DNA of 64,000 nucleotides from Mobula hypostoma (taxonomy: Eukaryota). Made by a program: the position numbers and the translations under genes. The notes beneath the pieces were generated by a model. It saw only the letters and a program-made list of their open reading frames with translations, ran no database searches and was not told the DNA's origin. The stretch spans positions 92,754,001-92,818,000 of the forward strand of contig NC_086108.1 of assembly GCF_963921235.1 (NCBI RefSeq), given 5' to 3'. Positions 1 through 64,000 of the stretch are shown here, in pieces (the stretch's first letter is position 1; each line of letters opens with the position of its first letter).

Positions 1-15
1 TTTTTCTGTCTTCAG

Positions 16-153
16 CTGGAGAATATCAGTAACTTTATTAAAGCCATGCAGGTTTATGGGATGAAGCCACATGACATTTTTGAAGCGAATGATCTGTTTG
101 AAAATGGGAATCTGACTCAAGTGCAGACGACACTTTTGGCCCTTGCGAGCCTG
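16..153 (+). CDS. CNN3: Calponin-3 internal exon (end of calponin-homology domain)
   Basis: Acceptor ttcag at 11-15, donor gtaagt at 154. 138 nt, phase 0. Encodes [46 protein letters not shown], close to vertebrate CNN3. Confidence 0.96.
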
Positions 154-559
154 GTAAGTGTGAATCTCATCCCCGTAATCCCATAGTTGTTCACGGCTGC
201 CAATGATAAACTCTCATAGCCTATTGGTACCCTGTTCACATGCATCTTGATACATGTCTGAGCATGCTTTGAGTTGGCAATGGTACTTGTCTCTTTTGTC
301 AGATTGGGAGTTGAAGAACTACTCCAGGATTCCATTATATTCAGCATTGTCCAAGATGTTGCATTAAATTATTGCATCTTTGAGCTGGGTAGTGATTGGC
401 TCTTCTGGTCGGTGCTTATCCCTCAACCAACATCAGGAAACTGAATGTGGGATTTTGGTTTTTGCTCTTATTAACAATGCTTTCAAAAATAAAGTAATTC
501 ACCTTGTTAAATAGAGGGTTAAGGTGAATGACGATCCTGTGTTTGTTGTACAAAGTGCA

Positions 560-1480
560 GATGGAAGTGTTACACAACCTATCAGATTTTAATTAACTAC
601 TCTGCAAAAGCTTTTGCAGTCTCAGAGGTTTATGAGCCTCCTGTGCAAGAAGCCAGAAATGCGCTGATGTTAACACTGTAGATTCCCTGACACAGTCTTT
701 TACATACCAGTTATTACACTGGTAAAACTGCTGCTATATTTCCTTCAATACTGTTCTCAAGGGACATAAACTTTACAAGTGATTCAGCCCCACCCGCTGA
801 AACTGAGAATATTGTGGAGAATATTTTTCTATTGTCTTTTATTTATGAACTGTTAATCTTTCCCATGCTTTATACAGCATGATCTTGTAAAATATATTTC
901 TGAATTTAGGAACCTCCCAAGTTCTGAAATGTTTTTGCAAGTTTATGCTTTATAACAGGAGTTTCAAGAGTAACAAGATCAATCTATAAACAAAAGACAG
1001 TAGAACAATGCTGTCTCTCCACAGTATGCTGGTTTTCAGGAGGAGGGGCTAAATCGGTTATAATAACTTATAAAACTTGTATCTCTTGGGGAAACCTGGC
1101 TGGTGGCGTAGTGGCATCAGTGTCGGACTTTGGGACGAAAGATCCTGAGTTCAAATCCAGCTGGTTCCCCTGCACGCTTTCCATCCATGCTGGGTTACCA
1201 GCTGGTGATCTCTTTGGAAACTCAGAAGGCAGTGGCTGTAACTTGCCTGGTATACTGTTCCCACTACATCAGAGAGGCGTGGAGGGAAATCATCTGCTAA
1301 CCAGAGAATGCGACGTACCTTCCCTTTCCATTTCCAAAGTTATTAGGAGGATATAAGAACTTGTTAAGAAGCAGATGTTAGTGCATTTCTGGCATCTTGC
1401 ATAGGAGGCTCATAAACTCCTGAGGTTGCAAAGGCTTTTGCAGAGCAGTCAATAAAAATGTGATAGTGCTATGCATACTG
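560..1480. repeat. Long imperfect palindrome (foldback) centred at ~913, right arm interrupted by a SINE
   Basis: Reverse-complement matches: 579-670 with 1375-1466, 753-860 with 975-1093, 871-911 with 915-954. Confidence 0.9.
1097..1335 (+). mobile_element. tRNA-derived SINE
   Basis: A-box TGGCGTAGTGG at 1104-1114 and B-box GAGTTCAAATCC at 1147-1158. It breaks the symmetry of the surrounding palindrome. Confidence 0.8.
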
Positions 1481-2056
1481 CTGTTAGGTAGAATTTGACC
1501 CAGATAATTAAAAGATAATGGAAGTTGTTTCCATTACTGTAGTAGTGAAACTTCCACTGTTGTAAATCAATAACTCCGGTCTAGGATGTACTGAATTTTA
1601 ATGGAAAGCTTGTTCTTCACACAACAGTGAGTATTCACTCTGATAAATTTGTTCTGCTTCTAATTCCTCTGCTTTTCCACTTCTGATTTTCCAGTTATAA
1701 AATTACTTTACTTCATTAAATAGAATATATAAGAAAAATAGTTAGGTACTTGCATTAGTCTTGGACCAGTGGCTGCCTCTTCATTGGACTAATACCATAG
1801 CAGTACATTAACTAAAGCATTTTGCTTTCTCTGGGGTGTTTTGTAGTTTCTTTTTTGTTTTTTTAAAATTGCGTTCTTTGTTTATTTTTTTTGAAGCATT
1901 GGATTTTGAGTAACAATCATTTCATCCTCCTTTTACCCTCGTGTACTGAAGAATGACAATAAACCATCTTGAATGAAGCTGTGATAATTCTCTATTTCTT
2001 CTGTTCTGCCCTTACAATTGACAGAGGCTTTGGGTTGTGCATCTGTTTGCTGTCTT

Positions 2057-2860
2057 ACTCTTTTCGGGGTTGGATATCTAAGGATATTCAGTATTTGAGG
2101 AGGATCAGGAAAAGGAGGTGGAAGGGCATTGTTAGTGAAGACGAGTTCAATAATGAGAAAGGATACTAGTTCAGAAACTGAAGGTGTGGAATCAGTTTGT
2201 ATGGAGCTGAAGGTTGGAGGATATTTGACACCCATAGGCCTCTATACATAGCGGTGTTAGGAGCAGCAGCAAACATTTTCTTTTTAAGATATAGAAGGGT
2301 CTATGGTAATCATTGCTGATTTTATTACCTTGTATTTCTTTACAGCATGGAATCAGCCCTTGTTTTTAAAAAAAAGTGAAGTCAAGTGTAGGTCTTCAAT
2401 GATAGAAATGGGATAAATCTCAACGGGGAACAGGAGATTTGCAAAGCAAGTGAACAGATATTTTGGTTTTGCTTCATAGAAAATACAAATGGCTTGCCAG
2501 GAATTTAGTTCTGGTAAAGAAATAGTGCTGGAGAGAAATACCAGTACTGAAAGCTAATTAAATTCACAGGGCTTACCCCGAGTACTGTTGGGAGTTCGCT
2601 GTGGAAATCGTTCTTGATTTCCAGAATTAATTTGCAGAAAAGTTGGTTTGCAAATACAACTCTATTATTAAAAAAACAAAGAAAATGAGAAGCTTGTGAA
2701 CCAGTTAGCTCTGTATCAGTGTTGGGGGAAAATTCTAGGGCTGTAATCCTCGATAACATGCCATTTTAAATGTATCAATGGAATTTGATAACGTCACCAT
2801 GGATTTCTGGTAGTTGCCTTTTAGTAAATCTAACCATGGAATAGATGAGAGGAAAACAGT
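2057..2860 (+). mobile_element. Highly degraded CR1 LINE fragments (endonuclease/RT region)
   Basis: Decayed similarity to the CR1 ORF2 copies elsewhere in the window, e.g. an ESVCMELK-like motif near 2188-2212. Confidence 0.55.
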
Positions 2861-2869
2861 GGTGTGATG

Positions 2870-3212
2870 TCTCCTTCCAGTAAACAAAAAACCTCCACCA
2901 CTCCCCACCCTGACCTTTTACTACTTCTCCCCTGCCTATTATTTCCATTCCCCTTCCCTTTCTTCTCTTGTCCACTCTCCTCTTTGGCCCTTGACCTTTA
3001 TTGCCCTCCTGGCTTCACCTGTCGCCTTCCGGCTAGTCTCCCCACCCCCAACATTCTCATTCAGCCATTTTGCCCCTTCTCTGTCTCTCGGCCCCGAAGA
3101 AGAGTCCTGGCCCAAAATGTCAACTGTTTTCTCATTTCCATAGATACTGCCTGACGGGCTGAGTTCCTCCAGCATTTTGTGTGTTGGATTGAGCTTTGGA
3201 TTTCCAGCACCT
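2870..3212 (+). mobile_element. Penelope-like element 3' terminus
   Basis: Pyrimidine-rich tract followed by the recurrent terminal repeat (gagttcctccagcattttgtgtg) with a decayed hammerhead core. Confidence 0.7.
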
Positions 3213-3413
3213 GGTGGTGTGATGTAATTGGATTTTTGGGAAGCTACTGATCATTCCGTATACATGCTCCCAATACCATGTCCTTTAATTGACATGAATT
3301 GAGTATTAGTTGACAGATAGGTGGAGGGGGGGAAACTACGTTTGTGTACATGAGCTTGCTAGGATTCTGCAGGGATCAGTGCTTAGACCTCATTCTCAGT
3401 ATATATCACTGAT

Positions 3414-3506
3414 TTGAAGTGGATGGGCTGCTACAGCAACAGAAGACCATGAACTTGCAAACAGTAGCCACTTCATTAGGTGACTTAATAAAGTGACCAC
3501 TGAGTG
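3414..3506 (+). mobile_element. Right end of a Tc1-like element
   Basis: Same TIR (taataaagtgaccactgagtg) and the same MGYSSRRP-like segment as the element at 32953-33470. Confidence 0.7.
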
Positions 3507-3876
3507 TGCTCGCTATACATTTACGTGTTTCAGAAATTTGCTGTGTGTTGGTCAGACATGCAACATTAAAAAAATCATTCAACAATCATAAAGTGTAAAA
3601 CACTGTGTAGAGGTTAAATTGAGGTTAAAGTACAGCAATGGAGTAAACACATAAATACCAACCTGTATTTACAATGTAAACAGCATTATAGAAAGTGGTT
3701 TAAAGTGTTTACAATGCAGTGATGGGGGTAATAGATGAGATGGGGGGGGGGGAGAGGGAATCTAAAATGCCTTCAAGAGGACCACACCCATGTTGCAGGA
3801 TCTGGAGGCGTGAGTGCCTCATTGACCCGGAGGGCAACGTTGTCTGGAATCAAGCTTTTCTTTATGCTTTCATTCT

Positions 3877-4178
3877 TGGTAGGGTCACCCATGCCAGACG
3901 GGTTAAAGGGTAGAGGCCTGACTAAGAGTGGTCCACCGGTCCGCCAGGCTGGGCCGGTGGGGTTCAGCTTGGAGCTAACGACCCTGACTGGTAATACGAA
4001 ACGGTTACGGAAACAGCAACAAAGAATCCTTTTACATTTGAGCCTCCACCCAGGACTTGCATGACTGACAGTCGTGAAAACTGAGCTACTGGCACAGTGA
4101 AGGAAGCCCCAAGCATCACCCGAGATGAAGGGCCTTCACTGCTACTCTAAACACCAGTGGCATTACGGGCAGTAGCTT
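3877..4178 (+). mobile_element. Probable RTE-derived non-autonomous retroelement
   Basis: RTE-like 5' UTR motif (gctaacgaccctgactggtaa...gttacggaaac) joined to an RTE-like 3' end (ggccttcactgct...acgggcagtag). Confidence 0.45.
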
Positions 4179-4617
4179 AATTAGAATGGGCTGATCTACC
4201 TGAGGGAAGGAACTTTTAAGATGGTGTGAATTTTTCTTTGCTTTAATATTCCTTTAGTGCTTTCCAGAAGGGAGCTTTTGGAAAAGACAGGTTGCCAGGT
4301 GGATAGTGCCTGCAATTATGTTGCCTGCCCGCTATTAAATAGCATTTAAATGTTCGGGGAAATGTTGTCCGAAAGGACCTGCGGGTTCTCGTACACTGGT
4401 CATTGAAAGCAATTGTGCTGGTGCAGCAAGCAGGTACGGCAGCCTGTGTTGTGTGTTGGTTTTTACAGCATGAGGGTCTGAGTAGAAGAGGGTACGGTTC
4501 ATTGCTGCAGTTCTGCAGGACCTTGGACTACACACACCACTTGGTAGCCTCACCAAGTCTAGCCTAGCAAAGGGGAGCGAGTGTTCTGAAGGTTCACCCG
4601 ACTGATCCCTAGGATGA

Positions 4618-5348
4618 CAAACACGAGAAAATCTGCGGGGGCTGGAAATCCAAAGCATCGTACACACAAAATGCTGGAGGAACTCAGCAGGCCAGGCAGC
4701 ATCTATGGAAAAGAGTACAGTCGACGTTTCGGGCCAACACCCTTAAGCAGGACTGGAATAGAAGGTGGGGGGGGGGTGAAGAAGTACAAGGTGGCAGGTG
4801 ATGGTGAAACCGGGAGAGGAAGGGGGTGACGCAAGGAGCTGGGAAGTTGATTGGTGAAAGAGATAAAAGGCTGGAGAAGGGGAAATCTGAAGGGAGAGGG
4901 TAGAAGACAATGGAGGAAGGGGAAGGAGCACCAGAGGGAGGTGATAGGCAGGTAAGAGAATAAGATGAGAGGGAGAAATGGGAATGGTGAAGTTGAGGGG
5001 GTGGGGACGTGATTACCAGAAGTTCAAGAAATTGATGTTTATGCCATCAGGTTGGTGGCTGTCCAGACGTAATTAATATAAGGTGTTGCTCCTCCAACCT
5101 GAGTGTGGCCTCATCGCAGCTGTAGAGGTGGCCATGGACTGACATTTCAGAATGGGAAGTGGAATTCCAATGGGCATCTACAGGGAAATCCTGCTTTTTC
5201 TGACAGATGGAGTGGAGGTGCTCAGTGAACCGGTCTCACCGATATACAGGAGGCCACACCGGGAGCATTGCATGCAGTAGCTGACCCCAAAAGACTTGCA
5301 GGTGAAGTGTTGCCTCATCTGAAGGACTGTTTAGGACCCTGAATGGTA
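4618..5348 (-). mobile_element. Penelope-like element, 5'-truncated (GIY-YIG C-terminus plus terminal repeat)
   Basis: The minus strand encodes decayed HFTC..GVSYCMQCSRCGLLYIGET and ATLRLEEQHLI motifs of a Penelope GIY-YIG endonuclease. Confidence 0.85.
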
Positions 5349-6897
5349 GATTCCTGGGACTGTCATATACAGAGTGAATGGGTTAACTAGGTTTAATGTC
5401 ACTGATATTTCGAAGCTTTGAAGCGCAGTTCTAATGGGGCTAGATGACTGCGTGCAAAGATGATGATTTTCCTCTGGATGGCTGTCTAAAGTGGGATCTT
5501 GGGATATGGGATAAGACAGCTTCAATAGGTACATTTAATGTCAGAAGAATACACAATACATCCTGGAATTCTTTCTCTTTGCAAACATCCACATAAACAG
5601 AGGAGTGCCCCAAAGAATGACAGTTAAATGTTAGAACCCCAAAGCCTCCCCCCTCGCAAGCACAAGCAGCAGCAAAGCAATGTTCCCCCCCCTCCACCGA
5701 GCACGCAAGCATGACACAGAGTTGTAGTACCCCAAAGACTACTCGTTCACCCAGAAATTCGACATACCACAGGCTGTCTCCCTCCCTAATGAGGGGAAAA
5801 GAGGTGTCCCCATTTCACTCATTAGGATTGAGACCATGAGAATCACTCTGGCAGACCTTTGGAATCTGCTACTTGATAAGGCGTCAAGGTCACGTTACTG
5901 AATTGTATTTACAATGAAGGCAGATAAATTTCTGGATCTAAAAGAATCTGGTGTGTAGGGAGAGAACGGGAAAGCGGTATCAGTCATGATCACAGTGAAT
6001 GGAGAAGTGGGGTTAAAGGTTAAAGCAGCTTGCCACTATTTGAGTTTTTCTGTAGTGTTGATACAAAAGATTTTTTTTAAAATGTTAAATTTTGACCTTG
6101 TGTGTGAGCCTTTCCATTGCTGAGCCAGTGTTTATGCCCAAGTCTTTGGGTAAATGGATACAAAGCAATCCCCTTCACATTGGATTGGATCAGTGGCTGT
6201 GTACGGTAAATACATATTAACTAAATGTTGACTAAATACAGTAGGTTATACAAGAAACCACTTCGAGGACAAAAGATATTCATTTCTTTGAAGGATTTTT
6301 GAGCCATGCAAGCGAAACGTTTGCTTGAAGCTATTTCCTGGAAGTTAGTCGGGTTTGTAAAAGATTGGGTACTGAGGCATCACGGAGATCACTGTGGGAC
6401 CACTGCCTGTCTTTTAAATAGAACTCTTTGGAACTAGGATCAGAAATGATTTCAAGACTTAAATTCCAAACTTTTGAGTACCATTAATAAGATGATAGAT
6501 GTCAGTGTATTTTTAAATGTGCTGAAAGGGCATTGGTTTTTTTTTAAAAAAAAGGCAAATGAATTGAAACGGTTCCCTTTAGTTGGATAACATTGGGTCT
6601 CTAAATTACTCCTGTGAATAAATACTGTGGGTAATTTAAGGATACACTTAATATCAACAAGTTCATAGCGAGGGTTCATTTCCGAATGAAGGAATTAAGT
6701 CAGGGTCATATCCTGGTTGCTGTACTGCCTTTTGTTCTACTCTTCCTGTAATAAGAATATGGAGGCTTTGGAAAAGAAATTAGAAATATACTGGACTTTT
6801 TCCCCTCTGTGGAGCATACCAGACCTGAGACCTAACCGCTGCAATTCTAATGGGTCTCGATGACTAAGTGCAAGGATGATGATTTCCTCTGGATAAC

Positions 6898-7177
6898 TGG
6901 TCGTGGTTAGCGCAACACTATTATAGCCTGGGGTGTCGTAGTTCAGAGTTCAGTTCCGGTGTTGTCTGTAAGGAGTTTGTACGTTCTCCCCCTGGCCATG
7001 TGGGTTTCCTCAGTGTACTCCAGTTTCCTCCCACAGTCCAAAGATGTACTGGTTAGTAGGTTAATTGGTCATTGTAAATTGTCCTGTGGTTAACTAGGGT
7101 TAAATCAGGTTGCTAGGCCATGTGGCTTGTTGGGCTGGATAGGTTTGTTCTGTGCTGTATCTCCAAATAAAAAAAAG
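6898..7177 (+). mobile_element. V-domain SINE (HE1-like)
   Basis: tRNA-like head, V-domain (ggagtttgtacgttctcccc...gggtttcctc...tttcctcccacagtccaaaga) and A-rich tail. Confidence 0.85.
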
Positions 7178-7225
7178 AAAAGATAAAGGTCAGGCTGAGC
7201 TGCTTTAGAAGGATAACACTGAGTA

Positions 7226-7335
7226 CTGACTTGATAAAGGCCTTTAGTATTAATGGTAACATTGAGAACTGACTTGATAAGGTCTTTAGTGTTAACGCTA
7301 AGAAAGAGCTGACTTGATAAAAGTCTTCAGTGTTT
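7226..7335 (+). repeat. Three diverged tandem units of 40-43 bp
   Basis: CTGACTTGATAA at 7226, 7269 and 7309, each followed by a variant of ggtctttagtgtt. Confidence 0.85.
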
Positions 7336-7644
7336 TGACTGGGTGGCTGTAGGTCATATTAAAAATTACAAGAGAATTTGGAGAAGCTTTAATGTTTAAA
7401 TCGTAAAACTTACCACGCACAGTAATTGGCTAGCAGCAATCTGTCTTTGAACTGTGGCTAGAGATGTATAAAAGGGAATGAGATGTAGGCCAGCTGAGGT
7501 GAAGCAGATGGGGTGGGGGGCATGGAGGGGAGGCTTATGTCAAATATAAAGATGTCTAGAGACTGTTAAGCCAAATGGCTGGTTTCAGTGTTATCATTCT
7601 TGGCAGGATGCAGGGGGCAGCTGAACAAATTCACTACAAAAAGT

Positions 7645-7876
7645 AACAAACGAGAGAATCTGAAGATGCTGGAAATCCAAGCAACACACACAAAATGCTG
7701 GAGGAACTCAGCAGGCCAGGCAGTATCTGTAAGGGGGGGGGAAAAAGTACAGTCGATGTTTCAGGCCGAGACCTTCAGTCCTGCCGAAGGGTCTCGGCCC
7801 AAAATGTCGACTGTACTTTTTTTTCTATAGATGCTGCCTGGCCTGCTGAGTTTCTCCAGCATTTTGTGCATGTTGC
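7645..7876. mobile_element. Penelope-derived hairpin mini-element
   Basis: Two inverted copies of the terminal repeat. 14-bp TSD tcactacaaaaagt (7631-7644) / tcacttcaaaaagt (7877-7890). Confidence 0.85.
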
Positions 7877-8483
7877 TCACTTCAAAAAGTGCGAGGTTCG
7901 TGCTCTCCTAATATAAATGGAAACGGTAATTATTTGAATCAACTTTCTTTTCCGGATAATCGTGTAAAGTTTTAGTTCAGCCGCTTGGAGTTGAAAGTTT
8001 AAAAGGGAATGTGATGAGGCTAAAGAAAGCCCGTTGAGGGGTCCAAAGCATTAAGTTTGATCAAACCAACATGAGTATGTTTCCTCTGTTAACCAGGAGT
8101 GTTTCTGCTAGTCAATTTTCATTTACTAAGGCAGTTCCCTCGGGAACTTGTATCTGATTTTTCAGGTGCATTTAACTTCTCTCTTCACACCTTTAGGTCT
8201 CCATGTGCTGAGTGCAATTTATTGTAAATCTTTGTAAATTATTACTTTTTTTTTGTAATATAATTTTTATTGAGTTATCAAAAAGAATACATGAAAAGAT
8301 AAAATCTACCCTCCCCTTAACCCTCCCCCCCCCCATATATAGTCCTACCTAAAAAGAAAGAAGAGAGAAAAAAAAGAGCTGCCTGGGTATTGGAAGGTTT
8401 CCACATGCTCCATGGAATTCAAAATAAATTTGGTATAATTATGCGTTACTTTCCCCAAGGGACCAAGATCTTTATCGGAGCAC

Positions 8484-11400
8484 TTAAATATGCCATCCTA
8501 TCTTTTGTAAATAAGGGTGCCAAATATTCAAAAATGTTACATATTTATCTCTTAAATTATAAGTAATTTTTTCGAGTGGAATAGAACTAGCCATTTCATT
8601 ATTCCAATGATCCATACTTAAATACGAGTCAGATTTCCAAGTGACTGCTATAGTCTTCTTAGCTACTGCCAATGCAATTTTTATAAATTCTTTCTGATAT
8701 TTATTCAATTTAAGTTTTGGCTTAATCCCTTCAATATCACCTAATAGAAATAATACAGGGTTATGTGGAAGTTGAGTTCCAGTAATTTGTTCCAATAAGA
8801 CTTAAATTTATCTAAAAGGGTTGAATTTTAAAACAAGACCAAGTAGAATGTAAAAAAGTACCAATTTCTTGATTACACCGAAAGCATTTATCGGATAGAT
8901 TTGAATTTAATCTATTTATTTTTTGTGGTGTAATATATAATTGGTGTAAAAAATTATATTGTACTAATCTAAGTTGGACATTTATTGTATTTGTCATACT
9001 GTCAAGACAGAGTCTTGACCAATTTGTTTCATCAATAGTAATATTCAGATCTGTTTCCCATTTTTGCTTTGACTTATGGGTTCCTTGTTTAATTGTCTGT
9101 TCTTGAATCAAATTATACATACAAGAAATAAATTTTTTAATTTTCCCTTTTTGAATTAAAATTTCAATTTCATTAGGTTTTGGCAAAAACATTGTTTGAC
9201 CCAGCTTACCTTTTAAGTAAGCCCTTAATTGAAAGTAACAAAAGAGAGTATTATTTGATATTTTATATTTATCCTTTAATTGTTCAAATGACATCAATAT
9301 ACCTCATTCATAACAATCTCCTATAAATTTAATCCCTTTTTGGTACCAATTATATAAAAGTTGATTGTCCATTGTAAAAGGAATAAGGCTGTTTTGGAAC
9401 AAAGGTCTCCTTGCTAATAGAGATTTCTGTGTTTCATTATCAACATTTATCTTATTCCATAGATCAATCAAATGTGTTAATATAGGAGATTCTTTCTTTT
9501 CCCGTATCCATTTAGATTCCCATTTATATATAAAATCTTCATCTATTTTCTCCTATCTTGTCTAATTCTATTTTAATCCATGCTGGTTTTTGATCATCGA
9601 AGAAAGATGCAATAAATCTAAGTTGATTTGCTTTATAATAATTTTAAAAGTTTGGAAGTTGTAACCCTTCTAACCCAAATTTACATGTCAATTTTTCCAA
9701 TGATATTCTTGACATTTTACCTTTCCAAAGAAATTTTCTCACACATTTATTTAACTCTTGAAAAAATTTCTGTGGCAATTGTATTGGTAATGTTTGAAAC
9801 AAGTACTGTAACCTAGGAAATATATTCATTTTTACAACATTGACTCTACCTACTAATGTTATTGGTAGTATCATCCATTTGTCAAAATCTTCTTGAATTT
9901 TTTTCAATAGTGGTAAATAATTAAATTTATATAAATTCTTTACATCATTATCAAGTCTTATACCTAAATACTTTATACCATTTACCGGCCATCTAAATTA
10001 GGTTACTAATTGACATTGACTATAGTCTCCCTTAGTAAGAGGTAAAATTTCACTTTTATCCCAATTTATTTTGTAACCTGATACCTTCCCATATTCATCC
10101 AATCTAGAAGATAATTTATGTTACGAATGTTGTGGGTTTGTTAAGTAGATCAAAATATCATCGGCAAAAAGATTAATTTTATATTCCTCCTGATTAACTC
10201 TAAAACCCATAATATCTGGATCAATTCTGATTAGTTCTGCTAATGGCTCTATCGCCAGTACAAATAAAGCAGGTGATAATGGACAACCTTGCCTAGTTGA
10301 CCTTTTTAATTGGAATGGTGTTGAAATTTGAGAGTTTGTCACTACTTTAGCCTTAGGGTTAGAATTTAAAGTTTTAATCCAATTTATAAAAGATGTTCCT
10401 AACCCATATTTTTCTAATACTTTAAATAAAAAATCCCATTCTAATCTATCAAATGCCTTTTTCTGCATCCAAGGCTACTACTATACTCTTCTCGTCCCTT
10501 TTTTGTGCCAAATGAATTATACTGAGTAGCCGGGTTACATTATCTGCCAATTGTCTATTTTTAATAAATCCTGTTTGATCCATATGTATTAATTTTGGTA
10601 AATATTTAGATAATCTATTCGATAAAATTTTTGCTATTATTTTATAATCCATATTCAATAAAGAAATAGGCCTGTATGATGTTGGTTTCATAGGATCTGT
10701 CTTTTTTTGGCAATACTATTACAACTGTTGAAAAAGATTCTGGGAGTTTATGTATTTTTTCTGCTTGACGTATTAGTTCCATAAAGAGAGGAAATAATAA
10801 ATCTTTAAATTTTTTATAAAATTCAGGTGGAAAACCATCTTCTCCTGGAGATTTATTACTTTGGAGTGATCCTAAAGCTTCTTCAACTTCTTTTAATGTG
10901 AAAGGCATATCTAATCCCTTCTGTTCTTCCAAATTCAATTTTAGAAGAGATACTTGTGATAAAAACCGTTCTATCTCATTAATATCATTTTGAGATTCTG
11001 ATTGATATAATTCAGAATAGAAATTTTTAAAGGTTTCATTTATTTCAAGAGGTTTATAAGATATTTTATTTGCCCTTGTTCTAATTGCATTTATTGTTTT
11101 GGAATCTTGTTCCGTTTTCAACTGCCAGGCAAGAATTTTATGTGCTCTCTCACCTAACTCATAATACCTTTGTTTAGTTCTTATAATTGCTTTTTCCATT
11201 CTATATGTCTGAAGCGTATTATATTGTAACTTCTTATTGACAAGTTGCCTTCGTTTTTCTTCTGACATATATCTTTGAGATTCTTTTTCTAATTTTGTAA
11301 TCTCTTTTTCCAATTGATCTAGTTCTGCCATATATTCTTTCCTAATTTTAGACGTATAACTTATTATCTGGCCCCTAAGATATGCTTTCATCACATCCCA

Positions 11401-12253
11401 TAATATAAATTTATCATCCACTGAATGAAAATTTGTATCCAAAAAAAATTGAATCTGCTTTTTCATAAAATCACAAAAATCTTGACGTTTTAATAATGTT
11501 GAATTAAATCTCCATCTATAAGCCACTTCTTCCTTATCAGCCATTATTATTGTCATTAATAAAGGAGAATGATCTGATAATATTCTTGCTTTATATTCCA
11601 TATTTTCCACTCTGTGTTGAATATGCATTGATAATAGAAAAAAATCTATCCTTGAGTAAGTTTTATGTCTATGAGAATAGAATGAATAGTCTCTTTCTTT
11701 AGGATTGATTCTTCTCCATATATCAATCAAATTTAAATCTTTCATCAATGATAAAGTTAAATTTACTACCTTTGATTTTATAACAGCCTTGGTTGATCTA
11801 TCTAAGACTGGGTCTAAGCAAAAATTAAAGTCTCCTCCAATTAATATTTTTTTCATGTGCATCCGCCAAATTCAAAAAAGCTTCTTGTATGAATTTTGCA
11901 TCATTTTTGTTTGGTGGATAAATATTCATAAAAGTCCATAGTTCAGAAAAAAGTTGACAATGTATAATCAGATATCTCCCAGCAGAATCAGTTATTACAT
12001 TTTGTATTTTAATTGGTAACGTTTTATTGATTAAAATTGCTACTCCCCTCGCTTTTGAATTAAATGAAGCCGCAACAACACTACCCACCCAATCTCTCTT
12101 TAGTTTCTGATGTTCTGTTTCTGTTAGGTGCGTTTCCTGTAAAAAAGCTAAATCTCTCTTCATTTTTTTAATATGTGTTAAGATTCTTTTTCTTTTCACT
12201 GGTCCATTAAGCCCGTTAACATTAAAACTCAAAAAATTCAATAAATTAGTCAT
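8484..12253 (-). pseudogene. L1 ORF2 (APE endonuclease, RT, C-terminal Cys/His motif), broken into several frames
   Basis: Motifs SFNVNG, LQETH, GGDFN, SRIDFF, SDHSP, YRPISLLN, RQGCPLSP, LFADD and CFRC...FLHSTWSC across successive ORF fragments. Confidence 0.95.
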
Positions 12254-12703
12254 TATTCTTAACAAAGTTACTCCAATCTAAAACATTACTTATCTTCTCA
12301 ACTCTCGTAGTTCCTTGGGGAATCTCTTTAAACTTCACCATGTTGCTGTGTGTTTCCCTCCCAACCCTCCAGGCAAAAAGAAAAAAAAGATAGATAAGAT
12401 ACAAAAAAAGAAAAAACAAAATACCCCCCCCACTAATGTTGTGAATGAAAAGATACACAACACTACCCCCCTCCATTGTGCGGGTCGTGGCTAATGCCAC
12501 GCTTGCACACATGATTAGTGTAGCAATTGGTCAGTGCTTCTTCCAGCTCCCCCGCAACAAAAAAAAATTAATGTTACTATTCCCAACTAATATTCCTCCA
12601 ATTTTAACTTTTCTTACCCCCCCTCGTATAATTAATAATATATTTATACATTCATCCGCCTTCAAAAATCCAACAAGTCCATTCTTTGACCCAATCTTCA
12701 TCT

Positions 12704-13802
12704 TCAATCTATCTCGCTCCCCTGGATTTGTTCTTGTACCTGGTGAATATTCAGAGAATCTCGCACAAACTGCTCCGCTTTCTGGTAGTCATCAAAAAAT
12801 CTTTTTTCTCCACCAGGCAAAAAAATCTTCAAGGTTGCAGGATAACGCAATATAAATTGATAACCGTGATCCCATAGGGTTTTTTTCACTGGATTAAATT
12901 TCTTCCTTCTCTTCAAAAGTTCATAACTTATATCAGGGTAGAAAAAAACTTTGTTCCCTTGAATCATCAATGGCCCTTTTCTATCCTTGGCAGCTCGAGC
13001 AGCTGCCTGTAGAATCCTTGTCTTGAAATCTTAAGAATTTTATTAAAATCGATCGTGGATATTGGTCATCTTTTGGTTTTGGTCTTAGAGCTCTATGTGC
13101 CCGCTCAATTTCAATTGGTCGAACCTCCTCTTCCATTTGCAAAACTTCCGGGATCCATCTTTGAAAAAATTCTATTGGTTTTTCTCCCTCCGTACCTTCT
13201 TTAAGACCAACGATTTTAATATTATTACGTCTACTGAAATTTTCCAACATGTCCACTTTCTCCAAGAGTCGATTTCTTTCCAAGTTCCAGACAAGCAGAT
13301 CATTTTCTGTTTTTTCCACTCTATCATTCATTTGCCCCATTGCTCTTTCCATCTTCTGAAGCTTCTTATCCATTTTGTCCTGTCTTTCCATAGCTTTATT
13401 ATAGCACATCTTCGTATCTCTAAGCTCTTCTCTTACTTTTCTTAGTTCAGCCGTTAATTGCAATATAGCCTCTCTTATGTTTCTATCATCTCCTTTACTT
13501 CCAATCGCTTCCAATTCTTCCTCCTCTTCTTCATCTGTGTTCTCTGCAGAATCCAATTCTGACTCTGGGTCATTTTCAATTGCAGTGGCTGTCGGTTCTT
13601 GTAGTTTGAGTTGTGTCGATTTGCGCATGCGCAATTCCGTTGTCTTCTTCGGAGCAACCTCTGCCACCGCCATTGCTCCCTGTTCTACCGAAGGAGATCC
13701 AACCTGAGTCCAAGGCTTCATCGTTGCAGTAGGCCCTTTTTTCTTCCCCTCTCGCGGCTGCTTCGCAACAGCAGACTTCTTTTGTTGCAGTTTAGGAGGC
13801 AT
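12704..13802 (-). pseudogene. L1 ORF1 (coiled coil, RRM, CTD), frameshifted near 13015
   Basis: Motifs LENFSRRNNIKIVGL and IEIERAHR, then VFFYPDIS and LRYPATLKI in another frame. Confidence 0.9.
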
Positions 13803-14036
13803 ATCGTAAAGTAGTCTTACAAAGCTTATAAATAGTTTTCAGAAAGTATTTATTAACTTTGTTTTATTAAACGGTACTTTGCTGATTTTTTTACGGGAGA
13901 GCTGGATTTACACGTCTCAATCCCACGTCATCACGTGACGCCCCCCCCTTACTTTTGTTATTTGAACAGGAATTGCTGTGTAAGTTGGTTTGTCAAATGT
14001 TCCAGTGTTGATTTACTTAATTTTTTTTCTGGCCAG

Positions 14037-14153
14037 GCAAAAACTAAAGGCTTTCAGACGAGAATGGATATTGGAGTTAAGTATGCAGATAAGCAAGAGA
14101 GGCACTTTGAAGAAGAAAAACTGAAGGCTGGACAAAGTGTAATTGGGCTTCAG
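14037..14153 (+). CDS. CNN3: Calponin-3 internal exon
   Basis: T-tract plus ccag acceptor, cag|gtactc donor. 117 nt encoding AKTKGFQTRMDIGVKYADKQERHFEEEKLKAGQSVIGLQ, in frame with the previous exon. Confidence 0.96.
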
Positions 14154-14219
14154 GTACTCAGTGATTTTTTATTACTCTATAAATGGTGATCAACGCCTTG
14201 ATTTAGTTTGGAGTGTGTG

Positions 14220-14526
14220 AGCGACGTGGTAGCATAGTGGTTAGCGCAGCTACTTTACTGCGCCGGGCATCACTGATCAGCGTTTGGTTCCCGCCACAGT
14301 ACGCGAGTTCTCCCTGTGACCATGTGAGTTTCCTCCAAAACTCCACTTTCTTCCCACATTCCAGAAGCATACTGATCAGGGTTAGTAAGTTCTAGACATG
14401 CCGTTCACCGAAAGCATGGTGACGCTGGCATGCTGCCCCAACACAATCCTTGCTGATTTGATTTGGCATGTTTCACTGCAATTTTCTTTTGACATTTTGA
14501 TGTACGTGTGATAAATAAAGCTAATT
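14220..14526 (+). mobile_element. V-domain SINE
   Basis: gtagcatagtggttagc head, V-domain remnant and tail tgtgataaataaagctaat. Confidence 0.75.
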
Positions 14527-14855
14527 TTCTGTTCTGCATTTTGATAAATATATTTTGGAAAATAGCGAAATTAGGAAGGGAAAAAATTGTTGGTTTCCCA
14601 ATTTGTTTTATCTAGATTACAGGGATTAAGTTCCTAACTTATCAATGAAACAATGTCAGGCTGGTGGAGAATCAGCGTCGGCTGTGAATGAGTATTGACA
14701 TTACGTAAAACAGGGACACCATTGGCTTCCTGACCAAATGGTCCCCAGGTTCTTGTCACTGTGTTTGCACTGTGTTTATAACATGTGTTGATTCCTGAGG
14801 TTGGGTGTGAGGACTTGCAATGCACTCATTCTGATGCTGTTCTGAGTAACAATTA

Positions 14856-15290
14856 ACTCTTTGTTTTCTGTCAGCCAGCCAATTTTCAATCCATGTCAGT
14901 ACTCTGCCCACAATATCATGTGCCCTAATTTTGCTCACTAATCTCCTACGTGGGACTTTATCAAAGGCTTTCTGAAAGTCCAGGTACACTACATCCACTG
15001 GCTCTCCCTTGTCCATTTTCATAGTTACATCCTCAAAAAATTCCAGAAGATTAGTCAAGCATGATTTCCCCTTCGTAAATCCAAGCTGACTCGGACCAAT
15101 CCTGTTACTACTATCCAGATGTGTCGTAATTTCATCTTTTATAATTGACTCCAGCATCTTTCCCACCACTGATGTCAGGCTAACCGGTCTATAATTCCCT
15201 GTTTTCTCTCTTCCTCCCTTCTTGAAGAGAGGGACAACATTAGCCACCCTCGAATCCACAGGAACTGATCCTGAATCTATAGAACATTGG
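14856..15290 (-). mobile_element. Internal CR1 RT fragment lacking the 3' end
   Basis: Open frame VANVVPLFKKG...NYRPVSLTS...YLDFQKAFDKVP...RKQRV. Confidence 0.9.
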
Positions 15291-15621
15291 ATTAAACTGT
15301 TTGAGGTGGTTTCCCTACCATTTTTCCGTTTCTATCATAAACCCTGATTTGAAACTACCTGCATTCTAACTTGGGGCACATTATAATTATTCCTTTGACT
15401 TTCCCCATCTCTTCTGGGATGTAGCTCTGTAGGTACTGATCGTACTTTTACCTGTTATGACTGAGCTTTACTAAAGTGAGTCTCACATGTACAGTAATAA
15501 TCCTTAGCCGGGTTAACACTGGTTGTTGTGCAACTTGAACATTGATGGGACTCATTTGTTCTAAAGTGTGTGGCTTCAGGGCCTCAGTTTTCCCATTGAA
15601 ATGGCTGATGCCTGGGGGCAG

Positions 15622-15879
15622 AATTTTAATGTGACTGGAGGAAAGTATAGAGGGAAATGTCAGAGGTAAGATTTGTTTTTACATAATGTGGTAGTGTGGT
15701 AATGTAATGGCTGGCCAGGAGTGATGGTAGAGGCTGCTACATTAGGGACGTTTAAGAAACTCTTAGGTGCACGGATGATATGTAGGAGGGAAGGGTTAGA
15801 TTGATATTAGAGTGGGTTAAAGGTTAGTCCAAAATTGCAGGATGAAGGGCCTGAACTGTGCTGGAGTGCTGTATGTTCT
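15622..15879 (+). mobile_element. CR1 3' end fragment
   Basis: Similar to 28240-28508. Ends with the CR1 3' terminus gaagggcctgaactgtgctg...tatgttct. Confidence 0.75.
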
Positions 15880-15900
15880 TAAAAATAATCTTTATTTCAG

Positions 15901-16047
15901 ATGGGAACCAACAAATGTGCCAGCCAAGCGGGCATGACTGCCTATGGCACTCGAAGACACCTTTATGATCCAAAAACTCATACTGAGAAGCCATATGATC
16001 AAACAACCATAAGCCTTCAGATGGGGACAAACAAAGGTGCAAGTCAG
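15901..16047 (+). CDS. CNN3: Calponin-3 internal exon (calponin/CLIK repeats)
   Basis: tttcag acceptor, cag|gtaacg donor. 147 nt encoding [49 protein letters not shown]. Confidence 0.97.
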
Positions 16048-17721
16048 GTAACGTAAATAATTGTTCCTGTGTATTTTGATGCAGTGCTGTTAAGATGCGT
16101 GTGTGATGTGTTTTTTTTTAGTTTTTCTGCCCCAGCTGAAACTGGAATCTTGCTTGATAACTGATCTGCATTATTATATGACTCATGTAATCATCCTTGT
16201 TGTAATCTTTATCATTATTTTTGTTTACATAACCACTTTGCTAAAGAAGTAAGCAAGACATGGAAGGAAGAATAGGCTGTTTGGCCCCACTGTACCGTGA
16301 GCCTGTGCTCCTTATAGATTCTCAGTTATGGGGACAAGTTTACTATTATATACCCTGTCTATACCCCTCATAATTTTAGATCCCTTTACTAGGACCTCCC
16401 TTGGTTCTCTCTGCTCCAGTGAAAATAAATCCAGTCTACCCAATCTTTCCTCATAACTGAAATGCCCCAAATGGGCAAAATTCTTTCTCCACCCTCTGCA
16501 ATATAATCTGCATTACCTTAAAGTCTTGTCAAATGTACTGAGTCTGCATAACTCCTGGATGGTGATTTCCAAATACTCAAAGAAACTTTATGAATAGCAG
16601 CCCACATATTTTAAGACTGACATGTTCCATCTGTCAAGCTCTGTAAAAATTGTGTGTCTCTTCTCTTTCATTCCTTGTATCCATCCCTTTGTTTTGTCGT
16701 CACAGCACAAGCAGAACCCAGTTGCCTTGGATTTGTTCACCGAATCACTTAATTTTAGAAACAACCTCTTCCCCTCTGCCATCAGATTTCTGAATGGTCC
16801 ACAAACTCCTTCTCTTTTTACACTAATTTGCTTTATATTTCGAAGTGTAACTTGCAGTAATTTTGTATTGTACTAAACTGCTTTCACAAAATAATGCTTT
16901 TCATGACACATGTTAGTGATTATGATTCACTAAACCAGTCTTAAAAGAAGTATGTGGGGGGGCGGGGGGAACAAAAGCTGTTGGCTACTGAGTGCTGGTG
17001 TTTGCAGAGATCTTCATACCACCCACTGATCTATCAGGCATTTTGAGCAAATACCATGAAAAATGCTGGCTTTTACCTCCTGGGCTCCACTAACCGGCAT
17101 TCAGGTTCGATATTCTTCAGAGCAGCTTGAGTCAGGGGAGTGGAGCACACCTGGATGCTGAACTCCTGACAATATCTTCCCCAGTTAGTGGAGCAGAATC
17201 TGGCCACAGTGTGCAGTGTGTTGCACATGATTAAAGACGAAATGGCCGAGTTGCAAAAATCTTCAGAGGCAGCAGGATTTCAACAGTAAGGCAGATAAAG
17301 GTGATGTAAAGGCAGTTTGTTAAATGTAGCAGTTTCATTGACTCAGTGATTCTTGGAATTCTAGTCTACGGATTTCCCTTGCAGAAAAAGCTATTTTTAA
17401 TGCATGTTTCTCTGTATATATGCAGTTCGATCCATGTGTGATAACAGCGCTGATCCACATACATGTGTGCCTTAGTGAATGGGGTGGAGTTGATTACACT
17501 TTTCACATCATGTTAAAACTTCTGTAGGATAAGGTCTGCAGTACTAGTCACAGCAGGCACTAAGGATGGTATGGATGGGGCATTTGAAGAATGTTTTAGT
17601 AACTTGTTTGTATATGTTGAAAGGTCTCAGTCCGAAACGTCGACTGTTCATCCCTCCCCATAGGTGCTGCCTGACCTGCTGAGTTCCTCCAGTATTTTGT
17701 GTTACTGTAGATATTCCACAA

Positions 17722-18160
17722 GTTCAAAGTAAATTTATTAGTGCATATGTCACCAGGTACAGCCCTGAGATTAATTTTCTTGTGGGATACTCAGTAAATC
17801 CTTAATAGAACCAAAGGAAGACTGCACCAATTATGTTCAACCAATGTGCAAAAGACAACAAACTGTTTAAATACAAAAATAAAGAATTGATAATAAACAA
17901 TAAAAATCAAGAATCTGAGATGTTGAGTCCTTGAAAATTAATCCATAGTTTGTGGGAGCATTTCAATGAAGTTGAGTGGTTATTTATTCCCTTTGGTTCA
18001 AGAGCTTTACAGTCGAAGGATAATAGCAATTCTTGAACCTGGTGGTGTGGGTCCTGAGCCTCCTGTACCTTCCCAATGGCAGCAGTGAGAAGAAAGCATG
18101 TCTTGTTGAGGTCCCTAATGATGAATGCTGTCTTCCTGTGACAACACTTCATGTAGGTGT
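17722..18160 (-). mobile_element. Rex1/Babar-type LINE 3' fragment
   Basis: Encodes an RTHTTRFKNCYYP-like C-terminus. The 3' UTR ends in aataaatttactttgaac. Confidence 0.65.
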
Positions 18161-18594
18161 ACTTTTAATGAAATCATTGTCATCGATCTGCTTATTTTAG
18201 TAGCAGATGTAATATTGTTGGATCTTACCCAGAATCTTCAACCCTGTTTTGTTCAGTCAGTCTCTGGCTGCTGAACACCTGTACTTGAGTAAACTGTCAT
18301 TCAATGCCAGTGGCTGGGGGTCCTGCTCAGGATGTTCCCATTTCCAGTTTTGCCTTCCTTGCATTTCTTACTCTGTAACTTTCTCTGGTCCCTTGTGTAA
18401 ATTCAAATTCCCTAGAGTTGATCTATTGAGTTGAGTGAATTTTTTTGGTTCCATGAAATATTAACAAACCCAGATTTTCTAGGCTCTGCAAATTTGGCCT
18501 CAGGTAACCACCATGATATTTACATCTTCTGCTCTGAACAGATGTGACAAAATCTGGTATTGGTTGTATTGGACCTGACCCAAAGCCTATGTGT

Positions 18595-19383
18595 CAGAAT
18601 CAGAATCGGGTTTATTATCACTGGCATGTGACGTGAAATTTGTTAACTTAGCAGTTCAGTGCAATACATAATCTAGCAGAGATATAAAAATAATAATAAA
18701 TAAACAAGTAAAACAGTTACGTATGCTGAATGGATTTTTTTTTAATGTGCAAAAACAGAAGTACTGTATATTTTTTAAAAAAGTGAGATAATGTCCAAAG
18801 CTTCAATGTCCATTTAGGAATTGGATAGCAGAGGGGCAGGAGCTGTACCTGAATTGCTGAGTGTGTGCCTTTGGGCTTCTGTATCTCCTACCTGATGGTA
18901 ACAGTGAGAAAAAGGCATTCCCTGGGTGCTGGAGGTCCTTAATAATGGACCCTGCAGCTTCTTTCGGTCCTGTGCAGTAACCCCTCCATACCAGACAGTA
19001 ATGCAGCCTGTCAGAATGCTCTCCATGATACAGCTATAGAAGTTTTTGAGTGTATTTGTTGATATGCCAAATCAATATAGCCGCTGTCTTGCTGCCTTTA
19101 TGACTACGTCAATATGTTGGGACCAGATTAGACCTCAGAGATGTTGATGCCCAGGAACTTGAAGCTGTTCACTCTCTCCACTTCTGATCCCTCTGAGGAT
19201 TGGTATGTGCTCCTTTGTCTTGGCCTTCCTGAAGTCCACAACCAGCTCTTTCGTCTTAATGAAGTTGAGTGCCATGTTGCTGTGGCACCATTCCACTAGT
19301 TGGCATATCTCACTCCTGTACACCCTCTTGTCACCACCTGAGATTCTACCAACAACGGTTGTATCGTCAGTGCATTTGTACGT
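18595..19383 (-). mobile_element. Rex1/Babar-type LINE 3' fragment
   Basis: KTKELVVDFRK and MESILTGCITVWYG motifs. (ATTCTG)n-like tail. Confidence 0.85.
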
Positions 19384-19583
19384 TTGATCAGTGCATTCAA
19401 GACCCCTTTATCCAGAGTAGAGAGAGGTGGCCGGTGGTTTTTGTCAAATCAGGTGTGATGACCAAATTGAGTTTGGTAATTGCCTTTTGAACTTCGTCTT
19501 ACCAATACCTTAACCTGGACAAATAAAACATTCCAGCATTAAAGTCCTGATTACTTGATTTTTTTTCTCTTCACTTTTTCTAG

Positions 19584-19937
19584 GCTGGCATGACAGCCCC
19601 AGGTACCAGAAGACACATCTATGACCAAAAGGTGTCAACAGAGAAGTGTGACACCTCCACAATATCATTGCAGATGGGCACCAATAAAGGGGCTTCCCAA
19701 ACGGGTATGACTGTATACGGCCTGGGACGACAAGTGTATGACTCCAAATATTGTGCCACCCCAACTGAGCCTGTCATTCACAATGGAAGCCAGGGAACAA
19801 ATGGCTCGGAGTATAGCGATGGAGATTACCAAGGTGACTATGCAGGTGAATACCCAGATGAGTATCCTGCAGAGTATCAGGATGAGTACCAAGGAGATTA
19901 CCGTGGTGATTACTCTGATCACGGTGTTGATTATTAA
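19584..19937 (+). CDS. CNN3: Calponin-3 last coding exon with acidic C-terminal tail
   Basis: Long pyrimidine tract plus tag acceptor. Encodes [16 protein letters not shown]...[16 protein letters not shown]...DHGVDY, then tandem stops TAA TGA. The acidic tail identifies CNN3 rather than CNN1 or CNN2. Confidence 0.96.
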
Positions 19938-21095
19938 TGATCAGTATTATGGCCCATGAACTAGCTAGACAGCTTTGATTTTGCTACAGTCTTCCATGAA
20001 TTTAAAGGCCCTAAAGATTGGATTCCTGGCTTTTCTGTACACAGCTAATCCATAAATCAGTATTTTGCTGTCTTGCTTTTCTAGTTTTTCTTTCATTGCC
20101 ACGTGCTGGTAACAGTAATTACCACTTTAAGTACTGGAGATAATTGATTTTCACTCACTTGAAGGAAAGTTCCTAAAAGTCAACTTTTCAGAATCCATAC
20201 CTAGCACCTCCCCACTTTTTAAAATTTGGTGGATTGATTTTATTTACCACATTTATACACATTTTATTGAATCTTGAGAGCGCCTGAAATATTCACTTTT
20301 TAGGATATCCCTTAAACCAATGCAACGTATTTGTTGCACAGAGTTGCTGCCTGTTATGACACAGTGGCAAATGATAAAGTGCTGAAATCAGTGTAAATGT
20401 GCATTTACTGCTAGTCACTGTCATATTCTTTAGTCGTATAATTTTTCTAATCTTCATAACCTAAATTAATGGGACCAATGCCTTTTCAAATACACAACCT
20501 TAAGTGAGCACAAAGCCAAGATGGAAATCATGTTTGTTAAGATGGATTATAGCCCTTAATGTTTGTATTGATCAATTTTCAATTTATCTGTATAAGATTT
20601 TTTTTTGACTGTGCCATTCAACACACTTGTGGTAAAGGGCTCAAAACTTAACTATGTTAAATGGTTAACCATGCCTTAAACCTTTACATCCTGGAATGTT
20701 GAACAACAAAACTAGTTATGCGGTATGAAAGTACCAAACACTTTTACATCTTTATGTAACACATTGTTGGGATCGTTGGGGCTTTGTGTGTATGAAGAGA
20801 CTAAAGCTCGTGACTGAAAACTGAAATGTTCCTTTCACTACCATTAACCGAATGGGCAAAGCAGTTTGCAAATTTAGGTGACTGAATAAATGCCTGTACT
20901 AAAAAGGGACACTACAAATGCTGTATGCTTTCTCATTTTTGCTATAGATTAAATGTATTTTACTTATGTGCCATATTTTATCCATGTAGGAATTCTCTCC
21001 TCATTTTTTGTATTTATTGCCATTTTCTTTGGCATAAGTCTTTGTCTATGGTCCATTTTTTTTGTGAATAAAAAATTACTATAGAAACAACTTAT
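19938..21095 (+). promoter_or_regulatory. CNN3: CNN3 3' UTR with candidate polyadenylation signals
   Basis: TE-free AT-rich sequence after the stop. AATAAA at 20885-20890 and 21067-21072, ATTAAA at 20948-20953. A U-rich element precedes and a pyrimidine-rich tract follows the distal signal. Confidence 0.65.
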
Positions 21096-21944
21096 TCACA
21101 CAAATAATTGTCCATTCCTTTCTTGTCTTATGATTGCATCTCCTGAAAGCCCTTTGGAGCACATCTAAATACTCTATAGTACAAGGGGTTTTAGATTTGG
21201 TGTATGCAAATGAATGATATGTTTTGTACAAATTTCAGCTTTGTTCACCATGTAACTGATTCCTACTGCATTTTATTTTGATGCTCCTTTTCATAATGTA
21301 CACCGTACAATGGAACAGCTTAAAAATTAGCAATCACTGTGGGTCCACTTTCCCCAACGTCAGGAAGATTCACAATTCAGTGAAAATTCAGTGCTTTTCA
21401 GAATTTGTATTATTGAAATATTAATAGACAAAATATTTACCGTTTTGAAATTTTATACACTCTAATTTTCATGTTTTAGCAGCTGGTGTGAGAAATCAGT
21501 GCAGAGGTGATCGCGTACATGCATGCTGCTCTGCCAGTTAAAAAGACCTCTACCCATTTCTGCCTGAATTTGCCATGTCAGCGGATTCTATTAGTGTCTA
21601 TGAGATTGAGCGTCAGTACCTCACTGCTGATAGAAGATTAGCAATCCCCCAGAGCAAAACCATTCCACCTCCTTCAGGCTCAAGTTAGCTGACTATTTTA
21701 TCCCATAATGCAGATGGAGGAAACATTTACCCATAATTTTGTTTTGGAATCTTGCTATAATTGAATTGTCTCCCCCCCCCCCCCCCACACCTTCCAAAAT
21801 AGTGTAGACCTGTTCCACAGTCACTGTTCCTTTTTTGCCAGGGGATCAGATTGTTGAATCTGCATTGTCACACTTCTTGGACTGAAAGTACTCCAGACGG
21901 CCTCGCCAAAGATCTGTAAAACTTTAAAGCTTCATTTCTGTTGT

Positions 21945-22350
21945 GCTCCATATCTGTTGCAACAAAGGTTAACATATCAATTCCCTTAACCTAAGCAGCC
22001 CATCCATGCCAGGCAAAGATCCACTGCATTTGTTACTTGTGATGTGGCTGCCTCAGCTTCCATTTCGGTGAGACTAATGCAGACCAGGCATCCATTCTGC
22101 AGAATATCTGAGCTTTCTGCAATCCCCACTCCAAAGTTCTTCAGCTCCCTTTTCCCATTCCCACACAATCCTATCTGTATTTGGCCTTTTCCAGTGCAAA
22201 CTTAGAGAATAACATCTTTTATCCTGCTTCAGTGTACAACTAATGCCATGGATGGTGAGTTTTTCAATTTCAGGTAACCAGCACTTCCAGGGCTCCTTTT
22301 CTTCTGTAACACCAAGGATCTTCTCTCCCTCACCTAGTTCCATCTGCCCA
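21945..22350 (+). mobile_element. Degraded Penelope-like GIY-YIG fragment
   Basis: Decayed HFGETN...FAEYL-type motifs followed by a pyrimidine-rich tail, as in the younger copies. Confidence 0.5.
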
Positions 22351-23407
22351 TCACCCCTCCCTTATTGCGTATTAGGTGGTCAAATGTAAGAAGGAAGTAT
22401 ACCGTAAATGGCAGGGCTCTTAGAGGCATTGATGTATGGGGGGGGGGAACTTTGGAGTGAAAGTTCATAGCTCCCGGAGCGTCAACGCAAGTTGGTTGTA
22501 AAGGTGTGCAGCATAGTTGCCTTCATTGGATCGCGCATTGAGAGGAAAAGTTGGTAAGTCATGTTGCATGTGTATAGAATTCTGGATGGAGCAGATGATG
22601 AGGATGGTCAATTGTCTTGTTAGAAAAGTTGGGCCTGATGTAGCAAAATCATAGATGAAGTTCACAGCCAATCCAAGGTAGGGACAGAGACACACTTTTA
22701 AACTTGTGTTTGATCAATGCAAGCCAGGAATACTGAATATTCTGGAAACATGATAATATCACGTGGAAAAGCAGTGAGTTGGTTAGATGACAAAGTTAAT
22801 GTTGGAATGGTGTTAAATACATTTTAAAGAAAAGGGGCCCTGCTGTTTCCATAAGATATAGGAGCATAATTAGGCCATTCGGCCCATCGAGTCTCCACAC
22901 ACTGCGGCTATTTCATTGAGGGTTTTTTTCATGTTTTCTAGAGCCATACAGTGGTAATTGTTGGGACATTTCTGGTCCATTGGGCAAGCTGAATTTCTGG
23001 GTGAGGTTTTTGACTGTTCAGTAAGTGATGGTGTCTGAACATAGAAGCCTGTGGTGCTGCTCCTGATTGCAAGCTGACAAGTGTGTTGCATGAGGCTGTA
23101 ATGAGTAAATGTGATATCCCAGGCTAATGGTCCATTCTTGACATCAAAATGGCAATATGGATGGTGGCATTCTAATAAACCATTGGGTGAACAATGTTTG
23201 CCGTTGTTGGAGTAATCGAACAAAAGAATTGATAAGTTTATCTGCAAAATGGCTTTACTCCATACAACATAATCAAATCTAAGCTTGAATGCTTGTTAGA
23301 AATAAATGTTTAACTGCAGTATATGATATACAGTTGTACAAAGGAATGCCTGGAGAATACAATATAGATGCAGTGAGTATACAGAAAGATGAAAATAGTT
23401 GACGCAT

Positions 23408-23705
23408 CAGTTTGCTCAGTGCTTTGCAATGCCATCTTTGGTTGGGGGTTCAATTCCCACTGCTGTCTGTAAGGTGTTTGTATCTTCTCCCTGTGACTAT
23501 GTTGGGTTTCCTCTGGGTATTCTGGTTCCATCCCACATTCCAAAGATGTGCAGTTAGATTTAGTGAGTTGTGGGCATGCTATGTTGGTGTTGGAAACATG
23601 GCAACACTTGTGAGCTGTGCAGCACAACCCTTGCTGACTTGATTTGACACATTTCCCTGTATGTTTCGATGTGCATGTGACAAGTAAAGCTAATCTCTAA
23701 TATTT
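23408..23705 (+). mobile_element. V-domain SINE
   Basis: B-box ggttcaattccc, V-domain and tail tgtgacaagtaaagctaatct. Confidence 0.8.
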
Positions 23706-23799
23706 AATCTCATCTTTGATGGAGATACACGATAGGATTGTTTGGGAAAATAAATTTCGAGGCTTCTAGGCATCATTGACAAGTCTGATATGTACTGTT

Positions 23800-26526
23800 C
23801 ATCCCCAGTGGAAGGCACTAATGGTCTGCTGGAAGTTCCAGAGTGTTGGGTCAGAAGTGTGTGAACTTGCCATTTCTAGGGAGAAGGTTCTTGGAGAAAC
23901 TGACAGGTCTGAAGTCACCTGGACCAGTTGGTGTGCACCCCAGGGTTCTGAAAGAGGTGGCTGAAGAGATTATGGAGGCATTAGTAATGATCTTTCAAGA
24001 ATCACTAGATTCTGGAATGGTTCCAGAAGACTGGAAAATTGCAACTGTCACTCCACTCTTGAAGAAGGGAGAGAGGCAGAAGAAAGAACATTATAGGACC
24101 TCAGTGGTTGGGGAGATGCTGGAGTCGATTGTTAAGAATGAGGTCTCAGGGTCCTTGGAGGCACATGATAAAAAAGGTCATAGTCATCATGGTTTTCTGG
24201 GAAAGATCTTGCTGGAATTCTTTGAAGAAATAAACATAAAACATAGAATAGTACAGCACAGTACAGGCCCTTTGGCCCACAATGTTGTGCCGACCCTCAA
24301 ACCCTGCCTCCCATGTAAGCCCGCACCTTAAATTCCTCCATATACCTGAATAGTAGTCTCTTAAACTTCATGAGTGTATCTGCCTCCACCACTGACTCAG
24401 GCAGTGCATTCCACGCACCAACCACTCTCTGAATACAAAACCTTCCTCTAATATCCCCCTTGAACTTCCCACCCCTTACTTTAAAGCCATGTCCTCTTGT
24501 ATTGAGAAGTGGTGCCCTGGGGAAGAGGCGCTGGCTATCCACTCTATCTATTCCTCTTAATATCTTGTACACCTCTATCATGTCTCCGCTCATCCTCCTC
24601 CTCTCCAAAGAGTAAAGCCCTAGCTCCCTTAATCTCTGATCATAATCCATACTCTCTAAACCAGGCAGCATCCTGGTAAATCTCCTGTGTACCCTTTCCA
24701 ATGCTTCTACATCCTTCCTATAGTGAGGCGACCAGAAATGGACACAGTACTCCAAGTGTGGCCTAACCAGAGTTTTATAGAGCTGCATTATTATATCGCG
24801 ACTCTTAAACTCTATCCCTTGACTTATGAAAGCTAACACCCCATAAGCTATCTTAACTACCCTATCCACCTGTGAGGCAACTGTCAGGGATATGTGGACA
24901 TGTACCCCCAGATCCCTCTGCTCCTCCACACTACCAAGTATCCTGCCATTTACTTTGTACTCTGCCTTGGAGTTTGTCCTTCCAAAGTGTACCACCTCAC
25001 AGTTCTCTGGGTTGAACTCCATCTGCCACTTCTCAGCCCACTTCTGCATCCTATCAATGTCTCTCTGCAATCTTCGACAATCCTCTACACTATCAACAAC
25101 ACCACCAACCTTTGTGCCATCTGCAAACTTGCCGACCCACCCTTCTACCCCCATGTCCAGTTCGTTAATAAAAATCATGAAAAGTAGAGGTCCCAGAACA
25201 GATCCTTGTGGTATACCACTAGTCACAACCCTCCAATCTGAATGTACTCCCTCCACCATGACCCTCTGCCTCCTGCCTGTCACAGGCTCAGCGTACAATT
25301 TAACCTTCTGGGAATCTTGCACAAGGACCTCTGATGTTTGAACCTTCTCCCCATTTAGATAATAATCCACAAGCTGGATAGACAAAGGAGAATCAGTTGA
25401 TGTTGTGTACTTGTTAATTTGCCTTTGACAAGGTGCCACACATGAGGTTGCTTAACAAGCTACAAGCCCAAGGTATTACAGGAAAGATACTAGCATGGAT
25501 AAAGCAGTAGCGGATTGGTAGGAAGCAAAGAGAGGGAATAAGAGGAGCCTTTTCTGGTTGGCTTCCAGTGACTAGGGGTGTTCCACAGGTGTCTGTGTTG
25601 GGACCACTTCTTTTTACGTTATATGTCAATGACTTTGGTGGATGATATGAAGGTAGGTGGAAGGGCAGGTAATATTGAGGAAGTAGAGGCGCTACAGAAG
25701 GACTTGGACAGATTAAGGGAGTGCAAGGAATTGGCAAATGGAATACAGTGTCGGAAAGTGTAAGTGTCTGGTCATGCACTCTGGTAGAAGAAATCAAAGG
25801 GTAGACTATTTTCTAAATGAGAAAACTCAAAAATCTGAGGCACAAAGGGACTTAGGAGTCCCTGTGTAGGATTCCGTAAAGGTTAATTTGCAGGTTGAGT
25901 CCGTGGTGAGGAAGGCAAATATGATATTAGCATTCATTTCAAGTGGACGAGAAAATAAAAGCAAAAATATAATGTTGAGACTTTATAAAGCACTAGTGAG
26001 GCCTCTCTTGAAGTATTGTGAGCAGTTTTGGGCCCCTTAGAAAGGATGTGCTGAAATGAAGGTTCAAAGAATGTTCATGAAAATGATATCAGGTTTGAAC
26101 ACCCTGTCTTATGAAGAGCATTTGATGGCTCTGGGCCTATATTCACTGGAATTCAAATGAGGGGTGACCTAATTGAAACCATCAAAATTTGGAAGGCCTT
26201 GATGTGGAGGGGATGGGAGTGTCTAAGACTAGAAGACACAGCCTCAGAATAGCGGGGTTCCCTTTTAATAACAGATGAGGAGGCATTTCTTAATCAGTGA
26301 TGAACCTGGAGTTCATTGCCATAGGCAGCTGTGGAGGCCAAGTTTTTTACGTATATTTAAGGCAAGTTGATAGATTCTGGATTGGTCAGCGTATGAAGGG
26401 ATATGGGGAGAAGGCAGGAGATTGGGGCTGAGTGGAAAATTGGATATGTCATAATAAAATGGCAGAGCAGACTTGATTGGTCAAATGACCTAATTCTGCT
26501 CTTATATCTTATGGTCATATGGTCTA
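23800..26526 (+). mobile_element. Old CR1 (RT to 3' end), interrupted at 24234-25368
   Basis: KSPGPVGVHPRVLKEVAEEI...EFFEEI resumes at 25369 (acaagctggatagacaaagg). Tail tcttatggtc. Confidence 0.9.
24234..25280 (-). mobile_element. Young 5'-truncated CR1 nested antisense in an older CR1
   Basis: Uninterrupted RT C-terminal ORF (GIPQGSVLGP, KFADGT, RPHLEYC) ending at 24297, then the 3' UTR and tail. Confidence 0.92.
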
Positions 26527-27899
26527 ATTCAAAAGGTAGGAGGTACCTTACACTAGTTGAAGGCACTGCTGCGTTATAGGGTGCGGCAGGAAGTGGAGTT
26601 GTGGGATGTCATCCCAGTAGATACAGAATGGGAATGTATTTCCAAGTGATGTGTGCTGGGACAAAGAGGGGAGGCTGCAGGTGGGTGGTGGGTGCCATAT
26701 TCCTGCTGTTCTCCTTCGTACAAATTGAGCTGTTAACTTAGTCTGGGGAAGTAGACGTCTACTGGAACCACTATAATACCCAGGAAGTTTACAGTAGTCG
26801 AATTGAGAACCACAACATAAGCTGTGGAATGCATGACTGGAGTTTGAAATGATTAACATTAAATCGGATTGGTGGGAAATCAGTTGTTGAGGGTGACAAG
26901 AACAGAGCTATGCACATGCTACACTGACTGCTGGTTGGGTGGAGTACAACTGTCACGCATTGTTAATCTTGTTTGTACTCTAATTTATTTCTAATACTCA
27001 GTGTATCGTGCAAAAGCAAATATTTGGCCCGTTTACTCTTTTCAGATCTATGGAATATAGGTCAGAAGTTCAGTGAGCGCCTAACAGAAATAAACTGTTT
27101 AATCAATTACTTCCAGAGCTGTGGAACTCTGGCTACAAAAGTAATTCCTCTACACTGAGCAAAGAAAAGTGGACAGCCACTGACTAAGAATATCACTTAA
27201 TGTTCTCCAACTAAACAATTTTAGTATTTATCTTTAAGGGTTTCTTTTTAGGAAAAAGTAATTTATATATTGGTAACCCCATTGAAAGCAGGGGTTAGTT
27301 GTGCAACACATATTGTACTAAGAAAACCTCTTGAAACTTTGCTGTTGGAGGTGGGACTTCTCCCCAAAGTATCTTGCATTATTTCAAGCCCATTTTAAAA
27401 TATCCTTCAAGACCTCAAATGGTTAGGACTAACATTAAAATGCTACCTTTCTAAAGCAAGGTATGGGCATTTTAATTAAGACTCGGCATCCAGTGCTGAA
27501 TACTTTCCTAATTCTGTAAGCGATTCATGTTTTGTAGCACAATAGGGTCTTGTTGCAACCCGGGGGCTGCAAGCCAACAAACTTATTGTCGCTGGTAGAG
27601 TGGTAAAATTAGAGTCCCATTTTCTCTCTGATGCTTTGATTATAATGAAGCCTAACAATGCACTGACTGTAAGTACTTATCACAGCCTGAGATAATTTAA
27701 CAGCTGAGCCCCTAAACTGATTGTGACATGAAACATAGTCTATATAGATTCCTGTACAAGAACTGCAACAACCCCTTATTAACTATGAAATGCTTTGGGA
27801 TGGCTTGAGTTTATATAAAATGCTTTTTGAATAGTGGAAAAGGCTCTACTGTCTGAGTTACCTCATCCTCATTTGTTTGTTTTACTTTGCGAGCTCACT

Positions 27900-28508
27900 T
27901 ACAGGGGATCAATTTCAAAAGTTGGGCGATTTTGCTCATGAGCTGCAAGGTAGTGTTGCAGCTGTATAAAATTCTGGTTAGACCACTGGAATTGTGCTTG
28001 TTCCTGCCGGTCTCATTATAGGAAGGATGTGGAAGATTTAAAGTGTGCAGAAGAGATTCACCAGGGTGCCTGAATTAGAGAGCATGTCTTATGAGGAAAG
28101 GTTAATTGAGATGGGGATTTTCTCTTCGGAGCTAAGGAGGATGAGAGGTGGCTTAATACAGGTATAAGGTGATAAGAGGCATAGATATAGTGGACCGCAT
28201 ACTTTTTCCCAGGGTCAGAAATAGCAAATAGAGGGAATAGCTTTAAGGTGATTAGAAGAAAGTATAGGGGGGGATGTCAGATGTCAGCTTTTTAAAAAAT
28301 TTACAGTGGTAAGTGTGTGGAACGCAGTGCCAATGCTAAAAGTGGATTTATTAGGGAGATTTAAGAGACTGAGATGGGCACATGGATGAAAGAAAAAAAA
28401 AAGGAGGGTTACGTGAAAGGGGAAGATTAGATTGATCTTGGAGTAGGTTAAAAGGTCAGCAAAACACTGGGACAAAGGGCCTGTGTTGTACTACACTGTT
28501 CTACGTGC
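27900..28508 (+). mobile_element. CR1 3' fragment
   Basis: Decayed LQLYKILVRP-type motifs and a CR1 3' terminus. Confidence 0.8.
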
Positions 28509-28954
28509 TTACAGTTTTGGGTTTGTCAGAGCCACTTAACCCCAGATGATGCCTCATCTTGGAATTCACAGCCTTAATTCAAACAGTCAATTGCTTTTCT
28601 GATTTCACATTTTGCCCTGAGTGTCACATCAAGGAGCCCTGATAAAACTCAAGTCAAGAAAGGGGAATGGCTGACAATGGTTGGAGTGATAAATAACATT
28701 AAAAAAAATGTGTACTGGTCATTGGATAGCAACCATCCCTGCCACAGGATATCACTGCAGTTGTTTCTTAGTTTGGTGCTGTAGGGCAGGTATGTGACAG
28801 AGAATGTTTCACTGAACAGACAGCAATACAATGTAGGCCCTTCAGCCTTGCTCTTTGTGTGTAATATGTCAAACTAAATCTTTTCTACCTGCAGCTGATC
28901 AATATCCTTGCACTCCCTGCATATTTTTGTCTAACTGATTAACAAAATTCTATG

Positions 28955-30006
28955 TCGTCCCAGGAAAGATATCGGCATGGATAGAGGAATGGCTGACAGG
29001 CAGGAGGCCGCGAGTGGGAATAAGGGCCTTTTTCTGGTCGGCTGATGGGTCAGTATTGGGACTGCTGCTTTTCACATTGTCAGTGATTTGGATAATGGAA
29101 TTGATGGCTTTGTGGCAAAGTTTGCAGATATGAAGCTAGATGGAGGAGTGGGTAGTGCTGAGGAAGCAATGAGATTGTAGCAGGACAGACAAATTGGAAG
29201 AATGGGCAAAAATGTGGCGGGTGGAATATAATGCTGGGAAATGTAAGATAATGCATTTTGGTAAAAGGAACAACAGTGTGGACTATTATCTAAATGGGGA
29301 GAAGGTTCAAACATCACAGGTCCTTGTGCAAGACCCCAGAAAGTTAATTTGTACACTGAGTCTTTGGAAAAGAAGACGACAAATGCAATGTTGGCATTTA
29401 TTTCAAGGGGAATAGAATACAAAAGCAAGGAGATAATGCAGAGCCTTTATAAGACAGCAGTCAGGTTGCACTTGGAGTATTGCCAACAGTTTTGGGCCTC
29501 GTATCTCAAAGGAAGAGTTGTCATTGGAGAGTCCAGAGGATAATTCTGGAAATAAAGGGGTTAACATATGAACATCTGGTGGCTTTGGGCCTGTACTCAC
29601 TAGAATTTAGAAGAATGTGTTTGGAGGGGGGGAGGGGATCTCATTGAAACCTACCAAATGTTGAAAGGACTAGGTAGGATGGATGTGGAGAGGACGTTTT
29701 ATATGGTGGGAGTTTCCAGAACTAGAGGGCACTGCCTCAAAATTGAGGGGTGACCTTTCAGAACAGGTAAGGAGGAATTTTTTAGCCAGAGGGTAGTAAA
29801 TCTGTGGAATGCTCTACCACAGACTGTTGTCCATGTATATATTTAAGGTGGAAGATAATTGTTTCCTGATTGGTCAGGGCATTAAAGGATATGGTGAGAA
29901 GGCAGGTGTATGGGGTTGAGTGAGATCCGGGATCAGCCATGATGGAATAGCAGAGCAGATTCAATGGGCTGAATGGCCTAATTCTACTCCTATGTCTTAC
30001 AGTCTA
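28955..30006 (+). mobile_element. CR1 RT-to-3' fragment
   Basis: AKFADMK, MHFGKRN and LHLEYCQQFW motifs, plus 3' terminus. Confidence 0.85.
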
Positions 30007-30339
30007 AAAGCCTCTTTAACTCCTATCGGCTTCCACTACTGCCTTTGTCCATTTTATCAATGCTGTCCGTTCTCATAATTCTACAAACTTTTATTGGACA
30101 CTTTATCAGAACTGTGCAGAATTAGAAAAATGCAGGATTTACATTGTAGAAGAGGTGAAGGATAGAAGAAGAAGTAGGTCTGTGATAGTCTGCAGACTGA
30201 GTGCCTGATGCAAATGATAATACTGTCTGCTCAGAGGGTGGCGAAAGCTTATTAAAACTTAATAGTCTATGTGGAAAAAATGTAAGTAGGTGAGGAGAGA
30301 GATCAAAATATGCTCAACTGAAACATAGAACAATGCAGA

Positions 30340-31300
30340 TTCTGAATAAAAGAATGTAATGCTGAGGCCTTAAGGCATTGGGCAGACTGTACTTGCAGTA
30401 TTATGAGCAGTTTTTGGCCCCTTATCTGAGAAAGGATGTGCTGGCATTGGAGAGGTTCACGTGAACGATTCCGGGAATGAAAGGGTTAATGTATGAGGCG
30501 CAATTGATGGCTCTGTGCCTGCGCTCATTGAAGTTTAGAAGAATGAAGGCGATCTCATTAAAACTTTTTGAGTATTGAAAAGCCGATGTGGAGAGGATGT
30601 TTCCTATAGTGGGGGAGGCGAGGATCAGAAAGCACAGCCTCAGAATAGAAGGACATCCCTTTGGAACAGAAATTCTTCCTCATCTTTAGCCAGAGAATCA
30701 GAATTGAGTTTAATATCACAAGCATATGTTGTGAAATTTGTTAACTTTTGCAGCAGCAGTACAATGCAATACATTATAATAGAAAAAGGAAACTGAACTA
30801 CAGTAAGTATATGTACAATATATATAATACGTTAAACAAGTAGTGCAAAGAAATAGGAAATTAGAAAAACAGTAGTGAGGTAGTGTTCATGGGTCCAAAG
30901 TCCATTCAGGAATTGGATAGCAGAGGGGAAGAAGATGTTCCTGAATCATTGATGCCAGCGGGAGGGAGGTACAGAAGCCTGAAGGCACACACTCAATCAG
31001 AGTGGTGGAGGTCCTTGGACCCTGCTTTCCTGAGCCACCTCTCCTTGAAGATGATTTGGATACTAAGGAGGCTACAGAAGGTGATGAATTTCTGACATGC
31101 ATTACTACAGATGGCTGTGGAGGCAAAATCTTTGAATATATTTAAAGTAGAAGTTGATATGTTTTTTGATTAGTAAGGGTGTCAAAGGTTACGGGGAGAA
31201 GTCAATAGAATGGGCTTGAAAGGCATCATAAATTGACCATGACGAAATGGTGGAGTACACTTGATGGGCTGAATGGCCTAATTGTGCTCCTGTGTCTTGT
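30340..31300 (+). mobile_element. CR1 3' fragment interrupted by an antisense Rex1-type 3' fragment (~30692-31095)
   Basis: CR1 similarity on both sides. The insert begins agaatcagaattgagtttaatatcac, like the Rex1 tail at 18595. Confidence 0.7.
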
Positions 31301-31639
31301 GAGAAATCTGAAAAGACGCAGCAGGTTAGGCAGCAGCTTTGGAGAAGAGGCAAACTGAGTTGACAGATTCAACTGGCCAGGTCTGCTGCAAACTGGAAAG
31401 GCGGGTTATTTAAAATAGTAGTTACTGACTCCTGAGGGTTATCATGTATCTAGTTGGAAGATCGGATGCTGCATCTGGAGTTTATAGTGGGTTGTGTTAG
31501 ATCTGTGGAAAAGGTGACAGTGTATGATGAAGAGTTTCAGAGTCAGCATTAAGTAACTCAGGAACAAATAGTTATCCAGTACTTTACAGAGCAGTCAACC
31601 TCTCTTTTGCTTCTGCTGATGAAGTTGGAAGCTGTAGGG

Positions 31640-31721
31640 CAGAGGTTCCCAAACCTTTTTTATGCCATGGACCCTTACCATTACCCAAGGGTTTTCGTGG
31701 ACCCCAGGCTAGGAACCCCTG
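31640..31721. mobile_element. hAT-type MITE
   Basis: TIRs cagaggttccc / aggaacccctg. 8-bp TSD ctgtaggg (31632-31639) / ctgtagag (31722-31729). Confidence 0.8.
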
Positions 31722-32611
31722 CTGTAGAGGAAAGACCAAAAGAGGAAATTAGACTCGAAAACAATTTGGGAGCCAATGGTCTGATGTTCAATGGGGAAGG
31801 TTTGTTCCAAAGGAGAGTATCGGGCACCAGGGTTCAATCTAAGGTGGAGGTCAGATCACCAAATGATTATGGCAGCACCTTCATTAGGAGGTTTGATGAC
31901 AATATTGGGGTTGGTTCTTCATGAACTAAATGCTGTAAACTTAGGAGGGCAAGATTAGAGCAGTGAAAACAGGTCAGTTGACGTCACATCAGTTAGTCAT
32001 GAGTCTAGGTAGGGTTATAGAGGGAGGAGCCTAGATGGTTAGTAGATTTTAATAATTACACAAAGTTTAATTTCATATGCAGAAAAGTAATTGACCCTTG
32101 CCTGCAGCAAGATCTCAAAGATAAAGTGACAAGTAAAATTCTCTTCATTGCCAGCAAGTCTTGCCACTTAACACTGTTCAGTGGTGTTACTATGAGTAAC
32201 TCTCCCACTATTGTTGGCCTGATGATCATCTGCACAGTAACTGGATCAGCCACATGCATTAGACCATAGACATTGCAGCAGAATTAGGCTATTCAGCCCA
32301 TTGAGTCTGTTCATCATTTCAATCAAGGCTGACTTTTCTTTTATCCCTTCAATGACATTCTCCCATCCCCCTCCCCCGTTACCTTTGACACCCTTACTGA
32401 TCACCAACCTATTAACCTCTGCTTCCTGTGGCCACAAGAGCAGGTGTGCTGAGGAAGCCAGCAGCAAGAGACTAGCCTCCTGCAATCCCATGTAGCAGGC
32501 AAGTCAGGAATACGATGGAAAACTGTCTACTTGGTTGTATGAATTTGACACTTTTCACCTTAAAGCAGTCCAATTGATTGGCACTCCATTCATCTCCCCA
32601 ACCAGAGAAAT

Positions 32612-32810
32612 GAAATCCTGCTGATACTCAAAGTCTGTACGGAGCACCCAGTCCTGGATGAACTTTTCAGGCCAGGCAGCATCTGTGGATGGAAATGGGC
32701 AGTCAATGTTTTTGGTCAAGACTCAGAAGAAGGGTCTAGATCCAAACTGTTGACTGTCTATTTCCTTCAACATATGCTGCCTTACTTATGGAGTTCCACC
32801 ATCAGTTTAT
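32612..32810. mobile_element. Old Penelope-derived hairpin mini-element
   Basis: ggcagcatctg...cagtcaatgtt is inverted relative to actgttgactgtc...atgctgcc. Confidence 0.6.
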
Positions 32811-32952
32811 CTTATAAGCACACAAAAAGTTCTTTCCTTCCACCAAAGGGCTGCACGGTACCAGTTACACAATGCACTGCATCTAACATGATTAAAGCTT
32901 AAGGCATATTAGAGCAATGCTTGTATTCTATAACCATCTCCACTTTAAAATA

Positions 32953-33470
32953 GACTCAGTGGCCACTTGTAGGTACACCTATATTAATACAAATATTCAT
33001 TCATCCAGTCATGTGGCAACAATTCCATACATAAACCATGCAGCCATTGTCAAGAGGTTCAGTTGTCAAATGTCTGAAGGAAAAAAAGCTGATCTAAGTG
33101 ACTTTGACCATTGAATGATCATTGGTGTTAGATGGAGTGGTTCAGGTATCTCAGGAACAGCTGATCTTCTGGGATTTTCATGAATTCTTTAGAATTTAGA
33201 GAGAATGGTGCGAAAAACAACAAAAAAAAACCAGTGAGTGGCAAGTCTGTGGGTGAAAATGCCTCGTTAATGCGAGGTCAAAGAAAAGTGGCCAGATTGG
33301 TTCAGGCTGCCAGGAAGGCGACGGCAACTCAAATAACTATGCATTACAACAGTGGTGTGCAGAAGAGCATCTCTGAATGCACAACACATCAAACCATGAA
33401 GTTGATGGGCTACAGCAGCAAAAGGCACTCTGGGTTCCACTCCTGTACCTAATGAAGTGGCCATTGAGTG
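32953..33470 (+). mobile_element. Internally deleted Tc1/mariner element
   Basis: TIRs actcagtggccactt...aggtac / gtacctaatgaagtggccattgagtg. Encodes a decayed paired HTH domain (DLSDFD...ADLLGFS; RLVQAARKATATQIT). Confidence 0.88.
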
Positions 33471-35059
33471 CTTATGGTCCTTCTTCATTTACTATTGGGA
33501 GCACCTCTACAGTCAAAGATGGTGGTCCACTAACACCAAAGGATATTTGGAATGGGTAATAAACACTGGTCTTTACAGTGAGAAGCAGATACTGGAAAAA
33601 ATGAAATAAGGTCACAAAGTGCAGTTATCCTGGCAACACCCAATGCTATAAGCACCAACAGTTCTAAGAAAAACAATGCAAAGGAAATTAGGGTGACAGC
33701 ACAGAGTAAGAAGTATTTAATTAATCAGCAGGATCATCCAGTTAATGTATTTCAATATACGTGTCTGAAAACTCTCTACTGGCTCTCCCAAGGGGACACT
33801 TGGATTTTCCTGTCATTGCAACGATAATTTGAATTAATTATTACACTGTTACTGGCCTATTTAAAAACAGAGCACAACAAAAACTCAGTTGGTACACTAT
33901 TTGTTAACTATTAACTCACTCAGATGCCACAATCTCTAATACAGTAACATTGGCACTAGGTGGAGTTAGAATATGCACATTCTAGAAACTTCCCTTTATC
34001 CATTTAACTATCACAAATTTAACGTTCAAAATTTTTAATTCTGATACTTGCTCTTCTGTGACAATGGATATTGAAAAGATATAATCGCCATTTAGTGTGA
34101 GCTTTATGTTTTTTCTAATAATGTATATAAAATAATACAATAATTTATGACACATTTCCAGATACAAGCTTTAGATGTAATTTATTAAGGTGTAAAACAC
34201 TGCACATTACAAGCTATTCATAACACTTTAATTTTACCCTTTGTATCCCAACTAATGAAATGCATTATATCCTATTACACTCTTAAGGTAAATTAGCTAC
34301 TTTGTAATTTGATAGAAATTAATAAATCTGTCCTTCTATACAATAATGTCCTTTTAGCCTTTATTGATAAGAAACTCTTTAACCACAGCCAAAGGAAAAT
34401 ACTGGAGGGTAGAAATATGACATCATACAAACCACTACAATTATGAAGAACGAAACAGTTTCAACTCAAAAAAAAAACTTGCTTAGAATTGACAAGTAAT
34501 TGACCTGAAATATTCTGCTTCGGTCTCTGCAGATGCTGTTTACAGCACTTTCTGAAAGTTAGTATTCATTTTGCATATTTCATGACATACAACCACTGCC
34601 CCTTAGAAGCAGTTAGAATGAGAAGCAGCACAGAGAATGTTGGCACTGGCTAAAACGAGACTGCTCACACTCCTGTCGAAAGTTGCAGCACATTTTGATC
34701 TATTATATTGAATTTGTAACACTGAAATTGGCCATTTGGCCCTATGACTCTATGTACTCTATACAGCATGAGGTTTCTAGATTATCCAGTCCTAGTTTAT
34801 CAACATAGAGTCTATAGAAAGAATGCTGGAATCACAACTGAGAGGAATAGGGGGGTTGAAGACAGAGTAATATAGCATAGAAACAGGCCCTTTGTCCTGA
34901 CCTTTAAATTAAAATTTAGCTTTTCACAATTTCTACAGCAAGTACTCATCTTCTCATGCCATGTTTCAGATACTTAAGCTTGTACTGCCCACTACCACAT
35001 GACCATCATGTTTACACTAGTTGATGCAAATCCCAACCTTTGATAACTGCAAGTGAGTA

Positions 35060-35780
35060 ACGTCCACTTGCAGTAGAAATTTCAGTAGAAACTCGGTCTG
35101 AGCTCTTCCATTTCGCATCCCTCTACTTTTCTTCTTCCACCCACCAAGAGTAGGGAAAGGATTCCCTTAACCTCGCCTTCTGCCCCACCAGCCTCCACGT
35201 TCGACCTCCGCAGCTTTTCATCAAGGTGCCATCACCAGGCCTGTCTTCCCTCCACAACTCTGCATCACTCTTCCACCTCCAGCAAAACCCACTCCTCTTC
35301 CTATGCAACAGCAAGAGATGCAGCAACTGGTCTTCTGAACCTCTCCCTTTCCATATCAATGGACCAAAAATATTCCTTCCAAAAGCAGTGATTCACTTAC
35401 ACTTCCAATTTAGAATCTGCTTTCAGTGCTCGTGATGCAGTCTCCTCCACATTGAAGAAACCAAACTCAGATTGGATGACCGCTTTAGAAAATACTTCTT
35501 TTCAACTGAAAGCGCAATCCCAAGCTTGCCCCTTTAATTCTCCATCTCTAATCCCTTGGTCTTTAATTTCCAACACTGTTTCAATGAAGCTGCAGCTCAT
35601 TTTCCACTCAGGAATGTTACACCTTCTGAGACTCAATATTGAATTCAGTTATTTCAGATGACCAAACTTCCCAGTTTGTGTCAGTACAAACCACATCTGA
35701 TGAAAAGTAAATTGTACATTTACTTCGTTCTTCCCTTTCTACTGATGCTGCTTGACTGGCAGTGATATTTCGGTGTTCCC
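35060..35780 (+). mobile_element. Degraded Penelope-like element
   Basis: Decayed CFQCSxCSLLHIEETKLRLDDRF GIY-YIG motif at 35418-35490. Confidence 0.7.
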
Positions 35781-36164
35781 CTTTAATTCAGATGTGCAAT
35801 AAATTGCTGTTTCATATCTCATAGTTCCAGCATTTTCCCCACTCTCTCTCCTCATCTTTTGTGTAAATCTCCTCTGAGCAAATCAGCTGCAATACCAAGC
35901 CTCCAAACCCCCCTCTCAGTCAGCACCAACACCGTGCCTGTCTCCATGTTGTACCCCTTTCCCTCCCCTGTCTCTGCCATTTAAAAACAGGCTTGCTTTC
36001 TAACTTCTCCTCATGTTTCATCTGAAATATTTTCTTGAGTTTCTCTTTGATGCATTTTCTGTTTTCATTTCAGTTTCCAGCATCTACAGTTTTGTTTTTG
36101 CTTTTGGCATTAGAGAGAGTCCAAAGGAGGTTCACGATAATTATTCCAGGAATGAAAGGGTTAA

Positions 36165-36706
36165 CACGAGGAAACCTGCAGATGCTGGAATTTCAAGCAA
36201 CTCACATAAAAGTTGCTGGTGAACGCAGCAGGCCAGGCAGCATCTCTAGGAAGAGGTACAGTCGACGTTTCAGGCCGAGACCCTTCGTCAGGACTAACTG
36301 AAGGAAGAGCTAGTAAGAGATTTGAAAGTGGGAGGGAGAGGAGGAGATCCAAAATGATAGGAGAAGACAGGAGGGGGAGGGATGGAGCTAAGAGCTGGAC
36401 AGTTGATTGGCAAAAGGGATACGAGAGGATCATGGGACAGGAGGCTGAGGGAGAAAGAAAGGGGGAGGGGGAAGCCCAGAGGATGGGCAGTAACAGATGG
36501 GGTACGAGGGGGAGGTGGGGCATTAACAGAAGTTAGAGAAGTCAATGTTCATGCCATCAGGTTGGAGGCTACCCAGACGGAATACAAGGTGTTATTCCTC
36601 CAACCTGAGTGTGGCTTCATCTTTACAGCAGAGGAGGCCGTGGACAGACATATCAGAAAGGGAATGGGACGTGGAATTAAAATGTGTGGCCACTGGGAGA
36701 TCCTGC
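36165..36706 (-). mobile_element. Young 5'-truncated Penelope-like element inserted in a CR1 (host ~36105-37128, + strand)
   Basis: Encodes LVFRLGSLQPDGMNIDFSNF plus the terminal repeat. TTAA duplicated at 36161-36164 and 36707-36710. Confidence 0.88.
36259..36296 (-). ncRNA. Minimal type-I hammerhead ribozyme motif
   Basis: Minus strand reads AGUC-CUGACGA-AGGGUCUCGGCCU-GAAA-CGUC-GACU: stem I AGUC/GACU, both core boxes, stem II and a GUC cleavage triplet. Confidence 0.7.
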
Positions 36707-37819
36707 TTAATGTATGAGTAGCAGTTAATGGCTCATGGCTTGTACTTGCTGGAGTTTAGAAGAATGTGTGTGTGGGATCTCATTGAAATCTATTGACTAT
36801 TGAAAGGGCTATACAGAATGAATGTGGAGATAATGTTTCCTGTAGTGGGGTAGTTATGGAGCAGAGGGCACAGCTCAAAATAGAAGTACATCCCTTTAGA
36901 ACAGAGATGTGGAGGAACTTCTTCAGCCGGGTGATGAATCTGTGAAATTCAGTGGCACAGACAGCTGTGAAGGCCAAGCTATTGGATATATTTAGGCTGA
37001 GATTGATGGGTTATGGAAAGAAGGCAGGGAAAGAGGTTGAGAGGGATGATGAATCAGCAATGATGGAATGGTGAGGCAGAGGCAATGGGCCGAGTGGCCT
37101 AATTCTGCTCCTATGTCCTATGGTCTTTTCAATAACCAACATGTCTGAAGTAGTGCATGTAAAAATGCAACCAGTCACTAGAACAACTGATAAGATAATG
37201 CTGGTTACAGAGGATATTTCTTTTACCCACTCTTAGCCTTCTGTCTGGCATTGCCACACGGTTTTTATTGGTCATCTGCATTTGACGTCGGGCCTGCTGC
37301 AATCCTTTTGTAGGAGTTGGTAGAGTGAACAGAGCACAGGAGAGTGTCAAGCCCCCTGGTCTGAGTTCTGGATAACCAAAGGACACGGAGGGTGGGGGAG
37401 GGGAGGGGAGGGGTTGGATCCGTATGGAAATCCAACAGCTGGATAGTTGCTAACACTTGTGCTGTCATTTTAATTCTGCATTTTGCTTATAGAGAATGTG
37501 AGTATGGCAGGGGTCAGAATGCAACTGAGTAACAGACCTAGAACACGAATAGGGAATGATAAATGGAAAAATGATTAATAAGTATTAATAAGTAATGTGA
37601 AATGCAGGAAAATGCAACTAGCTTGGATGGGCATCCTGACCAGTTGGGCTGAAGGGCCTGTTTCTGTGATATGCAACTAAGTAATGTCAAATCTTCTTAT
37701 CATATTACATTTACTAAATGTCTTATAAGAACTGTTACTTTTAAAAATGACTTATATAATCTCTTGTTTGTTACAGGTTTATTCAGTTTTAGAAAATAAT
37801 TTACTTCAGCAGTTCATGA

Positions 37820-38241
37820 CTTAGGGCCTCTACAAAAATGGGGGGTGGGGGGTGGGGGTGGTGGAGAGAATCTCATTGAAACATATCAGATATTGGAAGG
37901 CCAAGATACAGTGGACATGGCGAGGATGTTTCCTATAGTGGGAGAGTCTAGGACCAAGGGCACAACCTCAGAATACAAGAACATCCCTTCAGAACAGAGA
38001 TGAGGACAAATTTCTTTAGCCAATGGGTGGTGAATCTGTGGAATTCATCGCCACAGATGGCTATGAAGGCCAAAGCCATTGGGTATAATTAAAGCAGAAG
38101 TTGATAGGTTCTTGATGAATAAGCATTATGGGGAGAAGGCAAGAGAATGGGGTTGAGATGAATAATAAATCGCCATGATTGAAGGTTGGAGCAGACTCGA
38201 TGGGCTGAATGATATTTCTGCTCCTATATCTTATGGTCTTA
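37820..38241 (+). mobile_element. CR1 3' fragment
   Basis: LIETYQIL...RMFPIVGESRT motifs and a tcttatgg tail. Confidence 0.8.
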
Positions 38242-38615
38242 TCATTTGGATTAATGTTGGTTAAATCACTAAAATTTCTGTAAACTTCTTGTAATAGGAG
38301 TTAGAATTCTACACCCATCTGTCAACTCATTGGCACAATTTGATAAATGTACACTTAAAGAGACTAATCCCTCTGGCTATTCAATCTGCTTTTCTAAAAC
38401 AGACATCAGCACTGGAATTCTTTGCAATCGTATTAGAGGGTCAAGTTTAGGATAATCCCAGGATCTCAAAACAACAATTGTCTGATCCATCTAGGGAAAC
38501 GTTGAGCCCTTATAGACAATTTCACTCAGTGTAACCTTTCAGCAGAAAGATATATGGTCTTACATGAGTTTGTGTATGGATTTATCACAGGCTAAAATGT
38601 CAAAAAGACTCATAC

Positions 38616-38854
38616 CTTCTAATTGGTTACTGGAGCCAAGGTAAAGACGGAACAACACACAAGAGAAGGAGCAACAATAACACGTTCTGAGTAATCCTTG
38701 TTACTTAAATATAGAAAAGTACTTCCACATGAATCAAGCCATTGAAACCAACTCGACAAACGCCTCCACTCTGTTTAGTTTGTAGTTGTTAAATATTAAG
38801 GAATCTGAAGTCCATGTCAAGTCCACTGAAGTCCCGTCATGTTGTATTTGCATC
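38616..38854 (-). CDS. Candidate alternative downstream exon of SLC44A3 (adds DANTT* at 38854-38837, remainder UTR)
   Basis: Unique sequence with acceptor ctttttttaattggcag and donor-like aag|gtatga. The phase-0 reading GAT GCA AAT ACA ACA TGA fits a phase-0 donor at 40830. Confidence 0.35.
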
Positions 38855-39364
38855 CTGCCAATTAAAAAAAGATTACACTGCAATTTTAATTCTTCAGATA
38901 TGCTATCAGAATATTAGCTAACTATTGTAAAAATAATATCAGCTAAATATTTAACATGCTTGAGGCCAGATCTCTGAAGTCATGGACTGTGTTTTCTTTT
39001 CACCAGCTGATTTCCTCTGAGTATTACGGACAGAAAAATTAAAGACTGATGGTCAGAAACTGTTGGCCATAAAACACTGGATTCTGCTATGAAGATTCTT
39101 GAATGCTTTTCAGAGTATTAAATATAAGTCACCCCATGAATTCATGACATTTAAGATTTCTCTTTCCCTCACTTGGGAGAGTTGCCATCTCATTCAGCAG
39201 GATTACGTACCTAGGAACTTGATTGCCATAACCATTAGGTTCATTGCATCTTTAGTAGACAATATTACCCTACTGGGTTATCATCTTACAGGGCAAGGGC
39301 TATACGAGAATTCTAAACAACCTACCATCTTCTCTATTCTCACTTCCTCTTTCTATATTTGCAA

Positions 39365-39745
39365 GAGGCTACCGAGGATTGTAGACTAAGCCAGCTCCAT
39401 CAGAGGCACATCTCCCCACCATCGAGGACATCTTCAAAAGGCAGTGCCCCAAGAAGACAATATTCCTCATTAAGGATCCTCACTATCCAGGACATGCCCT
39501 CTTATCATTACTCATCAGGGCGGAGATACAGGAGCCTGAACATGCATACTCAATGTTTTAGGAGCAGCTTCTTCTCCTGTGTCATCAGATTTCTGAGCAG
39601 CCATGAACCCGTGATCGACTTATTTACTGATTGCTTGCAAGCTACAGTATTTTTTTTTAGTGTCTTGCACTCTACTGCTGCCACAAAACAAGAATTCTCC
39701 CAACATACTGTATCCCATGTCAGCGATAATAAACCTGATTTTGAA
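39365..39745 (+). mobile_element. Rex1/Babar-type 3' fragment
   Basis: SGRRYRSLNMHTQCFRSSFF motif. Tail gataataaacctgattttga. Confidence 0.75.
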
Positions 39746-40802
39746 ATCCTGAGGATTATCTCCACAGAGATCCAAATTCGGATTACCAAACTGCTCATTC
39801 CTGTCCTCAAAGTGGTCCTGCCTGACAACCATTTCCTCTCTCAGTAAGTAATTAGGAAAGTAAATGGAACATTGGCCTTAATTGTAAAGAGCTAAGTACG
39901 TTTGTACAAAAATGCTGTGTCAATGAGGTCACACCTGGTACTGCGTACAGTTATGATCTTCTTATTTAAGGAAGGAAACACTTACAATGGAGGCAGTTCA
40001 GACAAGGATTATGATGTTGATTCCTGAAATGAATACAATGTTTTATGGAAAACAATTGAGCAATCTGGGCACTTAAAGTGTTGGAGGAGACCTGCGGGTT
40101 AGTACTCTGTCAGCAGCTGCTATTCACTGCCGCTGGTTTGCATTCTCAAAGTCACTGAAGAAATGGGCTGAACTGAGCTGAGCATCAGATGGATGTACAG
40201 AGAATGAGGGAAATAGACACCGTGTAGCCAGAAAGGATTAGTTTACCTCTTTAAGCATTTAATTGCTAGTGTAATTAGTTCAGCACAATATTGTGGGCCA
40301 AGGGGCCTATTCCTGTCTTGTATTGTTCTATGTTAACATGTTGGAAGAATGAGAGATGATCTTATTGAAATATAATATTTCGAAGGAGCTTGATAGATCA
40401 GGAAGAGACATTTTCCCACGTGAGAGAATCTGGAACAAAGAATTATTATCGTTCCAGCTGTACTGCTTATGCCTGTTCAGATTTATTTAAAATTTGTATG
40501 ATCTTTCAATATAATACTGCATGATTTCCCTTTCCTTCTTTTTCTTCTTTCTTTCAGTATTCTCTCACCTTCAAATAGCCCACTTACATACAGTATTGTC
40601 AGGGTAAATGCTATCCTGACTTTGGTCATAATCAGATGAGTTTTAATTCAATCAAGCCCTCAGGAAATGCATCTCATGCTTTAAAAAATACATGGAACTT
40701 TTATCTGCCTGGTATGATTCATATTTCACAGTGGAAAGATTTCATACTGCTTAATATGAGAAGGATTTGGAACTCAAATTATTGTGCAGCAATTTAGCAC
40801 AC

Positions 40803-40928
40803 TTAATACTGCCAGTTTTCAACACCCACCACTGGCTGCAGTTCTGCCACGTATCTGTTACTCTCCCGGTTTGCTTTGTCACTTCCACTGCTTCTTGTGA
40901 TTTTTTCATTGGTTTTGCCGATGAATTT
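40803..40928 (-). CDS. SLC44A3: Probable C-terminal coding exon of choline transporter-like protein 3
   Basis: Minus-strand acceptor ttcttattgtttctttag, then KFIGKTNEKITRSSGSDKANRESNRYVAELQPVVGVENWQY*. Resembles my recollection of the human SLC44A3 tail (SFVKRSNK...GTELQAIVR). SLC44A3 is the convergent neighbour of CNN3 in other vertebrates. I found no upstream exon in the window. Confidence 0.6.
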   Translation of the reverse strand, partial: KFIGKTNEKITRSSGSDKANRESNRYVAELQPVVGVENWQY

Positions 40929-41084
40929 CTAAAGAAACAATAAGAATTTTTGAGTGTTTACATGAAAGCATTATTCTACGTCAGCAGGATTTCTGCAGTG
41001 AAACTAATGCTAATAAAGTCATGATAATTGTGTTTATCACTTAGAAAACACACACACACAGAATCAATTATTAAGCAAACTTTC

Positions 41085-41590
41085 AATTTCTACAAGAAGT
41101 GGTGGATACAGCCTGGTCCATCACAGGCAAAGCATTCCGCACCACTGAGCACATCTACAAGGAGTGCTACCACAAAAAAAGCACCATCCATCCAGGTCAT
41201 GTTCTCTTCTTGCTGCTGCCATGGAGATGGAGGTACAGGAGCCTTAGGTCCCACAACACCAGGTTCAGGAACAGTTATTACCCTTCAACCACCAGGCTCC
41301 TGAGCTAGTGTGGATAACTTCTCTCACCTCAACACTGAACTGATTTCACAATCTAAAAATTCTCTTTCAAGGACTCTACAGCTCATGTTCTCTATATTAT
41401 TTATTAATTATTATTATTTGCTTTTTTCAAGTTTGCACATTGGTTGGTTGTCAGTCTTTGTATGTAGGTTTACATTGTGGTTCTTTGCTTCTACTGTGAA
41501 TGCCTGCAAGAAAATTAATCAGCGTTGTATATGTTGACACATACGTCCTTTGACGATAAATTTACTTTGAACTTAGAACTTTACTTTGAA
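41085..41590 (+). mobile_element. Rex1/Babar-type 3' fragment
   Basis: HPGHVLFLLLP..RYRSLRSHNTRFRNSYYP motif. Confidence 0.8.
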
Positions 41591-42044
41591 TTTCTTTTTG
41601 ACTGACACATCTTAGACTAGACCAATGCCAATATTGCGCAAATTTAGGAGCTATTTTTCTTGAGCTTGGGTCAAAAGAAGAGCAAGTTGAAGCAGTCGAA
41701 ATGTCCGTCAGGCCCAGAGTACCCCATCTCTCAGTGTGCTGAGGGACAGCTACAGATTAGGACTTCATCATTTGCAGTTTAGTGCCGCATGGTTTGCTTT
41801 CTCCAAGTTACCGAAATAATGAGCTGAATTGAACTAGGACAAAACCTGTGCAGGCACTTTCCAAGCCAAGCAGCGCTGGAGGGGAGAGGAACAAGAGACA
41901 TTTGTGGTAAGTTGCAGACTAAAGAAACAACTACTTTAAAAGATGGCCATTAGAGTCAGAAGATAAAGAAACAAATTGAAACCTGTGGAGAGACTGCGAG
42001 TGAGGAAAAACTGGATGTTATTCAAAAATGGTAAATGCAGTATT

Positions 42045-42675
42045 GTCTTTAGCATTGCAATGTCCAGTTTGAGAGGGTGAACAGCTATAAGTTCCTCGGC
42101 AAAAACATCACTGAGGATCTCACATGGTCTGTATCTACTGGCAGTGTGTGGTGAAAAAGGCACAGCAGCTCCTCTTTCACCTCAGACGGTTGAGGAAATT
42201 TGCTATGGGCCCCCAAATTCTAAGAACTTTCTATAGGGGCACAATTGAGAGCATCCTGACTGGCTGCATCACTGGCTGGTATGGGAACTGTACTTCCCTC
42301 AATCACAGGGCTCTGCAGAGAGTGGTGCGGACAGCCCAGCGCGTCTGTAGATGTGAACTTACTCAGGTGTTTTAAAAAAGGCCCGAAGGATTATTGGGGA
42401 CCAGAGTCACCCCAACCACAAACAGTTCATCCGGGAAACAGTATCGCAGCATAAAAACTAGGACCAACAGGCTGCGGGACAGCTTCTTCCATCAAGCCAT
42501 CAGACTGATTAATTCGTGCTGATGCAACTGTATTTCTATGTTATATTGGCTATCCTTATGAACATAATATTTAGGATAAATTACTATAATTGCACATTGC
42601 ACACTTAGACGGAGACATAACGTAAAGATTTTTACTCCTCATGTATATGAAGGATGTAAGTAATAAAGTCAACTC
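42045..42675 (+). mobile_element. Rex1/Babar-type 3' fragment
   Basis: VKKAQQLLFHLRRLRKF...FYRGTIESILTGCITGWYG motif. Confidence 0.85.
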
Positions 42676-43179
42676 AGAATTGAGAAATAAAAGAAGTGCT
42701 GTTCCTTAAGCTTACAGTGGTCATCCTCAGAGTAATGAAGGAGACAGACATACTGTAACTCAGAGTGGAATACAATACAGAGTTAAAGTAATGTGTGACT
42801 GGAAGCTGAGAGTCGCCTTTGCAAACTGGACAAGCGGTTCAATGGGCACCTGCTTTCTCAATTCGAGACCACCAAATCGAATACAATACAGCAGACTGGA
42901 GAAAGTGTGCACCCTCGTCTGGCACCAGTGCCTTTCAGACTTTATTGCTGCTGTTTAACATTATTTATTATCACTGCTTGTAGTGTACACGTAGAAAACT
43001 ACTACCTGTATGAGCGCCAGTAACATTATACTGTCTTGCACTTTGTACTTTAGGTCAGCCTGCTGTTCTTTAGGCCATGCCGCACAGGGCTAATCTTATT
43101 TTGTACTGTAAGTGCTGGATCATAACTATACGTACTGTGTTTTGCACCTCGGCCCCAGAGGAACAGTGTTTGGTTTAGA

Positions 43180-44198
43180 AAGTCTGCAGGAAATCCAAAG
43201 CAACACACACAAAGTGATGGAGGAACTCAACAGGTCAGGCAAGATCTACGCAAATGAATAGATAGTCAACTTTTTGGGCTGAGGCCCTTCTTCAGGGCTG
43301 AGGAGGAAGGGGGACGATGCCAGAATAAAAAGGTGGGGAGAGGGGAAGGAGGCTAGCTGGAAGATAATAGGTTAAGCCAGGAGAGGAGAGTGGACCATAG
43401 GAGAAAGGGAAGTTGGAGGGGACCCCAGGAGAAGTAATAGGCAGGAAATTAGTTTACCGGAAGGAAAAAATCGATATTCATGCCATCAGGTTGGAGGCTA
43501 CCCAAATGGAATATAAGGTGCTGTTCCTCCACCCTGACTGCCGTGTCGAAATGGGAATAGGAATTGGAAGTAAAATGTTTGGCCATTGGGAAGTCTTGCC
43601 TGTAGCAGACGGTGCTGCATACACGCCTATGGCTGAATAACAACAAACTTGAACTTGAATAGCTGTTTCACCTGGATTGGCCTCGGACGTATGAAAGGAA
43701 GATGTCGAAGGGCCGGTGTTGAATAGGAAAGCGCTGTGAAAAGGGGAGCAGATGTTTGTGAAGATGGAAGAGCAGTACAGGGAAAAAGCACGGCAACTTC
43801 AAAATGCTGAAAGGGGATGGAAAATTTTGTTTGGTGCCGGAATCCCATTGGAAGTGGAAGGATGTGAAGACTCATGAGGAGGTTGGCAAAGATAAGGAGA
43901 ATCACATCACTGAGGGTGGATAAAGCAGAGATACATGAAGTTGAGATGACTTGTCAACTATGATAGAGAGGGAGCCATTGTTAAGCAAACAAAGATAGCG
44001 TCTCAAAAGGCAAGGGTGTGGTAAATATGATCCCTGAGCCAATACAACAGAGATAGTGAAAATGGGAAAATTGAGTAGAGTCCTTACAGGAAGCACAGTG
44101 AGAGGAGGTACAGTACATGGGGGTCAGTGGGTTCAAACCTGAGACAGACATGGATATGCCAAGAAAGGAGAGGGAAAAGCATATATGTACCATGAAAG
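43180..44198 (-). mobile_element. Penelope-like fragments; the host sequence continues briefly after the LTR
   Basis: EEQHLIFHLGSLQPDGMNIDF motif. Terminal repeat at 43180-43300. Confidence 0.75.
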
Positions 44199-44796
44199 TG
44201 TTAGTGATTTTTTGGTTTAGATTTAGCAAATGGCTTTGGCTACCAGTCTTCTGCCTTTGAATATCTTTTGTGGCTTTTATTTGGACTGCAGGTCTGAACA
44301 ATGGATTCCTAAAAATTGTGAATCTCAGCCCAGTCAATGCTGATTAAAATTCACTTGGATTTCTATGGTGTGCGTGCGAAGAGGGAGCTGTGAAATTTGT
44401 ATGTAGTTCCAAAGAAAGCATTGTCTATACTCTGTAAATATGGAATTGTCCTTTATGCTTAGCACACAAGATACCAAGTAAAGTGTACTGCCGATTTAAT
44501 TTACAACAATGGATTCCTAAAAGCTGTGAATCCCAGTCCAGACGATGCTGACGTCAGTGGTGTGGATGCGAATCAGGAGGTGTGAAGGTTGTATGTGGTT
44601 TCAAAGAATGTATTGTCCATACATTGTAAATATGGAGTTGTCCTTTGATGTTTGGCACATAAAATGTCGAGCCCCACCATGGGCCGACAGACCTTTCCAC
44701 TGAAATGATGCCTGCTGTACATTGTTTTGTCGAATAAAGAAGCTTCTTTTTTATCTACCAGTAATTTTCTCTGGCGATTTCATTCACGCAACAACA
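44199..44796 (+). mobile_element. Solo LTR (598 bp)
   Basis: TGTT...AACA termini and a 4-bp TSD AAAG (44195-44198, 44797-44800). Internal direct repeat, TATA-like CATAAAA at 44658, AATAAA at 44733. Confidence 0.85.
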
Positions 44797-45555
44797 AAAG
44801 CATGGAAATTGGCAACAAAAGTACTGAAATGTACAGTCACAAAAAAGCAGCACCAATACAGTACGCAATGTGTTTGGAAAGGTTTTAGGGGAGGGGCTCT
44901 GATTAAAACTAGGCCATTCCAAGTATTCAACAAAGACAGGGACACGTCCATGGCTACACCTTTGACTTGGAGAAGTGAATGGACTTGAAGGCGAAATTGT
45001 TCAAAGAACAATCTTAGCCAGGTTGTAGAATCTATGTTCAAGATAAAATCCACTTTAATTGCTCTTTTTAAAGCAACTTTGGTTTACACCTTATTAGAGA
45101 TCCTCCCCTTTAAAGCCTACTATTCCAGTTCTGCTAGGAGGTCCCTGACTTTCTAACAGATTCATTTCCCATAGATACTGCTTGACCTGCTGATTGCTTC
45201 CACCATTTCCTGTTTTTCTGTTGGCTTTCCAGTGTCTGCAGCTTTTCACTCCAAAGCCTGAGCCGAGCTGAAGAAATTCGCCCGGCTGTTGGCTAGTTGC
45301 ACCTTGCCCTGCTCAGACATCTCTGTGATGGCTCAAAGTTCGAGCTAAGCTGGTGGCCTTGCTCCATGCACTTTGTCCAGGGGCTGAGAACGGAAGGTGT
45401 AGAGACACTCTTTGCACCTTTCCCTCAGCTTTACACCACGTAGTATTGGTGGGTCACCAAACCTGTGGAAGAAGCTAAATGCAGACAACGGTGCAAGTTA
45501 TTTTGATAAACACCACTATTAACACTTTATTGTTTACCCGCACTACTTTTTCCTT

Positions 45556-45690
45556 TACACAAGAGATTCTGCAGATGCTGGAAATCCTGGTGTCCCGATG
45601 AAGGGTCTCAGCCTGAAACGTCAGCTCTATATTCCTTTCCACAGTTGGAGCCTGGCCTGCTGAGTTCCTCCAGCATTTTGTGTGTGTCAC
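45556..45690. mobile_element. Penelope terminal-repeat remnant with an inverted junction
   Basis: ctgcagatgctggaaatc is joined to the opposite-orientation gatgaagggtctcagcctgaaacgtc...cattttgtgtg. Confidence 0.7.
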
Positions 45691-45894
45691 TCCACACTTT
45701 CCCTGTAGCTGATACACTTCATTCTGCATTCCACCTTGCACTACCTCGTTGCACTGTGTAATGATTTTATCTGCATGAACAGCATGCAAGACAAGCTTTT
45801 TGCTGCATCTTGGTGCACTTGACAATAATAAATCAATACCATATTTTAAAAATTAATGAGCTTTCACATTTAATGGACTCTGCACAGCGGTTAA

Positions 45895-46135
45895 GTTACA
45901 GACCAGCAGTCGGAGTTCTGGACCACTGATCAAGAAGCATGAGTTCAATTCGTGACCGCTGTGGTATTTAAATTAAGGTAATTGAATAAATCTAGAATTA
46001 AAATTGGCCTCAGTAATGATAACCACAGAACTGCATGTGAACAATCTTGTTCACTAATTTCCTTCAGGTAAAGAGATTTGCCGTCCTTATCCAGTTTGTT
46101 TTGAATGCGACTCCAGATCCCACAACGTGGTCGTG
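45895..46135 (+). mobile_element. Old tRNA-derived SINE
   Basis: B-box-like gagttcaattc at 45941. Body gttcactaatttccttcaggtaaagagatttgccgtcctta. Confidence 0.5.
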
Positions 46136-46299
46136 AGGAGACATAGATAAGGTGGATGACCACAGCACTTCCCCCAGGATAGGGAAGTCTAAAACCAGAG
46201 GAACATAGATTTAAGGTGGGCGGAGAGAAAAATTAAAAGTGGAGGGTATATGGGACAAGTGGCCAGATGAAGGTGAAGAGGCTGGTACAATTATAATGT

Positions 46300-46536
46300 A
46301 ACACACATCAAAGTTGCTGGTGAACGCAGCAGGCCAAGCAGCATCTGTAGGAAGAGGTGCAGTTGACGTTTCAGGCTGAGACCCTTCGTCAGGACTAAAG
46401 GTTAGTCCTGACGAAGGGTCTCAGCCTGAAATGTGGACTGCACCTCTTCCTACAGATGCTGCTTGGCCTGCTGCGTTCACCAGCAACTTTGATGTGTGTT
46501 GCTTGAATTTCCAGCATCTGCAGAATTCCTGTTGTT
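46300..46536. mobile_element. Young Penelope-derived hairpin mini-element
   Basis: 99-bp inverted arms at 46300-46398 and 46402-46500 with 3 mismatches. Perfect 14-bp TSD tacaattataatgt (46286-46299, 46537-46550). Confidence 0.92.
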
Positions 46537-46559
46537 TACAATTATAATGTGCTGAGTTG

Positions 46560-47125
46560 GAACTGGATTATTATTGTCACAGGCACTGAGATACAATGTC
46601 TTGCATACTGTTCATACAGATCAGATTGAGGTAGACTGCATTGAGGTAGAACAAGATAAAACTATAAAAATGCAGAATGAGACACACAAAGTGCTGCAGA
46701 AACTCAGCAAGTCAGCCATCATTTATGGAAAGGAAAACAGTTGATGTTTCAGGCTATGTACCAGCGGGGTGCTGCCTGATTTGCTGAGTTCTTCCAGCAC
46801 TTTTTGTTAGTGTTGCTTAAGTTTCCCAGCATCTGCAGATTCCTTATTTACAATGCAGAACAATGTCACAGCAACAAAGGAACTGCAGTGCAGGTAAACA
46901 ATGAGGTGCAAGATCATAACAAGGTGGATTTTGAGGTCGAGTCCATCTTGCTTTAGGGAGCCATTTAATAGTCTTCTAACAATGGGAGAGGAGCTGTCCT
47001 TGAGCTTGGTGGTACGAGCTTTCAGGCTTTTCAATGTTCTGCCTGATGGAAGAGTTGAGAAGAGAGATTGTCTGATTATTATGATTGATTATGCTGGCTC
47101 TTTGCTAAGGCAACGAGAAGGATAA
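46560..47125 (-). mobile_element. Rex1/Babar-type 3' fragment containing an older Penelope hairpin (~46681-46850)
   Basis: KSLKARTTKLKDSSSP..RLLNG motif. Inverted terminal-repeat copies inside. Confidence 0.7.
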
Positions 47126-48109
47126 ACAGGTACGTGGATAGAAAAGGTTTAGGAATATGGGCCAATTGCAGGAAAATGGGACTAGCTTGGATAGACATCT
47201 TGGCTGACATTGACGAGATGGTTTGAAAGGCCTGTTTCCTTGCTCTATAACTTACCGAATTTTCAGTACCTCCTCATCTCAGGGGTAATTAAAATGGACG
47301 ATAATTTCTAGTGGTGTTTGTGCTCCCTGACCAAATCAACAGCTTGTCCACCTCTCCAGAGGCAGAAAGATAAGAGCTGATGGTGGTAGAGACCACGGGC
47401 AGTGAGTCTGCCAACCGGCAAGGTCTCGGGTAACTGGTCCAATAGGTCATTGTTTACACGGTCCCATTTACCAATGATTGGTAACATATTCATCTGGAAA
47501 AAAAGCCCAATGAAGAAATTGAGAACTCGTTTTGTTGAATTTAATGAAATTCCATGAGACTGCAACCCCAATGGATACAAAAATATAGAGCTGGTCTTTC
47601 AGATTAATGGTGTCCATGGAATTACCTTCTGGTTTGTTTCAGAATTTCACTAGATGCAGTATTTTGGCTTTGTGTTTGTACCTGTGGTGTGCCATGGTTA
47701 CCTGCGAATTACTCTAGGGATGAGTATAACTTTTAACTTTTCACTTAGACGCAGCACATTAACAAACACAACAGTTTACTGTGGCAATTGACAAGCAAAA
47801 AGCAGAAAATAGTAATCTAATAATCAGAATAAAAATATAAAATGCAGGAAAATATTCAGCTGAGCCAACATCTGTAGTGGAGAGAGAACCCAGAGTTAAT
47901 GTTTCAGCTGGAATTCCTTTCAGCAGAACGAAGAAAAGTTGGAAATAAAATTTGTTTTAAGTTGCAGAGAAGGAAGGCCTGTAATAGGTGAAGATCAGGA
48001 CAGATCAAACAGTCATAGATAATATAGTATGGGAACAGACTCTTCAGCCTAACTATTCATGACACCCAAGGTGCCCACCTCTGCCATTTACCCATGTTAA
48101 GCCTATATC

Positions 48110-48770
48110 CAAAATCAAAGTCAAAGTAAATTTATTATTTAAATACGCATATGTCACCATTTACTACCCCGAGATTCATTTCCTTGCAGGCATTCACAGG
48201 AAAATAATAAATACAATAGAATTATGAAAAGCTACACCTAAGCAAAGACCGACAATGACCAAGACAAATAAATAAATAAATAATACTGAGGACATGGAAT
48301 GTCAGGTCCTTGAATATGAGTCTGTAGGTTGTGGAATTAATTCAGAGTTGAGGTGAGTGGCATTATCTATGCTGGTTCAGGATTCTGATGGTTGTAGTTT
48401 AATTGCTGTTCTTAAACCTGGTGGTGTGGGACCTCAGGCTCCTGCCCAATAATAGTAGCGAGAAGTGAGTATGGCCTGGATGGTGGGGGTCCTTGATGGT
48501 GAACGCTGTTTTCTTGTGGTAGCACTCCTTGTAAATGCGCTCATTTGTGAAGAGGGCTTTGCTTATGATGGACTGCGCTGTATCCATCACTTTCTGTAGC
48601 CTTTTCTGATCTCGGGCACTGGTGTATCTATACCGTCAATCAGGATACTCTCCACTAAGGAAACTTCTGAGAAAGTAGACGTGTTTTATAATGGCACGTG
48701 CTGGTCTAAGGACAGACCCTTCGATATAACGGCAAGGAATTAAAAATTACTGACCCCCTCCACCTCTGAA
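48110..48770 (-). mobile_element. Rex1/Babar-type 3' fragment
   Basis: IKDPHHPGHTHFSLL...SLRSHTTRFKNS motif. Confidence 0.8.
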
Positions 48771-48779
48771 TAAGGATAA

Positions 48780-50420
48780 AACTGTCATCAATCTGGGAAC
48801 TGGATCCAAACATGGCAAAGGCACATCTAGCCCAGTCTAAATTATAAAATCCTCCTCAGAAGCATCTAGGCACTGGTGCTTAAACTGACTTGATACTGTC
48901 ATCCTCACAGAACTATTGTAGGCCTGAAGAAATTGAAAACCTGCAGAACAGCCAGCTGGAATAACTTTAGGTCAGTGACAAATAGACAAAACAAATGCCT
49001 TAGCTCTTACCAGGAGACAGAAGGAGTGGAGGCTGCTGTTATTTGAATTAACTCTTTCTGGAACGCAGTAATCAAAAGTGGACATAACGAAGGCTCATAG
49101 AGGACCACGGACCATTTTGCAGATTGATTTTGTGGAACCTTTACCCTTAACTCCCAGTGGATTGCAATATACCTTGGTGATAATGGATACTTTTACCAAG
49201 TCGATTAGGACATTCCCGATGAAATTTAAGGTTACAGCCTGAATTTTATTTGAGGAACCCTATTGTGTTATAGAATATCATATGGGATGAAAAAAAAACA
49301 GCAGATGTGCCATCTAAACCCAGGGAATTGAAGATAATGATCAGCAAGATCCCTTTACATCTTGGAGATTTGTAGTGCCACTTGACATTATTGACAGAGT
49401 CAGTCCATCAGTATATCGAACCCAGGTTGCTCCTGACAAGTTGGGTTGGCATCATATTAACCAACTTAAATGCTTTGGAAAAAGTCGATGTCCTTTTGTG
49501 GCTGAGGTTCGCAGAAAACATTGTCAAAGGGATGGTCTGGATTGGGATGATGATATTCTTAGTTCTGTTTTTCAGTTAATTGTTAGTGATGTGGACACAT
49601 GAGTACGTGCCTCCATAGAAAAAGGGGTAGCTACCTGGAGGTTAAAAAGGAAAAGGTTAAAGCAGATTTAGAGACAATGGGAAAGACAGGAAGATGGGAA
49701 CTGTGTTCCTTGCCAGATCTTCTGGGAAGAAAGTGGGAGATTGAAAAGTTACATGTGGGAAATACATCAGTTATCAGATCTTAGTTAAGTGCAGAAACTG
49801 CACTTGGTGTTCATTTCTAGGTATTCAAAAATGATCGGTGTTGTAATACTGTTGTTGACCTGTTAAAGATTCTCCAATATTATTGATTGACTATGACAGT
49901 CTACTACTGGCCAATTGAATATTCACCCGGACAAATGCAAAGAATTAAGTTAGGGTGGTTACAGATGAACTATTCACAACATTCACAAGAGAATCTATTT
50001 GGATCCCATCAGATGTCATGGTAATAAAAGACTGAATGAAGAAGATCAAATGGCTATGTGAATTTCTGAACAAGCTAAACAAAATTTTGCAAGATGTTTG
50101 AGGATAATCATGACCAGCTTACAGTAATATGGGTAAAGGATGGTACTGTTGGGGTAGTGATAGGAAGTCACACTTTTACAGGTCCTGCTTCAGACAGCAA
50201 AGGGCTTCTCACTCAAACACAGCTTCACTGTGAATGGAATGCTGCCGTGAATATGAATCAAAAAGAAGACAATCAATTAGCATGTGATCCAGTTAGCATT
50301 AACGGCATTCCAGTTACTTTGCTGCCTGAGAATTTACCCTTACCCCTAATCCAACAAATGAAACCACAACCGTGACAGTACCAGTTGTTACTAGCCCTTG
50401 TTGTGTGATGAGGTCCGTAA
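48780..50420 (+). pseudogene. Decayed retrovirus-like/LTR-element internal region: integrase core and C-terminal domain, possible env
   Basis: 49102-49260 reads GPRTILQIDFVEPLPLTPSGLQYTLVIMDTFTKSIRTFPMKFKVTA*ILFEE. 49378-49485 reads PLDIIDRVSPSVYRTQVAPDKLGWHHINQLKCFGKS. Confidence 0.75.
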
Positions 50421-51810
50421 AGTTAAAACATGATTACCCAAACTGTTGTGAAATAACCCATTTCCCTCAATGTGCAACATACTTTCCTAAGTGTCTTGCA
50501 ATGGCAACTTAAAATCTTAGATGCTTGTGTGCCAAGTGCCACTGCAATTTTTTCCATAATGATTATATATTATCATGCAAGTTAATCTACCTTTTATTAA
50601 TAAAAATCTTATTATTATTACATATACTGACATAAAATATAAAATTATGTATATTTTATAACTTTATAATTTTCCTTCCATTTTTGTAACCATTTTGATT
50701 TAATGCTGTTTGTTGCAACAGTAATTGCATATTGCTGTGAACAATAAACTTTTCACTGTGTGGATGAATACAATTGCTTTCAACCCTGTTTCATTAATAA
50801 TGACTAAAACGGAACCTTCCAAAATTCACATTGTATTAACTAATCTACACTGTCAGTTAGACAGTAGACTAATCTACATCTGCCATTTCAAATAGAATTT
50901 CTTTCCATGTCATATTAATAATACTTTTTAAATAATTATTATACCAGCATTAGTGAGTGTTCTGAAGTCTGATGCTCCTTTTGGACTTTATTTACCCTAA
51001 CCTATTTCAATTCATGTGATCTCCAAAATTTCTGTGGATTAGATCCCGAAGAAACTGAAAATCTGTGTACGAGCTAGCTAAAACAAGTGAAGCACAGTGG
51101 ACAAGTAGACAAAACAAATGAGTTAGGTCTTGCCAGGTGGTGGAAGAAATGGAAACTAGTGTTTTCCAAATTTACTCTTTCTGAATCAAAGTAATTAAAA
51201 GTGGACGTAACAAGGTCGCTACTGATAATCTGCTAATCATAGATTATTTCTAAATGAGAAGTTGTTTGTGGGATGCTCTTTGATAAGGCAGAAGAATTAT
51301 AAGAAGGGTCGTCGCTCTGTCTGTGTATTGGAGTGGCCTGAGCTATGGAGATATAAAGCAATTAGGAGAGAAAAGATGAAATATTAAGATAAGCTATCTA
51401 ATAAACTAAAAGAGGATTCAAAAAGCTTTTTCAGATATATAAAGAATAAAAGAAAAGAGAGTCGATACCGTTGGAAAATGACACTAGAAGGGCAGTAATT
51501 GGGACAAAGATATGGCTGACGAATTGAATAAGTCCTTTGTGTCAGTCTTCACTGATGAAGACTGAAGACAGTATGCCAGGGGACAGAAGTCAGTGTAATT
51601 GCTGTTACTAAGCAGAAGGTTCTTGGGAAGCTGAAAAGGCTGAAGGTAGCTAAGTCACCAGATGGACTACACTCCAAGATTCTGTAAGAGGTAGCTGAAA
51701 AGATTGTGGAGGCATTTTCCATAAGACCATAAGACAAAGGAGCAGAAGTCAGCCATTTGGCCCATCGAGTCTGCTCCACCATTTTATCATGAGCTGATCC
51801 ATTCTCCCAT

Positions 51811-54684
51811 TTAGTCCCACTCCCCTGCCTTCTCACCATAACCTTTGATGCCCTGGCTACTCAGATACCTATCAATCTCTGCCTTAAATACACCCAATGA
51901 CTTGGCCTCCACAGCCGCCCGTGGCAACAAATTCCATAGATTCACCACCCTATGGCTAAAAAAATTTCTTCGCATTTCTGTTCTGAATGGGCGTCCTTCA
52001 ATCCTTAAGTCATGCCCTCTCGTACTAGACTCCCCCAGCATGGGAAACAACTTTGCCACATCCACTCTGTCCATGCCTTTCAACATTCAAAATGTTTCTA
52101 TGAGGTCCCCCCTCATTCTCCTAAACTCAAGGACTAGAGTCCAAGAGGGGACAAACATTCCTCATATGTTAACCCTCTCATTCTCGGAATAATTCTAGTG
52201 AATCTTCTCTGTACCTTCTCCAACGTCAGAACATCCTTTCTTAAATAAGGATACCAAAACTGCCCACAGTACTCCAAGTGAGGTCTCACCAGCGCATAAC
52301 ACAGCCTCAACATCACATCCCTGCTCCTATACTCTATTCCTCTAGAAATGAATGCCAACATTGCATTTGCCTTCTTCGCCACCGACTCAGCCTGGAGGTT
52401 AACTTTAAGGGTATCCTGTATGAGGACTCCCAAGTCCCATTGCATCTCAGAACTTTGAATTCTCTCCCCATTTAAATAATAGTCTGCCCGTTTATTTCTT
52501 CTGCCAAAGTGCATAACCATACACTTTCCAAGATTGTATTTCATTTGCCACTTCTTTGCCCATTCTTCCAATCTATCCAAGTCTCTCTGCAGACTCTCTG
52601 TTTCCTCAGCACTACCGGCCCCTCCACCTATCTTCATATCATCAGCAAACCTAGCCACAAAGCCATCTATTCTATAATCCAAATTGTTGATGTACAACGT
52701 AAAAAGAAGTGGCCCCAACACGGACCCAAGTGGAACACCACTGGTAACCGGCAGCCAACCAGAATAGGATCCCTTTATTCCCACTCTCTGTTTCCTGCCA
52801 ATCATCCAATGCTCTATCCATGTACATAACTTTCCCATAATTCCATGGGCTCTTATCTTGTTAAGTAGCCTCATGTGTGGCACCTTGTCAAAGGCCTTCT
52901 GAAAATCTAAATATACAACATCCACTGCGTCTCCTTTGTCTAGCCTACTTGTAATTTCCTCAAAAAATTGTAATAGGTTTGTCAGGCAGGATTTTCCTTT
53001 AAGGAAACCATGCTGAGTCCCGCCTATCTTGTCATATACTTCCAGGTACTCCATAACCTCATCCTTGACAATCGACTCCAACAACTTCCCAACCACTGAT
53101 GTCAAGCTAACAGGTCTATAATTTCCTTTTTGCTTCCTTGCTGCCTTCTTAAATAGCAGAGTGACATTTGCAATCTACTAGTCCTCCGGAATCATGCCAG
53201 AATCTATTGACTTTTGAAAGATCATCGCTAATGCCTCTGCAATCTCCACAGCTACTTCCTTCAGAACATGAGGGTGCATTCCATCTGGTCCAGGAGATTT
53301 ATCTACCTTTAGACTATTCAGCTTCCTGAGTACTTTCTCTGTTGTAATTGTGACTGCACGCACTTCTCTTCCTTGCCAACTTTGAGTGTCCGGTATACTG
53401 CTGATGTCTTCCTCAGTGAAGACTGATGCAAGATACTCGTTCAGATCCTCCACCATCTCCTTATCTCCCATTACAATTTCTCCAGCATCATTTTCTATCG
53501 GTCCTATATCTACTCTCACCTGTCTTTTACTCTTTATATACTTGAAAAAGCTTTTAGTATCCTCTTTGATATTATTTGCTAGCTTCCTTTCATAGTTAAT
53601 CTTTTCCAACTTAATGACCTTCTTAGTTTCCTTTCGTAAGCATTTAAAATCTTCCCAATCCTCTGTCTTCCCAATAATTTTTGCTTCCTTGTATGCCCTC
53701 TCTTTTGCTTTAACTTTGGCTTTGACTTCTCTTGTCAACCATGGTTGCATCCTTTCTCCGTTCGAAAATTTCTTCTTTTTTGGAATATATCTGTCTTGCA
53801 CCTTCCTCACTTATCGCATAAAACTCCAGCCACTGTTGCTCTGCCGTCCTTCCCACCAGTGTCCCTTTCCAGTCAATTTTGGCCAGTTCCTCTCTCATGC
53901 CACTGTAATTTCCTTTACTCCACTGAAATACCAACACATCAGATTTCAGCTTCTCTTTTTCAGATTTCACAGTGAACTCAATCATGTTATGATCACTGCC
54001 TCCTAAGCGTTCCTTCACCTCAATCTCTCTAATTACCTCCGGTTCATTACACAATACCCAATCCAGCACAGCCGATCCCCTAGTGGGCTCAACAACAAGC
54101 TGTTCTAAAAAGCCATCTCACAGACATTCCACAAATTCTCTCTCTTGAGATCCAGTGCCGACCTGATTTTCCCAATCCACTCGCATGTTAAAATCTCCCA
54201 CAATTATCATAACACTGCCCTTCTGACAAGCCTTTTCTATTTCCTGTTATAATTTGTAGTCCGCATCACTGCAGCTGTTTGGAGGCCTGTATATAACTGC
54301 CATCAGGGTCCTTTTACCCCTGCGATTTCTTAGCTCAACCCATAAAGATTCTGCACCTTCCGATCCTATGTCATCTCTTTCTAATGATTTGATATCATTT
54401 CTTACCAATAAAGCCACGCCACCCCCTCTGCCTACCTTCCTATCCTTCCGATACACCGTGTATCCTTGGACGTTCAGCTCCCAGAGACATGCATCCTTTA
54501 GCCACGTCTCAGTGATGGCCACAATATCATACCTGCCAATCTGTAGCTGTATGACAAGATCATCCACCTTATTCCTTATGCTGCGTGCATTTAAGTACAA
54601 CACCTTAAGACCAGTATTTGGTACCTTTCGCTTTGATTGCACTGCAACTTTATTGCACTGCAACTTTATTGCACTACAACTCAT
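51811..54684 (-). pseudogene. CR1 ORF2 (APE endonuclease plus RT), fragmented
   Basis: YLNARSIRNK, ITETWL, YRPPNS, SDHNMI, YLDFQKAFDKVPH and RFADD across several ORF pieces. Confidence 0.93.
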
Positions 54685-54811
54685 CCCAATGGCTACAAAT
54701 TTGCCCCATCACCTGCCTGTCTTTCCTGACATCTTTACTGCTCACTATTTTAGATTTATTTGTTTTCCCCTTCCTCTGCTCTATCATTCCGGTTCCCATT
54801 CCCCTTCCAAA

Positions 54812-55747
54812 TTAGTTTAAACCCTCCCTAACAGCTCTATTAAACCTTCCCGCCAGGATACTGGTCCCCTTCGGGTTCAGGTGTAAGCTGTCCATTTTGA
54901 ACAGGTCATACTTCCCCCAGAAGAGATCCCAGTGATCCAAGAATCTGAAGCCCTGCTCCCTGCACCAGTCTCTCAGCCACGCATTCATCTGCCTGATCCT
55001 ATTATTCTTGCCCTCACTAGCACGTGGCACAGGTAGCAATCCCGAGGTTACTACCCTGGAGGTCCTGCTTCTCAGCTTCCTTCCTAACTCCCGGAAATCT
55101 CTCTTCAGGACCTCCTCCCTTCTCCTATCTATGTCATTGGTACCAACGTATACCAAGACAACTGGCTGCTCGCCCTCTACCTTCAGAATATTCTGGACCC
55201 GATCCAGGACATCCTGTACCCTGGCACCTGGGAGGCAATACACCATGCGGGTATCTCTGTCAGGCTCACAGAATCTCCTGTCTGTTCCCCTGACTATGGA
55301 ATCCCCTATGACTACCGCATTCCTCTTCTCCCTCCTTCCTTCCTGCGCAACAGCGCCAGGCTCAGTGCCAGGGACCCGGTCACCGTGGGCGTCCCCTGTC
55401 AGGTCATCCCCCTCAACAGCATCTAGAACAAGTTATTTGTTGCTGAGGGTGACAGCCACAGAGGTGCTCTCCACTATCCGGGCATTTTCCTTCCCTCTCC
55501 TGACAGTCACATAGTTTTCTGACCCCTGTAGCCTAGGGATGACTACCTCCCTGTAGCTCCTGTCTATCACCTCTTCACTTTCGCTGATAAGCAGTAGGTC
55601 ATCAAGCTGCAGCTCCAGATCCCTAACACGGTCTCTGAGGAGCTGTAACTTGGTGCACCTGGCACAGATGTGGCCATCAGGGAGGCTGGAGGTCTCTCAG
55701 GATTCCCACATCTGACACCCTGAACAAAGCACTAACCCTGCAGGCAT
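54812..55747 (-). pseudogene. CR1 ORF1: Cys motif/leucine zipper plus SGNH (GDSL) esterase domain, with nonsense mutations
   Basis: MPAGLVLCSGCQMW...HICTRC; VIGDS (GDS at 55298-55306); VGTND; DSLHLN. In-frame TGA and TAA lie upstream of the tracked ORF. Confidence 0.88.
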
Positions 55748-56772
55748 GCTATCTAATTCTACAGGAATGAAACAGGAAAAATAAGTCTACTTACCCACTT
55801 ACGTCAGTGCTGCATCTCAGTGCACCTGGCGCAGATGTGGCCATCAGGGAGGCTGGAGGTCTCCCAGGATTCCCACATCTGACACCCTGAACAAAGCACT
55901 AACCCTGCAGGCATGCTATCTAATTCTACAGGAATGAAACAGGAAAAATAAGTCTACTCACCCACTTACCTTGCCAAACAGACCAACTTTTTAAACTGTT
56001 AGCTCGTACCGTTAGCTGTGTTAGCCCTGCTGTTCCTGTCTGTCTGGGCTGATTCGCCAAGGGGGAAAAAAAAAGAGTTGGTGCTTCGCTCTCGCCTCTT
56101 CCCGTTACCGATGAAGCCCGGTTGAAGCCAAAGCCCTACACTCTGCTACCACTCACTCTGCTGCCCGCTGTATAGGGTGGTCTCCTTTTTAAACTTTCCG
56201 CGCTGTCCTGTCTACGTCACGCGCCTGTGCAGTCTCATCCTTCCTGCACTTGAAGTTTTTTTAAAAAACTGCCTTCCTTCAGAATTCAGCTCCCATGTCG
56301 CTCTGTTTGTTACGATCCAAAAAAAATTTTCAGTGATCTTTCAAGAATCACTAGGTTCTGGAGTGGTTCCTGATGACTGGAAAACTGTAAATTTCGCTCC
56401 ACTCTTTAAGAAGGGAGGGAGGTAGAAGAAAGGAAATATAGGCCAGTTAGCCTGACTTCAGTGGTTGGAAAGATGTTAGAGTCTATTATTATGGCCAACG
56501 TCAGCATGGTTTTGTTAAGGGGAGACCTTGGATGACAAATCTTTTGGAATTCTTTGAGGAAATAACAGGCAGAGTAGTCAAAAGAAAGTCAGTGAATGTT
56601 GTTTACTTGGGCTTTCAGAAGCTCTTTGACAAGGTGCCACACATGAGGCAGTTTAACATGATAAGACCTCATGGTATTACAGAAATAATACCAGCACGGA
56701 TAGAAGGTTAGCTGACTGGCAGTGGGCAAAGCGTGGGAATAAAAGAGCCTTTTCTGGTTGGCTGCCGATGAC

Positions 56773-57397
56773 ATAGAAACATAGAAACATAGAAAATAGG
56801 TGCAGGAGTAGGCCATTTGGCCCTTCGAGCCTGCACCGCCATTTATTATGATCATGGCTGATCATCCAACTCAGAACCCCGCCCCAGCCTTCCCTCCATA
56901 CCCCCTGACCCCCGTAGCCACAAGGGCCATATCTAACTCCCTCTTAAATATAGCCAATGAACTGGCCTCAACAGTTTCCTGTGGCAGAGAATTCCACAGA
57001 TTCACCACTCTCTGTGTGAAGAAGTTTTTCCTAATCTCGGTCCTAAAAGGCTTCCCCTCTATCCTCAAACTGTGACCCCTCGTTCTGGACTTCCCCAACA
57101 TCGGGAACAATCTTCCTGCATCTAGCCTGTCCAATCCCTTTAGGATCTTATACGTTTCAATCAGATCCCCCCTCAATCTTCTAAATTCCAACGAGTACAA
57201 GCCCAGTTCATCCAGTCTTTCTTCATATGAAAGTCCTGCCATCCCAGGAATCAATCTGGTGAACCTTCTTTGTACTCCCTCTATGGCAAAGATGTCTTTC
57301 CTCAGATTAGGGGACCAAAACTGCACACAATACTCCAGGTGTGGTCTCACCAAGGCCTTGTACAACTGCAGTAGTACCTCTCTGCTCCTGTACTCGA
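56773..57397 (-). mobile_element. Young 5'-truncated CR1
   Basis: Nearly identical to 61108-61728. (TTTCTATG)n tail. TSD atgac at 56768-56772 and 57398-57402. Confidence 0.92.
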
Positions 57398-57934
57398 ATG
57401 ACTAATTCCATGGTGGTATTCCATGCGGTCAGTGTTGGAGCCATTATATATCAATGATTTGGATGATGAATGGCTTTATGGTCAAGTTTACAGATGATAC
57501 AAAGACAGGAGGAGGAGCAGGTAGCCTCGAGGAAGCAGGGAATCTACAGAGTTTTAGACAGATCAGTAGAACGGGCAAAAAATTGGCAGATGGAATATAG
57601 TGTAGGGAAGCGTACGGTCATGCACTTTGGTAGAACAAATAAAGGTGTAAAAGGGGAGAAAATTCAAAAAATCCAAGGCGCAAGGGGACTGGGGAGTCCT
57701 TGCGCAGGACTCACTAAAGGTTAACCTGCAGGATGAGTTGATGGTAAGGAGGGCAAATGTAATGTTAGTATTCACTTAGAGAAAACTAGGATATAAAAGC
57801 AAGGATGTAATACGGAGGCTTTATAAGACATTGGTCAGACTGCACTTGGAGCAGTTTTCAGCACCCTATCTGAGAAAGAATATGCTGGCATTGGTGAGGA
57901 TCCAGAGGGGTTCACTAGAAGAAGGAGTTCAGAC

Positions 57935-59165
57935 AGATGTAGCATGGATTCAGCAAAGGCAGGTCCTGTTTGACAAGCTCACTGAAGTTCTTTGAGGATA
58001 TAACGAGCGCAGTGGATAGAGAGGAACAGATGGACATTATTTACTTGGATTTCATGAAGGTGTTTGATAAGGTGCCGCATAAAAGACTTATCCATAAAAT
58101 AAGGATGCATAGAGTTGGGAGTGATGTATTAACATGGATAGAGGATTGGTTAACTAATAGAAAACAGAGAGTTGGGATACATGGGTGTTACTCTGGTTAG
58201 CATCAGTGGTGAGTGGTGTGCCATAGGGGTTGGTGCTGGGCCCACAACTGTTCATGATATACATTAACGATCTGGAAGAGGGGATCAATTTTAGTGTATC
58301 TAAGTATGTTGATGACACTAAATTGAGTGGAAAAGCAAATTGTGCAGAAGATATGGAGAGTCTGCCTAGAGATGTAGATAGGTCAAGTGAGTGGGCAAGG
58401 GTTTGGTAGATGGAGTACAATGTCGGTAAATGCTAGGTCACTCACTTAGGAAGGAAAAGTGGAAGATCAGATTATTATTTAAATGGTAAAAATTGCAGCA
58501 TGCTTCTGTGCAGAGGGACTTGGGAGTGTTTGTGCTAGAGGGATTGAATTTAAGAGCAGAAGGCTATGCTGCAACTGTACAGGGTACTGGTGAGGCTGCA
58601 CCTGGAGTACTGTGTGCAGTTCTGGTCTCTTATTTGAGGAAGGATATACTGGCTTTGGAGACGGTGCAGAGGAGGTTCACCAGGTTGATTCCAGAGATGA
58701 GGGGGTTAGACTACGAGGAGAGATTGAGTCACCTGGGACTGTACTCACTGGAATTCAGAGGAATGAGAGGAGATCTTATAGAAACATATAAAATTATGAA
58801 AGGGATAGATAAGATAGAGGCAGGAAAGTTGTTTCCACTGGTAGAACTAGGGAACATAGCCTCAAGATTCAGGGGAGTAGAATTAGGATGGAGATGAGGA
58901 GAAACTGCTTTTCCCAGAGCAGTGAATCTGTGGAATTCTCTCCCCCCCCCCCACCCCTCCAATGAAGCAGTGGAGGCTACCTCAGTAAATATAGTTAAGA
59001 CAAGATTGGATAGATTTGTGCAAAGTAGGAGAATTAAAGGTTATGGGGAAAAGTCAGCTAGGTGGAGATGAGTCACAATCAAATCAGCCATGATCCTATT
59101 GAATGGCGGAGCAGGCTTGGCAGGCCAGATGGCCTACTCCTGCTCCTATTTCTTATGTTCTAATG
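57935..59165 (+). mobile_element. CR1 RT-to-3' fragment nested in the host CR1
   Basis: YLDFMKVFDKVPH and YLRKDILALETVQRRFTRLIP motifs, plus 3' terminus. Confidence 0.85.
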
Positions 59166-59814
59166 TAGGGTCCCAGGAATGAAAGAGTTAATAAAAGTTT
59201 ATAAGAATGGGTGTAGAGAGGGTGTTTACTATAGTGGGAATTTCTTGGACCAGGGAACACAGCCCCAGAATAGGACAAGCATTAGTCTTTACTTTAGCCA
59301 GAGGCTGATGAATCTGTTAAATACTGTGACTGTGGAGGCCAAGTCACTGGGTATATTTAAAGTGGAAGCTGATAGATTCTTGATTTTTATGGGTGTCAAA
59401 GGTTATGGGAAGAAAACAGGAGGAGGCAGGGTTTCGAGGGATAATAAATTAGCCGTGATGGAATAGTAAAGCAGACTCAATGGGCCAAATGGCCTAAATC
59501 TGCTCTTCTGTCTTATGGTCTTGCAGTCTTATTGACGTCTTTCTTGTAGATGAGTGACCAGAACAGACATAATACCCCAGATTTGGCCTCACCAACATTT
59601 TATTCAACTTCAGCATAGCATCCCAACTCCTGTACCCAATGCCCTGAAGGCCAATGCGCCAAAAGCTCTCTCTGTTAAAAGTTCTGAAGTATTCTTTAAC
59701 ATTAACTCCATTCTCCATCTGCCACAGATGTCACCAGCTCTGCTGAGAACTCTATTTCTGAATTCCAGCACTTCTGGCGTTACTCACTACTTTTTCCCTC
59801 CCCCTCCTCATGAG

Positions 59815-60120
59815 GGCTGCACGGTTTTGTAGCAGAGAGTGCAACACGCTACAGAGCAAGTGCTGAGGGTTCAATTCCTGCTGCTGCTTGTGAGATTCTG
59901 TATGTTCTCTCCGTGACCACATGCGTTCCCTCTTGTTGCTCTGGTTTCTTCCCACATAAAGGTGTACAGTTTAGGATTAGTGTTGTGGGAATGCTTGGTG
60001 CCAGAAGTGTCGCGGTCCCAGCATAATTCTCAGTCTGTGTTGGTCATTGACAGAAAATGACCTATTTCACTGTATGTTTTGATGTACATGTGACAAATAA
60101 AACTAATCTTTAATCTTTAG
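59815..60120 (+). mobile_element. V-domain SINE
   Basis: B-box ggttcaattcc, V-domain and tail tgtgacaaataaaactaatctt. Confidence 0.8.
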
Positions 60121-60722
60121 ATCTTAATCCTCTGCTTTCATTCACCTTGTACATTTATATCTCCAGATGGATCAGCTGCGATTTACAAACCTTCACCACC
60201 GTCTCTCAGCAGGCACCACAGCCACTGGCAACATTCATCCCCTGCTGGTCTTTATCCATTTGCAGTATTCCCCAAGGTTCTCCTGACCCTCACCTCCCTC
60301 CCTCCCCCCTACAACTCACCTTATTTCTAACGTTTCCTCGTTCAGATCAAAGGTCATTGATTCGACTGTTGAGTACACTTCCCTCTCCACAGATGCTGCC
60401 TGACCTACCACCACTTTCAATTTTAGATTACTTGGGGAAAGTGGACTTCAACTGAGCTGAAAGCGTGGCACTAAGATTGCTACAATGAGACCATTTATTC
60501 CAGCTCTTAGAGCCAGACCACTCACCAATCCTCTGACACCAGACATCCCACCTTGCAAAAACTCATTTCAGGGAGGTAGCACCACCGACCCTACCCACTG
60601 CAACCCCATATCGCTCCCCCCGCACCCCGCCCCCCGGTCGACCTCCAAGGGTGTATGTGTGCAGGACATTTGATTATGAAAGAAAACAACAATTTATTTG
60701 ATCACATATTGAAACTATTTAC

Positions 60723-60741
60723 TATATATATATATATATAT
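60723..60741. repeat. (TA)n microsatellite
   Basis: About 9 TA units. Confidence 0.9.
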
Positions 60742-61107
60742 TCCTCGTTGAGTATTTTGTTGGCAGTCTCAATGCTAATAGCTAAATGCTAATGCAATTA
60801 GCTTTTCTATTTCCTTTGCAAACTTTCCTTGGACTGTGATGTGGCTTGCTTGGCAGATTTGAGCATTTTGCCGGAAGTCTCAACCTCACAGCAGTCTGTG
60901 TCAATGAATTTGTTAATTTTGCAAGACATCAGATTCACAAGATTCATAATTATATTATATTATCATGGAGTCGTTTTTTAATTCTATTACAACTTTAAGC
61001 AAGTCTACAGGGAGTCTGGACTCATCAAGTAGGATATCAGTAGAGTAGCTCCTTAGCAGCTAGCCAGCTAGTTTAAATAACGTTAGCTATGCTAATGAAC
61101 GAATGAC

Positions 61108-63818
61108 ATAGAAACATAGAAACATAGAAAATAGGTGCAGGAGTAGGCCATTCGGCCCTTCGAGCCTGCACCGCCATTTATTATGATCATGGCTGATCAT
61201 CCAACTCAGAACCCAGCCTTCCCTCCAAACCCCCTGACCCCTGTAGCCACAAGGGCCATATCTAACTTCCTTTTAAACATAGCTAATGAACTGGCCTCAA
61301 CAGTTTGCTGTGGCAGAGAATTCCACAGATTCACCACTCTCTGTGTGAAGAAGTTTTTCCTAACCTCGGTCCTAAAAGGCTTCCCCTCTATCCTCAAACT
61401 GTGACCCCTCGTTCTAGACCTCCCCAACATCGGGAACAATCTTCCCGCATCTAGCCTGTCCAATCCCTTTAGGATCTTATACGTTTCAATCAGATCCCCC
61501 CTCAATCTTCTAAATTCCAACGAGTACAAGCCCAGTTCATCCAGTCTTTCTTCATATGAAAGACCTGCCATCCCAGGAATCAATCTGGTGAACCTTCTTT
61601 GTACTCCCTCTATGGCAAAGATGTCTTTCCTCAGATTAGGGGACCAAAACTGCACACAATACTCCAGGTGTGGTCTCACCAAGGCCTTGTACAACTGCAG
61701 TAGTACCTCCCTGCTCCTGTACTCGAATCCTCTCGCTATAAATGCCAGCATACCGTTCGCCTTTTTCACCGCCTGCTGTACCTGCATGCCCACTTTCAAT
61801 GACTGGTGTATAATGACACCCAGGTCTCGTTGCACCTCCCCTTTTCCTAATCGGCCACCATTCAGATAATAATCTGTTTTCCTATTTTTGCCACCAAAGT
61901 GGATAACTTCACATTTATCCACATTAAATTGCATCTGCCATGAGTTTGCCCACTCACCCAACCTATCCAAGTCACCCTGCATCCTCTTAGCATCCTCCTC
62001 ACTGCTAACACTGCCACCCAGCTTCGTGTCATCCGCAAACTTGGAGATGCTGCATTTAATTCCCTCATCCAAGTCATTAATATATATTGTAAACAACTGG
62101 GGTCCCAGCACTGAGCCTTGCGGTACCCCACTAGTCACCGCCTGCCATTCTGAAAAGGTCCCGTTTATTCCCACTCTTTGCTTCCTGTCTGCTAACCAAT
62201 TCTCCACCCACACCAATACCTTACCCCCAATACCGTGTGCTTTAAGTTTGCACACTAATCTCCTGTGTGGGACCTTGTCAAAAGCCTTTTGAAAATCCAA
62301 ATATACCACATCCACTGGTTCTCCCCTATCCACTCTACTAGTTACATCTTCAAAAAATTCTATGAGATTCGTCAGACATGATTTTCCTTTCACAAATCCA
62401 TGCTGACTTTGTCCGATGATTTCACCGCTTTCCAAATGTGCTGTTATCACATCCTTGATAACTGACTCCAGCAGTTTCCCCACCACCGACGTTAGGCTAA
62501 CCGGCCTATAATTCCCCGGTTTCTCTCTCCCTCCTTTTTTAAAAAGTGGGGTTACATTAGCCACCCTCCAATCCTCAGGAACTAGTCCAGAATCTAACGA
62601 GTTTTGAAAAATTATCACTAATGCATCCACTATTTCTTGGGCCACTTCCTTAAGCACTCTGGGATGCAGACCATCTGGCCCTGGGGATTTATCTGCCTTC
62701 AATCCCTTCAATTTACCTAACACCACTTCCCTACTAACATGTATTTCGCTCAGTTCCTCCATCTCACTGGACCCTCTGTCCCTTACTATTTCTGGAAGAT
62801 TATTTATGTCCTCCTTAGTGAAGACAGAACCAAAGTAATTATTCAATTGGTCTGCCATGTCCTTGCTCCCCATAATCAATTCACCTGTTTCTGTTTGCAG
62901 GGGACCTACATTTGTCTTTATCAGTCTTTTCCTTTTTACATATCTATAAAAGCTTTTACAATCCGTTTTTATGTTCCCTGCCAGTTTTCTCTCATAATCT
63001 TTTTTCCCCTTCCTAATTAAGCCCTTTGTCCTCCTCTGCTGAACTCTGAATTTCTCCCAGTCCTCAGGTGAGCCACTTTCTCTGGCTAATTTGTATGCTA
63101 CTTCTTTGGAATTGATACTATCCCTAATTTCTCTTGTCAGCCATGGGTGCACTACCTTCCTTGATTTATTCTTTTGCCAAACTGGGATGAACAATTGTTG
63201 TAGTTCATCCATGCAACCTTTAAATGCCTGCCATTGCATATCCACCGTCAATCCTTGAAGTGTCATTTGCCAGTCTATCTTAGCTAATTCACGTCTCATA
63301 CCTTCAAAGTTACCCCTCTTTAAGTTCAGAACCTTTGTTTCTGAATTAACTACGTCACTCTCCATGTTAATGAAGAATTCCACCATATTATGGTCACTCT
63401 TACCCAAGGGGCCTCTCACGACAAGATCGCTAATTAACCCTTCCTCATTGCTCAAAACCCAGTCAAGAATAGCCTGCTCTCTAGTCGGTTCCTCGACATG
63501 TTGGTTCAAAAAACCATCCCGCATACATTCCAAGAAATCCTCTTCCTCAGCACCTTTACCAATTTGGTTCACCCAGTCTACATGTAGATTGAAGTCACCC
63601 ATTATAACTGCTGTTCCTTTATTGCACACATTTCTAATTTCCTGTTTAATACCATCTCCGACCTCACACTACTGTTAGGTGGCCTGTACACAACTCCCAC
63701 CAGCGTCTTCTGCCCCTTAGTGTTACGCAGCTCTACCCATATCGATTCCACATCTTCCCGGCTTATGTCCTTCCTTTCTATTGCGTTAATCTCTTTTTTA
63801 ACCAGCAACGCCACCCCA
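61108..63818 (-). mobile_element. Young 5'-truncated CR1 with an 807-codon uninterrupted ORF2 segment (61206-63629)
   Basis: MGDFN, SDHNMV, NYRPVSLTS, GVPQGSVLGP and KFADDTK motifs. Truncated within the endonuclease domain, with a frameshift near 63665. Confidence 0.95.
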
Positions 63819-63884
63819 TCTGTTAAACTCACCTCAACATGTCTTTTACAGTCATTTAACCCACCAGGGGCAATAGAAAAGTAT

Positions 63885-64000
63885 CAGATACAATCCTAAC
63901 CTGATCACAGAGCGATTTACAATGACCAATTAATCTTCCAGGCAGTACATCTTTGGACTGTGGGAGGAAACTGAAGCACCTGGAGGAAATCCACGCAGTC
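63885..64000 (-). mobile_element. V-domain SINE (partial, runs off the window)
   Basis: Reverse complement of the V-domain (ctttggactgtgggaggaaactgaagcacc). Confidence 0.8.

Follow-up and report, generated by a model that had tools for sequence, protein, structure and literature searches.

A dead, internally deleted provirus in the Mobula hypostoma genome and the open env of a sibling, likely a captured gene with a predicted paramyxovirus F fold

Provirus remnants in the window

The window (the whole 64,000-nucleotide stretch of Mobula hypostoma contig NC_086108.1 analyzed here, positions 92,754,001 to 92,818,000 of assembly GCF_963921235.1) contains on its plus strand an element of ~2.4 kb (48917-51293), made up of a 5' LTR remnant, integrase scraps, env scraps, and a 3' LTR. 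Elsewhere in the window, calponin-type repeats with an acidic tail (19584-19937, plus strand) are what we take to be, in all likelihood, the last exon of a calponin-3-like host gene. On the minus strand lie a broken LINE, presumably of the L1 type (8484-13838), and an 820-codon reverse transcriptase (RT) frame that we assign to the CR1 type (61206-63668), with many further fragments in the window that we likewise regard as CR1.

The original prediction described a plus-strand reading with the first catalytic Asp of a DDE integrase, and this holds: both integrase peptides are present on the plus strand in a single frame, with the Asp codon at 49126. The N-terminal part of the integrase core (49102-49263) has a stop at 49240 and, over 54 columns, is 50% identical to the integrase of a sibling. 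Its match to Pfam rve (E = 0.0058) falls short of the curated cutoff, and on a profile of reference integrases it scores 38.3 bits, compared with at most 2.8 bits for 300 codon shuffles. Linker scraps and a decayed GPY/F-type C-terminal domain follow at 49283-49602, with a family-specific extension up to the stop; positions 49342-49488 share 47% identity with the sibling integrase tail, and the linker near 49283-49340, which was matched by eye, lies in another frame. The two pieces correspond to columns 72-117 and 303-345 of a 345-column integrase alignment. The ~185 alignment columns that are absent would carry the second Asp and the Glu, and most of the catalytic core is thus lost. The deletion and the C-terminal domain that had been proposed to follow it are both present, but the GPY/F motif itself has decayed, with PL where relatives show GP(Y/F). 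Likewise, most of the span originally assigned to integrase (49072-49485) is integrase, but LTR comparisons identify 49072-49093 as LTR, and the element is larger than that span, with env remnants and both LTRs.

The 5' LTR remnant (48917-49093, plus strand) is truncated on its 3' side by a deletion, and its 5' edge is placed at the TG at 48917. Positions 48923-49093 match 51045-51215 with 73.8% identity (E = 5e-25), and LTR-like copies elsewhere begin at position 16 to 24 and stop near position 195 of a query consisting of window positions 48900-49300. The deletion 3' of this LTR took gag, protease, RT, RNase H, and the integrase zinc finger. The 3' LTR remnant (51045-51293, plus strand, edges approximate) matches the 5' LTR of the window as well as both LTRs of a sibling provirus (L021/L022).

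Between the integrase and the 3' LTR, an env splice acceptor and a remnant of the signal peptide and surface subunit (SU) occupy 49810-50418 on the plus strand. This stretch matches codons 2-220 of the open env of that sibling by tblastn and is interrupted by stops and frameshifts; the acceptor AG, which ends at 49820, is assigned by homology to the acceptor used in the sibling env. The end of the env transmembrane region (50472-50545, plus strand) corresponds to codons 709-724 (E = 0.05), and nucleotides 50475-50659 match L022:5416-5606. A deletion of ~490 codons (codons ~221-708) leaves the window env without furin site, fusion peptide, or heptads.

With two LTR remnants 26% apart, three large deletions, and not one whole gene, the window element is a dead, internally deleted provirus. 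Its LTR-integrase junction was bridged by none of the 39 other genome matches (best 40 of 41 candidates scored), and the deletions therefore likely arose in place; the copy would have undergone neutral decay after integration. A non-autonomous deleted subfamily was also considered and is ruled out by the same count and by the look-alike deletion in L035, which ends differently.

A multicopy family and its placement among retroviruses

A search of the genome for related copies, as the original prediction had proposed, recovered a multicopy family whose provirus gene order could be rebuilt from siblings: gag (with a zinc knuckle), protease, RT, tether, RNase H, integrase, and env. The flagged stretch has at least 47 DNA matches in the genome, itself included (best 40 of 397 candidates scored), at 65 to 83% identity, and an env probe has at least 137 (best 131 of 631 candidates scored). 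The siblings form two subfamilies, A, which includes the window copy, and B, which is better preserved and has a charged, possibly coiled-coil frame 5' of capsid; an smc-like accessory gene is known from some lokiretroviruses. Long gag, pol, and env pieces are found in the subfamily B copies L072-L085, every examined copy being broken by stops or frameshifts. Many near-identical, decayed family A copies with shared flanks (L010-L013, L015, and L017-L020) sit on small contigs (C111, C112, C122, C135, C148, C163, and C168) and were probably amplified within a larger repeated block.

The nearest database Pols, with 45 to 56% RT identity, come from coelacanth, frogs, and turtles, where they bear the name "protein NYNRIN-like," and bird relatives were recovered with the integrase query. 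These nearest Pols carry PF17917/PF17919 and PF00075. A dual RNase H (tether plus RNase H), judged from sibling frame order and the nearest Pols, is present in the family; it is common to all retroviruses and not diagnostic. No lineage can be read from the labels "protein NYNRIN-like" or "Gypsy retrotransposon integrase-like protein 1," since among the proteins P0040-P0187 both are given to lokiretrovirus, Ovex1-like, and other basal retroviral Pols alike.

Relatives of the Env were found in Heterodontus, Scyliorhinus, Mustelus, Chiloscyllium, Pristis, Rhinoraja, Pristiophorus, Heptranchias, and one frog (14 of 36 matches looked up). Long Env-like proteins of the same type, P0010 (GCC29952.1, Chiloscyllium punctatum, 739 aa), P0008 (Mustelus asterias, 673 aa), and P0014 (Pelodytes ibericus, 723 aa), may represent young proviruses or separate captures. 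Pieces of family env or RT also occur in the host gene models P0013 (Pristis TRP pyrexia-like), P0029 (Heterodontus fbxo15 isoform X3), and P0130 (Mustelus transporter-like), as exonized fragments or annotation artifacts.

The window copy is without RT, and its lineage is read through sibling copies: in the integrase tree, its integrase clusters with family A (SH-aLRT 99) and with A and B together (100). In a careful 31-row RT tree, the A+B RTs (100/98) fall inside the retrovirus clade (100/98), with lokiretrovirus outside, and a quick 77-row tree had the same shape. The family's neighbors are an unnamed Pol and coelacanth and frog Pols (85/83). Around it, a basal polytomy holds the family, an Ovex1-like clade of birds and turtles, and SnRV with class I; SnRV joined class I (96/96), not the family; a class III/clade Huo ERV would be expected to group with SnRV, ERV-L, and ERV-S. 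The integrase tree likewise separates the family from lokiretrovirus integrase; it has no mammalian NYNRIN row, as the searches turned up no NYNRIN protein. These trees hold one lokiretrovirus and no spumavirus, ERV-L, ERV-S, class II, CmiERV, or SpeV row. The SnRV Pol (P0057), the lokiretrovirus Pol (P0175), and the lokiretrovirus Env (P0034) were matched to sequences or motifs in the available supplement of PMC7947760, and the Ovex1 label of the bird rows is given by their WMGPVRV tail, as reported for Ovex1 (PMC2717909, in the part available). Of the ~200 Pol-like proteins fetched, 60 served as references in the 77-row RT tree, which left out L022- (a neighboring element), L035, L085, and L088 and took P0063-type reference rows only where labelled. 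The integrase tree left out L033+ (another element), L017, L022, L035, L087, L091, and six family B rows.

The family RT thus lies inside the retroviruses and outside both class I and Gypsy. The first of these exclusions agrees with the original view that the integrase tail is not that of a gamma- or epsilon-type ERV, and both bear on the outcome that had been named as refuting it, namely, a consensus that falls inside an ordinary env-less Gypsy clade or a well-known ERV class. UniRef calls several of the relatives "Gypsy retrotransposon integrase-like protein 1," but the window has env remnants, in the 77-row RT tree the family falls outside the clades of the gypsy rows (100) and of the class I rows (99), and the sibling env has no CX6CC. 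We consider a Gypsy or class I identity extremely improbable.

The original prediction also pointed to a deep-branching, lokiretrovirus-type lineage. A similarity of the integrase tail to the lokiretrovirus tail, and to the tails of NCBI "protein NYNRIN-like" Pols, is borne out by the integrase alignment and the relatives. Also in favor of a lokiretrovirus lineage of cartilaginous fish is the homology of the Env with that of a lokiretrovirus (P0034), which was recovered at E = 1.3e-5 from 1.8 billion proteins and aligns at 25% over 319 columns; P0034 is the only row of 55 to match Pfam Fusion_gly. A further point in favor is that six chondrichthyan genomes stand without the asterisk of a known Loki host in Table S2 of PMC7947760. 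Against it, forcing A+B to group with lokiretrovirus in the RT tree lowered the likelihood by 32 (p-AU 0.006), the integrase tree separates the two, and the PQG and QYVDDLL motifs of the family RTs set them apart from the Loki RTs in the available supplement of PMC7947760. In addition, F-like Envs occur also in foamy and walleye retroviruses and are therefore not diagnostic of lokiretroviruses. In a strict first-pass search with Loki Pol, which sets a floor, the best genome matches reached only 35 to 39% identity, and a true lokiretrovirus was not found in this genome among the matches listed. Wang and Han found no lokiretroviruses in cartilaginous fish, as far as the available parts of PMC7947760 report. 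The placement of the family with lokiretroviruses is thus contradicted by the trees, and we regard it as very unlikely. Because the RT and integrase trees agree on a non-Loki placement, the lokiretrovirus-like tail is likely an ancestral trait. A swap of the integrase domain was considered as well and is ruled out by the same agreement.

From the literature placement of its neighbors, the family is likely a class III/clade Huo-grade ERV near Ovex1; it was not supported as sister to the Ovex1-like rows. As far as the available text of these sources goes, CmiERV lineage I clusters with SnRV and SnRV-related ERVs occur in cartilaginous fish (PMC4422223), clade Huo infects all major vertebrate lineages (PMC6001957), and chondrichthyan ERV RTs are mostly of clade III, with 2843 clade III RT loci in 6 genomes (PMC11089739). 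The suggestion that the lineage would be new to sharks and rays accordingly fails, and the window fossil is a further family of a grade already known from cartilaginous fish and ordinary by itself. The relation to CmiERV comes from literature placement, not sequence. A placement of NYNRIN was not found in the available text of PMC9447858, and the window family is not mentioned in the available text of PMC8278194, PMC13709493, or 10.1101/2023.10.26.564294.

The open env of a sibling provirus

The sibling provirus at G000:C2, outside the window, has an open env of 741 codons (G000:C2:126459289-126461511, L022:3289-5511). Its product has a hydrophobic N terminus, RRRR at residues 279-282 (numbered from the first Met), a stretch resembling a fusion peptide, a transmembrane segment, and eight sequons, and it has no CX6CC. 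The rest of the C2 provirus is ruined: its LTRs share 79% identity over 333 bases (21% apart), no RT match was found between the protease and tether remnants, and the remaining pol (RNase H and integrase) has 12 stops in 468 codons. At that rate 18.8 stops would be expected in env, compared with 0 observed in 732 codons (P = 7e-9). In terms of private single-base codon changes, the C2 env has 52 synonymous and 40 non-synonymous changes (w 0.22), compared with 204 synonymous changes, 649 non-synonymous changes, and 46 stops in 11 sibling envs (w 0.91; Fisher p = 3e-10), where w is derived from change counts and not from a codon model. None of 2000 neutral simulations kept the frame open at the LTR-derived age. 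The C2 env is under purifying selection.

Half the LTR divergence (0.12) is, by hand calculation, ~2.7 times half the divergence to organism D, and the insertion therefore likely long predates the split from that organism. The rate taken from the available part of PMC4422223, applied to the LTR divergence, would give ages exceeding that of the group itself.

The C2 protein shares 93% identity with XP_059838750 (Hypanus sabinus) and XP_072911529 (Hemitrygon akajei), both of which are open. Both stingray models begin with the same nine-residue exon 1 peptide, which is encoded here at L021:1848 before a GT donor. This exon is not part of the provirus but precedes the C2 5' LTR by 1.6 kb and the env acceptor by 9.4 kb, and the probable captured env gene, from exon 1 to the env end, spans G000:C2:126449848-126461511 (L021:1848 to L022:5511). 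A contig in run X2 (organism B, a related species) starts at the env acceptor, and its loose end matches exon 1 at 29 of the 30 letters shown; support for splicing consists of this one contig, from a run whose RNA status was guessed by the tool, and the two RefSeq models. The X2 contigs cover env into the 3' LTR at a depth of 25 to 30, compared with 0 to 4 for the pol remnants, contig depth being a weak measure. Run X1, with contigs almost identical to this genome, did not show the exon 1-env junction, and no RNA holder of the env is on record, which is no evidence for or against expression. In Hypanus sabinus, P0003 (XP_059837273, 319 aa) is a further, truncated near-copy of the env model; it lies on a contig equal in length to that of the full model, which suggests a local duplication of the env gene.

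Divergence between species also differs between env and pol. In run X8, with pieces sorted by depth, env differs at 27 of 837 letters (3.2%) with no gaps, and the pol remnants differ at 160 of 1892 (8.5%) with 52 gap letters (p = 2e-7). In run X4, with orthologous and paralogous pieces sorted in a circular manner by their own divergence, the counts are 21 of 864 (2.4%) and 109 of 2167 (5.0%; p = 0.001). The difference in run X2 was not significant (19/306 versus 51/581, p = 0.19). Piece counts in these cross-species comparisons are among the matches listed (32 listed, 2021 more). Within the protein, the C-terminal (fusion) subunit is conserved more than SU (95% versus 88 to 90%). The basis for treating the C2 provirus as the same locus in other species consists of the shared upstream exon and pol remnants that are 91 to 97% identical in the runs of those species, flanking host genes being no part of it.

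Exon 1 lies inside an interspersed repeat of ~600 bases with at least 48 matches (best 40 of 723 candidates scored). Among five copies examined, AATAAA is kept in four and the donor in two, and pol was not found within 1.5 kb of any of them. The repeat has no match to any fetched family A or B locus; its TATA and AATAAA motifs suggest a solo LTR. We propose that this LTR-like repeat upstream of the C2 provirus supplied the TATA box, the start codon, and the splice donor, that the transcript would reuse the viral env acceptor and end in the 3' LTR, and that the host may then have retained the env.

An open frame could also have come about without capture, as a chance survivor or as a product of a younger virus lineage selected before integration. 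The private-change counts do not by themselves separate a viral from a host phase, and 137 env matches were scored, which gave many chances for one survivor. However, the LTRs of this provirus are 21% apart and its pol is ruined, the constraint seen between species in X8 and X4 persists after integration, the frame is open in two named stingrays, and a P of ~1e-8 holds after correction for 137 tries. We therefore judge non-capture to be improbable and retain the capture of the C2 env as the likely reading.

Predicted fold, putative role, and comparison with known systems

Pfam did not recognize the C2 env itself, and searches of PDB sequences with the integrase piece, the env, and an env profile gave no significant match. 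A single-sequence fold was unusable (pLDDT 37); an ectodomain model with a 55-row alignment reached a pLDDT of 68, with the fusion-peptide region below 50. The best Foldseek matches of this model in the PDB were post-fusion RSV F (E = 3e-11, TM up to 0.50) and the F proteins of hPIV3, henipavirus, and metapneumovirus, together with foamy Env (E = 1e-6); matches among viral models were lispivirus glycoproteins, baculovirus F, and walleye retrovirus Env. The top VIA match was NDV F, with a Z of 10.2 (one unit more than for generic coiled coils), an rmsd of 11.0, and 329 positions aligned. Loki-type Envs are related to the F proteins of Mononegavirales, and their signal peptide, basic cleavage site, fusion peptide, coiled coil, and anchor all have counterparts in the C2 env; the window keeps only SU and tail scraps. 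The C2 Env is thus predicted to have a paramyxovirus F fold; a shared fold shows no function.

Overall, we hold with good confidence that the window contains a dead provirus of a family likely of class III/clade Huo grade, not a lokiretrovirus, and that the env of its C2 sibling is open, spliced, and selected and is likely a captured host gene with a predicted F fold.

The C2 product would be a membrane-anchored, furin-cleaved, trimeric class I fusion protein. As judged from its sequence features, the leading candidate for its role, held at somewhat less than even confidence, is a cell-surface class I fusogen, and this is favored over an entry blocker because every fusion part is retained. The captured env may instead have been kept as an antiviral factor that blocks the entry of related viruses, by receptor interference or as a dominant-negative trimer, without fusing host cells. 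Captured envs with an antiviral role include Fv4 and enJSRV. Such a role would fit the faster divergence of SU than of the fusion subunit and the wide occurrence of the family and its relatives among sharks and rays. Against it, three species retain the polybasic cleavage site together with the fusion peptide, the heptads, the anchor, and the tail, and no target is evident, since the viruses of this family appear to have been dead for a long time in this genome. We rate this putative antiviral role as a lesser possibility than the fusogen, and some other role as slightly less probable again.

Stingray uterine villi feed embryos. It is possible, although less likely than not, that stingrays domesticated a retroviral env of the paramyxovirus F type, unrelated to gamma-type syncytins and with a promoter exon from a second mobile element, as a putative cell-fusion protein of their own, e.g., in the uterine villi.

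Several known systems resemble parts of this one. Ovex1 of birds and SpeV of tuatara resemble the family in a degenerate GPY/F tail and the C2 env in a spliced third ORF without CKS17 or CX6CC that is kept open by the host (PMC2717909, in the part available). Ovex1, however, keeps gag, pol, and ORF3 at a single-copy locus, whereas here the family is multicopy and dead, env only is kept, and exon 1 lies outside the provirus. ERVs of the same grade (CmiERV lineage I, clade Huo, and class III) are reported in chondrichthyans, and neither an F-type Env nor a captured env is described for chondrichthyan class III ERVs in the available text of PMC4422223, PMC6001957, and PMC11089739. Lokiretroviruses, as described in the available part of PMC7947760, share with the family a homologous F-like Env, a tether plus RNase H, and a similar integrase tail but differ in that the family RT and integrase lie outside the Loki branch, which in RT is sister to all other retroviruses, and the RT motifs are not the same.

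Syncytins, percomORF, and chondrichthyan syncytin-like Envs are, like the C2 env, open envs in decayed proviruses that are transcribed and common to several species. A 2026 preprint reports 295 syncytin-like Envs in 16 chondrichthyans, obtained with syncytin queries and with an immunosuppressive domain and a CC motif required; the C2 locus identifier is absent from its main text, and the supplements could bear on this point (bioRxiv 10.64898/2026.05.06.723177). The C2 Env differs from such proteins in having no CX6CC, a predicted F-type fold, and a fusion subunit of 450 residues. In the literature searched, we found no report of the C2 env gene or of an F-type env capture in rays.

The retroviral branch to which this family belongs bears an Env that is homologous to lokiretrovirus Env and has a predicted pneumovirus/paramyxovirus F-like fold. 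Together with the foamy and walleye matches, this supports the view that retroviral envelopes were ancestrally F-type fusogens and that the gamma-type Env came later. In live-bearing rays, one copy of the family is apparently a captured env. A screen that starts from syncytins would likely not pick up the C2 env, and F-type captures may therefore go unnoticed in sharks, rays, and amphibians. The C2 env provides a concrete gene with which to address the question of cell fusion or antiviral function.
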